DNA of 64,000 nt from an uncultured Gemmatimonadales bacterium (GTDB lineage: Bacteria > Gemmatimonadota > Gemmatimonadetes > Gemmatimonadales > GWC2-71-9): NCBI GenBank assembly GCA_963730185.1, contig CAVSQW010000006.1, positions 224,001 through 288,000 of the forward strand. The letters run 5' to 3'. The notes under the pieces are model-generated. The model was not told where the DNA came from. It did no database searches and saw only the letters and a list, made by a program, of their open reading frames with translations. The translations under genes were made by a program, and so were the position numbers. Shown here piece by piece: positions 1 through 64,000 of this stretch (the first letter of the stretch is position 1; the number at the start of each line of letters is the position of its first letter).

Positions 1-709
1 CACCGCCGAAGGGCGTCACCCGTCCCTGCCAATCGGTGAAGACGCCGCCCGCCTCTTCGATCACCGGCACCAGCGCAGCCGCGTCCCAGGGGTTCATCTT
101 GTCGTCCACCATGGCGTCGGCCCGGCCGGTGGCCACCAGCAGGTAGCCGAAGCAGTCGCCCCAGGTGCGGACCACCCTGACCCGGGAAGCGAGCGCCCGC
201 CAGGCCTCACGGCGGTCGGGCCGGTCGGGAAATCGCTCGTCGGTGGTCAGGAGAGTCGCCGCCTCGACCGCCGCGATGGCCGAGACCCGGGCCCGGACGC
301 CGTTGCACCAGGCCCCTTCGCCGACGGCGGCCGCGATCAGCTGGCCCGCGGCGGCGCAGTGCACGGCGCCCGCCAACACGGTATCGCCCTCGAGCAGCGC
401 CACCAGGGTGCCCCAAAGCGGGGCTCCGGCGACGAAGCTCTTGGTGCCGTCGATCGGATCGATCAGCCAACGATAGCTCGCGGTGCCGGCCGTCTCGCCC
501 ATCTCCTCACCCGCCACCGCGTGGTCCGGAAAGCGCCTCGCGATCCAGTCGCGGGCGGCCTGCTCGGCGGCGCGGTCGGCGACGGTCACCGGGCTCCCGT
601 CGCCCTTCCACTCCACCTCGATCGGCCGCCCGAAGTGGCGGAGGGCCACGTCGCCCGCGACCTGGGCGACGTCGGTGACCGCTTCGAGCCAACGCTCCGC
701 TTGGTTCAC
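1..709 (-). CDS. hisN: Histidinol-phosphatase, inositol monophosphatase family (3' end runs off the window)
   Basis: Hand translation from GTG at 709, overlapping the hisF stop: MNQAERWLEAVTDVA...KGDGSPVTVADR...GEE...WLIDPIDGTKSF...RTWGDCFGY...WDAAAL. These are IMPase motifs, and the gene follows hisF. Not in the ORF track. Confidence 0.88.
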   Translation of the reverse strand, partial: MNQAERWLEAVTDVAQVAGDVALRHFGRPIEVEWKGDGSPVTVADRAAEQAARDWIARRFPDHAVAGEEMGETAGTASYRWLIDPIDGTKSFVAGAPLWGTLVALLEGDTVLAGAVHCAAAGQLIAAAVGEGAWCNGVRARVSAIAAVEAATLLTTDERFPDRPDRREAWRALASRVRVVRTWGDCFGYLLVATGRADAMVDDKMNPWDAAALVPVIEEAGGVFTDWQGRVTPFGG

Positions 710-1467
710 CAGGTCCTCCGGGTGGGGATGCCGGCCGCCGCCATGCTCCGCTTGAGGTCGCCGACCGTGGTGACGCCGTCGTGCACGATTCCCGCGACCA
801 GCGCCGCCTGGGCGCCGCCGGTGGTGAGGGCCGCGATCACGTGGTCCGCGCCGCCCGCGCCGCCCGACGCGATGACCGGCACCGGGGCGGCCTCCGCGAT
901 GGCCCGGGTGAGCTCCAGATCGTAGCCGCTTCGGACCCCGTCGCGATCGATGCTGGTGACCAGGAGCTCGCCGGCGCCCATCGCGGCGGCCCGCGAGGCC
1001 CACTCCACCGCGTCGAGCTCGGTGGGCTGATGGCCACCCCGAGTATACACCCGCCATCTGGTGCCGTCGCGCGCCGCGTCGATGCTGACCACCACGCACT
1101 GGGCCCCGAACCGGGCCGCGGCCTCGGAGATCACCTCGGGCCGGTCCGCCGCGGCCGAGTTGAGGCTCACCTTGTCGGCGCCGGAGCGGAGGGCCCGGCC
1201 CACGTCGTCGGCCGTTCGGATCCCGCCGCCGATGGTGAGCGGGATGAAGAGGCGCTCGGCTGTCGCCCGGGCCTGCTCGAGCAGGGTGGCCCGCTCCTCC
1301 GCGGTCGCCGAGATGTCGAGGAAGACGACCTCGTCGGCGCCTTCCCGCTCATAGCGGGCCGCCAGCTCGGGCGGGTCGCCCAGATCGCGCAGGTTCTTGA
1401 ACTGGACCCCTTTCACCACCCGTCCCGCCTTGACGTCGAGGCAGACCACCAGCCGCTTGGCGATCAT
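706..1467 (-). CDS. hisF: Imidazole glycerol phosphate synthase cyclase subunit
   Basis: MIAKRLVVCLDVKAGRVVKGVQF...GADEVVFLDI...TSIDRDG...PVIASGG. ATGA overlap with hisB. Confidence 0.96.
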   Translation of the reverse strand: MIAKRLVVCLDVKAGRVVKGVQFKNLRDLGDPPELAARYEREGADEVVFLDISATAEERATLLEQARATAERLFIPLTIGGGIRTADDVGRALRSGADKVSLNSAAADRPEVISEAAARFGAQCVVVSIDAARDGTRWRVYTRGGHQPTELDAVEWASRAAAMGAGELLVTSIDRDGVRSGYDLELTRAIAEAAPVPVIASGGAGGADHVIAALTTGGAQAALVAGIVHDGVTTVGDLKRSMAAAGIPTRRTW

Positions 1468-1997
1468 CGGCGCACCTGGACCTCGCCTTTGGTCGACCGG
1501 ATCCGGTCGGCGGGACGGGCCGCCTGGCTCAACGCCCCACCCAGGGCCTTGAACCCGGCTTCGACGACGTGGTGACGGTCGCTCCCGCGGATCACCCGGA
1601 GGTGGAGCGTGGCCCGGGCGTGATCGGCGAACGACCGCATCCAATGGTCGTAGAGCGAGCTCGGCAACGGGCCCTCGTAGTAGGGCCGGCCGCCGGCGTC
1701 GAGGGCGCACTCCACCAGGGCGTCGTCCATCGGGACGACCCGGTGGCCGTACCGGACCCGCGGCCCGGCGGCGGCCTCGGCGTACCCGGCGCCGAAGGCG
1801 ATCGCGGTATCCTCGATCACGTGATGGCGGAGGTCGCCCCGGGCGTGGAGCCGGAGTCCGAACCCGGCGTAGCGGGCCAGCGTCTCCAGCATGTGGGTCA
1901 GGAACCGGTAGGGGGTGTCGACCTCGATCGGGCCGCCCTCCAGCGCCAGGTCCACCCGGATGGTGGTCTCCTTCGTCTCCCGCACGATGCTGCTCAT
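1464..1997 (-). CDS. hisB: Imidazoleglycerol-phosphate dehydratase
   Basis: RETKET, HHVIED, PMDDAL and HHVVEAGFKA motifs. Confidence 0.95.
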   Translation of the reverse strand: MSSIVRETKETTIRVDLALEGGPIEVDTPYRFLTHMLETLARYAGFGLRLHARGDLRHHVIEDTAIAFGAGYAEAAAGPRVRYGHRVVPMDDALVECALDAGGRPYYEGPLPSSLYDHWMRSFADHARATLHLRVIRGSDRHHVVEAGFKALGGALSQAARPADRIRSTKGEVQVRR

Positions 1998-2707
1998 TGC
2001 CCGAACTCCTCGGCCGCCGCCCGAGGGTCGAGCGAGCCGGTATAGAGTGCCATGCCGATGACCGCGCCGGCGGCGCCGGCCCGATCGAGGTCCCTCAAGT
2101 CCGCCAGGCTCCGAATCCCGCCCGACGCCAGGAGGGGAAGCTCGGTCGCCACCCGGACCGCGTGCATCAGCTCGAGATCCGGTCCCTCCAACCGTCCTTC
2201 GACGTGCACCGCCGTGACCAGCACGCCGGCCAATGGCAGCCCCCGAAGCCGGGTCATGAGATCCAGCACGTCGAGACCGGCCCCAGCGGTCCAGCCCCGG
2301 ACCACCACCTCGCGGCCGCGGACGTCGGCGGCCACCACGATCCGGCCCGGGTGCCTCGTGGCGAGGCCCTCGAGCCACGACGGATCCTGCACCGCCCGGG
2401 TCCCGACCACGGCGGTCGACGCACCGCGACCCAGCAGGTCCGTGACCCGCTCGGTGGTGGCCAGACCTCCCCCGACCTGAAAGCTCAGGCCGTCGAGCCT
2501 CACCAGGGCATCGATCACCGCGCCGTTCTCGCCCCGGCCGGTGGCCGCGTCGAGGTCCACGACGTGGAGCTTTCCGAAGCCGAGCTCGCGCCAGCGGGTC
2601 GCGGCGGCGACCGGATCGGGGAGCCGGATCCGCTCGTCGGCGAAGTCGCCGCCGACCAGCTGCACGCAGGCGCCGTCGCGGAGGTCGATCGCCGGCATCG
2701 CGATCAT
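1994..2707 (-). CDS. hisA: ProFAR isomerase
   Basis: MIAMPAIDLRDGACVQLVGG...LHVVDLDAA...QVGGG...ASGGIRS...GMALY. Confidence 0.95.
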   Translation of the reverse strand: MIAMPAIDLRDGACVQLVGGDFADERIRLPDPVAAATRWRELGFGKLHVVDLDAATGRGENGAVIDALVRLDGLSFQVGGGLATTERVTDLLGRGASTAVVGTRAVQDPSWLEGLATRHPGRIVVAADVRGREVVVRGWTAGAGLDVLDLMTRLRGLPLAGVLVTAVHVEGRLEGPDLELMHAVRVATELPLLASGGIRSLADLRDLDRAGAAGAVIGMALYTGSLDPRAAAEEFGQ

Positions 2708-3297
2708 CCGCCCATCTCCTCGAGAAAGCCCCGGATCAGGGCGACACCGGCCGACGAGCTCTTCTCGGGGTGGAACTGGACGCCGAGCATCCGGCCGGTC
2801 CGAATCGCCGCCGGGAAGCGGTCGCCTTCGTACTCCGTCCAGGCGACCACCGTGCTCGGGTCCTCGGGGCGGCAGGCGAAGCTGTTGGCGTAGTAGCCCC
2901 AGTGGAGCCCGGCCCGGACGAAAGCCGGGTCGTCGCTGGCGATCTCGTTCCAGCCGATTTCGGGCAGGCGGGCCGCGGCGAGCCGGGTTACCGAGCCGGC
3001 CACGACGGCCAACCCCCGCCCGGGACCCTCCTCGCTGGCCTCGAAGAGGAGCTGCATCCCGAGGCAGATCCCGAGGCAGGGCAGCCCGCCCACCAGGGCG
3101 CGGCGCATCGCCTCGAGCCCCGGCGCCAGCCGAGCCGCCGCCGGCGGGAAGGCGCCCACCCCGGGCAGGACCAGCACGTCGGTCTCGGCGGCGCGGGTGG
3201 GGTCGGTCTCGACCACCGGCTCGGTGCCGACGGCGGCCACCGCCTTGGCGAGCGAGTGGAGGTTGCCGGCGCCGTAGTCGAAGATGGTGATTCTCAT
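2704..3297 (-). CDS. hisH: IGP synthase glutamine amidotransferase subunit
   Basis: DYGAGNLHS, LPGVGAF, GICLGMQ and QFHPEKS motifs. Confidence 0.96.
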   Translation of the reverse strand: MRITIFDYGAGNLHSLAKAVAAVGTEPVVETDPTRAAETDVLVLPGVGAFPPAAARLAPGLEAMRRALVGGLPCLGICLGMQLLFEASEEGPGRGLAVVAGSVTRLAAARLPEIGWNEIASDDPAFVRAGLHWGYYANSFACRPEDPSTVVAWTEYEGDRFPAAIRTGRMLGVQFHPEKSSSAGVALIRGFLEEMGG

Positions 3298-4340
3298 CGG
3301 GGAAGCTCGCCCAGCGCGCGGGCAACCCGTTCCATGACCGGGATCGGCCCGACCGTGATCCGGAGCAGGTCGCCCACGTGAGGCAGGTTCCGGAAGGCGC
3401 GGACCCCGAGCCCGCGCGCCGCCAGGTGGCGCGCGGCCGCCGGCGCATCGGGCACGGGCAGGCCCACGAAATTCGCCGCGGATTCCAGCGGGGCGAGCCC
3501 CAGGTCGCGGAGCGCACCGACCAGCCAGGCCCGGGCCTCGAGCACCTGAGCCACGATCCCGGCCAGCCACGCCCGATCGTGCCGGACGGCGGCCGTCGCC
3601 GCCCGCTCCGCCAAGGCGTTGACCTTGTACGGCCCGCGGGCCTTTTCCAGCTCCTCGATCAGCGCGGCCGAGCCCACCGCATAGCCGACCCGGAGGCCGG
3701 CCAGGCCCCAGGCCTTGGAGAAGGTCCGAGTCACCAGCACGTTCCCCCGCCGGGCGGCCTCGCCCACCCGCGAGACCCCGGCGAACTCGGCGTAGGCCTC
3801 GTCCAGGATCACCAGCCCCGGCGCCCGGTCCAGGAGTCGGTCCAGCGCCCCGGCCTCGGTCAGCGTGGCGGCCGGATTGTTGGGCGAGGCGAGATAGATG
3901 AGCGGCGCGCCCGTGGCGAGCATGGCGTCGACGTCGGGCTGGAAGTCGGGCCGGACCTGGACCGGCACCGGCCGGAGCGAGTTGGCCCGGGCAAAGTGGG
4001 CCGTCATCACGAAGGTCGGGGCCGCGAACGCCACGGTGCTCCCCGGATCGACGAAGGCGCGCATGGTGGAATCGATCAAATCGTTCGATCCGCACCCGGC
4101 CAGCACCTGACCCGGCTCCACTCCCAGCCACTCGGCGATCGCCTGCCGGAGGGGCGCGGTCGTGAGGGTCGGATAGCGCGAGGGGTCGTCGGTCCACTCC
4201 CGCACCGTGGCCAGGGCCGACGGCGCGGTGCCGAACTGGTTGGTGTTGTCGCCCAGGTCGACCTCCACCGGAACGGCGTCGTTCCGGTAGACCGCCAGGT
4301 CGCGATACGCCGCTCGGGGCGCAAAGATCCGTTCCGTCAT
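3294..4340 (-). CDS. hisC: Histidinol-phosphate aminotransferase
   Basis: SPNNP, DEAY and RTFSKAWGLAGLRVGY motifs, plus operon context. Confidence 0.94.
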   Translation of the reverse strand: MTERIFAPRAAYRDLAVYRNDAVPVEVDLGDNTNQFGTAPSALATVREWTDDPSRYPTLTTAPLRQAIAEWLGVEPGQVLAGCGSNDLIDSTMRAFVDPGSTVAFAAPTFVMTAHFARANSLRPVPVQVRPDFQPDVDAMLATGAPLIYLASPNNPAATLTEAGALDRLLDRAPGLVILDEAYAEFAGVSRVGEAARRGNVLVTRTFSKAWGLAGLRVGYAVGSAALIEELEKARGPYKVNALAERAATAAVRHDRAWLAGIVAQVLEARAWLVGALRDLGLAPLESAANFVGLPVPDAPAAARHLAARGLGVRAFRNLPHVGDLLRITVGPIPVMERVARALGELPR

Positions 4341-5644
4341 CGCAACGTCTCCCAATAGCGGGCCGCGCTCGCGTGCCCCGGTAGTCCCTCCGCCTCGGCC
4401 AGCAGCGCCACGTCGGCGGCCAGCGCCGCGGCGGCGGCCGGGCTCACCGTCTGGATCGAGGTCCAGCGGACGAAGTCCTCGGGGCCGAGTCCCGAATAGG
4501 CGCGGGCCAGGCCGCCGGTCGGGAGCACGTGATTGGCGCCCGTCAGGTAGTCGCCGAACGGGACCGAGCTGGCGACGCCGACGAAGACCGCCCCCGCGTT
4601 CCGGAGAAGCGGCGCGACGGCCTCCGCCTGGTCCAGCGCCACCAGAAGGTGCTCGGCGGCGTAGCGATTGGCGAACTCGATCGCCTCGTCGACGGTCTCG
4701 GTCCGCAGCAGGCCGCCGGCCGCCGCCAACGACTCGAGCACCACCGCCGACCGGGGCGCCTCGGCCGCCAGGGTGGCCAGCTGGGCCTCGATCGCATCCG
4801 CCAGCGCGGCGGGTCCGATCACCACCGCCACCGAGGCGGCCCGGGGATCGTGCTCGGCCTGCGCCACCAGCTCCCGCGCGACCGCCTCGGGGGGGGCCGA
4901 CCGGTCGGCCAGAATCAGAACTTCGCTCGGGCCGGCGGGACCGTCGATCCCCACCAGGTGCGCCACCTGGAGCTTGGCCTCCATGACCCAGGCGTTCCCG
5001 GGGCCCACGATCCGGTCGACCCGCGGCACGCTCGCGGTGCCGAGGGCCATGGCCGCGATCGCGCCGGCGCCACCCAGGGCGAACACTCGGTCGACCCCGG
5101 CCAGCTGGGCCGCCGCCAGCACCAGATCGTGGGGCCGGCCGGTCCGGTCCGGTGGCGAGCAGAGGATCACCTCGGCCACGCCTGCCACCCGGGCCGGCAC
5201 GGCGGCCATCAAGACCGAGCTCGGGTAGGCCGCCCGCCCGCCGGGGGCGTAGATCCCGACCCGGCCCACCGGATCGGGCCGCCGAACCAGCCGGACGCCG
5301 GGCTCCGGCTCCACGCTGCGCGCCTCGGGCATCCAGGCCCGGTGGGCGGTCTCGAGGTTCCGGGCGGCCCGCTCGAGCGCGGCCCGAACCGTCGGCGGCG
5401 TTCGGGCCAGCGCCTCTCGGCACGCCGAGCGCGGCACCTCGAGCGTCGCCAGGGTCGCACCATCGAGTCGGCGAGCCAGTTCGACCAGGGCGTCGTCGCC
5501 AGAGGCGCGCACCAGTTCGACGATGTCCGCCACCGTGCCGCGGATGGCCTCTCCACCGGGCAGCACCCGGTCGAACAGCCGCCGGCGGGTTTCGGCGTCG
5601 AGCTCACCGACCGCGCCGCGGAAGGCCAGGGTGACGCCGCTCAT
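4337..5644 (-). CDS. hisD: Histidinol dehydrogenase
   Basis: GIYAPGGRAAYPSS, GPGNAWV, AGPSEV, QAEHD and GDYLTGANHVLPT motifs. Confidence 0.97.
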   Translation of the reverse strand: MSGVTLAFRGAVGELDAETRRRLFDRVLPGGEAIRGTVADIVELVRASGDDALVELARRLDGATLATLEVPRSACREALARTPPTVRAALERAARNLETAHRAWMPEARSVEPEPGVRLVRRPDPVGRVGIYAPGGRAAYPSSVLMAAVPARVAGVAEVILCSPPDRTGRPHDLVLAAAQLAGVDRVFALGGAGAIAAMALGTASVPRVDRIVGPGNAWVMEAKLQVAHLVGIDGPAGPSEVLILADRSAPPEAVARELVAQAEHDPRAASVAVVIGPAALADAIEAQLATLAAEAPRSAVVLESLAAAGGLLRTETVDEAIEFANRYAAEHLLVALDQAEAVAPLLRNAGAVFVGVASSVPFGDYLTGANHVLPTGGLARAYSGLGPEDFVRWTSIQTVSPAAAAALAADVALLAEAEGLPGHASAARYWETLR

Positions 5645-6504
5645 GGCAGGAGCCGCTCGATCCGGGTGACCAGGATTCCCTCGCCACCTAACGACTTGAT
5701 CCCGGCGATCGCGCGGTCGAGCTCGACCGCCGGCACCACGGCGTGGACGGCCACCATCCGCCCGCCGTTCAGGATGTCGACGACCGTGGGTCCGTTGAGC
5801 CCGGGGAGGACGGTCTTGATCCGCTCGAGCTCCGCCCGGGGCACGTTGGCCATCACGTACCGCTGGCCCCGCGCCCGCACCACGGACTCCAGCTGGATCA
5901 CCAGCCGATCGAGCGCCGCGATTCGCTCCGGCGAACCGTTCGCCCGGGGGCCCGCCACCAGCCGGGCCGACGACTCGAACACGGTGACGATCTCGCGGAG
6001 CCCGTTGACCTTGAGGGTCGAGCCGGTCGACACCAGGTCTACGATCAGGTCGGCGATCCCCAGGTGCGGGGCGATCTCGGTGGCGCCGGAGACCGGCACC
6101 ACGTCGACCGGGCGGCCCAGTTTCTCGAAGAATCTCCGGGTGGCTCGCGGAAAGACGGTCGCCACCCGGGCCCCGCTCGGGATGTCGTCCAGCGACTCGA
6201 TCCCGCTCTCCTCCCGCGCCGCCACCACCAACCGGCACCGGCCAAAGCCCAGATCCAGCCGTTCGACCAGGTCCCGACCCGATTCCGTCACCAGGTCGAG
6301 CCCGGTGACCCCGGCGTCGGCGGCCCCGTCGGCCACGAACTCGGGAATGTCCTGGGCCCGGACGAAGATCGCCTCGGATGACGAGCCCAGGGTGGCGATC
6401 AGGGCGCGCTCGTTCTGGATCCGGACGCCGAGGCCGGCGTCCTCGAAGAGTCCCCGGGCCTCGTCCGCCATCCGGCCCTTGTTCGGCAATGCCACTCGCA
6501 ACAT
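5641..6504 (-). CDS. hisG: ATP phosphoribosyltransferase (long form)
   Basis: MLRVALPNKGRM...RAQDIP...GATEIAP...DLVSTGSTL, followed by the C-terminal regulatory domain. Confidence 0.96.
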   Translation of the reverse strand: MLRVALPNKGRMADEARGLFEDAGLGVRIQNERALIATLGSSSEAIFVRAQDIPEFVADGAADAGVTGLDLVTESGRDLVERLDLGFGRCRLVVAAREESGIESLDDIPSGARVATVFPRATRRFFEKLGRPVDVVPVSGATEIAPHLGIADLIVDLVSTGSTLKVNGLREIVTVFESSARLVAGPRANGSPERIAALDRLVIQLESVVRARGQRYVMANVPRAELERIKTVLPGLNGPTVVDILNGGRMVAVHAVVPAVELDRAIAGIKSLGGEGILVTRIERLLP

Positions 6505-6526
6505 GTCGTCCGCTCGCGATCCTGGG

Positions 6527-6558
6527 AAAACGAAAGGCCCGTCCACTCGGGACGGGCC
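6527..6558 (-). terminator. Intrinsic terminator of the his attenuator
   Basis: Minus strand reads GGCCCGTCC-CGAGT-GGACGGGCC-TTTCGTTTT (9-bp stem plus U tract), 22 nt upstream of hisG. Confidence 0.85.
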
Positions 6559-6598
6559 GGAGGCGCTGGGAGAGCGCCGGTGTGGTCGAACCTGACCG

Positions 6599-6676
6599 CT
6601 AGCCGCGCCCGCGCTCCCGACCCCGGCCCGAGAGGCCGTGGCGATGATGCCCGTGGTGGTGCAGCGATCCGTTCAT
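6599..6676 (-). CDS. hisL: His operon leader peptide, 25 aa: MNGSLHHHGHHRHGLSGRGRERGRG
   Basis: ATG AAC GGA TCG CTG CAC CAC CAC GGG CAT CAT CGC CAC ... TAG. Six His in 8 codons, directly upstream of the terminator and hisG. Confidence 0.88.
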   Translation of the reverse strand: MNGSLHHHGHHRHGLSGRGRERGRG

Positions 6677-6684
6677 GGGCGACG

Positions 6685-6713
6685 AAGCTAGCCTCGGGCG
6701 GGAAGGCGGTCAA
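6685..6713 (-). promoter_or_regulatory. Sigma70-like his promoter
   Basis: TTGACC-N17-TAGCTT, ending 8 nt before the leader ATG. Confidence 0.65.
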
Positions 6714-6976
6714 GGCGCGGGAACGGGAAGGGTGACGCCCACCGGAAACCGAGGAGAAACCGATGAGCCCCACCACAAGCTGAGGCCGATCCCGCACCGC
6801 AGCTGCCGTCGTCGGACACGAACGCCCGGCAAGGCGTCCGACCGCCGGCGGCTCCCTTCCCGGGCAGTATGATCTAGGACGTCCCAAAGTGTCGAAAGGT
6901 TGCACGGGCCGGCCTTGCCGGGGTTGCCTGTGACCCGGCAGGGACCTAACGTGAGCCGGAACCCGGAGGTCCACCA

Positions 6977-7711
6977 ATGTGGCGATTGCGCACCGCCGGG
7001 GTCATGGCGGCGATCGCGCTCCCGGCCACCCTGGCCGCCCAAGCCCCCCTGGTCGGCACCGTCACCGACGCGACCTCCGGTCAGCCGATCGCCGGGGTCG
7101 AGTTGACCATCGAGCAGTGGGGTCTCCACGCCACGAGCGACTCTGCGGGACACTATCGGATCGTGCTCCCCGGCGGCGTCTACCAATTCCGGGCTCGGAA
7201 GATCGGCTACCAACCGGAGACCCGGATCCTGAACGTGGTGGTGGCCGACACGATTCACCTCGACCTCACCATGACGATCGCGCCCGTCCAACTGCCCGAG
7301 CTCACCGCCAAGGCCGTTTGGGACATGCGGTACCGGTCGGAGTTCGAGCAGCGGGTCAAGGAGGGGTTCGGCCATTTCCTCACGCCCGCACTGCTCCGGA
7401 AGAACGAGCATCGGACGCTGGCCTCGCTGATCCAGGCGGCGGCGCCCGGCGCCCACGTGATCCACCGCGGCGGACGGGCCTACGCCCGCGGGCGAAAGGG
7501 CTGCCCGATGGCGGTCTGGATCGACGGCATCATTCAGTACCTCCCGTCGATCGGCGGGTCGGCCGGGTTCGCGCCCCCTGATCTGAACGAGTGGCCGGTC
7601 GAGGAGATCGAAGGCGTGGAGGTCTACGTCGGCCCGACCGAGACCCCGGCCGAGTACAACCTGACCGGCTCGGATTGCGGCGTGCTGCTGATCTGGACCC
7701 GCCACCGCTGA
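6977..7711 (+). CDS. Secreted protein with CarboxypepD_reg-like and TonB-plug-like domains, no barrel (paralogue 1)
   Basis: Signal peptide, then GTVTDATSGQPIAGV..SDSAGHYRI..RKIGY. The C-terminus VWIDG..EEIEGVEVYVG..CGVLLIWTR resembles the end of a TBDT plug. GGAGG SD. Confidence 0.75.
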   Translation: MWRLRTAGVMAAIALPATLAAQAPLVGTVTDATSGQPIAGVELTIEQWGLHATSDSAGHYRIVLPGGVYQFRARKIGYQPETRILNVVVADTIHLDLTMTIAPVQLPELTAKAVWDMRYRSEFEQRVKEGFGHFLTPALLRKNEHRTLASLIQAAAPGAHVIHRGGRAYARGRKGCPMAVWIDGIIQYLPSIGGSAGFAPPDLNEWPVEEIEGVEVYVGPTETPAEYNLTGSDCGVLLIWTRHR

Positions 7712-7856
7712 CCACGTCCGAGTGCCAGGCGCGCGTCCGGCCGCCGCTGGTGTCCGCTGGCTACCCAATCCCGGCGAACTGTCCAATCGACCAAGGCGTT
7801 GCGCCCCGACCATCCCGACCCTTAACGTGGTTCGGTCGTGAGTGGGAAGAGGCTGT

Positions 7857-8588
7857 ATGCGGGTTACCAGCGTGGCCCTGGCCGCCCTCGCGGTCGCGGC
7901 CCCCATCGCCGCCGCCGCTCAGGCTCCCCTGGGCGGCACCGTTCGCGACGCCCAGTCCGGCCGGCCGCTGGATGGCGTCGCCGTCACCATCGACCAGTGG
8001 GGCCTGGCCGCCACGACCGACTCGAGCGGGCGATACCGGCTCGTCGTCCCAGGGGGCGAATACGAGATCGAGGTTCGCCGGATCGGTTACCGGCCCGAGG
8101 CCCGCCTGCTGTCCGTCGTGGTCCGGGACTCCATTCCGCTCGACGTCGCGCTCTCCCCGCAACCGGTGGAGCTCCCCGAGCTGGTCGCCGTCGCCGAGGC
8201 CCGGAACCGGTTCTGGGCGCCGATCGAGGAGCGAATCCGGCACGGTATCGGCAACTACTTCACGGAGGACATCCTCGGGAAATCGGAGAACCGGCGGTTC
8301 AGTGACCTGCCCCAGACTCGGGTCGCGGGGCTGTCGGTCCAGCGGAGGGGCAGCAAGTCGGTCGCTCTCGGCCGCGGCGGCTGCCCGATGGCCATCTGGG
8401 TCGACGGTCTCAGGATCTGGGCGCCGACCACGCTGGGCCAGCCGACCCCGCCGCCGGACCTCGATCAGTGGCAGCCCGCCGACTTGCAGGTGGTGGAGGT
8501 CTACGTCGGCACCGCGCGGACCCCGATGGAGTTTCAGGTCACGGGGTCGGCGTGCGGCTCGCTGGTGATCTGGACCCGCCACCGCTGA
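7857..8588 (+). CDS. Secreted protein with CarboxypepD_reg-like and TonB-plug-like domains (paralogue 2)
   Basis: Same architecture as paralogue 1. Shares GCPMA(V/I)W(I/V)DG and ends ...CGSLVIWTRHR. Confidence 0.75.
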   Translation: MRVTSVALAALAVAAPIAAAAQAPLGGTVRDAQSGRPLDGVAVTIDQWGLAATTDSSGRYRLVVPGGEYEIEVRRIGYRPEARLLSVVVRDSIPLDVALSPQPVELPELVAVAEARNRFWAPIEERIRHGIGNYFTEDILGKSENRRFSDLPQTRVAGLSVQRRGSKSVALGRGGCPMAIWVDGLRIWAPTTLGQPTPPPDLDQWQPADLQVVEVYVGTARTPMEFQVTGSACGSLVIWTRHR

Positions 8589-8594
8589 GGGTCT

Positions 8595-9047
8595 CTAGCC
8601 TTCCACCAGCCGGGCCAGCTCCGCGAGCACCCGCTTCTGTCCCTTGGGATCGCGGGTCGCGATGAAGATCGTATCGTCGCCGGAGATGTTGCCGAGGATG
8701 TCGGGCCAGGCCAAGCGGTCGAGCGCCACGCCCACTCGGTTGGCTTCACCCGGGGGTGTGTGCACCACGATCAGCACCTCGCCGGCCGGTGAGTAGGCCA
8801 GCACGCCCTCGACGATCCGCTGCTCGTCCAGGTCCGTCCGGGGCGGCCGGGTCAGGGCGGACCGCTTGTAGGCCCTCTCCACCTTGACCAGCCCCAGGCT
8901 CGCGATGTCACGGCTGACCGAAGGCTGAGTGACCTCCCACCCCTCGCGGGCCAGCGCGTCCGCCAGCTCCTCTTGGGTGTGGATCGCGTGCGTCTCGATC
9001 AGCTCGAGGATCTTGAGCTGCCGCTGACGGCGATCCTTCCTGATCAT
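8595..9047 (-). CDS. argR: Arginine repressor
   Basis: RQLKILELI..TQEELADAL..VTQPSVSRDI..LVK and GNISGDDTIFI motifs. Confidence 0.95.
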   Translation of the reverse strand: MIRKDRRQRQLKILELIETHAIHTQEELADALAREGWEVTQPSVSRDIASLGLVKVERAYKRSALTRPPRTDLDEQRIVEGVLAYSPAGEVLIVVHTPPGEANRVGVALDRLAWPDILGNISGDDTIFIATRDPKGQKRVLAELARLVEG

Positions 9048-10409
9048 CTGCGTCCCCCGAGCAGCCGTCGGATCGCCCGATCGAAGCGCGCCCGCCGCTC
9101 GCGATTCACGCGGCGCTGACCCGCCAACCGGGTCCGCGGGGCCGCCAGGTCCAGGTTGCCGACGCCGCCCAGCGACCGCCGCCGGGCCAGGACCTCGCCG
9201 GCCGGCACGGGCGGCATGGGCCGGCCGGCCTTGAGGGCCGCCGCCACCTCGCGATAGGCGGTTCGGAACGGCTCGCCGGCTTCCACCCGGCGCATCACCT
9301 GGTCGGTGGAGAGCACCCCGGCATCCAGCGCCCGGCGCCCCCGCTCCCGGTCCACGCCCAGCACCGGCACCACCCGCGCCATCATGGTCAGCATTTCGCC
9401 GGTTCGCGACAGGCCGCGGAGCAGCGGCTCCTTGAGCAGCTGGAAGTCGCGATGATAGCCGCTGGTGAGCTTGCCCCGGATCGCCAGCAGGGCCGCGAGG
9501 TCGCCTTCGAGCGCCGCGACCCGCGCCCGGGTGAGCTCGAAGACGTCGGGGTTCCGCTTCTGGGGCATGATGCTCGAACCCGTGGCGTACTCCGTCGGGA
9601 GCTCCAGGAGCCCGAACTCCGGTCCCGAGAGCAGGATCACGTCGCTGGCGAACCGGGAGAGGTCGTGCCCGAGCTGGACGCACCAGAAGAGGACACCCGC
9701 CTCGAGCTTGCCCCGGCCCAGCTGCACGGTGGCCACGTTGTGCTCCACCGCGGCGAATCCGAGCGCCCGGGCCGCCACCTCGCGCTCGAGGGGTAGCGGC
9801 ACTCCGTAGCCGGCGGCGCTTCCCAGCGGGGAGCGGTCCACCAGCTCCCAGACCGTCCCCACCGAGCCGGCCGTGTCGAGCAGCGCCTCGGCGTAGGCGG
9901 CGGCCCAGAGCCCCGCGCTCGACGGCATCGCGGGCCGGAGGTGGGTGTACCCCGGCCAGAGCGCGGTCCGATGTTTCGTCGCGAACGCCAGGAACGCGGC
10001 TGCCAGATCGCAGGCGCCGGCCTGGAGGAGCGAGCAGCCGGTCCTTGAGCAGGAGCCGGAGATCGCACGCGACCTGATCGTTCCGCGAGCGGCCGGTGTG
10101 GACCCGCTCGCCGGCGGTGCCCACCCGGTCGGTGAGCCAGGTCTCCACCGCCGAGTGGGCGTCCTCGTGCTGGGCACGGATCCGGAGGGTACCCGCCTCC
10201 ACCGCCCGGAGCGCGGCCCGCAGTCCCGCCCGGAGCTTCCGGTAGTCGGCGGTGGTAAGGAGCTTCGAGGCGCGGAGCCCTTCGATGTGCCCCAGGCTCC
10301 CGAGCACGTCCCAGCCCAGCAGCTCGGCGTCGACCTCGCGGTCGCTCCCGACGGTGTAGTCGAGCATGGCCCGGTCGGCCCGATCGCCTTTGGCCCAGAG
10401 GGTTCTCAT
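9044..10409 (-). CDS. argH: Argininosuccinate lyase (one apparent frameshift near 10030)
   Basis: HTGRSRNDQV in one frame; GYTHLRPAMP and TGSSIMPQKRNPD in the next frame. Confidence 0.9.
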
Positions 10410-11489
10410 CTGGAGGTACTCCTCCGCGAGCGCCCGGTAGAAGCTCCGGGCGGCCGTGACTTCGGGAAGGTCCACCGATTCGTCGGGCGTGTGCGACCGG
10501 CGGCTGGTACCGGGCCCGCACTTGATCGCGTCGGTCTGCCGCACGAAGACCCAGTCGGAGCAGGTCGGGCTCCCGAAGGTCCGGGCCCCCGGCCGGACCC
10601 GGAGCGCGGCCGCGAGGAGCCGGGAGTCGGCCGGGGTCTCGCAGGGAACCAGCCGCTCCGAGGTGACCACCACGTCCGACGTCAGCTGCCGCCGGAGCTC
10701 CTCCGCGATCTCGGGGTGCTCCCAGTCCGGCGTGCTCCGGATGTCGAGCACCGCCCGGGCCACGGGCGGGGTGACGTTCCGGCTCACCCCCGCGTCCAGC
10801 ATCGTGGCGGTCACGGTGGCCCGGCCCAACACGCCATGGGCCCGTTGGCTCAGCAGCTCGGGCAGCTTCACCAGGTCGCCGGCCAGCCGGGTGATTGAGT
10901 TCTCGAAGGCGCCGTCGGCCGCGTAACCCGCGTGTCGTTGATCGCCGTGGGCGACCAGATCCACCATCATCAACCCCCGCTGCGCCACCGCGACGTCGAG
11001 ATTGGTCGGCTCGCCCACCACCGCCGCCGAGATCGGCGGGAGCGAGGCCACCGCCCGGCCCATGGTGGTGTGCCGGGTCTCTTCGCCCAGCCCGAGGATC
11101 ACGAAGAGCTGGCCCCGGAGCCCCGAGGTGCCGACCCCCTGGGCCAGGTCGATGGCCGCGGTGATCATCGCCGCCACGGCGGCCTTGGCGTCGCCGGAGC
11201 CCCGGCCGTAGAGGAGATCGCCTTCGATCGTCGGGACGAAGGGATCGCGGGTCCAGCCGTTACCCGGCGGCACCACGTCGAGGTGCGAGATCAGCGCCAG
11301 ACTCCGGCCCGGCCGCCCGCTGTCGACCACGATCTTGACGCCGGTGTCGTCCCGGATCACGTCGAGCCCGGCCCGCCGGGCCAGGGCCTCGACGAACCGC
11401 GCGATCGGCTCCTCATCGCCGCTGATCGACGGGATCGCGACCAGGTCGCGGAGCAGCTCGATCTCAGTCGACGAGCTCGACCCCGACAT
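10406..11489 (-). CDS. argE: M20 deacylase, ArgE-like (acetyl- or succinyl-citrulline/ornithine deacylase)
   Basis: SHLDVVP, GRGSGDAK, GEPT, GSPTCSD and KCGPGTSRRSHTPDE motifs. As given it reads in frame into argH, so the 3' end is uncertain. Confidence 0.85.
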
Positions 11490-12408
11490 AGCTCGCTTTC
11501 TCCTTCTTCCCGACGATCATGGTGCCGGTCCCGGCCCCGGTGAACACTTCCACGAGGATGGAGTCGGGGAGCCGGCCGTCGATGATGTGGGTCCGCTCCA
11601 CCCCGCTGGTGGCCGCCCGGATGCAGGCGTCGACCTTGGGGCGCATCCCGCCGGCCAGCGAGCCGTTGGCAATCAGCTGGGCCAGATCGTCGGGGTCGGC
11701 GAACGTCACCAGCGACGACGGATCGTTCCGGTCCCGGAGCACGCCCGGGACACTGGTGAGGAAGATCAGCTTGTGCGCTTTGAGTCCGATCGCGAGCTGC
11801 TCGGCCACCGTGTCGGCGTTGACATTGTAGACGTTGCCGTCGCGATCGCCGGCCAGCGACGCCACCACCGGCACGAACCGCTGGTCGAGCAGGGTCGTGA
11901 GCACCCGGACGTCGACCCCGGTCACGTCGCCCACGTGGCCGAAGTCCACCAGCCGGCTGGTGCCGTCGTCGTCCGTGACCTCGACCGGCGGCCGTTTGGC
12001 GGCGGTGAGCAGATCAGCATCGACCCCGCTCAGTCCCACCGCCTGCACGCCGTGGTGCCGGAGAGCCGAGAGCACCTCGAGGTTCACGGTCCCGGAAAAC
12101 ACCATCTTGGCGACCTCCAGGGCCCCGTCGTCGGTGACCCGGCGGCCCGCCACGATCACGGGCTCCTGCCCCAGCCGGCGGCTCAGCGCCGTGGCCTGGG
12201 CCCCGCCGCCGTGGACCACCACGATCCGGATGCCGAGCGAGTGAAGCAGGCCCAGCTGGGCCGCCACCTGCTCGAGCACGTGCGCGTCGGAGACGACGTC
12301 GCCACCGATCTTCACGACGAAGGCATGGTCGCGATAGGCCCGCACGTATCGGAGCGCGCCCTTGAGTCCGGTCAGCGGCCGAGCCGCGTCGAGAGGAGCC
12401 GTCATCAT
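11464..12408 (-). CDS. argB: Acyl(acetyl)glutamate kinase
   Basis: VVKIGG, VVHGGG, GRRVTD, YNVNADT and GGMRPKV motifs. Confidence 0.95.
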   Translation of the reverse strand: MMTAPLDAARPLTGLKGALRYVRAYRDHAFVVKIGGDVVSDAHVLEQVAAQLGLLHSLGIRIVVVHGGGAQATALSRRLGQEPVIVAGRRVTDDGALEVAKMVFSGTVNLEVLSALRHHGVQAVGLSGVDADLLTAAKRPPVEVTDDDGTSRLVDFGHVGDVTGVDVRVLTTLLDQRFVPVVASLAGDRDGNVYNVNADTVAEQLAIGLKAHKLIFLTSVPGVLRDRNDPSSLVTFADPDDLAQLIANGSLAGGMRPKVDACIRAATSGVERTHIIDGRLPDSILVEVFTGAGTGTMIVGKKEKASYVGVELVD

Positions 12409-13433
12409 CCCCCGCTTCCTTCCCTGTTGCCGATCAGATCCAGCAGGAGGGCCCGCTGCGCGTGGAGGCGGTTCTCCGCCTGGTCCACCACCACGGAGCA
12501 AGGGCCGTCCAGTACCGCGTCCTCGATTTCGACGTTCCGGCGGACCGGGAGGCAGTGCATCACGATGCCCTTCCCGCCCCGGGTGGCCTTGAGGGAATCC
12601 ACGTTCATGATCCAGGGACGGAGATCCTTCCGGAGCGCCTTCTCTTCCTCGGGCTTCCCGTACAGCTGGAGGGAGCCCCAGGACTTCACGTAGACCGCGT
12701 CGGCGCCCACCATCGCGTCGGTCATCGAGCCCGCGAGCGTGACCCGGCCACCGTTCGCGGTGGCCGTCTTGTAGATCGTGGCCATGTCGTCCGGGTCGAG
12801 GTCGTAGCCCTGGGGCCGGGCGATCACCACCTCCATGCCCAGTTGCGCCGCGGCGATCGCCGCGCTGGCCGGGACCGCGGTCGGGAGCGCCTTGGGGTGC
12901 CAGGCCCACGAGAGCACGAACTTCTTTCCCTTGGGATCGCCGAGCTTCTCCTTGAGGGTCAGGGCGTCGGCCAGTCCCTGACACGGGTGGCGCCGAGCCG
13001 ACTCCAGATTGATCACCGGCTTGTCGCTGTACGCGGCGAAGTCCTTGATCACCCGGTCCTGGCGTTCCTTCTGCCAGTCGGTGCCCCGGGGGAAGACCCG
13101 GACCCCGATCGCGTCGGCATACCGGGCCAGGACCCGCGAGGTCTCGATCAGGTGCTCCACCGCCGCGCCCTCCATCACCACGCCGGGCTCGGTCTCCCAG
13201 GTCCAGCTGCCCCGCCCCGGCTCGAGCACGATCATGTGGCCGCCGTGGAGGAACATCGCGGCCTCGAGGCTGGCCCGGGTCCGGAGGCTCGGGTCCATGA
13301 AGGCGGCCGCCAGGATCTTCTTCTCCAGGCCGCCCGGGACCTCGTTCCGCTTGGCCCGCGCGGCCAGGTCGAGGAGGCCCTGGAAGGCCTCCGGGGTCAA
13401 GTCCTCGGTCGCGAGGAAATCACGCTTTCTCAT
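12405..13433 (-). CDS. argF: N-acyl-ornithine carbamoyltransferase (ArgF' family, AOTCase/SOTCase)
   Basis: SLRT, HPCQ, WAWHPKALP, KSWG, HCLPVRRN and AENRLH are characteristic of the acyl-ornithine transcarbamylases rather than canonical OTC. Confidence 0.9.
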   Translation of the reverse strand: MRKRDFLATEDLTPEAFQGLLDLAARAKRNEVPGGLEKKILAAAFMDPSLRTRASLEAAMFLHGGHMIVLEPGRGSWTWETEPGVVMEGAAVEHLIETSRVLARYADAIGVRVFPRGTDWQKERQDRVIKDFAAYSDKPVINLESARRHPCQGLADALTLKEKLGDPKGKKFVLSWAWHPKALPTAVPASAAIAAAQLGMEVVIARPQGYDLDPDDMATIYKTATANGGRVTLAGSMTDAMVGADAVYVKSWGSLQLYGKPEEEKALRKDLRPWIMNVDSLKATRGGKGIVMHCLPVRRNVEIEDAVLDGPCSVVVDQAENRLHAQRALLLDLIGNREGSGG

Positions 13434-14585
13434 GTCAGCACCCGACGCAACGCGTCGACCAGCAGGGTGGCTTCGGCTCGGGAGAACGAGAGCGGCGGCA
13501 TCAGCCGGAGCACCGCCGGGTCGCTCGAGGTCCCGGTGAGGATGCGCGACTCGAAGAGCGCGCGCTGAACGTCCGGCGGCCTTCCGGTCGAGCCGGAGGC
13601 CGAGGAGCAGGCCGCGGCCTTGGACGTCGGAGACGGCGGGGATCCGCTGCACCGCCCGGCGGATCTGGTCGCCGACCATCACGGCGTTCTCGATCAGCCG
13701 CTCGCGCTGGAGCACGGTCAGGTTGGCGAGGCCGGCCGCGGCGGCCACCGGGCCGCCGCCGAAGGTGCTGCCCAGGTCGCCCACCTTGAGCCCCGAGGTG
13801 ATCGCCGGGGTCGCGACCATGGCGCCGATCGGGATCCCGGCCGCGAGCCCCTTGGCCAGGGTCAATACGTCGGGCACCACCTCGAACGCCTCCGCCGCCG
13901 TGAAGGCGCCGCAGCGGCCCACCCCGCACTGGATCTCGTCGAAGATCAACACCGCGCCTTCGCGGTCGCAGGCCAGCCGGGCGGCCCGGAGAAAGTCGGG
14001 CGAGCAGTCCCGCGCGCCGGCCATCCCCTGGACCGGCTCGACGATCACCGCGGCGACGGTGTCGTCCACGGCGGCACCGATGGCGGTGACGTCGTTGAAC
14101 GGCACCTTGGTCGAGAGCGGGATCCCGGCGCGGCGAGCGCCGTCTTCGTACTTGGCCCCGTCGGTCACGGCCAGCGTGGCCACGGTGCGCCCGTGCCACC
14201 CGCCGGCCACCGAGACGATCTTCTGGCGGCCGGTGACCTTGCGCGCCAGACCGAGGGCGTTCTCGTTGGCCTCCGCGCCGCTGTTGCAGAAGAACACCTT
14301 GCCCAACGGGTCGGGGCAGAGCGAGGCGATGACCTCGGCCAGCTCCTCCCGGCCCGCGTGGGGGATCGCGGTCGAGTAAAAGATCAGCTTCGCGGCCTGG
14401 TCGGCGATCGCCTTGACCACCTCGGGATGCGAGTGGCCGGTCGAGGCGACCGCGTGGCCGCCGTAGGCGTCGAGCCACCGCTCGCCCTTCTCGTCCGTGA
14501 TCCAGGAGCCCTTGCCCGACACCACTCGCAAAGGGAACTGGGCGTACACCGGCAACCAGGCGCCGGAGGTCTGGGATGCGGTCAT
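13430..14585 (-). CDS. argD: Acyl-ornithine aminotransferase (frameshift near 13574)
   Basis: CNSGAEANE, HGRT, EPVQG, DEIQCG and STFGG motifs. The C-terminus DVQRALFESRIL...LRLMPPL continues in a shifted frame to a TGA overlapping the argF ATG. Confidence 0.9.
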
Positions 14586-14594
14586 GCCGCTCCT

Positions 14595-15623
14595 CTAAAT
14601 GGGAAAGGGAGACGCGGCGCCGAGCCCGGCGCGCTCGTCGACGCCCAGGGCCAGGTTCATCGCCTGAATGCCCTGCCCGCCGGCGCCTTTGACCAGGTTG
14701 TCGATCGCCACGGTGATGATGACCTCGTCGCCCTTGGTGGTCGGGGCGACGTGGAGCAAGACGTCGTTGGAGCCCACCGCGTGGGTCAGCTCCGGAGGCG
14801 CGTCAAGGACCCGGACGAAGGGGCGCCCCGCGAAGGCGGCCTTCGTGGCCGCCGGCAGCTCGCCGCCCACCGGCTCGGCAAGCCGGGCGTGCACGGTGGC
14901 GTAAATGCCCCGCACGAACGGCCCCGAGTGCGTCAGCAGGCGGGGGCCCGCCTCGGCCCGGCCGGTCCAGGCCCGCCACTGCTCCTGGAGCTCGGCCTCG
15001 TGCCGGTGCCCCTGGACCGAGTAGGCGAACACGTTGTTGGCCCGGAACGGGTGATGGGTCGTCGGCTTGGGACTGACCCCCGCTCCGCTCGAGCCGGTGA
15101 TCCCCCAGACCGCGGGCTCCACCGCGAGCGAGGCCTGTCGAAGCGGGTAGAGCGCCAGCTGGGCGGCCGTCGCAAAGCAGCCCGGCGCGGCGATCGCCTT
15201 GGCGCCTTTCAGCTCGGCGCCCCGGACGTCGGCCAGGCCGTACTCGAACCGATGCACCAGCTCGGGCGCGGGATGCCGGCCGTAGTAGCGCTCGTGGAGC
15301 CGCCCGTCGTGCACCCGGAAATCGGCGGCCAGGTCGACCACCAGGCCCGGACCGGCGTCGAGAATCTCGCCCATGATCTTGGACGACTCGCCGTGCTCCA
15401 GCGACAGGAAGACCACGTCGGCGTCGCGGGCGGCCTCGGCGGGCGAGAGCCCGGCAAACCGAACCTCGGTTCGCCCGGCGAGCGAGGGATGCACCTCGCC
15501 CAGGGGCTTCCCGGCTTGGCTCCGGCTGGTCGCCACCAGCTCGGTGACCTCCGGGTGCTGGAGCAGGAGCCGAAGCAACTCCCCGCCGACGAAGCCGGCG
15601 GACCCGATCGCGGCCACCCGCAT
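14595..15623 (-). CDS. argC: N-acyl-gamma-glutamyl-phosphate reductase
   Basis: GSAGFVGGELLRLL, DLAADFR, APGCFATA, GSSGAG and DNLVKGAGGQ motifs. Confidence 0.95.
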   Translation of the reverse strand: MRVAAIGSAGFVGGELLRLLLQHPEVTELVATSRSQAGKPLGEVHPSLAGRTEVRFAGLSPAEAARDADVVFLSLEHGESSKIMGEILDAGPGLVVDLAADFRVHDGRLHERYYGRHPAPELVHRFEYGLADVRGAELKGAKAIAAPGCFATAAQLALYPLRQASLAVEPAVWGITGSSGAGVSPKPTTHHPFRANNVFAYSVQGHRHEAELQEQWRAWTGRAEAGPRLLTHSGPFVRGIYATVHARLAEPVGGELPAATKAAFAGRPFVRVLDAPPELTHAVGSNDVLLHVAPTTKGDEVIITVAIDNLVKGAGGQGIQAMNLALGVDERAGLGAASPFPI

Positions 15624-16708
15624 CAGGCGGCTCCCTGCCGGGCTCGCCAGTCGGCGATGGCCGGCTCCACCACGTCGAGCAGGCCGGCGGCGTCGCGGCG
15701 GGCGTTGTGGGCCGGGAAGCCCAGCGTGCCGGTGATGAAGTCGCGACCGACCTGGTTGTCGGTGGCGGGTCCGGTAAAGAGCGTGAGCGGGAGATGGAAC
15801 CGGTCGCGATAGAGCTCCAGCGCTCCCCAACAGGCCACCGGATCGGGCGCGGCCATCACGTGCGCGGCGCCCAGACCCATCAGGCCCCGGTTCTCGAGAA
15901 TGTCCTGCACCCCGTACTCACCCAGAATCCCGTCACCCAGCTCGGCCACGATCACGTCGGGGGCGCCCGACGAGCGGCTGGCCAGCCGGTTGAAGAGCCC
16001 GCGGGCCACCCCCACGGTCAGACCCGGGTGGGTGCTGGCGATGCCGGCATCGTTGAAGGTCAGCGCCGCGATCGCGCCGGCATCGAGCATGGCCAGCGTG
16101 TCCCGCATCAGCGACACGCCGGTCAGCTTGGCGGCGCCGACCCGATAGCCGCGCCGAGCCAGACCCCGCACCAGCTCGGTGGCCGCGACCGTCTTTCCAG
16201 CGTTCATGCAAGTCCCGGCCACGTACACGACCGGGGTCTCGGCCGTGAGCTCGTCGGCCACCGGCACCGCGCCGTCGTGGATGGTGGCCGGCGTCCCGAC
16301 CCGGTCGCCCAGATCGGGAAAGGCCAGCACGGCACCCAGGACCTCCGCCTGGAACGGCGGCCCGATGTCGGGATTCTCGGAGATGCACCGGCCCACGATC
16401 CCGCCCAGGTTGAGCACGGCGATCGTGTCGCCGACCACGATAGTGTCGGGCACCTCGCCGGCGTAGCCCCGGAGTGCCCGGCGGGAGCCGAGCACCCCGG
16501 CCAGGACGTCGCCGGAGCGGAGCGAGACCATCCGGCCGCTCACGTCCTCGACGGTGTTGTAGCTCGACTTGTCGGTCAGGATCCGGACCGCGAGGATCCG
16601 CCCCTCCTCGGCCAGGATCTCGTTGCCCACGATCACGTCGGGCGCGAGCCGGGCGTTCCGGGTGGCCGACGAGATCCGGTCGAGGTGGACCCGGGTGGTA
16701 CGCACCAT
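15623..16708 (-). CDS. DUF1611/DgcN-like P-loop protein embedded in the arg operon
   Basis: Walker-A-like GTCMNAGKT, AKLTG and VIVAELGDG. Tightly packed between argG and argC. Confidence 0.7.
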   Translation of the reverse strand: MVRTTRVHLDRISSATRNARLAPDVIVGNEILAEEGRILAVRILTDKSSYNTVEDVSGRMVSLRSGDVLAGVLGSRRALRGYAGEVPDTIVVGDTIAVLNLGGIVGRCISENPDIGPPFQAEVLGAVLAFPDLGDRVGTPATIHDGAVPVADELTAETPVVYVAGTCMNAGKTVAATELVRGLARRGYRVGAAKLTGVSLMRDTLAMLDAGAIAALTFNDAGIASTHPGLTVGVARGLFNRLASRSSGAPDVIVAELGDGILGEYGVQDILENRGLMGLGAAHVMAAPDPVACWGALELYRDRFHLPLTLFTGPATDNQVGRDFITGTLGFPAHNARRDAAGLLDVVEPAIADWRARQGAA

Positions 16709-16709
16709 C

Positions 16710-17906
16710 TCAGCCACCACTTCGCTCGCCCACCCGGGCCGCCAGGAGCGACGGGATCGCGCCGATCCGGGCGAAGGCCCGGGCCTCGTCGCCGGTCCAG
16801 AGCCGGTTCTCCTCGCCGTAGGTGGCGACGCTCTTGTCCATCAGCGAGAAGGGGCTCCGGGTCCCGGTCACCATGAACCGGCCCGGCGCCAGATGAATTC
16901 GGGTCTCGCCCGTGACCCGCCGCTGCGAGCTGGTAATCAGCGCCTCGACGTCGCGGAGCGCGGGGTCGAAGTACTGGCCCTCGTGGAGCCGGTCGCCGTA
17001 GAAGCGGGCGAGCTGGTCCTTCCAGAAGGTCTGCCACTTGGTGAGGACCAGCTTTTCCAGCTCGCGATGAGCCGCGATCAGCACCAGCGCGGCGCCGGCC
17101 TCGAACCCGATCCGGCCCTTGATGCCGAGCGCGGTCTCGCCCACGTGGATGTTCCGGCCCAACCCGTAGGCGTCGCTCAGGTCGTTGAGACGACCCACCA
17201 AGGCGGCGCCATCCAGCGGCGTCCCGTCGAGGGCGCGGGGCACGCCCCGCTCCCAGGCAACGATCACGTCGGCCGGGCCGGGCGCGTCGGCCGGCGGGTC
17301 GACCAAGTCGGGTGGCGGCCCGGCCCAGGTATCGTGGGTCCAGCCACCACCCCAGGTGGTGCCCCAGAGCCCCTTGTTGATGCTGTAAGCGCCCGACTTG
17401 GGCGGCACCGGAAGGCCGCGTGACTCCAAGTAGGCGATGGCCTGGTCGCGGGAGAGCGACTCGTCCCGGATCGGGGTCACGATGCTCAGGTCGCCGGCCA
17501 GCACCCGGATGGCGATGTCGAAGCGGACCTGGTCGTTCCCGGCGCCGGTCGAGCCGTGGGCCACGGCCTTGGCGCCGATCCGCCGGGCCACCTCCACCAC
17601 CGAGATGGCCTGCTGGGTCCGCTCCGCCGACACGCTCAGCGGGTAGACCTCGCCCCGGAGCACGTTGCCCTGGATCAGGTAGCGGACGAAGCGGTCGAAG
17701 ACGGCGGTCCGGGCGTCGACCTCATGGTGCTCGACGGCGCCGACGGCCAGGGCCTGCTTCCGGATGGCGGCGAGCTCTTCCGAGGTGGCGCCGCCGGTGT
17801 CGACGTAGACGGTATGGACGGCGTAGCCCTGCTCGGCGAGCCGGGGGACGCAGTAGGAGGTGTCGAGCCCGCCGGAGAAGGCGAGCGCAATGGCTGGTTT
17901 CTGCAT
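16710..17906 (-). CDS. argG: Argininosuccinate synthase
   Basis: LAFSGGLDTS, HGSTGAGNDQVRF and GIKGRIGFEA motifs. Confidence 0.96.
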   Translation of the reverse strand: MQKPAIALAFSGGLDTSYCVPRLAEQGYAVHTVYVDTGGATSEELAAIRKQALAVGAVEHHEVDARTAVFDRFVRYLIQGNVLRGEVYPLSVSAERTQQAISVVEVARRIGAKAVAHGSTGAGNDQVRFDIAIRVLAGDLSIVTPIRDESLSRDQAIAYLESRGLPVPPKSGAYSINKGLWGTTWGGGWTHDTWAGPPPDLVDPPADAPGPADVIVAWERGVPRALDGTPLDGAALVGRLNDLSDAYGLGRNIHVGETALGIKGRIGFEAGAALVLIAAHRELEKLVLTKWQTFWKDQLARFYGDRLHEGQYFDPALRDVEALITSSQRRVTGETRIHLAPGRFMVTGTRSPFSLMDKSVATYGEENRLWTGDEARAFARIGAIPSLLAARVGERSGG

Positions 17907-17924
17907 ATTGCATAATAATGCAAT
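17907..17924. promoter_or_regulatory. ARG box (ArgR operator) overlapping the -10 element
   Basis: Perfect arms ATTGCAT-AATA-ATGCAAT (18 bp, AT-rich island) abutting the argG ATG. The minus strand carries TTGCGC-N17-CATTAT. Confidence 0.8.
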
Positions 17925-17961
17925 TGAGCTGCCGTCCGCGCAAGCGGGCGGGGCGGGATCG

Positions 17962-18384
17962 TTACCGGCGGGCCTTGCGGGTGGGTCGGTGGGAGACGAC
18001 CCGGAGCCCGGGCACGCGGGTGAATTCCCGCTCGTTGGCCGTGACCAGGGCCTTGCCGTAAGTGATGGCGGTGGCGGCGATCCAGAGATCGTTCGCCCCG
18101 ATCAGGAGCCCGTTGGCTTGGAGGTAGCGAAAGGTCTGACCGTAGGTCCAGGCCACCGCGTCCGAGCATTCGAGGACGTGGAACGGGGCGACCAAGCGTT
18201 CCCACTTGTGCCGGTCGGTGGGCGCGGCTCCGGCCGCCACCTCTCCACACACGGTGAAGGTGAGGAAGAGTGGCATCTCGGAATGCTGCTCGAGAAAGGC
18301 CTGCGCCGGCCCCGGGGTGCCCCGTCCCAGCTCGCGCTCCAAGTCAATCAGGAACGTGGTCTCGAGGATCAGTCCCTGGCCCAT
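17962..18384 (-). CDS. vapC: PIN-domain VapC toxin
   Basis: LILETTFLID...IGANDLWIAATA...LVTANEREFTRVPGL. Confidence 0.9.
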   Translation of the reverse strand: MGQGLILETTFLIDLERELGRGTPGPAQAFLEQHSEMPLFLTFTVCGEVAAGAAPTDRHKWERLVAPFHVLECSDAVAWTYGQTFRYLQANGLLIGANDLWIAATAITYGKALVTANEREFTRVPGLRVVSHRPTRKARR

Positions 18385-18617
18385 TTGTCGCGCGGCGGGC
18401 GGTCGGCCTTCTTGAGCTCGGTTACGGCATCGAGTTCGGCGTCGGCGTAGATCGGCCCCCGCTCACGCACCAGGGCGAGCAGCGCGCCCGCCGTCACCGG
18501 CTCGGACTCCCAGCGGGCTCGCATGATGACCTCGCTGAAGGACTCATGCGGCGTTCGGCGGGCGGCCACCAGGCGACGGTAGGCCTCGTCGCGGACTGAG
18601 ATCGTCTTGGTACTCAT
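18369..18617 (-). CDS. vapB: VapB-type antitoxin (DUF217-like)
   Basis: MSTKTISVRDEAYRRL..R..ESFSEVI. Overlaps the vapC start. Confidence 0.85.
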   Translation of the reverse strand: MSTKTISVRDEAYRRLVAARRTPHESFSEVIMRARWESEPVTAGALLALVRERGPIYADAELDAVTELKKADRPPRDKWARD

Positions 18618-18652
18618 ACACAGAGAGTACACAGACAATGCATATCCGTCAA
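18617..18652 (-). promoter_or_regulatory. vapBC promoter with direct-repeat operator
   Basis: TTGACG-N17-TACTCT-N6-ATG. TACACAGA occurs twice (18617 and 18628). Confidence 0.7.
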
Positions 18653-18659
18653 TCCGCCG

Positions 18660-21600
18660 CTAGGGAACCAGCCCCCGCCTCCCGACGTAGATCGGCGTGA
18701 TCCCCCGCTCCCGCATCAGGGCGTTCAGCGCCGCCACGTCGCGATCCTGCATCGCGCGCCACTCGGCCAACCGGGCGTCGAGCTGACCTCGAAGCTGCTC
18801 GAACACCGTCACGTCCTGCGCGGTCGGCGCGTCGTTCGATCCCGCGACCGACCCCTCGAGGCTCACCAGCTTGGCGTTGAGCTGGATCGGGTAGTTCATG
18901 AAGAGCCACTTGGCCGCCTTGGCCCGGTACTGGAAGAACCGGACCGAGAGCGAGTCGGCCCGGGCGTCGAGCACCTTGGCTGAATCGACTACCGCCCGCA
19001 TGGTGGAGTCGGCGCCGAGCCGGTCGGAGATCCCCTTGAGCTGCTGACGCAGCCCGGCGATCTGGTTGAACGCGTTGTGGTCGTCGGCCAGGGCTTGGTT
19101 CAGCTTCTTCATCAGGTCGAGCTGCTGGGCCAGAGCGGCCGGGCTGGTCTGGAGCCGAGGGTCGAGCGTCACCGTGAGCGGCTGGGTGTAGGCGTGGCCG
19201 TTCACCGTCAGGCGGACGGTGTAGCGTCCCGGCAGGACGGTCGGCGTCATCGGCCGGCCGGCCTCGAAGATCGGCCCGCCCGGCACTTGGAGCGGCGGCG
19301 GCGGGGCATAGCCCAAGTCCCAGACGAACCGGTTGCCGCCGGCCTTGGCGCTCAGCCGGCGGCCGCGCTCCTCCGAGGTGTCGCTCGAGAACCGGTTGAC
19401 CACCTCACCGCTCGCGTCCAACACCTCGAGGCTGATCGGCTCGGTCGGCGCAGCTTTGAGGTAGTAGTCGACCAGCGCGCCGCCCGGCGCGTTCTTCCCC
19501 GCGGTGGGGTCGTCCCCGAACCCGCTGCCACCCAGCGACGACCGCATCGCCGGGGCCGGCGCGAACAAGTAGGCTTCGGCGCCGGCGACGGTGCTCGTGG
19601 CCTGGCGGAGCGCGGCGATGCCGTCGAGGATCCAGAACCCTCGGCCGTGGGTGGCCAGGACCAGGTCGTTGCCATGCACCACCAGGTCGCGGATCGAGGT
19701 GGGCGGCAGGTTGAGCCGGAGCGACTGCCAGTGGTCGCCGTCGTCGAACGAGACGAACACGCCCTTCTCGGTGCCGGCGTAGAGCATCCGGGACCGGACC
19801 GGATCTTCCCGAATGACGTACGCCGAACCCTCGACGCCGGCGCCGATGGAGGTCCAGGTCTTGCCGCCGTCGTGGGTCCGGAGGAGGTAGGGCGCGTCGT
19901 CGCCCAGCAGGTGGGCGTTGGCGGCGGCGTAAGCGGTGCCGGCGTCGCGCGACGAGGCCTCGATCAGCTCGACGTGCGCCCAAGCCGGCATCGCCTTCGG
20001 CGTAACGTCGGTCCAGTGCACCCCTCGGTCGCGGGTCAGGTGGATCAACCCGTCGTCGGTCCCGACCCAAATCAAGTCCTTGGCGACCGGCGACGGCGCG
20101 ATGGTATAGATCACGTCGTAGTACTCGGCGCCCACGTTGTCGAGCGTGATCGGTCCGCCGGAGAGCTGCTGCTTGGCCTTGTCGTTCCGGGTCAGGTCGG
20201 GACTGAGCTTGGTCCAGCTTCGCCCGCCGTCGGTGGTCTCGAGGAGATACTGGGACCCGGTGTAGAGCGTGTAGGGGCGATGGGGATCGAACGCCGAGGG
20301 TGCGGTCCAGCTGAAGCGCAGGGGGACGGTCTCGGCGGCGTAGCCTTCGGTGTTCTCGGGCCAGGGCGTCACGTCCTGGGCCTCTCCGGTCGCCCGGTTC
20401 CAGCGGGTGAGCGAGCCGAAGTACGACCCCGCGAACACGGTGTCGGGCGCGCCGGGCACCGGCAGGACGTACCCGCTCTCGCCGCCGGCCACGTCGTACC
20501 AGTCCTGGTCGGTGATCGCGCCCCGGTTGGTGGCGCTGGCGATGGAGTAGGTGCCGCGATCCTGCTGGGCGCCGTAGACCCGGTACGGCACCTGATCGTC
20601 CGTCGCGACGTGGTAGATCTGGGCGGTCGGCTGGTTGGACTCGGTGCTCCAGTGCGCCCCGCCGTCCATCGAGATCGTGGCCCCGCCGTCGTTCCCCTCA
20701 ATCATCCGCTCGGGGGCGGTGGGGTCGATCCAGAGCGCGTGGTTGTCGACGTGGGGCGGGTTGAGCCGGGTGATACTGGCGCCGCCGTCGGTCGACCGGT
20801 ACATGAAGAAGTTGAGGAGGTAGACCGTGGTAGGAGCGACCGGGTCGGCCTTGACCTGGAAGTAGTACCAGGGCCGCTGCCGGATGTTCTGGTCGTCGTT
20901 GACGAGCTTCCAGCTGTCGCCGCCGTCGTCCGAGCGGTAGAGGCCGCCGGCCTTGGCGTTGATCAGGGCGTACACGTGTCGTCCGTCCGCGCCGACCGAC
21001 ACGGCGGTCCGCCCCCAGAGCCCGCCGGGCAGCCCGTGTCCCTCGAGCTTGCGCCAGGTGACACCGCCGTCGCGCGACTGGTAGAAGCCGCTCCCCGCCC
21101 CGCCGTCGACCAGCGACCAGGGCGTCCGCCGAACTTGCCACATCGCGGCGTACACGATTCGGGCGTTGGTCGGATCCATCGCCAGATCGATCGCCCCGGT
21201 ACTGTCGTTGACGTACAGGGTCCGCTGCCAGGTGGTACCGCCGTCGGTGGAGCGGTAGACGCCGCGTCCCTCGTTCGGCGCGAAGACATGGCCGAGCGCC
21301 GCGACGAGGAGCACGTCCGGGTTCCGCGGGTCGACGACGATCCGACCGATCTGGTGGGAGTCGTCCAGACCGACGTGGGTCCAGGTCCGGCCGGCGTCGG
21401 TGGACCGGTAGACGCCATCGCCGCTCGCGATGTCGGTCCGCGGGTCGGGCTCGCCGGTGCCGGCGTAGATCACGTTCGGGTCGGAGGGCGCGATGGCCAG
21501 GGCGCCGATGGTGCCGACCGTTCGGACCCTTCCAGCTCGATTCCCAGGTCTGGCCGGCGTCGACCGTCTTCCAGACGCCGCCGTTGACTGCCCCGAAGAA

Positions 21601-21804
21601 GAAGGTGGACGGGTTGGCGGCGATGCCGGCCACGGCCTCCACCCGGCCGCCCTGAAACGGTCCGACATGGCGCCACGTCAGGGCGCCGTAGAGCGCAGCC
21701 GGGACCTGCTGCGCCTGGGCAGGACCTGAGCCGACCAGTTGAGCCACCCCCGCCAGCAGAGCGATCGTGACGTTCCGCGTGACTCGCCAATGACTACGAT
21801 TCAT
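18660..21804 (-). CDS. Secreted VPS10/BNR-repeat beta-propeller (glycosyl hydrolase-like) protein, frameshift near 21520
   Basis: Signal peptide, many SxDGGxTW Asp-box repeats, THGRGFWILD and a helical C-terminus. Confidence 0.85.
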
Positions 21805-21975
21805 GGTTCGCTTCCCGAGTCGATTCTCGGTCCTCTCGGTGGCGGGCGCGTCGATGGATGCGCGGACGCGCCGCGGAGGACCGGCTTGTGAGACAACGAT
21901 CCGACACGACGGCCCGCCTCGCAACCCGCTCGGTGGCGTTCCTGGTGCCGAGACGGCTGCCGAGGGCCGGATCGG

Positions 21976-22737
21976 TCAGCCAGAGGGGGGACCGGGTGCC
22001 TCACCCTCGAGGGAGAGTAACCAGCCCAGCCGGATGGTGTCGTGCAACGAGTGGGCGATGACGAGGCGCCAAAGGTTCCGCCCCCCGACCACGTAGGTCA
22101 CTCCATAGATCAGGCCGACCAGGATCCCGGTGATGACCGTCCCGGGGCCATGCTGGAAATGGAGCAGACCGAACAAAAGGGCCGTGGCACCCACGGCGGC
22201 GTACCAGGCCGCCTGGCTACCGCCGAGGCCGAGCGCCACCCGGCTCATCAGGAAGCCGCGAACGCTCAGCTCCTCGGTGAGGCCGACCAACGCGATGGTG
22301 TTGATCAGCAGCATCGCGATGGCCAGCCGGTGGCCCCGCAAGGCCCGGTAGCGCGACGGCGGCCACGCCCCGCCCCAGAGTGAGGGCAGCCGGGCCACCA
22401 GCTCGGCCACGAGCAGGGTCGCCGCGGTCAGGGCGAGCACGCTGAGCAGGAACCGGCCCGTTCGCTCGGGCCACACGCAGGCCGAGGCCGGACCAGGTCT
22501 CACCCCGCCGGGACAGGAGCCAGGTAAGGATCGGAAGCTGGATCGCCGGCGTGAGGAGCTCGGTCGCCCAGACCCGATAGTCGGCAAAAGGCACCCGGCG
22601 GAGGTCGATCCCGAGCCCCTTGGACAAGACGAGTGCCTTGACCAGAGATGGGAGGAAGAGGCAACGACCCAACCTGCCAGATCGAAGATCGTCTGGCCGG
22701 GGCCCAGAGGGAGCGGCGCCACCGGGCTCGCGAGCAC
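21976..22737 (-). CDS. CPBP (CAAX/Abi) intramembrane metalloprotease, frameshifted; start uncertain
   Basis: EELSVRG, FGLLH and HSLHD motifs with hydrophobic segments. The N-terminal part is split over frames. Confidence 0.7.
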   Translation of the reverse strand: MLASPVAPLPLGPGQTIFDLAGWVVASSSHLWSRHSSCPRGSGSTSAGCLLPTIGSGRPSSSRRRSSFRSLPGSCPGGVRPGPASACVWPERTGRFLLSVLALTAATLLVAELVARLPSLWGGAWPPSRYRALRGHRLAIAMLLINTIALVGLTEELSVRGFLMSRVALGLGGSQAAWYAAVGATALLFGLLHFQHGPGTVITGILVGLIYGVTYVVGGRNLWRLVIAHSLHDTIRLGWLLSLEGEAPGPPSG

Positions 22738-22745
22738 CGACCCGC

Positions 22746-24810
22746 TCAGGGCATCTGGCTCCGATACCGGCCCAGCCAGCCGAAGAGCGTGGTCAGCTTG
22801 GCCGCCTCGTGGCTGGGCCGCCGCCGGATCCCGTGCGGCTCGCCCGGCACCCGGACCAGCACCGCGGGCACGCCCAGCATCTTGAGCGCCTTGTAGTACT
22901 GCTCCGACTCCGACATCGGGGTCCGGTGGTCCTCCTCGCCGGTCATGATCAGGGTCGGCGTCTTGACGTTCTTCACCACCGAGAGGAGCGAGCGCTTGGC
23001 GTAGTTCTCGGGATAGTCCCACGGGAAGCCCGGGAACCAGTTGTTGACCGACGACGGCGCCATGTCGGCCGTGAGGGAGAAGCTCTCCCAGTTGATGACC
23101 GGATAGAAGGCGAGCGCCGCCTTGAACCGGTCGGTGTGGCCGATCATCCAGGCGGTCAGCACCCCGCCGCCGCTCCCGCCGGTCACGAAGAGGTTGTTCG
23201 GGTCGACGTACCCCTTGGCGAGCACCGCATCCACGCCGGAGTTCAGGTCGTAGAAGTCGTCACCCGGATAGGCGTGGTGGATCAGGTTCCCGAACTCCTC
23301 GCCGTAGCTGGTGCTGCCCCGCGGGTTGGCGTAGAGCACCACGTAGCCCGCCGCCGCCATCAGCTGCTTCTCCTCGTCGAAGCCGGTCGCCGTAGTTGGC
23401 GAAGGGCCCGCCGTGGATCTCGAGGATGAAGGGATACTTCCGCGACGGATCGAAGCCCGGCGGCTTGATGATCCAGCCCTGGATCTTCCGGCCGTCCTTG
23501 GACGACGGATACCAGATCTCCTCGACCTGCCCCAGCGTGCGGCCGGCCAGGAGGTCGGCGTTGAGGGCGGTCAGGGTCTTGACCGGCGCCCCCGGCGCAC
23601 CGCCGGTGTAGGCGAGCTCCGACGGCTGGTCGGGCGTGCTCATGGTGAAGGCCACCGCGCCGGTCGGCCCGACGTCGTAGCTCCCACCCATGTAGGCCGA
23701 GCCGTTCGCGCCCAGGTGCTCGGCCACCACCTGATAGCTGCCGTCGAGCGCGAAGCGGGCGACCTTGGTGTCGCCCTGCTGGTCGAAGCTCACGTACACC
23801 CACTTGCCGTCGGCCGACCACCGCGGGTTCCCGACGCTCTGGTCGAGCTTGGTCGAGAGCACCCGCTTGCCCGAGCCGTCTGCGTTCATGACGGAGAGCA
23901 GGGTGTTCTGGTATCCCTGCTTGTGGTCGTCGTAGCCCACCCAGGCGATCAGCTTCCCGTCGGGCGAGACGGCCGGGCTCTGATCGGGACCGAACCGGTC
24001 GGTGAGCTGCCGCATCGCCCCGGTCTTGACGGAGAAGGCGTAGAGGTCGGTCTCGCGCCAGTTGAACTCGGGCCGGTCGCCCCGGCGGGCGGGGAGGACC
24101 AGCTCGCTCCCGTCGCGGCTCCAGGTCACGTCACCGCCGATGAAGAAGAGCCCGCCGTAGTTGAAGTCGCCGCTGGTGACCTGGCGAGGGCTCCCGCCAT
24201 CGGCCGAGACCACGAAGGCGTGGATGAAGCCGGTGGGGAGCTCGCCCACGCCGTCGAACCGGAAGACCAGGCGGTCGTCGTACTTGGGCGGCGGCGCCCA
24301 CTCGGCGCCGGGTGGCGCATGGAGCGGTGTGCCCGACCACCAGTGCCGGGGTGGGCACCAGCTTGAGGAAGGCGAGCTGCGTGCCGTCCGGCGACCAGGC
24401 CGGCGACGCCGGCGGCTCGGTGACGTTGGTGACCGGATAGGTGACGCCGGTGTCCATCCAGCGGACGTAGACCTGGGGGTGGCCGCTCTGGGTCGGAGAC
24501 GTAGGCGAGCCGCTTCCCGTCCGGCGACCAGCGCCGGCGACCCGTCGTTCACCTTGCCGGTGGTGAGCGGCCGGTGCTCGCTCCCGTCCGGCTTCACGAT
24601 CCAGAGATTGGAGTAGCGCCGGTCGGTCATCACGTCGTTCCACCGCCGGACGTAGACGATCCACTGCCCGTCGGGCGAGATGGCCGGATCGGTCGCGTAC
24701 TGAAGCTGGAAGAGATCGGTCGGCTGGAGCGTCGGGGCCTGCGCCGAGACGATCGGGGCGAGGACCAGCGCGCCGAGGAGAGCGAGTGCCGCGCGGGAGA
24801 AGAGTCGCAT
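22746..24810 (-). CDS. S9 family peptidase (acylaminoacyl-peptidase-like), several frameshifts
   Basis: Signal peptide, SPDG propeller repeats, IHGGP, NPRGSTSYG, GGSGGG (Ser), GEEDHR (Asp) and EPHG (His). Confidence 0.88.
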
Positions 24811-24845
24811 GGGTTCTCTCGGTTCCGATGGGTTCGAGCGATTCG

Positions 24846-25440
24846 TCAGCGGAGCTCAGCCAGCGCCGCGAGGATCATGTCGTTGGTCGGGCGGATCTTG
24901 TAGTTGACCTCGGTGAACTTCCACTGCACCACGCCGCGCCGGTCGATCACGTAGGTGGTCGGATGGGGCCAGCCCCGGCCCGACGGGTTGAGGAGGCCGT
25001 AGCGATCGATGACCCGATGGCCGGGATCGGAGAGCATCGTGAAGGCCGGCTCCCGTCCGTCCTCCTTCGCGATCCGCTGAGCCATCAGGTCCAGGTGTTC
25101 CTGGTCGTCGATCGAGAGCGCGATGACTTCGGTCGACTGGCGCTGTTCCGGCGTCAACAGATCTCTCAGCTCGCCGAGCTGACGGGCGCAGTACGGTCAC
25201 CAGTGGCCCCGGTAGAAGACGAGGACCACGTTCTTCCGGCCCCGGAAGCTCGAGAGCGTCGACCGGCGCCAGGGCTCGGCTCATCAGGGTGAAGTCGGGG
25301 GCCGGGGCCCCCGGCGCCACCCGGGCCGTGTCGGTCGGAGGAAGCCCGGCACCGTCTTTCGGGCCGAGCGGCACGGGCCGCTGGGCGCCGGCGGGAACGG
25401 CCGCGAGCAGGCCCAGCATCAGCAGGGGGAGCGCGCGCAT
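24846..25440 (-). CDS. Peroxiredoxin-like (AhpC/TSA/redoxin) selenoprotein with UxxC; +1 frameshift near 25262
   Basis: APDFTL...TLSSFRGRKNVVLVFYRGHW-TGA-PYCARQL...LSDPGHRVIDRYG...HPTTYVIDRRGVV. The TGA at 25197-25199 sits at the first Cys position. Confidence 0.8.
25166..25182 (-). promoter_or_regulatory. Candidate bacterial SECIS hairpin
   Basis: UCAGCUC-GGC-GAGCUGA stem-loop starting 15 nt after the in-frame UGA, with G first in the loop. Confidence 0.65.
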
Positions 25441-25611
25441 GTCGCCTCGAGCACGGAGGATGAATTTCCGAATCTACCGCCAAACCGGGGTGCCTGGGGG
25501 GTCCTTCGCCCGGATGACGGCCCGGGACCCGGGGCAGTAGAATCCAGGCGGTGGGGGACGGCCGGCGCGGGAGGCCGGTCGCCCGCGGATCGTATTCCCC
25601 GGAGGTCACGC

Positions 25612-26142
25612 GTGCCCGATCAGACGGCAGCCGCCCTGCTGGCGAGCGCCCTGCTGCTCAGCCCCGCCGGACTCGGAGCCCAGAGCCCGGCGCGCCGCGA
25701 CTCGATCGTCGAGGTCGCGCGCTCGCTCATCGAGGGCGCCCACTACGCCGCGCTGGTCACCACGGCGCCGGACGGCTCGCCCCAGGCCCGGACCGTGGAC
25801 CCGTTCGCACCGGACTCCGCTTTCGTGGTCTGGATCGGGACCAACCCCCGGACCAGGAAGGTGGCCGAGATCCGCCGTGACCCGCGGGTGACGCTCTACT
25901 GGTTCGATCCGAAGGCGCTGGGCTACGTGACCCTGCACGGCCGGGCGCGGCTGGTGAACGATTCGGCGGAGAAGGCCCGCCGCTTCAAGCCGGCTTGGGC
26001 GGCGTTCTATCCCGATCGGGCCCGCGACTTTCTCCTGATCGAGGTTCGGCCCCGACGGATGGAGGTGGTGAGCCCGGCCCACGGCATCACCGGCGACTCG
26101 CTGACCTGGCGCCCGCCGACGGTGACCCTGCCCCGGCGTTAG
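25612..26142 (+). CDS. Pyridoxamine 5'-phosphate oxidase-like FMN-binding protein, with signal peptide
   Basis: ALVTT..GSPQART..WIGTNPRTRKVAEIRRDPRVTLY..YVTLHG. Confidence 0.75.
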   Translation: MPDQTAAALLASALLLSPAGLGAQSPARRDSIVEVARSLIEGAHYAALVTTAPDGSPQARTVDPFAPDSAFVVWIGTNPRTRKVAEIRRDPRVTLYWFDPKALGYVTLHGRARLVNDSAEKARRFKPAWAAFYPDRARDFLLIEVRPRRMEVVSPAHGITGDSLTWRPPTVTLPRR

Positions 26143-27557
26143 GCGAACAGCGGCGGCCGGCGCCGGCCGTGGCCGGTGGCCTGCTCGAACGCGTGGCCCA
26201 GCTGGAGCACCCCCCAGTCGTCCCGATGGCGGCCCACGATCTGGAGCCCCACCGGGAGCCCCTCGGCCGAAAAGCCGGCCGGCACGGAGAGCGCCGGGTT
26301 GCCGACCGTCGAGACGAACCAGCACGACTTCATCCAGTCGATGTACGTCTCCATCGTCGCGCCCGCGATGTCCGTCGGGAACTCGATCGACAGGTCGAAC
26401 GGCAGCACCTGCACGGTCGGGAGGATCAGGAAGTCGTAGCGGTCGAAGAACTCGCGGACCCGTTGATAGAGCGCCGACCGGGCCTGCTCCGCGCGGGCCA
26501 GGTCTGGGCCACCTAACGCCCTTCCCCGGTCGATCTCGTCCGCCACCGTCGCCTTGATCCGGCCGACGTGGCGGCGTCCGAGGTCGCCCAGCTTGGCCTC
26601 GAAGGCCCAAGCCCGCCAGGCCCTGAACGCCTGGTCGGCACCGCGGAAATCGGGCGCGGCCGTCTCGACGACCGCGCCCAGCGATTCGAAGACGGGACGG
26701 GCCCGGTCGACCACCGCGCGAACCTCGGGACTCCAGGGCAGGTCGAGATCGTCGGCCCACGCGATCCGAACCCCGGCCAGGTCGCGCTCGAGCGGCGCGG
26801 CGAAGCGGGCCCCGGGGTCGTCCAAGGCGATCGGCGAGCGGGGATCGGGACCCGCGATCGCCGAGAGCAAGAGCGCCAGGTCGGACACGCTCCGGGCCAT
26901 CGGGCCGTCGACCGAGAGAGTGAACCAGGCGTTGATCGACGGCCAGATCGGGACCCGCCCCGGCGAAGGACGGAGGCCGACCACGTTGCAGAAGCTGGCT
27001 GGATTGCGGAGCGAGCCGCCCATGTCGCTGCCGTCGGCCAGGGGAGTCATCCCGGTCGCCAGCGCGACCGCCGCCCCGCCGCTGCTGCCGCCGCAGGTAC
27101 GAGTCAGGTCCCAGGGATTCTTGGTGGCCCCGAAAATGGGGTTGAACGTCTGAGAGCCGGCCCCGAACTCCGGGGTGTTGGTCTTCCCGATCACCACCGC
27201 CCCGGCTCGGCGGAGCCGCTCCACCAGCAGGGAATCGCGAGTCGGGACGAAGTCCTGGAAGAGCGGTGAGCCGAAGGTGGTCCGGATGCCGGCCGTCTCC
27301 TGGAGGTCCTTCACCGCGATCGGCAATCCGTGCAACGCCCCCAGCGGCTCACCGCGAGCGCGGGCCTCGTCGAGGGCGCGGGCCTCTTCCCGGGCCCGCT
27401 CGGGCACCAGGGTCACGATCGCGTTGACCGCCGGATTGACTCGCTCGATCCGGCGGAGGTGGGCCTCGAGCACCTCGACGGCCGAGAGCGCCCCGGATCG
27501 GAGCCGGGTCGCGAGCTCGGCGGCGGGGAGGAAACAGAGATCGGTCGGGTCGGTCAT
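26139..27557 (-). CDS. Amidase signature family enzyme
   Basis: GKTNTPEFG, GGSSGGAA and GSDMGGSLRNPA motifs. Confidence 0.93.
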   Translation of the reverse strand: MTDPTDLCFLPAAELATRLRSGALSAVEVLEAHLRRIERVNPAVNAIVTLVPERAREEARALDEARARGEPLGALHGLPIAVKDLQETAGIRTTFGSPLFQDFVPTRDSLLVERLRRAGAVVIGKTNTPEFGAGSQTFNPIFGATKNPWDLTRTCGGSSGGAAVALATGMTPLADGSDMGGSLRNPASFCNVVGLRPSPGRVPIWPSINAWFTLSVDGPMARSVSDLALLLSAIAGPDPRSPIALDDPGARFAAPLERDLAGVRIAWADDLDLPWSPEVRAVVDRARPVFESLGAVVETAAPDFRGADQAFRAWRAWAFEAKLGDLGRRHVGRIKATVADEIDRGRALGGPDLARAEQARSALYQRVREFFDRYDFLILPTVQVLPFDLSIEFPTDIAGATMETYIDWMKSCWFVSTVGNPALSVPAGFSAEGLPVGLQIVGRHRDDWGVLQLGHAFEQATGHGRRRPPLFA

Positions 27558-27689
27558 CGGTTGCTCGGGCGGCGTCCGGGAGTAGGTTCTGGCAGCACGT
27601 CACTCTCGACCAGACGGACGGCAGCGATTGATATCGGTCGGGGCACGGAGCCGCAAGGCCCGCGCTCCGGAGACAGGAGTGGAGCGCCC

Positions 27690-28214
27690 ATGGAAACGAT
27701 CGGCATCGTGGCGATGTCGCTCGACGGCTGCATGACCCGACACGACCGTGAGGGGGTGAGCTTCGCGTCGTCGGGCGACCGCGAGTTCTTCCAGGCGGCG
27801 CTGGCCGAGTGCGACTGCTGCCTGATGGGGTCCCGAACCTTCGAGGGCGGTCGCGAACGGATTCTCCAGGGCATCGAGCAGGACCGGCTCCGGCTGGTGC
27901 TCACCTCGGCGCCCGGCCGCTACGCGGGATTCGCGCGGCCGGAGCGGCTCGAATTCCACACCGGCGACCTGGCCCGCACGATCGACTGGCTCCGCTCCCG
28001 GGGCTTCCGGCGCTGCGCCATCCTGGGCGGCACCGGGATCTACACCGAGGCGGTGGCCCGGGGTCTCATGAACGAGCTCTGGATCACCCTCGAGCCGGTG
28101 GCGTTCGGGACCGGCCGTCGGCTGTTCGACGGCTCCAACGACTTCCGCTTCAGCCTGAAGAGCGTCGAGCGCCTCGGCGCGAGCACCCTACTGCTCAAGT
28201 ACCGGGCCGCCTAA
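27690..28214 (+). CDS. Dihydrofolate reductase/RibD C-terminal family protein
   Basis: AMSLDG, LMGSRTF, ILGGTGIY and ELWITLEPVAFGTG motifs. Confidence 0.8.
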   Translation: METIGIVAMSLDGCMTRHDREGVSFASSGDREFFQAALAECDCCLMGSRTFEGGRERILQGIEQDRLRLVLTSAPGRYAGFARPERLEFHTGDLARTIDWLRSRGFRRCAILGGTGIYTEAVARGLMNELWITLEPVAFGTGRRLFDGSNDFRFSLKSVERLGASTLLLKYRAA

Positions 28215-30491
28215 CGTCCGTCGCCGAGCACTTCGATCGTGACCTGATCGGCCAGGCTCCCGGCCGTGGCCCGGATCACGTGCCTCCCGGGTTCGAGCCG
28301 CCAGCGGTGGTCGGGATGGGGCCGGCCATCGACGTACCAGCGGACCGGCCCCGACGCGCCCGCGGCCCGGAGCCCCACGGTGGCGTAGGCCGGATCGACC
28401 CCGGGCACGAAGCGGTAGCGGTCGCCGGGTCCCGGCGAGGTGATCCGGAAGCCGACCCGCCCGGTATCGGCGGCCACCCGGACCACCCCCGCGGACGCGA
28501 TCGCGTTCCCGCTCCCGGCCCGGGCCGCCCAGTCGGCGTACAGCGGCGGGAGCCGAACCCCGCGCGGGTCGTGCCAGTCGCAGGGCTCCTGGGGCACGGT
28601 CCCCGGTCGAAACCACTCGGTGGCGGTCGGGCAGTACGGGCCGGCCACGAGCCCCGACACCCGACAGATCGTCGCCGGCACCAACCCGGCGTCGCGGGGC
28701 ACCGGCAGGGTGCCCGGGGGGTACCTGACCGCCGTGGCGAGCACCACCCGCTGGAGCAGGGGGCCGGCCCCGCTCACTCCGCTCACGCCATCCATCGGCT
28801 GGCCGTTGAAGTTGCCCACCCAGACCGCCACCGTGAACGACCCGGTGACCGCGACCGCCCAGTTGTCGGTGAAGTGCCGGCTCGTCCCCGTCTTGGCCGC
28901 GGCTCGAAAGGGCAGCTCGAGCGGGGTGCTCAATGCCGAACCCGGGCACCCGGGCCACCGGGTCGGCCAGGATGTCGAGCACTTGCGCCGCGGAGGCGGG
29001 GCTCATCACCACCCGGGCCTCACCGGGCGGGGCGGCCGGCGGCGCCGGGGTCCACCGCACCGGATGCCAGACGCCACCGTCGGCCAGGGCCCGATAGCCG
29101 TTGGCCAGCTCCAGGAGCGTCACCTCGCCGTTGCCTAACGCGAGTCCGAGTCCGTAGAAGTCGGCCCGGCGGCGGAGCGACGCGAACCCGGCCCGATGGA
29201 GAACGTCGAGCAGTGAGGGGACTCCCACCCGGGAGGTGAGCTCCACCGCCGGCACGTTGAACGAGCTGGCCAGCGCCTCCCGGACTCGCACCGGCCCGTG
29301 GAAGCGACGGTCGTAGTTCCGAGGCGCGTACGGTCCGGTCGCCGTCCGGTACACCGTGGCGACGTCGGGGAGCACCGAGGCCGGCGTGTATCCCCGGTCG
29401 AACGCCAGTCCATAGAGGAACGGCTTCAGGGTGGAGCCGGGCTGCCGGGGCGAGATCACCATGTCGACCTGACCGGCGGAGGGCTCGAAGAAGTCGGGCG
29501 AGCCCACCCAGGCGAGGACCTCGCCGGTGCGGTTCGAGAGCACGACCGCCGCGCCCCTGCCGGGCTCCGGCCCGCCGCATGTCCGCGACGGTGTTGGCGC
29601 ACTTCCGCCTCGACGGCCTGCTGGAGCCCGAGATCGAGCGAGGTCTCGATCACGCTTCCGGCGGGAACGGAGTCGGCCAGCGGGCCGCTCAGGAGCCAGC
29701 TGGTGAAGTGGGGCGCCAGGAAGGAGGCATCCGGTCGGCGATCGAGCACCGGCTCCTCGCGGGCCCGCTCGACCACCTGCTCCGGCGTCAGGCCGAGGCG
29801 GGCCACTCGCTCCAGGACCAGATCGCGCCGGGCCGAGGCCCGCGCCCGCGAGCTGATCGGATTGTCGCGGCTCGGCGCCCGGGCCAGCCCCGCCAGGAGC
29901 GCGGCCTGCCCCAGGCTCAGGTCGCCCGCCGTCGGCCGAAGTAGAGCCGACTCGCGGCGTCGACCCCCTGGGTTCCCTGTCCCAGAGGGACGCGGTTCAG
30001 GTACTGCTCCAGGATCCGCTGCTTCGTCCAGATGGGCCTCGAGCCGGAGCGCCCAGAGCCGCCTGACGGAGCTTGCCCACCACGTGTGCGGGATCGGGCG
30101 GATCATCCGGCGCCAGCTGCATCGTGAGGGTCGACGCGCCGGAGGTCACCCGCCCGTGCGCGCAGGTTGCCGAGCGCCGCGCGACCGAGGGCGAGCCAGT
30201 CGACCCCGTGATGCACGAAGAAGCGTCGGTCCTCGGCGGCCAGGAAGGCGGTCAGCAGGTCGGGGTCGATGTCGTCGAGCGGCAGCCACCGCTGGCGGGC
30301 ACCGTCGGCCGCCCGGGTCGTCCGGAGCGGCTGGCCGGACCGATCCAGCACGGCGAACCCGGTGGCCGCGGGCGGGGAGAGGAGCTGATCGCCGGCACGG
30401 GCAGCGGCCACCCACCCGAGACCCCGCGGCCGCCAGCCCGATCGCGAGCCATCCGACCCGACGCGCGCCGGACCCGCCGCCGGAAGGCCAT
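28211..30491 (-). CDS. pbpC: Penicillin-binding protein 1C (multiple frameshifts)
   Basis: AAEDRRFFVHHGVD (transglycosylase), RQPGSTLKPFLY, SFNVPAV and AAKTGTS motifs. Directly follows the alpha-2-macroglobulin gene. Confidence 0.85.
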
Positions 30492-33400
30492 CACCGCCCC
30501 CGGCGCCTGCACCGTGAACATGCCCCCGCCGCTCCGTCCGTTCACGCCGGGTTGTACATCTCCTCGGCGTGCGTCTGCGGGTGGCGGAACGTGCCGGGCG
30601 TGGTGGCCCGGGCCAGGTACGTGGCCGTGTACGTCCCGGGCCAGAGCACCGTGGCCGAGTAGACGACCCGGTCGTCGCGGAGCTCCTGTGGTCGAACGGG
30701 CTCGACCAGCCCGAGTCCCAGACTGCCGAAGTACCAGCGCGGGGCGACGATCGCGTCGTCGGCGGCGCGACGCCGGTGGCACCGGCCCCCGGCCGGAAGC
30801 GAGCGACGCGTGCGGAGGCTCAGGTCCACCGGCTCGAGCCCGGCGGGGAGCGGATCGTCCAGGACCACGAACGTGCGTCACGGCGGCCACGCGGACCCGC
30901 AGCCGAACCCGCACCAGGTCGCCCTCGGCGGCCGCAGCGATGGGCTGGCCCGTTTCCGGGTTCTCGTACCAGCGCTCCACCTGGATGCCCCGATCCTCCG
31001 GCGGACCGGCGGCTCCTTCGGGGCCTCGGTGACGGTCAGGTAGTAGTAGACCGGCGCGCCGTCACCGACCGCATCGAGGCCCAGGTCGAGCGGACCGGGC
31101 CGCCTGGCCCGCGCCACCCGCGCGAGCGGGACGGTCGAGTCGAGCGGCGCCGAGCCGCCGCTGGCGAGCACGGTGCGCCCGCCGGCCCGGAGCCGGATCG
31201 CCCGCCCGGCCCCCGGCGGGAAGCGCCGGACGCCAGGCCTCCACCGCCCGCACCGCCTCGGCGTAGTCCTGGGTGTTCCACCATCGGCCCCTCGGCCCGG
31301 CCACGTCCCACCACCGCCTCGAACAGCGGTCCCAGCAGGGCGTGGGCCGAGTCGACGGCAAGGGTGGCGCGGAGCAGCTCCGCGGTGGGCCGGAGACTGG
31401 AGCCGAAGTAGGCTCGACCCCGGAGCGAATCGGAGCACCGTGGCGGACCGCCCCCTCGACCCGGGTTACGGCCCAGAATGGCTCCAAGAGGCGGCGGGCC
31501 GTGGCCGATTCCCTTCCCTGGCCGCCAGGCGGGCCAGCAGCATCCGGTCGGCCGGCGCCATCTGCCCGGCCCGCCGGAGCAGCTCGTTTTCGAGCGCCCG
31601 GCTGGGCCGCCCGAACCGGTTCAGGTACTCGGCCACCGCCAGGCGCTCGGCCAGGGAGGCCTGGCACGTCGGGCTCACGGAGCAGGATCGACGCCTGGAG
31701 CACCGGCGCCTGGTCCCGGTCCAGCGACGCGGTCGAGATAGCCGGCGATCCCAACCAACACGGTGTCGGGCACCGCGACGCCGGCCCCGCGGGCATCCAG
31801 CAGCACCAGCCCGGCATGGGCCGTGAGCCAGGGCGACGTCCAGTCCGTCCGGCTCCAGAGCCCGATCCCGCCGTCGTCGCGAAGCCGACGAGCCAACGTC
31901 GCGACCGCGCGGTCGATCTCGGCTCGAAGCCGAACGGTATCGGTCGCCAGGCCGGCCTCGCGTCGGGCCGCGTAGAGGGCGATCAGCGGGAGCGCCACGC
32001 TGCCGACCTGCTCGCTGCAGTAGTACGGATAGACCCGGAGCCGGTCGGCAAAGCCCTCGAGCAGCGCGACCGGCGAGGAGCCCGCCGAGAGCGTGATCCG
32101 CGAGCGGGAGACGTCGACGTCCGCGCCCAGATCGAGGTGCACCGTCGCCGTGTCCCGCACCAGACCGGCATAGGTCGTGACCCGGGGCCGGAGCTCGGCC
32201 CGGATCGGAATGGCCAGCCGGACGGCATCCCGGTCGCCGGCGCCGCGCACGTCGAACCGGAAGGCGGCGCTGTCACCGGGCTCGGCCCGGAATGCGAACC
32301 GGACTTCCCGCCCCCGTCCGGCCTCCAGGACGGCGGACAGCCGCCCCGGGCCTTCGAGCGCAATGCCCGTGGTCCGGGCCTCGACCTCGACCGTGGGCGT
32401 CCCCCCGGTGCGGTGGTTCACCACGACCCCGGCGGTGAACCGGTCTCCCGGCCTCACGAAACGGGGCAGCGCGGGCCGGGCCAGCAACGGCCGGGTCACC
32501 AGCATCGGCGACCTGGCGGAGCCGTAGCGGTCGCCCGCGGTCACCGCGACTGCCATGACCCGGAAGGTCGTGAGGTTGTCGGGGAGGGTGACCGTGGTCC
32601 GGGCCACGCCGCTCGAATCGGCCTCGACCGAGCTCAGGAAGAAGGCCGTCGCCCGGAACCGGGAGCGGAGAATGTCGGCCGCGCCCTCGCCTCCACCGCC
32701 GCCCGGGTTACGCCCCTTGTCGCCCTGGGCAACCTGCGGCACGATCGACGCCAGGTTGCTCCCCAGCCGAAGGCCGAGGCCCCGGGGGGCATAGAGCAGG
32801 TCGATCGGGTCGGGGGTCCGGTAGCCGGTGAGCGAGAGCACGCCTTCGTCCACCGCCCAGAGGGTCACCTCGCCGGCCGTCGGTCGGGCGACCGTCCAGG
32901 AGGGTGGCGGTGAGCGTGGCGCGATCGCCCGGCCGGTACTCGGGCCGGTCGGCGGCCAGCGTCAGGCTCAGTCGCTTCCGCTCCGGCGTGACCCGGACCT
33001 CGGCGTACCCGACCCGGATGGTGGGCCGGCCGGGATCGTCGAGCGGACCGGGCTTGGCGCTCCGGCCGCGGGCCACCACGATCGAGACGAAGGCGTTGGG
33101 CGCCCAGGCCTCGGTGATCGGGAACCGGAGCGTCGTGGCGCCGTCCTCGATCCGGAGGCGGCGCTCCTCGATGACGCCCTCCCGCTCCACCGTTACCCAC
33201 GCCTCCGCGTCGGTGAAGGGCGAGGCGAAGAGGATCTTGGCGGTGTCGCCCGGGGCGTAGCGGCTCCGGTCCGGGACCACGTCCATCTTGAACCGGGTCT
33301 CGTCGGCCCAGGGCACCCACCCTGGACCGGTCACCCAGCGGTGGAAGCTGGTCACCACGGGCCGGCCGGCCGAGTCCCTGGCGGTGAAGTAGAGGGTGTA

Positions 33401-36211
33401 GCTCCCCGGCTTCTCCGGGGTCAGGCGACAGGCCGCCGAGCCATCCACCCCGGTCCGGGCCAGGCACCGATCGACCGTGTCGGCCACCCACTCGCCCACC
33501 GTCTGAGCGAAGTCGCCGGTCTCCCGCCGGACCTGATGCCACTCGCGCCGGATCAAGGCACCGCGAATCGGGACGCCGGCCACCCGCGCGCCGGCCGGCC
33601 GCACCCCGATCAGGTCGATCGTCTGGGCCGAGCCGGCGGACCAGAAGTAGGCGCTCGAGGCGGGCTTGGCCCCCACGTAGAAGGCCGCCGGATGGGCCAC
33701 GACGCTGGCCGAGCCGAGCACGGATTGGCGGTTCACGTCGGTGACCACCGCGTTGAGCGTGATCCGGGCCGGCCGGCCGGCCCGGGCCAGCGACACCGCA
33801 GCTCGCACGGCGAGGTGCCCGGTGGCGTCGAGTGAGTCGACCTCGACCCGCGACACGCTGGTGGCCGAATGAGACTCGAACTCGTCGTACCACCAGCCCC
33901 GCTCGAGAAACAGATACCCCTCGGCATTCGGGACCTCGAACGCCCACGGATCAAGCGCCTCCTGGCGAACTGACCAGGTGACCGCCGCTCGCGCCATCGG
34001 GGCGCCGAAGAGGTAGCGGGCGCCGATCGTGGCCCCGACGGTGTCACCGTCGATTCGGGCGGCGGTGTCGGCGGTGACGTCCACCAGAAACTCCGGCGGC
34101 CGGTACTCGGCGACGCGATAGGTGGCCCGGCCGATTGGCTCCCATTGCCCCTGCCGCCGGAGCGCCACGGTCACCGCGTACTCGCCCAGGCCGGCGTCGG
34201 CCGGCAGGGCGAAGGCCTCAGACCGGGTGCCGAAGCGCGAGAGGCTCACGACCCGCTCGGCCAGCGGGCCGCCGTCCCGGTCCAGGAACGCGATCCGGGC
34301 GGAGTCTTTCGGGGCGGGCGGCCGGAGCGCGCCGAGCAGACCGGTCCGCACGATCGCCTTGGCGAAGACGCTGTCGCCCGGGCGGTAGATGCCGCGTTCG
34401 GTGAAGACCGCCGCGGCGGCGGGGAGTCGAGCGGGGCCCCAGGCGCCGGAGACGTTGAAGTTCCAGGGACTGAGATCGGGGTCGTACTGGGTAACGCCGA
34501 CCACGGCCCGGTCGCCGCCGAGTCGGGCCTCGACGTACCCCTCGAAGCCGCTCGAGAAGTCGGGCTCGTCGTCGGCGCGCGCCACCGCGGCGCGCCGGAG
34601 CGATCCGAAGCGGGCCAGCCCCCGGTCGTCGGTGATACCCTCGGCCAGCACCCGGCCCTGAGCGTCCCGGACCCGGACCGACACGCCCTTCCGGACCCGG
34701 CCGTCCTCCACCCCGGTGATCCAGACCGTCCCTTCCTCGGGACCGATCTTGGCATGGACCCCGAGATCGGTCACCTGGACCAGGGCGATCGGCGCCGGGC
34801 GGAGGTACTCGTCGGGCTTGCGGTTGCGGGTCAGGGCCGGGCTGGTGATCCGGACGGCGTAGAGGGTGGAACGCCCGGGGGCGCGCTCGTCGCCGGCCGG
34901 AAAGGGCACCCCGAACACGCCGTGATGGTCCCGGGCCGCACCGACCGCGAAGGCGCGGCGCACCGCGCGCGGGGCCAGCGAGTCCCAGATCCCGTCCCAC
35001 GCGTACCAGCTCCGCGCCAGGAGCCGTCCTTCCATCGAGTCCGGCACGGCCACGCTCTCGACCACCAGGGTGTCGACGTTGACGTAGGTCACCGGCAGGG
35101 TCCGGGGACCGCTCCGTTCGATGGTCAGCTTGCCGGTGGTGTACTCCACCTCGGGCGCGAACCCGGTCGTGACGGCCGTGACGCGGGGGTTCCCGACGAG
35201 GTGTTGCCCGAACCGGTCGGTAAGGGCCGGGTCGACCGACACCAGATAGCCGGTCCGGGGCTTGAGTTCGGCCCAGAGATTCCAGATCGGGCGGGCGTCG
35301 GTCGTGTCGGAGACGGTGAAGGTCGTGGCCGGGAGGACCTTGACCCGACGGAGCACCTCGGCGCCGGTGACCGGCGTGCTGAACTCGAGCAGGATCGGAC
35401 CGGTCGGGCAGAACCGCCCGCCGCCGCACTGCGCCTTGACGATCCGGAGCGGGCCGTGGGTCGCGAAGCGCCAGCGCTGGAGCGGGCCGGGCGACTCGAG
35501 ATCGAACGCGGTCGGGACCACCAGCTCGCCCGCGCAGTCGAGCGGCAGGGGCTGATCGGGCGTCAGCGTCACCAGCCGGCGGAGCGAATCTACCGAGCGG
35601 TCTCGATCCCATCCGCCCGCCTCGCGGAACTGCCAGGGAGCGTCGTCGGGAATCGGCGCTTCTCTCGTAACCCGGAGCCGTACCGGGCCCGGGCGCCGGC
35701 AGGTCGCCCCCAGCTCGAGGTAGGCCAACCGGCGCGCCACGGCCGGATCGAGGCTCGAGCTGACGACCAGCCGGAAGGTGGCGTCGGCTTCGAGAAAGCG
35801 GTCGGCGTACCCGGGCCCGGCCGGCAGCCCGGCCAGCGCTCGCGGCCCGGTGACTCGGAACGAGAACCGATACGGGCCGTCGAGGCGGCTCCCGTCGAGG
35901 GCGGTGAAGGTCGGGCTCACCGTCACGGTGTAACGGGCACCGGACCGCAGCGGCGCGGAGGGCCGAAGCCGGAGGGTGACCGGGTCGCGCCAGTCGACGA
36001 CGCCGGGAATCGCCGGGGACACCGAGAGGATCGAGGCCGGATCGACATTCCGGCCCAGCCCGCCGACCACCGGGCGGTCGAAGGTGACCGCGATCACGGT
36101 GGTGGGAGCACCCTGCTGCAAGGGGGTCGTGCGTAGCACGCCGAGCGCGGCGGGGGAGTCGGCGGCGACGGCCCCGAGCAGGACCGCGGTGAGAACCCGA
36201 ACTGGCAGCAT
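30491..36211 (-). CDS. Bacterial alpha-2-macroglobulin (YfhM-like), multiple frameshifts in the 3' third
   Basis: TERGIYRPGD, EYRPPEF, AVDEGVLSLT, LPDNLTTFR, thioester YPYYCSEQ (32008-32019), WWNTQD and EEMYNP motifs. Confidence 0.9.
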
Positions 36212-36558
36212 GGCGGACCTCGCACTGGGAACCGGGCGTCCCAAATACTAACCCAAGGCTCGACCCGGCCGCCCCCGGCTCGGCCGGCCCGGCGGATCGG
36301 GCAATCGGACTGCGGGGCGCAATTCCCCGCAGCCCGGGTGATCGAGTTGACGTCGTCTTGGTAACTCTTTGAGGAATAGAGAGATACGAGCCAACACCAG
36401 GAATGCCGGGATCGGTCCCTCCGGCGGCGTCCACCGAGCCGGGACAGACTGGCCAGCCGCCTTGGTGTGCGCTATATTGAGCAGTCGCAATCGGTTAGCC
36501 GCAGGCGACCGGCTCTGACACGAAGTCGGGGACGTCATCGAACAAGGAGCGAGCACTG

Positions 36559-38130
36559 ATGCAGAGAGTCCTCCTGTTGGCGGGAGTCTTGATGTTGGCA
36601 GGCACCCCGCTCATGGCGCAGGAGAAAGGCACTTGGGAGCTGGGTGGCTTCGGCCGATTCACCAAGTACGACGGCAGCTTCGCGACCACCCGGAAGTCGG
36701 AGAACAGCTACGGCGGCGGTGGTCGGATCGGCTACTTTCTCTCGCCCAAGTTCTCGCTCGAGGCCGATGGCTCATTCAACGCCAGCGACCTCCAGGCCTA
36801 CTTCACCAGCCAGCAGAGCTCGCCGGTCCGCTACTGGCCCTTCCATCTCCGGGGCCTCTTCCACGCACCGCTGGGCAACCGGGCGGCGTTCCTGATCGGC
36901 GCTGGCGGGGTGCTCAACCACTACGGGAAGAGCAGCAACCCGCAGGTCAAGACGATCAACGGGAACGACGTGGGCGTGGGCGGGCTGGTCGGCTTCCGGC
37001 TCAAGGCCAACAGCTGGCTCTCGCTCCGGGCGGACGGCACCCTCGACTACATGCCGAGCCCGGCCAACGGGAAGGCGGCCGTGGTCAACGAGGGCACGAC
37101 CGATCCGACCGTGCCGTCGAAGAACACCCACCTGGGGCTCCAGCTCGGGCTGAGCATCTTCCCGAACGCCAAGTGCACCAAGCGGCTCGACGCGATCGAC
37201 CTGCTGCCCAATACGGCGTCGGTCCAGACCGGTCAGTCGGTCCAGTTCAACGTGACCGGCCGGCTCTGCGACGGGTCCTCGACCACGCCGCAGGTGACCT
37301 ACGCGGTCATGCCGAGCGGCACCATCGGGCCCAACGGCGTGTTCGGCTCGGGGACCCCCGGCACCTACCAGGTCGTGGCCCGTACCCTGAACGGGAAGCT
37401 GGCCGACACGTCGACCGTCACGGTCGCCGCGCCGCCCCCGCCGCCCCCGCCGCCGCCGACCCTGACCCGGATCGAGATGTCGCCCAAGTCGGCGAACCTG
37501 AAGCTGAGCGAAGGCACCAGCTTCACCGTCACCGGTTACTGGAGCGACGGGAACAGTCGCCCCATGCGGGCCGACGAGTGCAGCCTCTCGGCCGACGGGA
37601 CCCCGATGGCCTCGGGCTGGCAGTACACCTGGAGCCGGAGCGGCGACTACGCCGTGACCGCCACCTGCATGGGCCAGAGCGACCGGGCCAACGTGACGGT
37701 CCGCGGGCTCTCGGTCACCCTCCGGGCCATGTTCGGCACCAATCGTTACTCCGACGCCAGCGCGATCGAGCGCGGCTCGCTCGACTCGGTGGCCACGGTG
37801 CTCAAGGCCGACCCGACGATGAAGGTCTACATCGACGGTCACACCGACTGGCGCAACAGCGTCAAGTACAACGCCTGGCTGGCCCAGAAACGGGCCGAGA
37901 CGATTCAGCGGGATCTGATCAAGCGCGGCATCGCCAAGGACCGGCTCATCGTCCGGTCGTTCAGCGAGTGCGCACCGGCGGCCGACAACTCCACCGACGA
38001 GGGCATGGCCCAGAACCGTCGGGTCGAGCTCAAGCAGATCGAGACCCCGACGCCGGAGCCGGGCAACACCAGCTGCGCCGAGAGCGGTCCAGGCGGCACC
38101 AGCAAGATCGGCCGGCCGGGCGACGCCTGA
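36559..38130 (+). CDS. OmpA family protein (OM beta-barrel, two Ig-like domains, poly-Pro linker, OmpA C-terminal domain)
   Basis: Signal peptide, beta-strand-rich N-terminus, PPPPPPPP, IDGHTD..YNAWLAQKRAE..NRRVE. Confidence 0.88.
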   Translation: MQRVLLLAGVLMLAGTPLMAQEKGTWELGGFGRFTKYDGSFATTRKSENSYGGGGRIGYFLSPKFSLEADGSFNASDLQAYFTSQQSSPVRYWPFHLRGLFHAPLGNRAAFLIGAGGVLNHYGKSSNPQVKTINGNDVGVGGLVGFRLKANSWLSLRADGTLDYMPSPANGKAAVVNEGTTDPTVPSKNTHLGLQLGLSIFPNAKCTKRLDAIDLLPNTASVQTGQSVQFNVTGRLCDGSSTTPQVTYAVMPSGTIGPNGVFGSGTPGTYQVVARTLNGKLADTSTVTVAAPPPPPPPPPTLTRIEMSPKSANLKLSEGTSFTVTGYWSDGNSRPMRADECSLSADGTPMASGWQYTWSRSGDYAVTATCMGQSDRANVTVRGLSVTLRAMFGTNRYSDASAIERGSLDSVATVLKADPTMKVYIDGHTDWRNSVKYNAWLAQKRAETIQRDLIKRGIAKDRLIVRSFSECAPAADNSTDEGMAQNRRVELKQIETPTPEPGNTSCAESGPGGTSKIGRPGDA

Positions 38131-38155
38131 TCGCCCGCCGCGGATCCTTCCACGC

Positions 38156-38193
38156 AACGCGGGGTCGCCTTCGGGCGACCCCGCGTTCGTTTT
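38156..38193 (+). terminator. Intrinsic terminator after the ompA-like gene
   Basis: AACGCGGGGTCGCC-TTCG-GGCGACCCCGCGTT then CGTTTT, between convergent genes. Confidence 0.88.
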
Positions 38194-38197
38194 CGCC

Positions 38198-39316
38198 TCA
38201 GTCGGCGGGGGTCGCGGGGGCGGCGGACGAGGCCGGCTCCGGCACGGCCGGCCGCGGCACGCTCCCCGGTCTCGCGATCGGGGGGAGCGGCAAGGGCAGC
38301 TCGCCGGTGAACCCAGTGCTCGAGCCGGTCGGCAGGTGCTCCTCGCGGTACATCCGGAGGATCTCGAAGAAGTAGGAGAGGGCCAGCGGGCCGATCAGCA
38401 GCCCGAGCAGGCCGAAGTAGCCGACGCCGGCGACGGCACCCACCAGTGTGACCAGGGGATGGATCTGGGCGTAGCGATTGAAGATCAGCGGCCGGATCCC
38501 GTAGTCGATGACGCCGGTGAGGCCCAGGTTCCAGAGCACCATGAAGAGGGCCCCGCCGGGCCGGTCGTCGAGCAGCAGCACCGCCACCGCCGGAATCCAG
38601 ATCATCCCGCTTCCCACCACGGGCAGGATCGCGAATACGAATGTCACCACGCCCCAGAAGAGTGGATCGGAAAGGCCGGTGAAGGTGAAGGCCAGCGCCA
38701 CCGCGGTGCCCTGCGCCAGCGCGGTGAGCCCGGTCCCGATCACGGTCGAGGTGGTCACGTCGCGGAACCGCTGCCGCAGCATCTCCGCGTTCGGATCGGA
38801 GAACGGGACGTACGGGCGTACCGCCTGCCAGACCTTGGGACCGGTGAGGAGCAGGTAGTAGAGGCCGAAGAGCGCCAGGAGCAGGTTGAGCACGAAGCGG
38901 GTCGCCGTCCCCACCAGCTTGAGGGCGTTCCCTCCGAGCCAGCTGACCAGCTGCTGGCTGATCTGGGCGAGCTCGGCCCCGACGTCGAACCGGCCCACCC
39001 GGAGCTCGCTCAGACGATCGAGCAGCGGGCCGGTGGCCACCTTGGTCGCCATGTCCTGGGCCTGCCCCACGAGGAGCCCGACCACCGACACGCCCGGGAT
39101 CACGATCAGGAGGATGGTGACCAGCACCACCACCGTGGCCGCGATCCGCGGCCCGGTGACCCGGGAAAGACGGTGATGCAGCGGCTCGAAGATCACGTAG
39201 AGCACCGGCACCGCGATCAGCCCGCTCGCATACGGGGCCAGGGCGATGGCCAAGCCCACGCCGAGGAGGGCGAGGACGAGCGCGGCCCGCTGATGTCGCG
39301 AGTCGAAGAACGGCAT
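38198..39316 (-). CDS. AI-2E family transporter
   Basis: Multi-TM protein with LPVVGS..WIP and IHPLVTLVG..GLLGLLIGPL. Confidence 0.88.
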   Translation of the reverse strand: MPFFDSRHQRAALVLALLGVGLAIALAPYASGLIAVPVLYVIFEPLHHRLSRVTGPRIAATVVVLVTILLIVIPGVSVVGLLVGQAQDMATKVATGPLLDRLSELRVGRFDVGAELAQISQQLVSWLGGNALKLVGTATRFVLNLLLALFGLYYLLLTGPKVWQAVRPYVPFSDPNAEMLRQRFRDVTTSTVIGTGLTALAQGTAVALAFTFTGLSDPLFWGVVTFVFAILPVVGSGMIWIPAVAVLLLDDRPGGALFMVLWNLGLTGVIDYGIRPLIFNRYAQIHPLVTLVGAVAGVGYFGLLGLLIGPLALSYFFEILRMYREEHLPTGSSTGFTGELPLPLPPIARPGSVPRPAVPEPASSAAPATPAD

Positions 39317-39325
39317 CGAGAGCTC

Positions 39326-40030
39326 CTACGAGGTCGGCGTCAGGACCGGCTCGAGCACCCGCCAGACGTTCCGCGCCACGATTCGCTGCCCCGCCGGCGT
39401 GGGATGGATCCCGTCGGCCTGATTCAGCGAGTCGACCCCCGCCACCCCGGCCAGCAGAAACGGAACCAACGCCAGGTGATTGTCGCGGGCCAACTCGGGA
39501 AAGATCGCCCGGAAGCGGCGGGTGTAGTCCGCACCGAGGTTGGGCAGGGCCTCCATGCCGGCCAGCACGACCTGCGGCGCCGGGTCGAGCCGACGGGTCG
39601 AGTCGATGACGGCCTGGATGTTCGCCCGGACCGAGTCGGGGTCCTGGCCTCTCAAGCCGTCGTTGGCGCCGGTCTCGATCACCAGCGCGGCCACCCGGCC
39701 CTGCCCCAAAATCCAGTCGATCCGTCGGAGCAGCCCGGCCGAGGTCTCGCCGCTCACCCCGGCGTTCACCACCCGGTAGTCCAACCCGAGCGAGTCGACG
39801 AGGTGCTGGATCAGCGCCGGGTACGCGAGCGACGGATCGGGAAGCCCGTACCCCGCCGTGAGGCTGGTGCCCGCGAAGACGATCGTGGGCCGGTCGTCGG
39901 CCGGGGCCGGACGGGATGCCACAGCCCGAGCCGAATCCGGCGCAGCGGGCGCCGGCGGCTCGCGGTCCTTGCCCACGCAGCCCGCCGCTCCCAGCGCGAC
40001 CATGCCCAGCAGGCCCCATCGGACTATCAT
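39326..40030 (-). CDS. tesA: Arylesterase/TesA-like SGNH lipoprotein
   Basis: Lipobox-like AAGC, GTSLTAGYG, NAGVSGET, GANDGLRG and DGIHP motifs. Confidence 0.85.
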   Translation of the reverse strand: MIVRWGLLGMVALGAAGCVGKDREPPAPAAPDSARAVASRPAPADDRPTIVFAGTSLTAGYGLPDPSLAYPALIQHLVDSLGLDYRVVNAGVSGETSAGLLRRIDWILGQGRVAALVIETGANDGLRGQDPDSVRANIQAVIDSTRRLDPAPQVVLAGMEALPNLGADYTRRFRAIFPELARDNHLALVPFLLAGVAGVDSLNQADGIHPTPAGQRIVARNVWRVLEPVLTPTS

Positions 40031-40042
40031 TGAAGCCGACTT

Positions 40043-40726
40043 ATGAGCCACCCAATGCTCCTTTGCGAAGGCCTGACCCAGACGTACCCGTCGGGCGGCC
40101 GCCAGCTCACGGTCCTGAACAATATCACGTTCTCGCTCGAGCGAGGCGGGTTCCTGGCCATCGTGGGACCGTCCGGCAGCGGCAAAACCACGCTGCTCGG
40201 TCTCCTCGCCGGACTGGACCGGCCCAGCGCCGGCCGCGTGGTGTTGGACGGTCATGATCTGGGCACCATGTCCGAGGACGACCGGGCCCGCCTCCGCTCC
40301 GAGCGAGTCGGATTCGTGTTCCAGTCGTTCCACCTGATCCCGACCCTCACGGCCCGAGAGAACGTCCAGGTGCCGCTCGAGCTCCGGGGTGAGCCGGCCG
40401 AGGCCCGGGCCCAGGAGCTGTTGGACCGGGTGGGCCTGGGCGACCGGTCGCACCACTACCCGGCCCAGCTCTCCGGCGGTGAGCAACAGCGGGTGGCGTT
40501 GGCGCGGGCGTTCTCCGCCCGGCCCCAGGTGCTGTTCGCCGACGAGCCGACCGGCAATCTCGATGCCCGGACCGGCACCGCGACCATCGACCTGATGACC
40601 GGCCTCAACCGCGAGGCCGGCACCACGCTGGTCCTGGTGACGCACGATCCCGAGCTGGCCGGGATGGCCCGGCGGACCATCCGCCTCTCGGACGGTCGGG
40701 TGATCGAGGACGAGAGCCGGGCGTGA
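40043..40726 (+). CDS. ybbA: ABC transporter ATP-binding protein (YbbA-like)
   Basis: GPSGSGKT, LSGGEQQR and ADEPTGNLD motifs. Divergent from tesA, as in the conserved tesA-ybbAP locus. Confidence 0.88.
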   Translation: MSHPMLLCEGLTQTYPSGGRQLTVLNNITFSLERGGFLAIVGPSGSGKTTLLGLLAGLDRPSAGRVVLDGHDLGTMSEDDRARLRSERVGFVFQSFHLIPTLTARENVQVPLELRGEPAEARAQELLDRVGLGDRSHHYPAQLSGGEQQRVALARAFSARPQVLFADEPTGNLDARTGTATIDLMTGLNREAGTTLVLVTHDPELAGMARRTIRLSDGRVIEDESRA

Positions 40727-43320
40727 AGCTGGGCTTCGTCTTCCGGCTTGCCTGGCGCGAGAGCCGGGCCGCCCGGCGCCGGCTCCTGCTGCTGGTCGGC
40801 TCGGTCGCCGCCGGGGTGGCCGCGCTCGTGGCCATCAACGGCTTCACCGAAAACCTTCAGGTGTCGGTGGCCGCTCAGGCGCGGGCCCTGCTGGGCGCCG
40901 ATCTCGAGATCAGCAGCCGGCAGCCCTTCCCCGCCGGGGTGGACTCGCTGATCGATTCCCTGGTCGCGTCCTCCGGACCCGAAGGCGCCCGGGGCCGGGT
41001 GGCCCGGGTCACGAGCTTCGCGGGCATGGCCTACGTCACCCGCACCGCCGGCGCCCGGCTGGTCCAGGTCCGCGCCGTCGAGCCGGGTTATCCGTTCTAT
41101 GGAACGATCGAGACCCGGCCGGCCGGCCGATGGGCCGTTCTCTCGAGCGGCAAGGTGCTGGTCGACCCGACCCTCCTCACCGCGCTCCAAGCCCGGATCG
41201 GCGACACCCTGGCGCTCGGCGACGCCCGGTTCGTGATCGACGCCGCGGTGGTCAACGTGCCCGGCGACGTCGGAGTGGAGTCGGCCTTCGGGCCCCGGAT
41301 TTACATCCCGGCCGCCGATCTCGGCGCCACCGACCTGGTCCGCTTCGGCTCCCGGGTCGACTATGACGCCTACCTCCACCTGGCCGACCCCTCCACCGCG
41401 CAGACCGTCGCCGAACAACACCGGCCGGCCCTTCGCGGCGAGCGGGTCCGGATCCGGACCGTCGACGACGACCGCGACAATCTGACCGATACCCTGACCC
41501 GGCTGGGCAACTACCTCGGTCTGGTGGCCTTGGTGGCGCTCCTCCTCGGCGGGCTCGGCGTGGCCAGCGCCACCCATCTCTTCATCCGCCAGAAGCTCGA
41601 CACCATCGCCGTGCTCCGCTGCCTGGGCGCCACCTCCGGCCAGGTCTTCCTCGCCTACCTGGTGCAGGCCATTACCATGGGCGCGATCGGGAGCCTGGTC
41701 GGCGCCGGCCTCGGGGTCGCGATCCAGCAGCTCCTGCCCGCCCTGGTCGCCGATCTGCTTCCGGTCGACGTGCGAATCGCCCTCGCGCCCCGGGCGCTGC
41801 TGATCGGGATCTCGCTCGGGATCTGGGTGGCGACCGTGTTCGCTCTCCTGCCGCTGCTCGGCGTCCGCCGGGTGTCGCCGCTGGTAACCCTCCGCCGGGC
41901 ATACGAACCCGAGTCCGCCCGCCGCGATCCGCTCACCTGGGCGGCCTTCGCGCTGCTCGCTCTCAGCGTCCTCGGCCTGGCGGTGGTGCAGGTCGGCCGG
42001 TTCCGGGACGGGGCCTTCTTCGCGGGCGGGGTCGGGGTCGTGGTGCTGGTGCTCTGGCTCGCCTCCCGCGGGCTGATCGGCGGGATCCGCCGCTGGTTTC
42101 CGCACCGATTGCCCTATCTCTATCGGCAGGGTCTGGCCAACCTCTACCGGCCGGCCAACCAAACCGGAACCGTGGTGCTGGCCCTCGGCTTCGGAGCCTT
42201 TCTGCTGGCGACCCTGTTCCTGGTGCAGCACAACCTCCTCCGCGAGTTCCGGCTGGGCGGCGAGAACGACTCCGGCGGCCGGCCCAATCTGATGTTCTTC
42301 GACATTCAGCCCGATCAGGCCCAGGGGGTGGAGGAGCTGCTCCGGCAGTCGGGACACCCGGGAAGCCCGCCCGTGCCGATCGTGCCGATGCGGATCGCCA
42401 GCCTCAAGGGTCAGCCGGTGCAGCCCTTCCGACCCGAGCCGGATTCCCTCGAGGAGGACGGTCCCCGGGGCGAGCGCGGGCGCCGCCAGCCCGGCGGCTG
42501 GGCGGTTCGCCGGGAGTACCGGTCCACCTATCGCGATTCGCTCACCAGCACCGAGCGGCTGGTCGCCGGCCAGTGGTGGGACCAGGCCCCGAAGGACAGC
42601 GGCGAGGCCCGGATCTCGGTCGAGGCGGACCTGGCCCGCGAGCTGGGCGTGGGGGTGGGCGATCAGATCACCTGGAATGTCCAGGGTGTGCTGATTCCCA
42701 CCAAGGTGACCAGCCTCCGCGAGGTGAACTGGGGGCGGTTCCAAACCAACTTCTTCGTGGTGTTCGAGCCCGGCGTGCTCGACCAGGCGCCGCAGATGAT
42801 GGTCACCCTCGCCCGGGTCGACAGCGCGGCCGCCCGGGGCGCCATCCAGCGGCGGGTGGCTGAGCGCTACCCCAACGTCTCGGCGATCGACCTGTCGCAG
42901 GTCCAGCAGGCGATCGAGGGCATCCTGGCCAAGGCGTCGCTCGCGGTCCGGTTCCTGGCCCTGTTCAGCCTGGCCGCCGGCGCCATCGTCCTCCTCGGCG
43001 CCGTGACCACCGCCCGACTCCAGCGTCTCCGCGAAGGGGTGCTGCTCAAGACCCTGGGCGCCACCCGGCGCCAGGTGCTCCAGATCATGGTGGCCGAGTA
43101 CACCGCGCTCGGGCTGCTGGCGGCCCTGGTCTCGATCGTCCTGTCGTCGGCCGCCGGCTGGGCCCTTGCCAAGTGGACTTTCGACTCGCCCTTCCAGCTG
43201 CCGCTCCCCCAGCTGGCCGGGTTGACCCTGCTGCTGGTCGCCATCACCCTGTTGGTAGGGCTCTGGAGCAGTGCCGAGGTGCTGAAGCGGCCGCCGCTCG
43301 AGGTCTTGCGAAACGAATGA
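40723..43320 (+). CDS. ybbP: ABC transporter permease (YbbP/FtsX-like)
   Basis: Two FtsX-type TM blocks, AVLRCLGA, LKTLGATRRQ and PNLMFFDIQ. Confidence 0.88.
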   Translation: MKLGFVFRLAWRESRAARRRLLLLVGSVAAGVAALVAINGFTENLQVSVAAQARALLGADLEISSRQPFPAGVDSLIDSLVASSGPEGARGRVARVTSFAGMAYVTRTAGARLVQVRAVEPGYPFYGTIETRPAGRWAVLSSGKVLVDPTLLTALQARIGDTLALGDARFVIDAAVVNVPGDVGVESAFGPRIYIPAADLGATDLVRFGSRVDYDAYLHLADPSTAQTVAEQHRPALRGERVRIRTVDDDRDNLTDTLTRLGNYLGLVALVALLLGGLGVASATHLFIRQKLDTIAVLRCLGATSGQVFLAYLVQAITMGAIGSLVGAGLGVAIQQLLPALVADLLPVDVRIALAPRALLIGISLGIWVATVFALLPLLGVRRVSPLVTLRRAYEPESARRDPLTWAAFALLALSVLGLAVVQVGRFRDGAFFAGGVGVVVLVLWLASRGLIGGIRRWFPHRLPYLYRQGLANLYRPANQTGTVVLALGFGAFLLATLFLVQHNLLREFRLGGENDSGGRPNLMFFDIQPDQAQGVEELLRQSGHPGSPPVPIVPMRIASLKGQPVQPFRPEPDSLEEDGPRGERGRRQPGGWAVRREYRSTYRDSLTSTERLVAGQWWDQAPKDSGEARISVEADLARELGVGVGDQITWNVQGVLIPTKVTSLREVNWGRFQTNFFVVFEPGVLDQAPQMMVTLARVDSAAARGAIQRRVAERYPNVSAIDLSQVQQAIEGILAKASLAVRFLALFSLAAGAIVLLGAVTTARLQRLREGVLLKTLGATRRQVLQIMVAEYTALGLLAALVSIVLSSAAGWALAKWTFDSPFQLPLPQLAGLTLLLVAITLLVGLWSSAEVLKRPPLEVLRNE

Positions 43321-43341
43321 GTGATTGACGAAAGGCCCCCC

Positions 43342-44259
43342 ATGCTGCCCATCGATCTGACCAACCAGCGGGCGCTGGTCGCCGGGGTCGCCGACGACGG
43401 CGGGTTCGGCTTCGCCATCGCGAAGGCCCTGGCCGAAGCCGGCGCCACCGTTTGCGTCGGCACCTGGCCCCCGGCGCTCGGGATCTTCGAGAAGCTGCTC
43501 GACCGGGGCAAGATGAGCGAGGCCATGGCCCTGGCCGACGGCTCCCAGCTGGCGTTCGAGCGGATTTACCCCCTCGACGCCGCCTACGACACCCTCGACG
43601 CCGCGCCCCAGGAGATTCGGGAGAACAAACGGTACCGGGAGCGGGGCGACTTCTCGATCCAGGGGCTGGCCGACCGACTCGAGGCCGACTTCGGGTCACC
43701 GGCCCTCGATATCGTGGTCCACAGCCTGGCCAACGGGCCCGAGGTCAAGCTGCCGTTGCTCGAGACCAGCCGGCACGGCTACCTCTCCGCCATCGGGGTC
43801 AGCGCCTACAGCAACGTGGCCCTGGTCCAGCGCCTGGCGCCGCTGATGCGGCCGGGCGGGAGCTTCCTCTCGTTGACCTACCTGGCCAGCGAGCGGGTGA
43901 TCCCGGGTTACGGGGGCGGCATGTCCACCGCCAAGGCGGCGCTCGAGTCCGACACCCGGGTGCTGGCCTACGAGGCCGGCCGCCGCTACGGCGTCCGGGT
44001 CAACACCATCTCGGCCGGTCCCTGGGCGTCGCGGGCCGCGAGCGCCATCGGGCTGATCGAGCGGATGGTCGAGTACTACCAGGCCAACGCGCCGCTGGCC
44101 CGGGAGTTCACGCCCGCCGACGTGGGCCGGACGGCGGCCTTTCTCGCGAGCCCCCTGGCGGCGGCCATCACCGGCAGCGTGGTGTACGTCGACAACGGCT
44201 ACCACGCCATGGGCATGGGCGTCGCCACCCCGGGCGAGCCGGCCGGCGACCGGGAATAG
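43342..44259 (+). CDS. fabI: Enoyl-ACP reductase (Chlamydia/plastid-like FabI)
   Basis: AGVADDGGFG, HSLANGPEV, YGGGMSTAKAALESD and SAGPWASRAA motifs. Confidence 0.9.
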   Translation: MLPIDLTNQRALVAGVADDGGFGFAIAKALAEAGATVCVGTWPPALGIFEKLLDRGKMSEAMALADGSQLAFERIYPLDAAYDTLDAAPQEIRENKRYRERGDFSIQGLADRLEADFGSPALDIVVHSLANGPEVKLPLLETSRHGYLSAIGVSAYSNVALVQRLAPLMRPGGSFLSLTYLASERVIPGYGGGMSTAKAALESDTRVLAYEAGRRYGVRVNTISAGPWASRAASAIGLIERMVEYYQANAPLAREFTPADVGRTAAFLASPLAAAITGSVVYVDNGYHAMGMGVATPGEPAGDRE

Positions 44260-44270
44260 GGGAGGTCCGG

Positions 44271-44660
44271 ATGTCACCTCGTCTCGCCGCCAGCGGCGCC
44301 ATCGCCGGGTTTCTGGCCGTCGCCCTCGGCGCCTTCGGTGCCCATGCGCTCCGGAACCGGCTGAGCCCCGGCGACCTCGCCATCTTCGAGACCGGCGTCC
44401 GGTACCAGATGTACCACGCCCTGGCCATCCTGCTGCTCGCCGCGATCGGCGCCCGCTGGGCCTCTCCCTGGCTCGACCGGGCCGGCTGGCTCTTCCTGGT
44501 GGGGATCGTGATCTTCTCCGGGAGCCTCTACACCCTGGTGCTGACCGGCACCCGGGCCTGGGGCGCCGTCACCCCCTTCGGCGGGGTCGCCTTCCTCGCC
44601 GGCTGGCTCGCCGCCGCCTGGGGAATCATCCAGCAGATTCCGAGCGGATCGGGCCGCTGA
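44271..44660 (+). CDS. DUF423 (YgdD/TMEM256-like) membrane protein
   Basis: GAFGAH, YQMYHALA, FSGSLY and TPFGG motifs. Confidence 0.9.
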   Translation: MSPRLAASGAIAGFLAVALGAFGAHALRNRLSPGDLAIFETGVRYQMYHALAILLLAAIGARWASPWLDRAGWLFLVGIVIFSGSLYTLVLTGTRAWGAVTPFGGVAFLAGWLAAAWGIIQQIPSGSGR

Positions 44661-44668
44661 GGTCGCCC

Positions 44669-45307
44669 GTGGGTCGCTACCTGCCGCTGCTGGAAGAGCT
44701 CGACCGCTGGCAGACGGAGGCCCGCGACCATCATCCGGGCGTGATCCCCTGTCGGGCGGGGTGCTCCCACTGTTGCTACGGACCGTTCGACGTGTCGGTC
44801 GCCGACGTCGCCGTCCTCCTGGAGGGCGCCGCGGCGCTGGCGCCGGAGGCCCGGGCCGCCGCCCGCGAGCGGGCCGGGCGCCAGGTGGCCCGGATGCGCG
44901 AGATGGAGCCCTCCTGGCAGGCACCGTTCGACGTCGCCACGCTGGGCGAGGAGCGGTTCGACGTTCTCACCGAGGCCCTGGCCCAAGAGCCTTGTCCGCT
45001 CCTCGGCCCGGCCGGCGAATGCCTGATCTATCACCACCGGCCGGCGGTCTGCCGGATGATCGGGCTCGGCCTCCGAACCGAAACCGGTGACGTGATTCCG
45101 AACACCTGTCCCGTGCAGGATCGGTTTCCGGGTTACGCCGATCTCCCCCCGGCCGAGTTCCCCTTGCTGGCCTGGGAGCAGGGCGAGACCCTGGCGAAAC
45201 GGGAGGCGGCGGTGAGATTGTTGGGGACGCCGGCGCGGGAGGGTTACGAAACCACGATCGCGGCGGCCCTGGTGACGTTCGACCTCGAGCGAGGATCCGA
45301 ACCATGA
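44669..45307 (+). CDS. YkgJ family cysteine-cluster protein
   Basis: CRAGCSHCC...CPLL...CLIYHHRPAVCR. Confidence 0.85.
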   Translation: MGRYLPLLEELDRWQTEARDHHPGVIPCRAGCSHCCYGPFDVSVADVAVLLEGAAALAPEARAAARERAGRQVARMREMEPSWQAPFDVATLGEERFDVLTEALAQEPCPLLGPAGECLIYHHRPAVCRMIGLGLRTETGDVIPNTCPVQDRFPGYADLPPAEFPLLAWEQGETLAKREAAVRLLGTPAREGYETTIAAALVTFDLERGSEP

Positions 45308-45783
45308 GCCTGCTCACCGAGCTCCTGAGAGGGCGCGGCGCCCACCCCGACCCCGTCGGCGCGGTGGCCGACTTGACGGCCCAGGAGGCGGGGCTGCGCG
45401 CCCCGGGCCTCCCCCACAGCATCTGGCAGATGGTCTCGCATCTCACCTTCTGGATGGATGCCGAGCTCCGGGCCATCGAGGGAACGAAGGGAGTCGCCGA
45501 GCGGCCGACCACCGACTGGCCGGCCGAAACAGCGCCGGCCGACGAGATCGCCTGGCGCCACGACCTGGCCCTCTTCCGACTCCAGCTCGATCAGCTCGCC
45601 ACCCTGGCCGACGCCCGCGCCTCCACCCTGGCTCGGATCGTCCATCGGGCCGGCGACGATCGAACCGACACCGTCGAGAGCGTGCTCTGGCAGCTGGTGG
45701 CGCACAACGCCTACCACACCGGGCAGATCGTCGATGTTCGCCGGGCCGTGGGGCTCTGGCCGCCCCGACCCGCCGACACCTAA
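45304..45783 (+). CDS. DinB family protein
   Basis: HSIWQMVSHL...HNAYHTGQI. Confidence 0.85.
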   Translation: MSLLTELLRGRGAHPDPVGAVADLTAQEAGLRAPGLPHSIWQMVSHLTFWMDAELRAIEGTKGVAERPTTDWPAETAPADEIAWRHDLALFRLQLDQLATLADARASTLARIVHRAGDDRTDTVESVLWQLVAHNAYHTGQIVDVRRAVGLWPPRPADT

Positions 45784-46760
45784 CCTGGCAGCGCCCGCCG
45801 GGCCAGATCGGGAAAATCGGTGAAGTAGCCGTCCACCCCGAGGTCCGCCAGCCGGCGATACTCGGCCAGCGGATCGCCGCCGTAGCCGGCCGGGAGGAAC
45901 TCGGGATCGGCCCGGAGGGTCCACACGTGGACGAAGAGGCCGGCCCGGTGGGCGTCGGTCACCAGGCCGGTCGGTGGGAGCAACTCCCCCTCCGGTCCCA
46001 GCGGCTGGACCAAACCCTTGTCGGGCCCGATCCCATCCGCCCAGGTCGCGACCTCCCGGAGGCCGGCCACCGTCATCAGGTCGGCGTAGGTCCGGGGGTC
46101 CCCGCTCAGGGAAAGGTCGGCCGGCCGCCCCCGGCTCTCGATCAGCTGGACCAACCGAAGCCCGGTCAGCCCCCGGGCATGGCGGAGGTTGCCCGTCTCG
46201 AACGACTGGATGAAGACCGGATCGTGGCGCTCCCGGTATCCCCACCGCTCCAGCACGGCAAGCAGGGTGTCGGTGATCGGCAGGCCGACCGCTTCGTGAT
46301 GGGAAGGATGCTTGGTCTCGGGATAGATCCCGATCCGCCGCCCCAGCGCGGTCTCCCGCTCCCGAACCAGGCTCAGAATCTCCTCGAAGGTCGGCACCTC
46401 GAAGCGGCCGTCGAGCTGGTGCGACCGGAACGGAAGCCGCTCCCGGGCCCGGAGCGTCTTGATCTCGGCCAGGGTGAAGTCTTCCACGAACCAGCCGGTG
46501 GTCGGCGTGCCGTCGATGGTCTTGGTCCGGCGGCGCTCCGGGAACCGGGTGGCGACGTCGGTGGTCTGGCCGATCTCGTTCTCGTGCCGGGCCACCAGAA
46601 CGCCGTCCCGGGTCATGACCAGGTCGGGCTCGATCACGTCGGCGCCCTGCTCGATGGCCAGCGCATACGACGCCAGGGTGTGCTCGGGCCGGTAGCCGGA
46701 GGCCCCCCGATGCCCGATGACGAGGGGAATCCTCACCGGGGTCACGGCGCCGGCTGGCAT
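45780..46760 (-). CDS. glpQ: Glycerophosphodiester phosphodiesterase
   Basis: GHRGASGYRPEHT, EPDLV, ETKHP, IQSFE and FTDFPD motifs. Confidence 0.9.
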   Translation of the reverse strand: MPAGAVTPVRIPLVIGHRGASGYRPEHTLASYALAIEQGADVIEPDLVMTRDGVLVARHENEIGQTTDVATRFPERRRTKTIDGTPTTGWFVEDFTLAEIKTLRARERLPFRSHQLDGRFEVPTFEEILSLVRERETALGRRIGIYPETKHPSHHEAVGLPITDTLLAVLERWGYRERHDPVFIQSFETGNLRHARGLTGLRLVQLIESRGRPADLSLSGDPRTYADLMTVAGLREVATWADGIGPDKGLVQPLGPEGELLPPTGLVTDAHRAGLFVHVWTLRADPEFLPAGYGGDPLAEYRRLADLGVDGYFTDFPDLARRALPG

Positions 46761-46857
46761 GATCGTGACGCTCCTCGAAAGGGGAGGATCCCTGAACGCG
46801 CGGCGCCCCGCCCGAACCGGAGGTCGAGCGGGGCAGCCGGGGAGCGAGGCACGGTCG

Positions 46858-47211
46858 TCAGAAGCTGGTCTTGATCCAGTATTCGTGCAGCGTGATCAGC
46901 GCCAGAATGATCGCCGTGGCGAGCAAGATCGGCCAGACGAACAGGTTGGTGAAGACCTTGGCGTCCTGCTTGAGGTGCATGTAGAACATGGCCACCAGGG
47001 CGAACTTCGCCGCCGAGAGGACGATCAGGATCGGCACCAGGAGCGGCTCGACCACCGAGTGGAGCGGCATCCCGGTCCGGTGGCTGGTCTCGTAGGAGAG
47101 GACCTCCATCGCGGTCAGCGCGAACAGGATCAGGGCGACCTTGAGGTAGAGCCACGGAGTCGGATGATGCTGGTCCGCGGCGTGCCCGTGAGCCATGGCG
47201 TTGGCTTCCAT
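46858..47211 (-). CDS. ctaF: Cytochrome c oxidase subunit IV
   Basis: KFALVAMFYMHLK motif; last gene of the cox operon. Confidence 0.85.
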   Translation of the reverse strand: MEANAMAHGHAADQHHPTPWLYLKVALILFALTAMEVLSYETSHRTGMPLHSVVEPLLVPILIVLSAAKFALVAMFYMHLKQDAKVFTNLFVWPILLATAIILALITLHEYWIKTSF

Positions 47212-47220
47212 GGATGTCTC

Positions 47221-47877
47221 CTATTTCATCAGGTAGACGACGGGGAAGATCACGATCCACACCACGTCGACGAAGTGCCAGTAGAGCGCCGCGAGCTCGA
47301 GATTGAGCGACTTCTCGGGCGGGAGCTTGCCCCGGAAGGCCAGCACCAGCATGGTCGTAAGCCAGATCACGCCCAGAGTCACGTGGCTGCCATGGAATCC
47401 GGTCAGCGTGAAGAAGGTCGAGCTGAACAGGTTGGTGCTGTAGCCCATTCCCTTGTGATAGAAATGGGTGAACTCGTACACCTGCATCCCGACGAAAAAG
47501 AGGCCGCAGGTCACGGTGAGGCCGAGCCAGAAAAGCAGCTTGCCCCGGTTCCCCTTCTGGGCGTGGTAGAGCGCCAGCACCACGAAGAACGAGCTGAAGA
47601 GCAAGACGGCGGTACCGATGGTCACCAGGGGGATTTCGAACACGCCCTCGCAGGTGGTCATCGCGCCGTGGAGCATGCATTGCGACTCCTCGTGGGGCAG
47701 CGGGCCGACCAGGCTTTTGCCCTTGTACACGAGGTAGGTCGAGATCAGCGACGCGAAGAAGAGGCACTCCGACCCGATGAAGGTCCAGATGGCCAGCTTC
47801 CGGCTGTCGAGCCCGGTCGCGGTGTAATGGTGTTCGTCGATCTCGTGTCCGGCGGATGCCGTGGCTGCGGTCGCCAA
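47221..47877 (-). CDS. ctaE: Cytochrome c oxidase subunit III (TTG start)
   Basis: SECLFF, TGFHGSHV and YWHFVDVVW motifs. Confidence 0.92.
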   Translation of the reverse strand: MATAATASAGHEIDEHHYTATGLDSRKLAIWTFIGSECLFFASLISTYLVYKGKSLVGPLPHEESQCMLHGAMTTCEGVFEIPLVTIGTAVLLFSSFFVVLALYHAQKGNRGKLLFWLGLTVTCGLFFVGMQVYEFTHFYHKGMGYSTNLFSSTFFTLTGFHGSHVTLGVIWLTTMLVLAFRGKLPPEKSLNLELAALYWHFVDVVWIVIFPVVYLMK

Positions 47878-47957
47878 GTCACTCTCTCCTATCGTCGCGG
47901 GAGGAAAGGTCCTCCCTGATCAGTTCGTCCGTCGGTTCGCCCGTCCAGCCGCCCGCT

Positions 47958-49826
47958 TCAACCGGTCGGCTCGAAGGCCCACTTGAACACGCTGAAGAAG
48001 AGCCAGAGCGCGCCAAAAATGGTGATCGCGAACCAGAAGGGCAGCTGCCGGATCATCAGCAGGCTTCCCAGGGTCAGGAACACGCCGATGGCCGACATGA
48101 TCGGCCAGTACGACGGGTTGGGCAGGTGAATCCCGGCGCCGCTCACCTTGGCCGGTTCGGGCAGCTTGTGCCCCGCCGCCCGGGTGGCGTCCCAAAGCGG
48201 GACCGAGCTCCCGACCTGGGGCAGGGTCGGGAAGTTGAACTCCTGCGGCGGCGACGGGATCGACCACTCAAGGGTGGCGCCGTCCCAGGGGTCGGCCGGG
48301 GCGTTGGCCGGGCCAAGCCAGGTCTTGACGATGTTGACCAGGAAGATCAGGAAGGAGAGCGCCAGGATGAAGGCGCCCACCGTCTCGAAGGCGTTCCAGA
48401 ACTCGAATCCCAACCCGGCCGGATAGGTGTAGACCCGGCGGGGCATGCCGTTCAGGCCGAGGATGTGCATCGGGAAGAAGGTCATGTTCATGCCGATGAA
48501 CATGAGCCAGAAATGCGCCTTGCCGAGCGTCTCGTCGAGCAGCCGGCCGAACATCTTCGGCCACCAGTAGTATGCGCCCGCGGTCAGGCCGAAGATCGAG
48601 CCGCCGAAAAGCACGTAGTGGAAGTGGGCGACGATGAAGTAGCTGTCGGTCTGCTGAAGGTCGGCCGGGGGCGCCGAGTGCATCACTCCCGAGAGCCCGC
48701 CGATGATGAAGAGCCCCACCATGCCAAGCGCGAAGCACATGGCCGAGCTGAAGCGGAGTTGGCCGCCCCAGATGGTGCCGATCCAGTTGAAGATCTTCAC
48801 CCCGGTGGGGATCGCGATCACCATCGTGGCCAGCGAGAAGAAGGTGTCCGCGAAGGGTCCCATCCCGGTCGCGAACATGTGGTGGCTCCAGACCCCGAAG
48901 CCCACGAAGGCGATGAAAGCACCCGAGAACACCATCGCGGTGTAGCCGAAGAGCGGCTTCCGCGAGAAGACCGGGAGCACCTCCGACGTGATCCCGAACG
49001 CCGGCAGGATCAGGATGTAGACCTCCGGATGCCCGAAGATCCAGAACAGGTGCTGCCAGAGGATCGGGTCACCGCCGCCGTCCGGCATGAAGAAGCTGGT
49101 CCCGAAGTTCCGATCCATCATCAGCAGCACCAGGGCCACGGTGATGACCGGGAAGGCCAGCAGCAGGAGGATCTGAACGATGAAGCTCATCCAGGTGAAC
49201 ATCGGCATCCGGAGCATCCGCATGCCGGGAGCCCGGAGGTTCACCACGGTCACGAAGAAGTTCACCGCGGCCGCGATCGAGGCGATCCCGAGGATCTGGA
49301 GGCCGATCACCCAGAAATCGATGTTGAGCCCGGGAGCCGGGGCCGCCGCGGTCGCGGCGATCACCCGCGACGAGGTCAGGTTGGCGTAGCCGAACCAGCC
49401 GCCGTCCGGCGGAGCGCCCACGATGAAGCTGGCGTTGAGGAAGAGGCCGCCCAGCAGGAAGACCCAGTAGCTGAAGGCGTTGAGCCGCGGGAAGGCGACG
49501 TCACGGGCGCCGATCTGGAGTGGAATGAAGTAGTTGAAGAACATCGCGCTCAACGGCATCACGCCCAGGAAGATCATCGTCGTCCCGTGCATGGTGAAGA
49601 GCGCGTTGTACATCTCCGGGCTCACCGCCGTGTTGTCCGGCCGGGCCAGCTGCCACCGGATGATCAACGCCTCGATGCCGCCCATCAAGAAAAAGAGAAA
49701 CGCGGTGGCGCCGTAGAGAATCCCGATCCGCTTGTGGTCGACCGTGGTGATCCAGCTCCACAAGCCGGTCTTGGGGTGCGCGTGCGGAATCGCGGGCGCG
49801 TCGCGGTCGATTACCGAGGTGGCCAT
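47958..49826 (-). CDS. ctaD: Cytochrome c oxidase subunit I (A1 type)
   Basis: DHKRIG, HGTTM, GHPEVY, WSHH and HFHY motifs. Confidence 0.97.
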   Translation of the reverse strand: MATSVIDRDAPAIPHAHPKTGLWSWITTVDHKRIGILYGATAFLFFLMGGIEALIIRWQLARPDNTAVSPEMYNALFTMHGTTMIFLGVMPLSAMFFNYFIPLQIGARDVAFPRLNAFSYWVFLLGGLFLNASFIVGAPPDGGWFGYANLTSSRVIAATAAAPAPGLNIDFWVIGLQILGIASIAAAVNFFVTVVNLRAPGMRMLRMPMFTWMSFIVQILLLLAFPVITVALVLLMMDRNFGTSFFMPDGGGDPILWQHLFWIFGHPEVYILILPAFGITSEVLPVFSRKPLFGYTAMVFSGAFIAFVGFGVWSHHMFATGMGPFADTFFSLATMVIAIPTGVKIFNWIGTIWGGQLRFSSAMCFALGMVGLFIIGGLSGVMHSAPPADLQQTDSYFIVAHFHYVLFGGSIFGLTAGAYYWWPKMFGRLLDETLGKAHFWLMFIGMNMTFFPMHILGLNGMPRRVYTYPAGLGFEFWNAFETVGAFILALSFLIFLVNIVKTWLGPANAPADPWDGATLEWSIPSPPQEFNFPTLPQVGSSVPLWDATRAAGHKLPEPAKVSGAGIHLPNPSYWPIMSAIGVFLTLGSLLMIRQLPFWFAITIFGALWLFFSVFKWAFEPTG

Positions 49827-49844
49827 GGGTTCCTCTGCCTCGTC

Positions 49845-50939
49845 TTACTGGTGCTTCCGAAGATACGCCACCAAAGTGGTGATCTCGGCATCCGTGAGCT
49901 GGCGGGGGAGGATCATGTGACTCCCCTCCTTCATGGCCTGCGGATCGCGCAGCCACCGGGCCAGATTGGTCGGCGTGTTTTCGTACATCCCGGCCCCGAT
50001 CGTGGTCCGACTCCCCACGTGGCTCAGGTTCGGGCCCCGGAGCGTCATCGCCCCGGCCAACGGAGTGCCCACCATCGCGTGACAACTGATGCAACCGCCC
50101 GTCAGGAAGGTCGCCTGCCCCTTCGCGTTGACCGGATCGGCCTTCTCGGTGCTGTCGGCCTGGGGCGAGAGCTTGCCCGCGCTCACCAACGGCGACCCCC
50201 GCTGCTGCGAGGCCACCCACCGGTCGAACTCCTCCTGGGTCTGGACGATCACCCGGAATCCCATCCGGCCGTGCTGCACACCGCAGAGCTCGGCGCACTG
50301 CCCGGTGTAGTACCCCGTGGTGTCGGCCGTGAACCAGAGCGGGTTGACCTTCTTGAATTTGGTCTGCGAAAAGATCGGAAAGACGTCCCGTTTGGCCGCC
50401 ATCCGCGGGAACCAGAAGCTGTGCACGACGTCGGCGCTCCACATCCGGAGCCCGATCATCTGGTGCACCGGGACGTGCATCTCGTTGGCCGTGACGACCT
50501 TGAGGTCGGGGTACCGGAACTCCCACCACCACTGGTGACCGATCACTTCGACCGTCACGTCGGGATGCTCGGCCGGCAGCGAGGTCTTGAAGATCGTGCG
50601 CACCGTGGGAACCGCGATGAAGACCAGAATCAACGCCGGGATCGCCGTCCAGACGATCTCCAGCGTGGTGTTGCCGTGGGTCTGCGTCGGCTCCGGAGCG
50701 CCGGGCTTGGCCCGGAACCGGACGATCGCGTAGATCAGCGCGCCTTCGACCAGAACGAACACCACCACCGCCCACCAGAACGTGGTCCGGAAGAGCGAGT
50801 CGATGAGCCGCGTGATGTCGGATTCGGGACGAAGCGTGCTCTGCGGATAGTTCTCGACACAGCCGGCGAGCGCCAAGGCCAGAAACAGCGCCGAGGAGCC
50901 GAGCCAGGCGCGCCAGGAGCGTCCGGGGCGACTTACCAT
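49845..50939 (-). CDS. ctaC: Cytochrome c oxidase subunit II with fused cytochrome c (caa3 type), lipoprotein
   Basis: LAGC lipobox, HQWWW, DVVHSFW, CuA site CAELCGVQHGRM and haem c site CISCH. Confidence 0.94.
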   Translation of the reverse strand: MVSRPGRSWRAWLGSSALFLALALAGCVENYPQSTLRPESDITRLIDSLFRTTFWWAVVVFVLVEGALIYAIVRFRAKPGAPEPTQTHGNTTLEIVWTAIPALILVFIAVPTVRTIFKTSLPAEHPDVTVEVIGHQWWWEFRYPDLKVVTANEMHVPVHQMIGLRMWSADVVHSFWFPRMAAKRDVFPIFSQTKFKKVNPLWFTADTTGYYTGQCAELCGVQHGRMGFRVIVQTQEEFDRWVASQQRGSPLVSAGKLSPQADSTEKADPVNAKGQATFLTGGCISCHAMVGTPLAGAMTLRGPNLSHVGSRTTIGAGMYENTPTNLARWLRDPQAMKEGSHMILPRQLTDAEITTLVAYLRKHQ

Positions 50940-51150
50940 TGCGATATCGATCCCATAGAGAGGGGGCCCGCTGCTGGGGGCCCGGGAACGTGCCTCAAAG
51001 CCGGGGAAGCTTATTCGAGACAAGAGGTTGGGTCAAGCACATCCGGCGAGCGTTCTCGTCGGGTTTTCGGGATGCCGCCGTGCCACCCCCCGGCCGGCCG
51101 GTTACCTTTCCTTGGCACTCGTACCCTGACCCGTCCGCGAGGGACCGAAG

Positions 51151-51876
51151 ATGACCCGAAATCTCGCCACGCTCGCTCTAGCGTTGCTCCCGTTCGCCGT
51201 GCCGACCCCGGCCTGCGCCCAGTCGTCGTCGTTCGAAGGCGTGATCGTCGCCACCATGTACATGGGCGAGAAGCCCATGGAGATGACCACCCGCTACAAG
51301 GGCTCCATGGCCAGGATGGAGGTCCCGATGGGCCCCGCCGCCGGCGCCTATCAGCTCCTCGACCTCGGCACCGGCACCATGACCGCGGTGATGCCGGCCC
51401 AGAAGATGTTCATGAAGATGGACCTCAACGCCACCCGGGAGGAAATGGCGGACAAGGCCGACAAGGCCACCCCGCCGAAGGTCACCGCGACCGGCAAGAC
51501 CGAGACCATCGCCGGGCACAGTTGCGCCCACTATCTGATCGAGTCCGAAAGCGGCAAGAAGGACGACACGATGGACGTCTGCGCCGCCACGGGCATGGGC
51601 TATTTCGGCACGATCGGCGCAAACCCGATGGCCCGAGGCCATTCCCCCGCGTCGGTCCCGCTCAAGTTCCGGGAGCTCTACGCCCGATTCAAGGACGGAT
51701 TCCAGCCCCTCAAGGTCGAGCGCCTCGAGGGCGACAAGCGGATCCTGATGCTCCAGGTCAAGTCGATCGAGAAAGGGCCCCAGGACGCCGCCCTGTTCAA
51801 GGTGCCCGATGGCTTCCGGGACATGTCCGGGATGATGCGGGGCCGGATGCCGGGCGCGAAGCCGCCCCGCGGGTAA
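51151..51876 (+). CDS. Secreted DUF4412-like protein
   Basis: Signal peptide, FEGVI, TGKTETIAGHSC and FKVPDGF. Confidence 0.7.
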   Translation: MTRNLATLALALLPFAVPTPACAQSSSFEGVIVATMYMGEKPMEMTTRYKGSMARMEVPMGPAAGAYQLLDLGTGTMTAVMPAQKMFMKMDLNATREEMADKADKATPPKVTATGKTETIAGHSCAHYLIESESGKKDDTMDVCAATGMGYFGTIGANPMARGHSPASVPLKFRELYARFKDGFQPLKVERLEGDKRILMLQVKSIEKGPQDAALFKVPDGFRDMSGMMRGRMPGAKPPRG

Positions 51877-52006
51877 GGAAGGACCGCCCGGCGGCGGGAT
51901 TCCGTTTTCCCCCGCCGAGCACTATGGTAATGAATCGGATGGTATCGTGCGCCCGGCGGACCGAACTCCGCCGGGCCAGCTTCTTTTGTTGCTCGGCGAG
52001 CGTCTC

Positions 52007-52477
52007 ATGATCCAGGAAACGCGGGACAAGCTGGGGAAGGAGATCGAGGCGCTGAGCTACGAGCTCAACGTCACCCTCCCCCAGTCCATCGCGACCGCCG
52101 TCGCGCTCGGCGACCTTCGGGAAAACTCCGAATACAAGGCCGCCCTCGAGCGCCAGCAACTGGTCCAGGCCCGCCTCGGACAGCTGCACCACCGGCTTCA
52201 GCAGTTGAGCGAGCTCTCCACGGCCAACGCCCCCACCGACCGGGTCGGGTTGGGGTCTCGGGTCACCGTGATCGACATCGAGACCGACGAGGCCGAGACC
52301 TACCAGGTGGTGCTGGCCGAGCTGATGGACATCGATGCCGGCCACATCTCCCTCGGCTCCCCGCTGGGGCTGGCCCTCAAGGACCGGAAGGTGGGCGAAG
52401 AAGTCACCCTCAAGCTCCCCACCATGATCCGACGGCTCCGGGTGCTCGAGCTGACCACCGTTCACGAGCTGGGGTAG
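52007..52477 (+). CDS. greA: Transcription elongation factor GreA
   Basis: GDLRENSEYKAA, ISLGSPLGLAL and VGEEV motifs. Confidence 0.92.
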   Translation: MIQETRDKLGKEIEALSYELNVTLPQSIATAVALGDLRENSEYKAALERQQLVQARLGQLHHRLQQLSELSTANAPTDRVGLGSRVTVIDIETDEAETYQVVLAELMDIDAGHISLGSPLGLALKDRKVGEEVTLKLPTMIRRLRVLELTTVHELG

Positions 52478-52485
52478 GACCCCGC

Positions 52486-52854
52486 ATGGAGTTTCCACCC
52501 AAGCGGCTTCTCGTCGTCGGCGATCGCGTCCTCATCACCCCCGAGGACGGGGAGGAGCGGACCCGGGTGGGGCTCTATCTCCCGGCCACCGCCGTCGACA
52601 CCCAGCAGGTCCAGCAGGGGCTGATCATCGCCACCGGTCCCGGCGACCCCGTGCCCGACGCGTCCAGCTTCGACGAAGAGCCCTGGAAAGCGGACGAGAA
52701 GACCCCGCGCTATCGGCCGATGCAAGCTCGGATCGGCGACCACGCGATCTTCTTCCGGAAGGCCGCCGTGGAGATCACCTTCGAAGACAAGCGCTACTTG
52801 GTCGTTCCCCAGGCCGCCATCCTGGTCCTGGTGCGGGACGACCTGCCGATCTGA
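52486..52854 (+). CDS. GroES/Cpn10-family protein (no adjacent groEL)
   Basis: GDRVLI..EERTRVGLYLP..GLIIATGPG..IGDHAIF..YLVVPQAAIL. Confidence 0.8.
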   Translation: MEFPPKRLLVVGDRVLITPEDGEERTRVGLYLPATAVDTQQVQQGLIIATGPGDPVPDASSFDEEPWKADEKTPRYRPMQARIGDHAIFFRKAAVEITFEDKRYLVVPQAAILVLVRDDLPI

Positions 52855-52906
52855 ACATCGCCATCCCGTGACCGGCAAGCCGTTCCGGGGTGACCGTCGA
52901 AGAGAC

Positions 52907-53386
52907 ATGCCGGACCACGCCCCCCACCTCCCCTCGCCCGAGCCGGCCCAGCTCCAGCCGAAGTCCCTCTTCGCCAAGGCGCTCCGGCTCCGCTGTCCCG
53001 TCTGCGGCGGCCACCCGATCTTCCTCAGCTGGTTCACCGTCTGCTCGTCCTGCCCGGTCTGCGGCTTCCACCTCGACCGGGACGAGCCGGGCTATTGGCT
53101 CGGGAGCTACACCATCAACCTGTTCGCGACCGAGGGGGTCTTCGCGGCCTTCTTCGTGCTCGGCATGGTCGTGACCTGGCCGGCCGTGCCTTGGAACGGC
53201 CTGCTCTACGGCGGCCTGGCCCTGGCGGTGGTGACACCGATCCTGCTCTTCCCGCACACCAAGACGCTCTATCTGGCGGTCGATCTCTGCTTCCGGCCCC
53301 CCGAGCCGGAGGATCTGGCCACCCCGATCGAGCGGGGCTTCGTGACGCCTCGCCCGCCGTCCGACAGCCGTCAGATCACCGGCTGA
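52907..53386 (+). CDS. DUF983 family membrane protein
   Basis: RCPVCG..CPVCG..RDEPGY followed by two TM segments. Confidence 0.75.
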   Translation: MPDHAPHLPSPEPAQLQPKSLFAKALRLRCPVCGGHPIFLSWFTVCSSCPVCGFHLDRDEPGYWLGSYTINLFATEGVFAAFFVLGMVVTWPAVPWNGLLYGGLALAVVTPILLFPHTKTLYLAVDLCFRPPEPEDLATPIERGFVTPRPPSDSRQITG

Positions 53387-53395
53387 GCCCGCGGG

Positions 53396-55045
53396 TCAGG
53401 GCACCGCCTTGATCCCGCAGCTCCCGTCCGCCGCCCGGACGGTGGGGTAGCTGACTCCGAGCTGTTCGAGGTAGCTCCCGTACTTGGTGGGATCGTAGTA
53501 GTACGCCTTCATCGCGGGACGGAACTGTTCCAGAATGCCCCGGTTCAGGTCGATCGCCGGCTGGTCGCCGGGACGGATCAAGGGCTCGTAGTGCTGGTCC
53601 TTGTTCTGCACGTTCCGGAAGTAGTCCCAGGCATTCTGCACCAGGCCCGGCGTGAGGAGCAGGTCGAGCATGGTAAGGGCCATGGCCTTGGCCCCCGCCG
53701 TCGCGCCCTGGTGCGCCACCGGGGTGGCCATTGCGATCGCGTCGGTCCAGTTGTGTCCCGGGAGCCCGGGGATGTTCGCCGGGAAGCGCAGAGTGACCGA
53801 GGGCACCGTCCAGGTCACGTCGCCGATGTCGTCGGAGCCGCCCCCCCGGTTGTCGGCGTCGGCCACCGGACCGCGGAGGCTGTCCGGGGTCGAGTCGAGC
53901 CCCTGGATCTTGACCTTCATCTCTTCCTGGAGCGCCTTGGCGAACCGCTCGTCGGCCTCCGACCACACCGGCATCCCGACCCGCTCGATGTTCTTCATCA
54001 TCGCCTCGGCCACCGGCTTGTTGTGGTGCTGGGGCCAGGCGGCGCCGAGCACCCGGACGGGCTCGAGCGTGGTTCCCGTCATCAAGGCGGCGCCCTGGGC
54101 GATCGAGTCGGCGATCGCCCACAGGCTCTTGATGGCGGGGTAGTTGGTCTCCCTGAGGTAGTACCAGACCGAAGCGACCTGGGGCACCACGTTCGGCTGG
54201 TCGCCGCCGTTGGTGATCACGTAGTGCGACCGCTGCTGGAGCCGAAGGTGCTCGCGCCGGAAGTTCCAGGCGACGTCCATCAGCTCCACCGCGTCGAGCG
54301 CGCTCCGTCCCCGCCACGGCGCGCCGGCGGCGTGGGCCGAGGCGCCCCGGAAGGTGTACTCCAGCGAGATCAGCCCGTTGCCACTCGGCTGTCCCCAGGA
54401 GGTCGTGAAGCCCGAGCTCACGTGACTGAAGAGGTTGACGTCGACGTCCCGGAAGAGCCCGGCCCGGACGAAATACGCCTTGGTGCCGACCAGCTCCTCC
54501 GCCACGCCGGGCCAGATCTTGAGCGTGCCGGGAAGCTTCTCCCGCTCCATCAGCCGCTTGACCGCAAGGGCCGCGGTGATGTTGACCGCTTGCCCGGAGT
54601 TGTGGCCCTCGCCATGGCCGGGAGCGCCCGGCACGATCGGGAGTCGGCAGGCGACGCCGGGCATCTGCGACGCCTTCGGGATCCCGTCGATGTCCGATCC
54701 GATGGCGATGACCGGCTTGCCCGCGCCCCAGGTCGCCACCCACGCGGTGGGAATCCCGGCGTAGTTCTCTTCGACGGTAAAGCCCTCCTTCCGGAGGAGG
54801 TCCACCAGGTAACGCGAGGTCTCGAACTCCTGGAAGCCCAGCTCGCCGAAGCTGAAGATCTGGTCGACCATGTCGGCCGTGAACCTGGCCCGGCCGTCGA
54901 TGTCGGTCAGCGCGTCGCGCTTGAGCCCCTCGAGCCGGGGGTCGGGACGGGGCGCCTTGGCCCGCGCCTGAGCCCCGAGTCCGGGGGCGACGGCGAGCAG
55001 AGCGGACAGGACCAGGGCCTGGCGCCAGGCCGTCAGTCTGGGCAT
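53396..55045 (-). CDS. Secreted M20 amidohydrolase (AbgB-like)
   Basis: ELGFQE, GHGEGHN, AEELVG, HAAGAPWRGRSALDA and GGSDDIGDV motifs. Confidence 0.85.
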   Translation of the reverse strand: MPRLTAWRQALVLSALLAVAPGLGAQARAKAPRPDPRLEGLKRDALTDIDGRARFTADMVDQIFSFGELGFQEFETSRYLVDLLRKEGFTVEENYAGIPTAWVATWGAGKPVIAIGSDIDGIPKASQMPGVACRLPIVPGAPGHGEGHNSGQAVNITAALAVKRLMEREKLPGTLKIWPGVAEELVGTKAYFVRAGLFRDVDVNLFSHVSSGFTTSWGQPSGNGLISLEYTFRGASAHAAGAPWRGRSALDAVELMDVAWNFRREHLRLQQRSHYVITNGGDQPNVVPQVASVWYYLRETNYPAIKSLWAIADSIAQGAALMTGTTLEPVRVLGAAWPQHHNKPVAEAMMKNIERVGMPVWSEADERFAKALQEEMKVKIQGLDSTPDSLRGPVADADNRGGGSDDIGDVTWTVPSVTLRFPANIPGLPGHNWTDAIAMATPVAHQGATAGAKAMALTMLDLLLTPGLVQNAWDYFRNVQNKDQHYEPLIRPGDQPAIDLNRGILEQFRPAMKAYYYDPTKYGSYLEQLGVSYPTVRAADGSCGIKAVP

Positions 55046-55156
55046 GATGCGACTCCTGAATTGGGATTGGGTAGCACCGATGTCTCAGGCGCTCCGTAAG
55101 GTAGCCCGGTCGGGGACGCCGGGAAGGTCCCAGCCGACCATGACGCGGGGCGTGCG

Positions 55157-55993
55157 ATGACGGCCGTGCGGTGGGTCGCAATCTGGGAGATCGTCTGCTC
55201 CGGATGGGGCGGGAGTCGGCCGGCGGCCCCCACCGACCTCACCGCGACCGCTATCTCGCCCTACGCCGTCGAGCTCCGCTGGCGGGACCGGAGCTCCGAC
55301 GAGCGCGGCTTCGTGGTGGAGCAGGCGACCGGGACCGTCTACCGGCGGGTGGGACTGGTCCCGCCGGATTCCACCCGGTGGGTACACCACGGCCTTTCGG
55401 CCGGCCGGACGGCGAGCTACCGGCTCAGGGCCTTCAATGCCGACGGAATCAGTTCGCCCTCGGCGACCGTGTCGGTCACCCCACCGGCGGCGGCGGACCC
55501 TCATCTCGCCCCCCTCGACCGGCCCGAGCCGGTCGGGGCCTGCACCACACCGGACCAGGTGGTCGCCGCCGCCGATCCGGCCGAGACCCGGGTGTTCCGA
55601 GGCATGGCTTTCGGTCGCCACCGGATCGATCTGATCCTGGACCGGAACAGCTGCGGCGCGAACTGCCAATCAGTGCTCTACGGCGAGCTGGGCGGCTGCT
55701 ATCGGGAGATCGGGCTCGTCTTCGCCGTCCCCGACGACTCGGGCCGGGGCTGGACCGAACGGGGGATCGACCCGGCGGGCTGGCCGATCATCGTGTCGCT
55801 GAGCCACATGAGCGCGTTCGAGACGGCCGTGGTGATCGAGCAGGTGCTCGGCCAGCGGCTACGGGTCGTCGACGCCTGGCGGGTCTGCGGCGGCCTCCGG
55901 AGCGTCGACGGCGATCCGCGCACGCTCGATCTGACCCAGCTGGCCCCGCCGTACGAAGATTGCCAGCTGGACTTCGGCCCGGATTCGGGGTGA
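55157..55993 (+). CDS. Fibronectin type III domain protein (start uncertain)
   Basis: PAAPTDLTATA..VELRWRDRS..GFVVEQ..YRLRAFNADG, with a Cys-rich C-terminal region. Confidence 0.6.
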   Translation: MTAVRWVAIWEIVCSGWGGSRPAAPTDLTATAISPYAVELRWRDRSSDERGFVVEQATGTVYRRVGLVPPDSTRWVHHGLSAGRTASYRLRAFNADGISSPSATVSVTPPAAADPHLAPLDRPEPVGACTTPDQVVAAADPAETRVFRGMAFGRHRIDLILDRNSCGANCQSVLYGELGGCYREIGLVFAVPDDSGRGWTERGIDPAGWPIIVSLSHMSAFETAVVIEQVLGQRLRVVDAWRVCGGLRSVDGDPRTLDLTQLAPPYEDCQLDFGPDSG

Positions 55994-56027
55994 CCGCCCG
56001 CCCCCGGGCGGCCGGCCACCTCCCTCC

Positions 56028-56762
56028 CTACCGGCCCCCGGGGAGCCGGCTCACCACCTTCCCGGCCGCGTCCAGGAACTCGAGGCTCGGCGCGCCGGTC
56101 GAGTCGACCTGAAGCAGAATCCGCGCCTTGCCGGCCCGATCCGAAAGTCGGAGCAGCGCCGTCTGGTCGGTGTTCCGCCCCACGTAGACCCGTTCCGCGA
56201 ACAATGGGGTCCCGTCCTTGGGCTGGAGGCTCGCGATCGCCGCCTGCTTGGCGGGACCGTCCGGCATTGTCCGGATGGTGTCCATCGCCGCGACCAGGTC
56301 AAGGATCGGCACGTTGGCCCGGTCGGCCACCGTGATCCCGGTCCGGCGGGTCCCGTTCTCGTCGATGTACTGGAGGTACAAGACCTGATCCTGATCGTAC
56401 TGATCAAACGACAGGTGCCCCATCGCGCTGTACTTCCCGTTCTCGGTCTTCCCGCCGAAGATGAGCCCGCCGTCCTCGGTCTCCTCGTCGTTGAAGAAGA
56501 TCAGACCGGGCCGGGTCCCGCCGGGATAGCCGAACGGCTTCCCATAGGCGATCGGTCCGGGCGACTTCACCTTGTTCGAGATCACCAGGCGGAGCTTGCC
56601 GTCCGGCTCGACGACGTTGATTCGCTGGACATCGATCTCGTCGAACTTGGGATGCCGACTCTGCCGGAACGCCCCCAGGGTGAAGATGCCGAGCAGCGCG
56701 GTGGCCGCCACCGCGTAGAGCCGGAGCACCTGGAGCTCGGTGATTCGCCGCCTGTCCGTCAT
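56028..56762 (-). CDS. Conserved hypothetical membrane-anchored protein
   Basis: N-terminal TM helix then FDEIDVQRINVVEPDG... Protein-like composition, with an ATGA overlap with the paaZ stop. Confidence 0.7.
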   Translation of the reverse strand: MTDRRRITELQVLRLYAVAATALLGIFTLGAFRQSRHPKFDEIDVQRINVVEPDGKLRLVISNKVKSPGPIAYGKPFGYPGGTRPGLIFFNDEETEDGGLIFGGKTENGKYSAMGHLSFDQYDQDQVLYLQYIDENGTRRTGITVADRANVPILDLVAAMDTIRTMPDGPAKQAAIASLQPKDGTPLFAERVYVGRNTDQTALLRLSDRAGKARILLQVDSTGAPSLEFLDAAGKVVSRLPGGR

Positions 56763-58810
56763 GCCGCCTCCGGCCGCCGGGCCACCAAGGTGAGGATCGA
56801 GTAGACCGCGCAGATTTCCGCCTCCTGATTCGCGACCTCCACGTCCCACTCCACCACCCCCTGCGGCACCCCGTCGGCCGGGGTCTCCTTGGCGGTCTTC
56901 TGCTTGCAGGTGAACCGGACTGAGATGGTGTCGCCCGGGTAGACCGGCTTCGTGAACCGGAGCGCCTCGAGCCCGTAGTTGGCGAGCACCGGCCCCTTGG
57001 CCGGGTGCACGAACAGGCCGGCCGCGGCCGAGACCACGAAGTAGCCGTGCGCCACCCGGCGCTCGAAGAGCGAGTCCTGGGCGGCGATGGCGTCGGTGTG
57101 AGCGTAGAAGTAGTCGCCCGAGAGGCCGGCGAAGTTGACCAGATCGGCCTCGGTCACGGTGCGCCGGTGGGTGAAGAGCGTGTCGCCGACCTCGATCTCC
57201 TCGAAGTACTTGGTGAACGGATGCGCCACGTCGGTCGGCGTATCGGCTCCCTTCATCCAGACCCGCATCGTGTGGGTGAGCGTCTGGGGATGCCCCTGCA
57301 TCGCCGTCCGCTGCATGTAGTGGAGCACCCCGCGGATCCCGCCCATCTCCTCGCCGCCGCCGGCCCGCCCCGGGCCGCCGTGGACCAGGTGGGGCATCGG
57401 CGAGCCGTGGCCGGTCGACTCCTTGGCCGACCTCCGGTTCAGGCACATGATCCGCCCGTGATAGGCCGCCGTCCCCAGCACCACCCGGCGGGCCACCTCG
57501 TCGTCGCCGGTGAAGACCGACCCGCAGAGGCTTCCCTTCCCGCGCTTGGTGAGCTCGATCGCCTCGTCGAGCGACCGATACCCCATGACCGAGTTCACCG
57601 GCCCGAACGCTTCGATGTCGTGGACCTCGCTCCGCCCGAGCGGATCGGCGCAGTGGAGCAGCACCGGCGGGAAGAAGGCGCCCTTGGCTCGATCCGCGCC
57701 GGTCACGCTGAAGCCCTCGAGATCGCCGAACGCCAGCTCCGCCCCGGCCCGGAGCGCCGCGACGCTCTTGCGGACTTCGTCCACCTGCTCCCGGCTCGCG
57801 AGCGGTCCCATTCGAACGCCCTCCACCGCCGGGTCGCCGAGGGTGGCTCCGGCCAGCCGCTTGCCCAGCGCCTTGATGACGTCGTCCACCAAGGCCTCCG
57901 GCACGATGGTCCGGCGGATCGCGGTGCAGCGCTGCCCCGCTTTGATCGTCATCTCCCGCCCGACCTCCTTGACGAAGAGGTCGAATTCCTCGGTGCCGGG
58001 CCCGTCGTCGGGACCGAGCAGGCAGAAGTTGAGCGAGTCGGCCTCCATGTTGAACCGGACCGACTCCTCGATGATCTTGGGGTGCGCCTTGAGCTTCCGG
58101 CCGGTCGTGGCCGAGCCGGTGAAGGTGACCACGTCCTGGCAGGTAAAATGCTCGAACAGGTCGCCCACCGAGCCGACGATCAGCTGGAGCGCGCCCTCGG
58201 GGAGGATCTTCGACTCGATCATCATCCGGACCATGAGCTCGGTCAGATAGCTCGTGGCGGTGGCCGGCTTGACGATCGAAGGCATGCCGGCGAGGAAGGT
58301 CGGCGCCAGCTTCTCGAGCATGCCCCAGCAGGGAAAGTTGAAGGCGTTGATGTGGACCGCGACACCCTCGAGCGGGACGCAGAGGTGCCGGCCGACGAAG
58401 GTCCCGCCCCGGGAGAGCGGCTCCATCGCGCCGTCGACGTAGAACGGCTCGTTGGGAAGCTCTCGCCGGCCCTTGCTCGAATATGCGAAGAAGGTGCCGA
58501 TCCCTCCCTCGATGTCGACCCACGAATCGCTCTTGGTGGCGCCGGTCGCGGCGGAGAGGGCGTAGAGCTCGTCCTTCCGGCCCATCAGGTACTGGGCCAC
58601 CGCCTTGAGCATCCGGGCTCGCTCGTGGAAGGTGAGCTGCCGCATCGCCGGACCGCCCACCCGCCGGCCGTACTCCAGCATGCCCTTGAAGTCGAGGCCC
58701 TGGCTCGATGCCTCGGCCACGGGCTCACCGGTGACCGCGTGGGAGAGGGTCTTCGCCTTGCCACCGCCGGTCACCCATTGTCCCTGCACATAGCTCGCCA
58801 GCTTCTTCAC
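56759..58810 (-). CDS. paaZ: Phenylacetate pathway bifunctional oxepin-CoA hydrolase/aldehyde dehydrogenase
   Basis: [45 protein letters not shown] and a C-terminal MaoC domain. Confidence 0.95.
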
Positions 58811-58909
58811 GTCGTCTCCCTGGGTCCTGCGAGGTCGTGGTCGGTTGCGCCCAGGTAATCTATCCGGCACCGGGGGCGAATCGGGGCCGGCGGTCCGGCG
58901 ACGCCGGCC

Positions 58910-60271
58910 TCAGGCCCCAGCCACGACGGCCTGGGAGCGGGCTCGCCGGAACAGGTACCACCCGATGGCCGTGGGGACCACCACGCCGAGGGCCATCTTG
59001 ACCTCGAAGGTCAGGGGACTCTCCACGTCCGCCGTGGGAATGAAGGCGGCGACCATCCCGAAGACGGTGGTGACGAGACCGATCCAGCCGGCGGCCCGGG
59101 CCCCGGGGCCGACGCCGGAGAGCCGGGCCAGGGCCAGGAAGAGGTACACGAATGGGATCAGCTGAATCACGATCGAGGCCTTGAGGAGGATCTGAAAGGC
59201 CTCCCCGACGGTCGAGCCGACCAGCGACATCAGGGTGAGCAGCCCGGCCAGGGCCGCGCAGGTGATCAGCGCAACGTAGGGCGAGTGCCACCGGGGATGG
59301 ACTCGGCCCAAGGCGGCAGGCAGCGCACTGCTGAGGCCGGCCACGAACGGGATCCGCGAGGAGCCCGCGAACCAGGCCGAGGTGGCGCCACCGATGGAGA
59401 GACCCATCAGAATCGCGATCGGGGCGACGATCCAGGTCAGTCGGGCGTCGACCGCGCTGGCGCTCACCGCCTGCATGATGCCCTGGATCACGCCCAGCTT
59501 GGCGATCGGCACCAGCGCCTGGACCGCGGCCGTCACCAGCTCGTACGAGAGCAGCGCCACCGCGCCCGCGATGAAGATGGCGGGCCGGAGGTCGCGGGCC
59601 GGATCGCGGATCTCGTCCCCCATCGTCGACGCCAGCTCGATTCCGATGAAGGCAAAGCACATGACGCTGAAATTCGCGGCCAGGTCCCAGCCCACGCCCG
59701 TCGCCAGCGGGGGAATGGAGGCCTGCCCCCGGGCCCAGGTGACCCCGGCCGCCAGGAGGACCAGCACCACCGTCAGGGCGGTGCCGATCCCACCCAGGTT
59801 CTGCACCCATTTGCCCACCCCGAGACCGCGGACGTTGAGGAAGGTGATCAGCCCGAGCCAGCCGAACGCCACGGCCGCGACGAACCCCTTCTGGTCGACC
59901 AACCCCGCGGTGCCCGCGCCGCCACCGAAGGCGAAGATGCCGGCCATGTAGACGAGCAGGACCGGAACGTAGAAGAGGTTGTTGGTCCAGTAGCACCAGC
60001 CCGACAGAAACCCGTGCGCCTCGCCGAACTCCTTCCGGGTCCACAGGTAGATGCCGCCCTCGCCCGGGTAGCGACGCGCCAGCGTCAGCACCGCCACGGC
60101 CTCGGGCACGAAGAACGCCGCGAACGCCAGCGGCCAGAGCACCAGGGAGACGCGACCGTAGACCGCCGTCGGGGTGACGTTGTTGACGTTGACGATGGCC
60201 ACGATCTTGAGCAGGACGAGATCCCAGCGGCCCAAGGCGCGGCTGACGGCGGTGCGATCGGCTCCGGTCAC
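58910..60271 (-). CDS. APC family amino acid/polyamine permease
   Basis: About 12 TM segments, YPGEGGIYLW and FIGIELAS. Confidence 0.88.
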   Translation of the reverse strand: MTGADRTAVSRALGRWDLVLLKIVAIVNVNNVTPTAVYGRVSLVLWPLAFAAFFVPEAVAVLTLARRYPGEGGIYLWTRKEFGEAHGFLSGWCYWTNNLFYVPVLLVYMAGIFAFGGGAGTAGLVDQKGFVAAVAFGWLGLITFLNVRGLGVGKWVQNLGGIGTALTVVLVLLAAGVTWARGQASIPPLATGVGWDLAANFSVMCFAFIGIELASTMGDEIRDPARDLRPAIFIAGAVALLSYELVTAAVQALVPIAKLGVIQGIMQAVSASAVDARLTWIVAPIAILMGLSIGGATSAWFAGSSRIPFVAGLSSALPAALGRVHPRWHSPYVALITCAALAGLLTLMSLVGSTVGEAFQILLKASIVIQLIPFVYLFLALARLSGVGPGARAAGWIGLVTTVFGMVAAFIPTADVESPLTFEVKMALGVVVPTAIGWYLFRRARSQAVVAGA

Positions 60272-60314
60272 GAGCGAGCTCCGAGCTCGAGGAGAAAATC
60301 GGATCGGGCGGACG

Positions 60315-62243
60315 TCAAGCCAGCCGGAGGAGCTCCTGCGCGGCCCGGTGGCCCTCGTCGATCGCGGCGTCGGTGTAGGCGTAGGCCGCGGCGTCGGCGT
60401 TGGCGATGGCGATTCGTCCGAACGGACGTCGGGCCACCTCGCAGGGGGTCTCCCGGCCCTCGAACCAGAAGTCGTCGGACAGCGAGTTGTACTGATAGGC
60501 GTAACCGTGAGGCCACCGGTTGACCGTGAGGCCCAGGATATCACGCGCCGGATCGAATCCGGCCCCGCCGAGCACCCGCCCCAACTGAGCGCGGACGGAA
60601 CGCTCGATGGTCTCGAACGACGTGGTGAACAGCTCCATCCGCCCGGCCCGATGCTGATCGCGGGCCGGCAGGCCTGGGTGGCAGGCCGACTTCTCGAGGT
60701 GAAGCACGACCGGCACCTCGGGACGCTCGGAGTGGTGGTAACCGCCCAGGCTCACCGGAAAATCGAGAGACATCGCCGTGTGCCAGAAACCCGGGGTGAG
60801 CACCCGACGAACACCCAACGTCTCGAAGGCGGTCCAATTCCGGACGAAGACGTTGGTGTAGACCAGGGGGACCTTGATGGCGAAACGGAGGGCCTCCACC
60901 TGGGGAGAGGGCAGCTCGTCCGTGAGGTACGGGATCACCGCGTGCCAGCAGGCCAGCACGACGGCGCCGGCCGTTACCGTGGCCAGGCTGCCATCCCTGA
61001 CGTAAGCCACCTCGACCTGGCCGGCAGGACCGCTCAGATGGCGAACCCGGACCACGCTGCTCGAGAGTCGGATCCGGACCGGGGCGCCGGGCCGGTCGAG
61101 CCGCCCGTAGTCGGCCCGGGCGGTGACCACGTCGTCCATGGTCCCGCCGGGGATCGCACCGGGAACCAGACGCCGGACCAGGAGCCTGGTGATCGAGGCG
61201 TTGCCGTCGGGGAAGTGGAAGTAGTAGTCGCCGTCGGCCGGCCCGGCCGACGGAATGGTATCGCGATTCTGGCCGGGCCCGCCCCGGGCCGGGTCGAGGC
61301 CCATCGCCTGGAAGCCGGGAAGGCCCAGACCGAAGGCATCTTGAGCGGGAACGGCGTCGATGCCGACCCCGAAGAGATCGTGGGGCAGGGTCTGGAAGAG
61401 GGGCAGCACGCCGGGGTCGAGCTTCCACATCCGGGTGAGGAAGTCAGCGTAGCTCATCCGGGCGAGGCGCCTTCTCTTGGCGTCCTCGTCGAGCCCGTGG
61501 AGGGGGTCGAATCGGGCGGTGTACAGCCGCTGGAGATCGCGCTTCACGCCCTCGGCCAGCGGCGCCGCGGCCACGAACGCCGGGTCGTATTCCTCGGGAG
61601 TGCCCCGGACCAGCTGGTCACTTCCGAACCGCTCGCGATCGAAGAAGAATGCCGGACCGAGACCGCGGTAGGTATCCGAGTGCAGGACCTCCTTCCATCG
61701 GCCGACCTCGATGCCCAACTCCTCGATCAGGCCGCGGGCCACCGCGCTGTAGGGCGCCGGGCTGTCGATCGACTGCGTCCCGCCGTAGCCGATGAAGGTC
61801 CGGTCTCCACTCCCGAACTCATTGCGCTTGGCGTGGCCGCCGAAATCATCGTGGTTGTCGAGAATCAGCACCCGGGCGTCGGGCCGGGCCTGACGAAAGA
61901 AGTGGGCCGCGGCCAGCCCGCTGATCCCGGCCCCGACTACCACCAGGTCGTACGCCTCGCCGGTCGGCCGGGCGGCCGGCGCGGTCGGCCAGAAGGTTCC
62001 GTCCCGGACGGCGTGCATGGTCTCGAAGGAGCCGGGGTGGGAGCCCCGAAGGCCGGTCAGGGCGGGTGGATACGGCCCCGCCGCCGGCCCAGCGCATCCC
62101 GACAACCAGGGCGCGAGGAGCGCGGTGCCCGTGGCGATCGCGACCCCGTTGAGAAAGTCGCGCCGGTCGATGGCCCGATCCATTCCCAGGGCGCGGTCGG
62201 CGCCGGACCTCGCCGACGGGTCATGGCGGTCGTCGTTTCTCAT
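60315..62243 (-). CDS. spdH: Spermidine dehydrogenase-like FAD oxidoreductase (Tat substrate)
   Basis: RRDFLNG Tat motif, GLRGSHPGSFE, GAGISGL, DNHDDFGGHAKRNEF, HFPDGNAS and NRWPHGYAY. Confidence 0.78.
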   Translation of the reverse strand: MRNDDRHDPSARSGADRALGMDRAIDRRDFLNGVAIATGTALLAPWLSGCAGPAAGPYPPALTGLRGSHPGSFETMHAVRDGTFWPTAPAARPTGEAYDLVVVGAGISGLAAAHFFRQARPDARVLILDNHDDFGGHAKRNEFGSGDRTFIGYGGTQSIDSPAPYSAVARGLIEELGIEVGRWKEVLHSDTYRGLGPAFFFDRERFGSDQLVRGTPEEYDPAFVAAAPLAEGVKRDLQRLYTARFDPLHGLDEDAKRRRLARMSYADFLTRMWKLDPGVLPLFQTLPHDLFGVGIDAVPAQDAFGLGLPGFQAMGLDPARGGPGQNRDTIPSAGPADGDYYFHFPDGNASITRLLVRRLVPGAIPGGTMDDVVTARADYGRLDRPGAPVRIRLSSSVVRVRHLSGPAGQVEVAYVRDGSLATVTAGAVVLACWHAVIPYLTDELPSPQVEALRFAIKVPLVYTNVFVRNWTAFETLGVRRVLTPGFWHTAMSLDFPVSLGGYHHSERPEVPVVLHLEKSACHPGLPARDQHRAGRMELFTTSFETIERSVRAQLGRVLGGAGFDPARDILGLTVNRWPHGYAYQYNSLSDDFWFEGRETPCEVARRPFGRIAIANADAAAYAYTDAAIDEGHRAAQELLRLA

Positions 62244-63679
62244 AGTCCTCCGGTCGCGACCAGCTTGGTTTCGAGATACTCGGCCAAGCCCTCCGCCCCG
62301 CTCTCGTGGCCGAGTCCGCTCTGCTTCCACCCCCCGAAGGGCGCCTCCGTCGCGAAGGGCGCCCAGTCGTTCACCCCGACCAGGCCGAACTCGAGCCGCT
62401 CGGCGGCGCGGATCGCCGTCGGCAGATGGTTGGTCCACACATAGGCCGCCAGTCCATAGGCGGTGGCGTTCGCCAAGGCCAAGGCTTCGTCGAGCTCGTC
62501 GAACGCCACGATCGGCAGCACCGGGCCGAAGATCTCTTCCCCAAAGACCGCCTGGTCCGGCCGCACCCCGGCCAGGACCGTGGGCTGGAAGAAGTAGCCT
62601 CGGGCGGGGTCGGGCGGTCGGCCGCCGCCGGTCAGCACGGTCGCCCCGTCCCGGGCGGCGTCCGACACCAGCGCCTCCACTCGGTCCCGCTGCCGGGCGT
62701 TGATCAACGGGCCCACCTGGGTGGCATCGTCGAGACCACTCCCCACCCTGAGGACCGCGGCCTGCTGGGCCACCCGCTCCGCGAACTGATCGGCAATCCG
62801 CCGGTGGACCAGAAATCGCTGCGGCGCCACGCACACCTGGCCGTTGTTCCTGAACTTGGCGCTCACCGACCCGACGCTGAACGCCTCGACGTCGACGTCG
62901 GGAAAGACCAGGACCGGGGCGTTGCCGCCCAGCTCCAGTGAGAGCCGGGTAACCGTCCGCGCCGCGCCGTCCATGAGCAGCTTCCCGACCCGCACACTCC
63001 CGGTGAAGCTGACCTTCCGACAGGCGGGATGGTCCAACATCTCCTGTCCCATGGCGTCCGGGTCGCCGTTCACCAGGTTGAGCACCCCATCGGGCAGCCC
63101 CGCCTCCACCAGCAGCGCGGCCATGGCCATCGCGGTGAGAGGAGTGTACTCGGACGGGCGCCCCACGACCGTGCACCCCGCCGCCAGGGCGGCGGCCCAG
63201 GCCCGCGCCGGGTTATAGGCCGGGAAGTTCCAGGCGGTAATGACTCCGACCACGCCGAGCGGCTGCCGAAGAACGGTCAGCCGCTTGCTGGTCACTCGCG
63301 AGGGGATGGTCCGACCGTAGGCCCGCTTCCCCTCCTCGGCGAACCACTCGAACAGGTCGGCGGCGACCAGCCACTCCCCTCGGGCCTGGGCCCTCGGCTT
63401 CCCGCTCTCGCGAACGGAGGTCGCGGCCAGGTCGGCCGCCCGTTCGCGCATCAGGGTCGCGGCCCGGAGCAGGATGGCACCTCGCTCCCATGGGCTCCGC
63501 CCGGCCCACCCGGGAAACGCCGACGACGCCGCTTCGATCGCCGCCCGACAATCGGCTCGACCGCCGAACGGCACCGTTCGGACCACCCCCTCCGTGGCCG
63601 GGTCGATCACGTCCCACGTGCCGCCCTCGCTGGCGTCGACCCAGCGACCCGCGATCAGCTGCCGATAGGGATAGGTCAT
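62240..63679 (-). CDS. gabD: NAD(P)-dependent succinate-semialdehyde/aldehyde dehydrogenase
   Basis: WNFP, FTGS, LELGGNAP, FRNNGQVC, EEIFGP and FGGWKQSG motifs. Confidence 0.8.
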   Translation of the reverse strand: MTYPYRQLIAGRWVDASEGGTWDVIDPATEGVVRTVPFGGRADCRAAIEAASSAFPGWAGRSPWERGAILLRAATLMRERAADLAATSVRESGKPRAQARGEWLVAADLFEWFAEEGKRAYGRTIPSRVTSKRLTVLRQPLGVVGVITAWNFPAYNPARAWAAALAAGCTVVGRPSEYTPLTAMAMAALLVEAGLPDGVLNLVNGDPDAMGQEMLDHPACRKVSFTGSVRVGKLLMDGAARTVTRLSLELGGNAPVLVFPDVDVEAFSVGSVSAKFRNNGQVCVAPQRFLVHRRIADQFAERVAQQAAVLRVGSGLDDATQVGPLINARQRDRVEALVSDAARDGATVLTGGGRPPDPARGYFFQPTVLAGVRPDQAVFGEEIFGPVLPIVAFDELDEALALANATAYGLAAYVWTNHLPTAIRAAERLEFGLVGVNDWAPFATEAPFGGWKQSGLGHESGAEGLAEYLETKLVATGGL

Positions 63680-63680
63680 T

Positions 63681-64000
63681 TCACCCCTCGTACGCGAGTT
63701 GGCCGCCGACCCAGGTCTGCTCTACCCGGAGGTTGGTGAGCTCAGCCGCCGGCGGGGTCAGCGGATCACCGGACAGCACCGCCAGGTCGGCCCATTTCCC
63801 GACCGCGAGGCTCCCCCGGTTGGCCTCGTCGCCCGAGGCGACGGCGCCCCCAAGCGTGTAGGCGGAAAGTCCTTCGGCGACCGTGATGGCTTGATCGGCG
63901 GCAATCGCTTCGCCGGCGTCGTCCAGCCGGTCCACGGCGGCCCGGAGTCCCAGCAACGGATCGTCGCTCTCCACGACGGGAGCGTCCGACGACAGGGCCA
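63681..64000 (-). CDS. Amidohydrolase_3 (YtcJ-like), C-terminal part only
   Basis: LSSDAPV..AYTLGGA..GSLAVGKWADLAVL..TWVGG. Confidence 0.8.
   Translation of the reverse strand, partial: ALSSDAPVVESDDPLLGLRAAVDRLDDAGEAIAADQAITVAEGLSAYTLGGAVASGDEANRGSLAVGKWADLAVLSGDPLTPPAAELTNLRVEQTWVGGQLAYEG

What the first reader, a model, noticed from the sequence alone, without database searches (positions are those of the whole stretch)
15623..16708. DUF1611-like P-loop protein fills the missing ArgA/ArgJ slot of an otherwise complete arg operon: candidate new glutamate N-acylating enzyme
Seen: the operon argG-X-argC-argD-argF'-argB-argE-argH-argR covers every step from N-acyl-glutamate to arginine, but has no argA, argJ, GNAT, lysW or lysX gene. 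X starts 1 nt after the argG stop, its stop overlaps the argC start, it lies under the ARG box, and it carries a Walker-A-like GTCMNAGKT. Established (recalled): a DUF1611-family protein, DgcN, acts as a D-glutamate N-acetyltransferase. Inference: X performs step 1, making N-acetyl- or N-succinyl-L-glutamate from acyl-CoA or by ATP-dependent ligation. I cannot check whether this has already been reported.
Basis: partly seen in the sequence, partly recalled or inferred. Interest (0 to 1): 0.85.

Follow-up and report, generated by a model that had tools for sequence, protein, structure and literature searches.

The report
Predicted alternative arginine first-step enzyme
An unnamed nucleotide-binding protein inside this bacterium's arginine operon most likely makes N-succinyl-glutamate, the pathway's missing first product; a recent paper already predicts that role for the same family without a test, and the open question is whether it uses ATP and free succinate instead of a CoA donor.

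Summary
Observation confirmed. X (15623-16708, minus strand, 361 aa) sits in argG-X-argC-argD-argF'-argB-argE-argH-argR under a conserved ARG box. No argA, argJ or lysX was found in the 82%-complete genome. The idea is already in print: GapMind 2026 (PMC13759103) predicts, untested, that Steroidobacter ACG33_RS14135 is an alternative N-succinyl-glutamate synthase. X is its full-length homologue (about 45% identical, read by eye from the paper's plasmid file). This scan found look-alikes in 17 other genomes.

Corrections: X is not a DUF1611/DgcN member, and the genome has a separate DUF1611 gene. The acyl group is probably succinyl (ArgF' V92/P185/E302).

Added here: 0 of 77 genomes with a close X carry argJ (29 expected); 157 of 160 homologue loci have arg neighbours; one X-ArgB fusion exists. 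X keeps four dethiobiotin-synthetase active-site residues (K172, K194, D203, E256); the second lysine is absent from 29 of 29 DUF1611 proteins. Its all-beta N-domain has no clear PDB match.

Best reading: step-1 N-succinylglutamate synthase (about 0.85), more likely an ATP-dependent ligase (about 0.5) than a CoA transferase (about 0.27). Nothing is shown biochemically.

The parts
15623..16708 (-). X: 361-aa two-domain protein, candidate N-succinyl-L-glutamate synthase
   Evidence: intact and 79% identical over its full length to the L002 copy
16259..16708 (-). X N-terminal, almost all-beta domain (aa 1-150) with conserved S14, E54, R76; no clear solved-structure match; not the Rossmann-like DUF1611_N domain
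   Evidence: models; best VIA Z 4.3, none at Z>=5; no Foldseek match at E<=0.001; no PF17396 hit; conservation
15635..16255 (-). X C-terminal SIMIBI-class P-loop domain (aa 152-358)
   Evidence: VIA Z 14.7-16.9 to DUF1611 proteins, dethiobiotin synthetases and DgcN
16190..16216 (-). BioD-type Walker A GTCMNAGKT (aa 165-173); G171 and K172 invariant in 87 of 87
16127..16129 (-). K194, invariant second lysine, aligned to the K37-type lysine of dethiobiotin synthetase
15941..15943 (-). E256 of ELGDG, invariant, aligned to the Glu of BioD EGAGG
17909..17922 (.). ARG box directly before the argG start; overlaps a -10-like CATTAT (17915-17920) placed 17 nt after a -35-like TTGCGC (17938-17943), which suggests a leaderless mRNA (read by eye, inferred)
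16710..17906 (-). argG, argininosuccinate synthase
   Evidence: TIGR00032 above cut-off
14595..15623 (-). argC, N-acyl-glutamyl-phosphate reductase
   Evidence: TIGR01850 above cut-off
13430..14585 (-). argD, aminotransferase; frame change between 13573 and 13620
12405..13433 (-). argF' with the succinyl-type residues V92, P185, E302 (X. campestris numbering)
   Evidence: NF003384 above cut-off; PDB alignment; residue rule in PMC4581275
11464..12408 (-). argB, N-acylglutamate kinase, no GNAT domain attached
   Evidence: TIGR00761 above cut-off; Pfam shows AA_kinase only
10410..11441 (-). argE-like M20 deacylase; reads in frame into argH in this assembly
9044..10409 (-). argH, argininosuccinate lyase; frame change between 9976 and 10065
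8595..9044 (-). argR, arginine repressor
   Evidence: PF01316 and PF02863

Best explanation
X is the first enzyme of a succinyl-type arginine pathway. It makes N-succinyl-L-glutamate, which ArgB, ArgC, ArgD, the succinyl-type ArgF', ArgE, ArgG and ArgH take on to arginine under ArgR control. The role (about 0.85) is inferred from genomic context. The most likely chemistry is a CoA-independent, ATP/Mg-dependent ligation as in dethiobiotin synthetase: the P-loop domain transfers the gamma-phosphate of ATP to a succinate carboxylate, the alpha-amine of glutamate attacks the acyl-phosphate, and ADP and phosphate leave. The all-beta N-domain probably binds a carboxylate substrate through conserved R76. 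Shown here: operon, box, distribution, fold, conserved residues, ArgF' specificity residues. Inferred: activity, substrates, ATP use and the role of the N-domain. The confidence given is for role plus ATP-ligase chemistry.
For: Role. 80 of 80 close loci (72-83% identical) lie in the same arg gene order as far as the contig reaches. 77 of 80 distant metagenome loci (37-47%) have arg neighbours; the other 3 are contigs under 1.5 kb. Among 251 genomes of the phylum, 77 have a close X, all 77 have argC and none has argJ, against 29 expected among the 198 argC-positive genomes; counting 4 divergent homologues too, 2 of 81 overlap. One 626-aa protein fuses X to ArgB (P0233), like bifunctional NAGS-kinases (recalled). 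GapMind reports no co-occurrence with Pseudomonas-type ArgA.
Succinyl. ArgF' has V92/P185/E302, the SOTCase pattern of PMC4581275. V92 in 66 of 66, P185 in 65 of 66, E302 in 61 of 66 close loci, the rest not covered. No Glu92 in 39 of 39 distant loci with argF' (30 Thr, 6 Ala, 3 Val).
ATP chemistry. G171, K172, K194 and E256 are invariant in 87 of 87 homologues and D203 is Asp in 85. hhalign pairs them with the BioD Walker-A Lys, KP Lys, Asp and EGAGG Glu (probability 94.8%, E 4.9e-8). The DUF1611 profile scores 59.8% and has V, A or C at the K194 site in 29 of 29. M. tuberculosis DTBS has K15, K37, D49 and E108 in its active site (PMC9932657, passages), and BioD works through a phosphoric anhydride (PMC11089781, passage). 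X lacks the Rossmann-like N-domain of DUF1611/DgcN.
Against: No biochemical or genetic test exists; GapMind lists evidence 'no'. By structure the C-domain is tied between DUF1611 proteins (2G0T Z 16.9, rmsd 2.9, 179 aligned; 2OBN 15.8), DTBS (15.4, 15.2) and DgcN 7XRJ (14.7, rmsd 3.2, 183 aligned). DgcN also has the Walker-A Lys and the EGQG Glu, yet is described as an acetyltransferase (acetyl-CoA use recalled; paper not held), so a P-loop alone does not prove ATP use. Read by eye, DgcN 7XRJ has Arg at the K194 site, a conservative change. The genome is only 82% complete, and the Bacteroides-type GNAT ArgA had no dedicated model in my searches. Genomes are kin, so the exclusion rests on few independent events. 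4 of 5 X genomes tested by handle (G123, G039, G137, G057, picked as divergent) have only an ordinary OTCase, so succinyl is not established family-wide. The fusion is a single cluster with one member, and none was seen in 80 further loci.
Confidence: 0.5

Rival explanations
1. Same role, DgcN-like chemistry: X transfers succinyl from succinyl-CoA to L-glutamate, and the P-loop binds the phosphates of CoA or a regulatory nucleotide. This is the reading implied by GapMind.
For: All context evidence above. The top two VIA rows are DUF1611 proteins and DgcN scores Z 14.7. GapMind found Foldseek similarity to 7XRJ. Characterised ArgA enzymes use acyl-CoA (recalled); the Bacteroides one, BT3761, is a GNAT.
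Against: The profile match is stronger to BioD (94.8%) than to DUF1611 (59.8%), and K194 and D203 are kept with BioD but not with DUF1611. DgcN's Rossmann-like N-domain is replaced by an unrelated beta domain.
Confidence: 0.27
2. X is an ArgJ-like recycler that moves the succinyl group from N-succinyl-ornithine or N-succinyl-citrulline back to glutamate, possibly through an acyl-phosphate, and so also does part of ArgE's job.
For: Strict exclusion with argJ. GapMind notes that S. denitrificans lacks the expected ArgE. Loci L131 and L132 have X with argC, argD and argB but no argE or argF' match nearby.
Against: argE is in this operon and in 54 of 80 close loci, all those that reach far enough. 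A recycler cannot start the cycle, and no other acylating enzyme was found. The fold is unlike ArgJ.
Confidence: 0.08
3. X is an accessory SIMIBI NTPase, such as a metal chaperone for ArgE or a regulator, and step 1 is done by an unrecognised GNAT elsewhere.
For: HypB, UreG, MeaB and ApbC appear among the structural neighbours. The genome is incomplete, and GNATs diverge fast.
Against: Exclusion with argJ and with ArgA is not expected of a chaperone. X occurs without a neighbouring argE and fused to ArgB. No NKxD-type guanine motif is visible in X (by eye). A strict genome scan found 3 ARG-box-like sites, and only this one precedes an ORF that passed my length and codon filter.
Confidence: 0.08

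Closest known systems
[quoted passage not shown]
   Same: Full-length collinear homologue: about 45% identity by my hand translation and hand alignment of the 357-codon pALF12 insert, with the GTCMxAGKT, TGVSLxRD, ELGDG and TGPATDN motifs shared. By BLAST X is 47% identical over 352 aa to a Steroidobacteraceae protein, P0338. Same operon, same ArgF' argument, same remote DgcN similarity.
   Different: Different phylum: 'Gemmat' occurs in neither the main text nor the six supplementary files (Figure S2 not visible). The passages read do not test argJ, mention the ArgB fusion or the P-loop ('p-loop' 0 hits in the main text), or propose ATP-dependent chemistry.
DgcN D-glutamate N-acetyltransferase / DUF1611 family (PF07755 + PF17396, NF041892; PDB 7XRJ, 2OBN, 2G0T)
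   Same: C-terminal P-loop fold (Z 14.7-16.9), Walker-A Lys and the Glu of the EGxG motif; N-acylation of glutamate as the proposed reaction.
   Different: Below cut-off for PF07755, no PF17396 or NF041892 hit. Different N-domain; 14-17% identity; no invariant second Lys in DUF1611. A true DUF1611 gene lies elsewhere in this genome (G000:C15:134563-135576) and matches X only over 33 residues.
Dethiobiotin synthetase BioD (TIGR00347), SIMIBI-class ATP-dependent C-N ligase
   Same: Same core fold (Z 15.2-15.4; top Foldseek row) and four aligned active-site residues.
   Different: X has an extra 150-aa beta domain and scores 16.8 bits against a cut-off of 83.3. The genome has its own bioD on C7. 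Substrates differ.
BT3761 GNAT N-succinylglutamate synthase of Bacteroides thetaiotaomicron (PMC8121099, passages)
   Same: Same proposed product and the same place in a succinyl-type arginine pathway; supported there by fitness data.
   Different: GNAT fold, unrelated to X.

Membership tests
GapMind predicted alternative ArgA (ACG33_RS14135 family) | Full-length sequence homology to ACG33_RS14135 | tested here: met
   About 45% identity by hand from the pALF12 insert, not computed by a tool; 47% by BLAST to Steroidobacteraceae P0338
GapMind predicted alternative ArgA (ACG33_RS14135 family) | Located in an arginine operon | tested here: met
   80 of 80 and 77 of 80 homologue loci
GapMind predicted alternative ArgA (ACG33_RS14135 family) | No canonical ArgA in the same genome | tested here: met
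   genome 81.8% complete; the PF04768 search had no positive control
GapMind predicted alternative ArgA (ACG33_RS14135 family) | Neighbouring ArgF' with A/P/S/V at position 92 | tested here: met
   Val92
GapMind predicted alternative ArgA (ACG33_RS14135 family) | N-succinyl-glutamate synthase activity | not testable with these tools
   Also untested in print
DUF1611 / DgcN | PF07755 above gathering score | tested here: not met
   19.3 bits against 25, residues 155-201 only
DUF1611 / DgcN | Rossmann-like N-terminal domain PF17396 | tested here: not met
   No hit at E<=0.1; the N-domain model is almost all beta; the genome's true DUF1611 protein does hit it
DUF1611 / DgcN | NF041892 (DgcN) match | tested here: not met
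   Not among X's hits at E<=0.1; 0 of 87 family members at E<=0.001; the genome search finds only the C15 gene
DUF1611 / DgcN | C-terminal P-loop fold | tested here: met
   Z 14.7-16.9, rmsd 2.9-3.2, about 180 aligned, tied with DTBS
Dethiobiotin synthetase (BioD) | TIGR00347 above cut-off | tested here: not met
   16.8 bits against 83.3
Dethiobiotin synthetase (BioD) | Walker-A Lys, second Lys, Asp and EGxGG Glu of the active site | tested here: met
   K172, K194, D203, E256 aligned by hhalign to 24 BioD sequences; K194 also by HMMER to 3FGN
Dethiobiotin synthetase (BioD) | ATP-dependent acyl- or carbamyl-phosphate chemistry | not testable with these tools
   Needs an enzyme assay
GNAT ArgA, ArgJ or LysX | Sequence or fold match to GNAT, ArgJ or ATP-grasp models | tested here: not met
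   No such family among X's Pfam or NCBIfam hits; the modelled C-domain is a P-loop fold

The most novel reading that the evidence does not exclude
X founds a class of CoA-independent, ATP-dependent succinate:L-glutamate ligases. It would join a BioD-type SIMIBI catalytic domain to a beta domain with no solved relative, and give a further entry into arginine biosynthesis beside GNAT ArgA, ArgJ and LysX/ArgX. A sister subfamily beside capsule-synthesis (PGA_cap) and racemase genes would use the same chemistry on other substrates.
Probability: 0.45. Interest if true: 0.75.

Novelty: new member of a known kind. Interest (0 to 1): 0.4.

Why it matters
The family fills the first-step gap of arginine synthesis in 77 of 251 sampled genomes of this phylum and, per GapMind, in 109 genera. 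That much is already predicted in print. If the chemistry is ATP plus free succinate, it would be a new reaction for a SIMIBI ligase and a CoA-free way to N-acylate glutamate. It would also explain why an assay with acyl-CoA alone, or a plain E. coli argA complementation, might fail. The residue list (K172, K194, D203, E256, R76) makes this directly testable.

Tried and rejected
Single-sequence search of solved structures: nothing significant. Direct retrieval of the S. denitrificans protein from the protein collection: not among the best 120 of 7507 hits to P0126, so its identity to X rests on a hand reading of the supplement. Search for fused forms of 696-2000 aa: none among 8000 candidates, weak evidence, and 633-695 aa was covered by neither search from X. 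Loci of the fusion P0233 in metagenome contigs: none. P0228 (687 aa, X plus ArgC pieces) rejected as a multiply frameshifted gene call. N-domain fold search: best Z 4.3 (LexA C-domain), no Foldseek hit; this does not show that the fold is new. 7XRJ was not among the Foldseek rows shown but appeared in VIA. PF04768 search uninformative, as no control rang. ESM Atlas gave only unnamed or weakly DUF1611/MobB/CbiA-labelled clusters. Sequencing runs: no RNA holder listed, no reads laid. No dimer or ATP complex model was obtained, so oligomeric state and nucleotide pose are open. The DgcN paper (Yu 2023) is not held. The 46 genomes with an argC-like hit but neither close X nor argJ were sampled only in part (8 loci among the 20 fetched): L120 is a LysW-type lysine cluster by family scan and L121 looks the same, and the step-1 enzyme of the others was not identified. 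Searches for experimental follow-up found only the GapMind prediction; most subscription journals are not in the library, and GapMind's figures and figshare tables could not be seen.

Full report
1. Observation. The window holds a minus-strand arginine operon, argG (16710-17906), X (15623-16708), argC, argD, argF', argB, argE, argH, argR, identified with Pfam and NCBIfam. X is 361 aa, starts 1 nt after the argG stop and shares one base with the argC start. A perfect ARG box lies at 17909-17922. A box with at most one mismatch precedes argG in 66 of 69 relatives that had enough upstream DNA, against 0 of 69 control stretches. The nearest homologues are Gemmatimonadales. Against the 79%-identical locus L002, argD and argH change frame in this assembly and argE has no stop before argH. 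These are probably assembly errors (inference); X is intact.

2. Is step 1 missing? In the window's genome (5.27 Mb, 81.8% complete) ArgJ was not found while 10 of 14 controls rang. The long ArgA model hit only argB, two short GNAT-ArgA models found nothing, and LysX hits were far below cut-off. The PF04768 search had no positive control, and the Bacteroides-type GNAT had no model of its own. A strict scan found 3 ARG-box-like sites in the genome, and only this one precedes an ORF passing my filter. Absence is likely but not proven.

3. Context across relatives. All 80 loci kept from 477 confirmed GTDB matches (72-83% identical) show the same gene order as far as their contigs reach. Of 80 loci kept from 540 metagenome matches (37-47% identical to X), 77 have arg neighbours and 3 are contigs under 1.5 kb. 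In 251 genomes of the phylum, 81 match the X profile: 77 at E<=1e-88 and 4 at 1e-64 to 1e-73, a split made on the score gap. 198 have an argC-like gene (some are LysY) and 77 have argJ. All 77 close-X genomes have argC and none has argJ, against 29 expected; with the 4 divergent copies, 2 of 81 overlap. Kin are not independent, so I give no p-value weight, but the pattern alternates between genera inside one family. Three genomes in these counts (G053, G178, G153) are marked unpublished. The 4 divergent copies (31-34%) are not near arg genes. One 626-aa metagenomic protein joins X to an ArgB domain (P0233). It is a single-member cluster seen on 4 contigs, and no fusion was seen in the 80 metagenome loci.

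4. Which acyl group? ArgF' passes the AOTCase model, but its best PDB match carries Val at position 92 (3L06), as it does. The review PMC4581275 (passages) names E92, N185 and K302 as acetyl-type, and A/S/P/V/Q, P and V/I/E as succinyl-type. This ArgF' has V, P, E; so do 66, 65 and 61 of the 66 close loci with argF', the rest not covered by the alignment. None of 39 distant ArgF' has Glu92 (30 have Thr, which is not in the review's list). Succinyl is therefore likely here. Of 5 X genomes checked by handle, the 4 picked as divergent have only an ordinary OTCase, so the acyl group is open for them.

5. What X is. The AlphaFold model is confident (pLDDT 96.7, 87 sequences): an almost all-beta N-domain (1-150) and a P-loop C-domain. 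The C-domain is tied between DUF1611 proteins (Z 16.9, 15.8), dethiobiotin synthetases (15.4, 15.2) and DgcN (14.7); Foldseek ranks a DTBS first and a DUF1611 protein ninth. The N-domain alone gave no match at Z>=5 among 48,161 chains. X is not a DUF1611/DgcN member: it is below the PF07755 cut-off, lacks PF17396 and NF041892, and a true DUF1611 gene sits on another contig. Only G171, K172, K194 and E256 are invariant in 87 homologues. A profile comparison aligns K172, K194, D203 and E256 with the Walker-A Lys, second Lys, Asp and EGAGG Glu of 24 BioD proteins (94.8%). 29 DUF1611 proteins of the phylum score 59.8% and have V, A or C at the second-Lys site. These residue types line the DTBS active site (PMC9932657, passages), and DTBS works through a phosphoric anhydride (PMC11089781, passage). 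Against this, DgcN keeps the Walker-A Lys and the Glu and, by eye, has Arg at the K194 site, yet is described as an acetyltransferase; its acetyl-CoA use is recalled, since the paper is not held.

6. Mechanism. Most likely X makes N-succinyl-L-glutamate (role about 0.85). I put ATP-dependent ligation of succinate through succinyl-phosphate at about 0.5, succinyl-CoA transfer at 0.27, ArgJ-like recycling at 0.08 and an accessory NTPase role at 0.08. Operon, distribution, fold and residues are shown; activity, substrates and nucleotide use are inferred.

7. Prior art. GapMind 2026 (PMC13759103: abstract, passages, part 1 of section 5, sections 26 and 27, part 1 of supplement 1, parts 2-3 of supplement 4, term searches of all six supplements; bioRxiv version, passages) predicts that Steroidobacter ACG33_RS14135 is an alternative N-succinyl-glutamate synthase. 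Its grounds are operon position, exclusion with Pseudomonas ArgA (109 against 970 genera), remote similarity to DgcN 7XRJ and ArgF' position 92. Table 1 lists no experimental evidence. A plasmid with the gene (pALF12) is in the supplement, but the strain table has no argA background; the parts I read give no result for it. Translated and aligned by hand, that insert is collinear with X at about 45% identity; by BLAST X is 47% identical to a Steroidobacteraceae protein. Four library searches found no experimental follow-up; subscription journals, figures and figshare tables were not visible. This scan has look-alike stretches in 17 other genomes, and the 8 notes shown reached the same reading. 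I had reached it before that look-up, and they are not independent support.

8. Verdict. Real, conserved and probably correctly interpreted, but a new member of a family whose role is already predicted in print. What this work adds is the argJ exclusion, the ArgB fusion, the three-residue succinyl signature, the rejection of DUF1611 membership and a residue-level case for ATP-dependent ligase chemistry. Interest 0.4; 0.75 if the ligase reading (about 0.45) holds.

Noticed in passing
window 13573-13620, 9976-10065 and about 10410: argD and argH change frame, and argE runs without a stop into argH, whereas the relative L002 has intact separate genes; probably assembly indels.
   Followed up: partly
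window 17962-18638 (minus strand): A VapB-like antitoxin (PF02697) and PIN-domain toxin (PF01850) pair lies directly upstream of the arg promoter.
   Followed up: no
window 17906-17943: A -35/-10-like pair (TTGCGC, 17 nt, CATTAT) ends 8 nt before the argG ATG, with the ARG box over the -10; the same layout is visible in many relatives, suggesting a leaderless operon mRNA.
   Followed up: partly
L127:7874-8944, L128:3899-5041, L130:2123-3268: A divergent X-like subfamily (32-34% identical) away from arg genes. In L127 and L128 it follows an unassigned 400-460 aa gene and precedes a PGA_cap (CapA-like) gene, in L127 also an ABC transporter. G206 and G222 carry it together with argJ. Possibly amide ligases for a capsule-like polymer.
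   Followed up: partly
L129:4964-10528: Another divergent X homologue lies between an M20 hydrolase, a GNAT, an FAD oxidoreductase and a MenC-type racemase, resembling N-succinyl-amino-acid racemisation clusters (recalled).
   Followed up: partly
L120:7389-8057, L121:9286-9933, L126:9154-9798: An unassigned 215-223 aa EgtC/class II glutamine-amidotransferase-like gene sits between the argC-like and argB-like genes; in L120 the cluster is LysW-type (lysX and LysW-aminoadipate kinase above cut-off). Its role is unexplained.
   Followed up: no
L131 (G137), L132 (G123); also G039, G057: L131 and L132 have argR-X-argC-argD-argB without argF' or argE nearby; all four genomes have only an ordinary OTCase. 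The acyl group and the deacylase there are open.
   Followed up: partly
G000:C15:134563-135576 (L082:1087-2166): A true two-domain DUF1611/DgcN-like gene next to pspA, with no racemase among the two neighbours scanned; such genes occur in 42 of 61 sampled genomes, in both X and argJ carriers.
   Followed up: partly
protein P0233 (626 aa, JGI): Natural X-ArgB fusion, annotated only as acetylglutamate kinase; its DNA was not found.
   Followed up: partly
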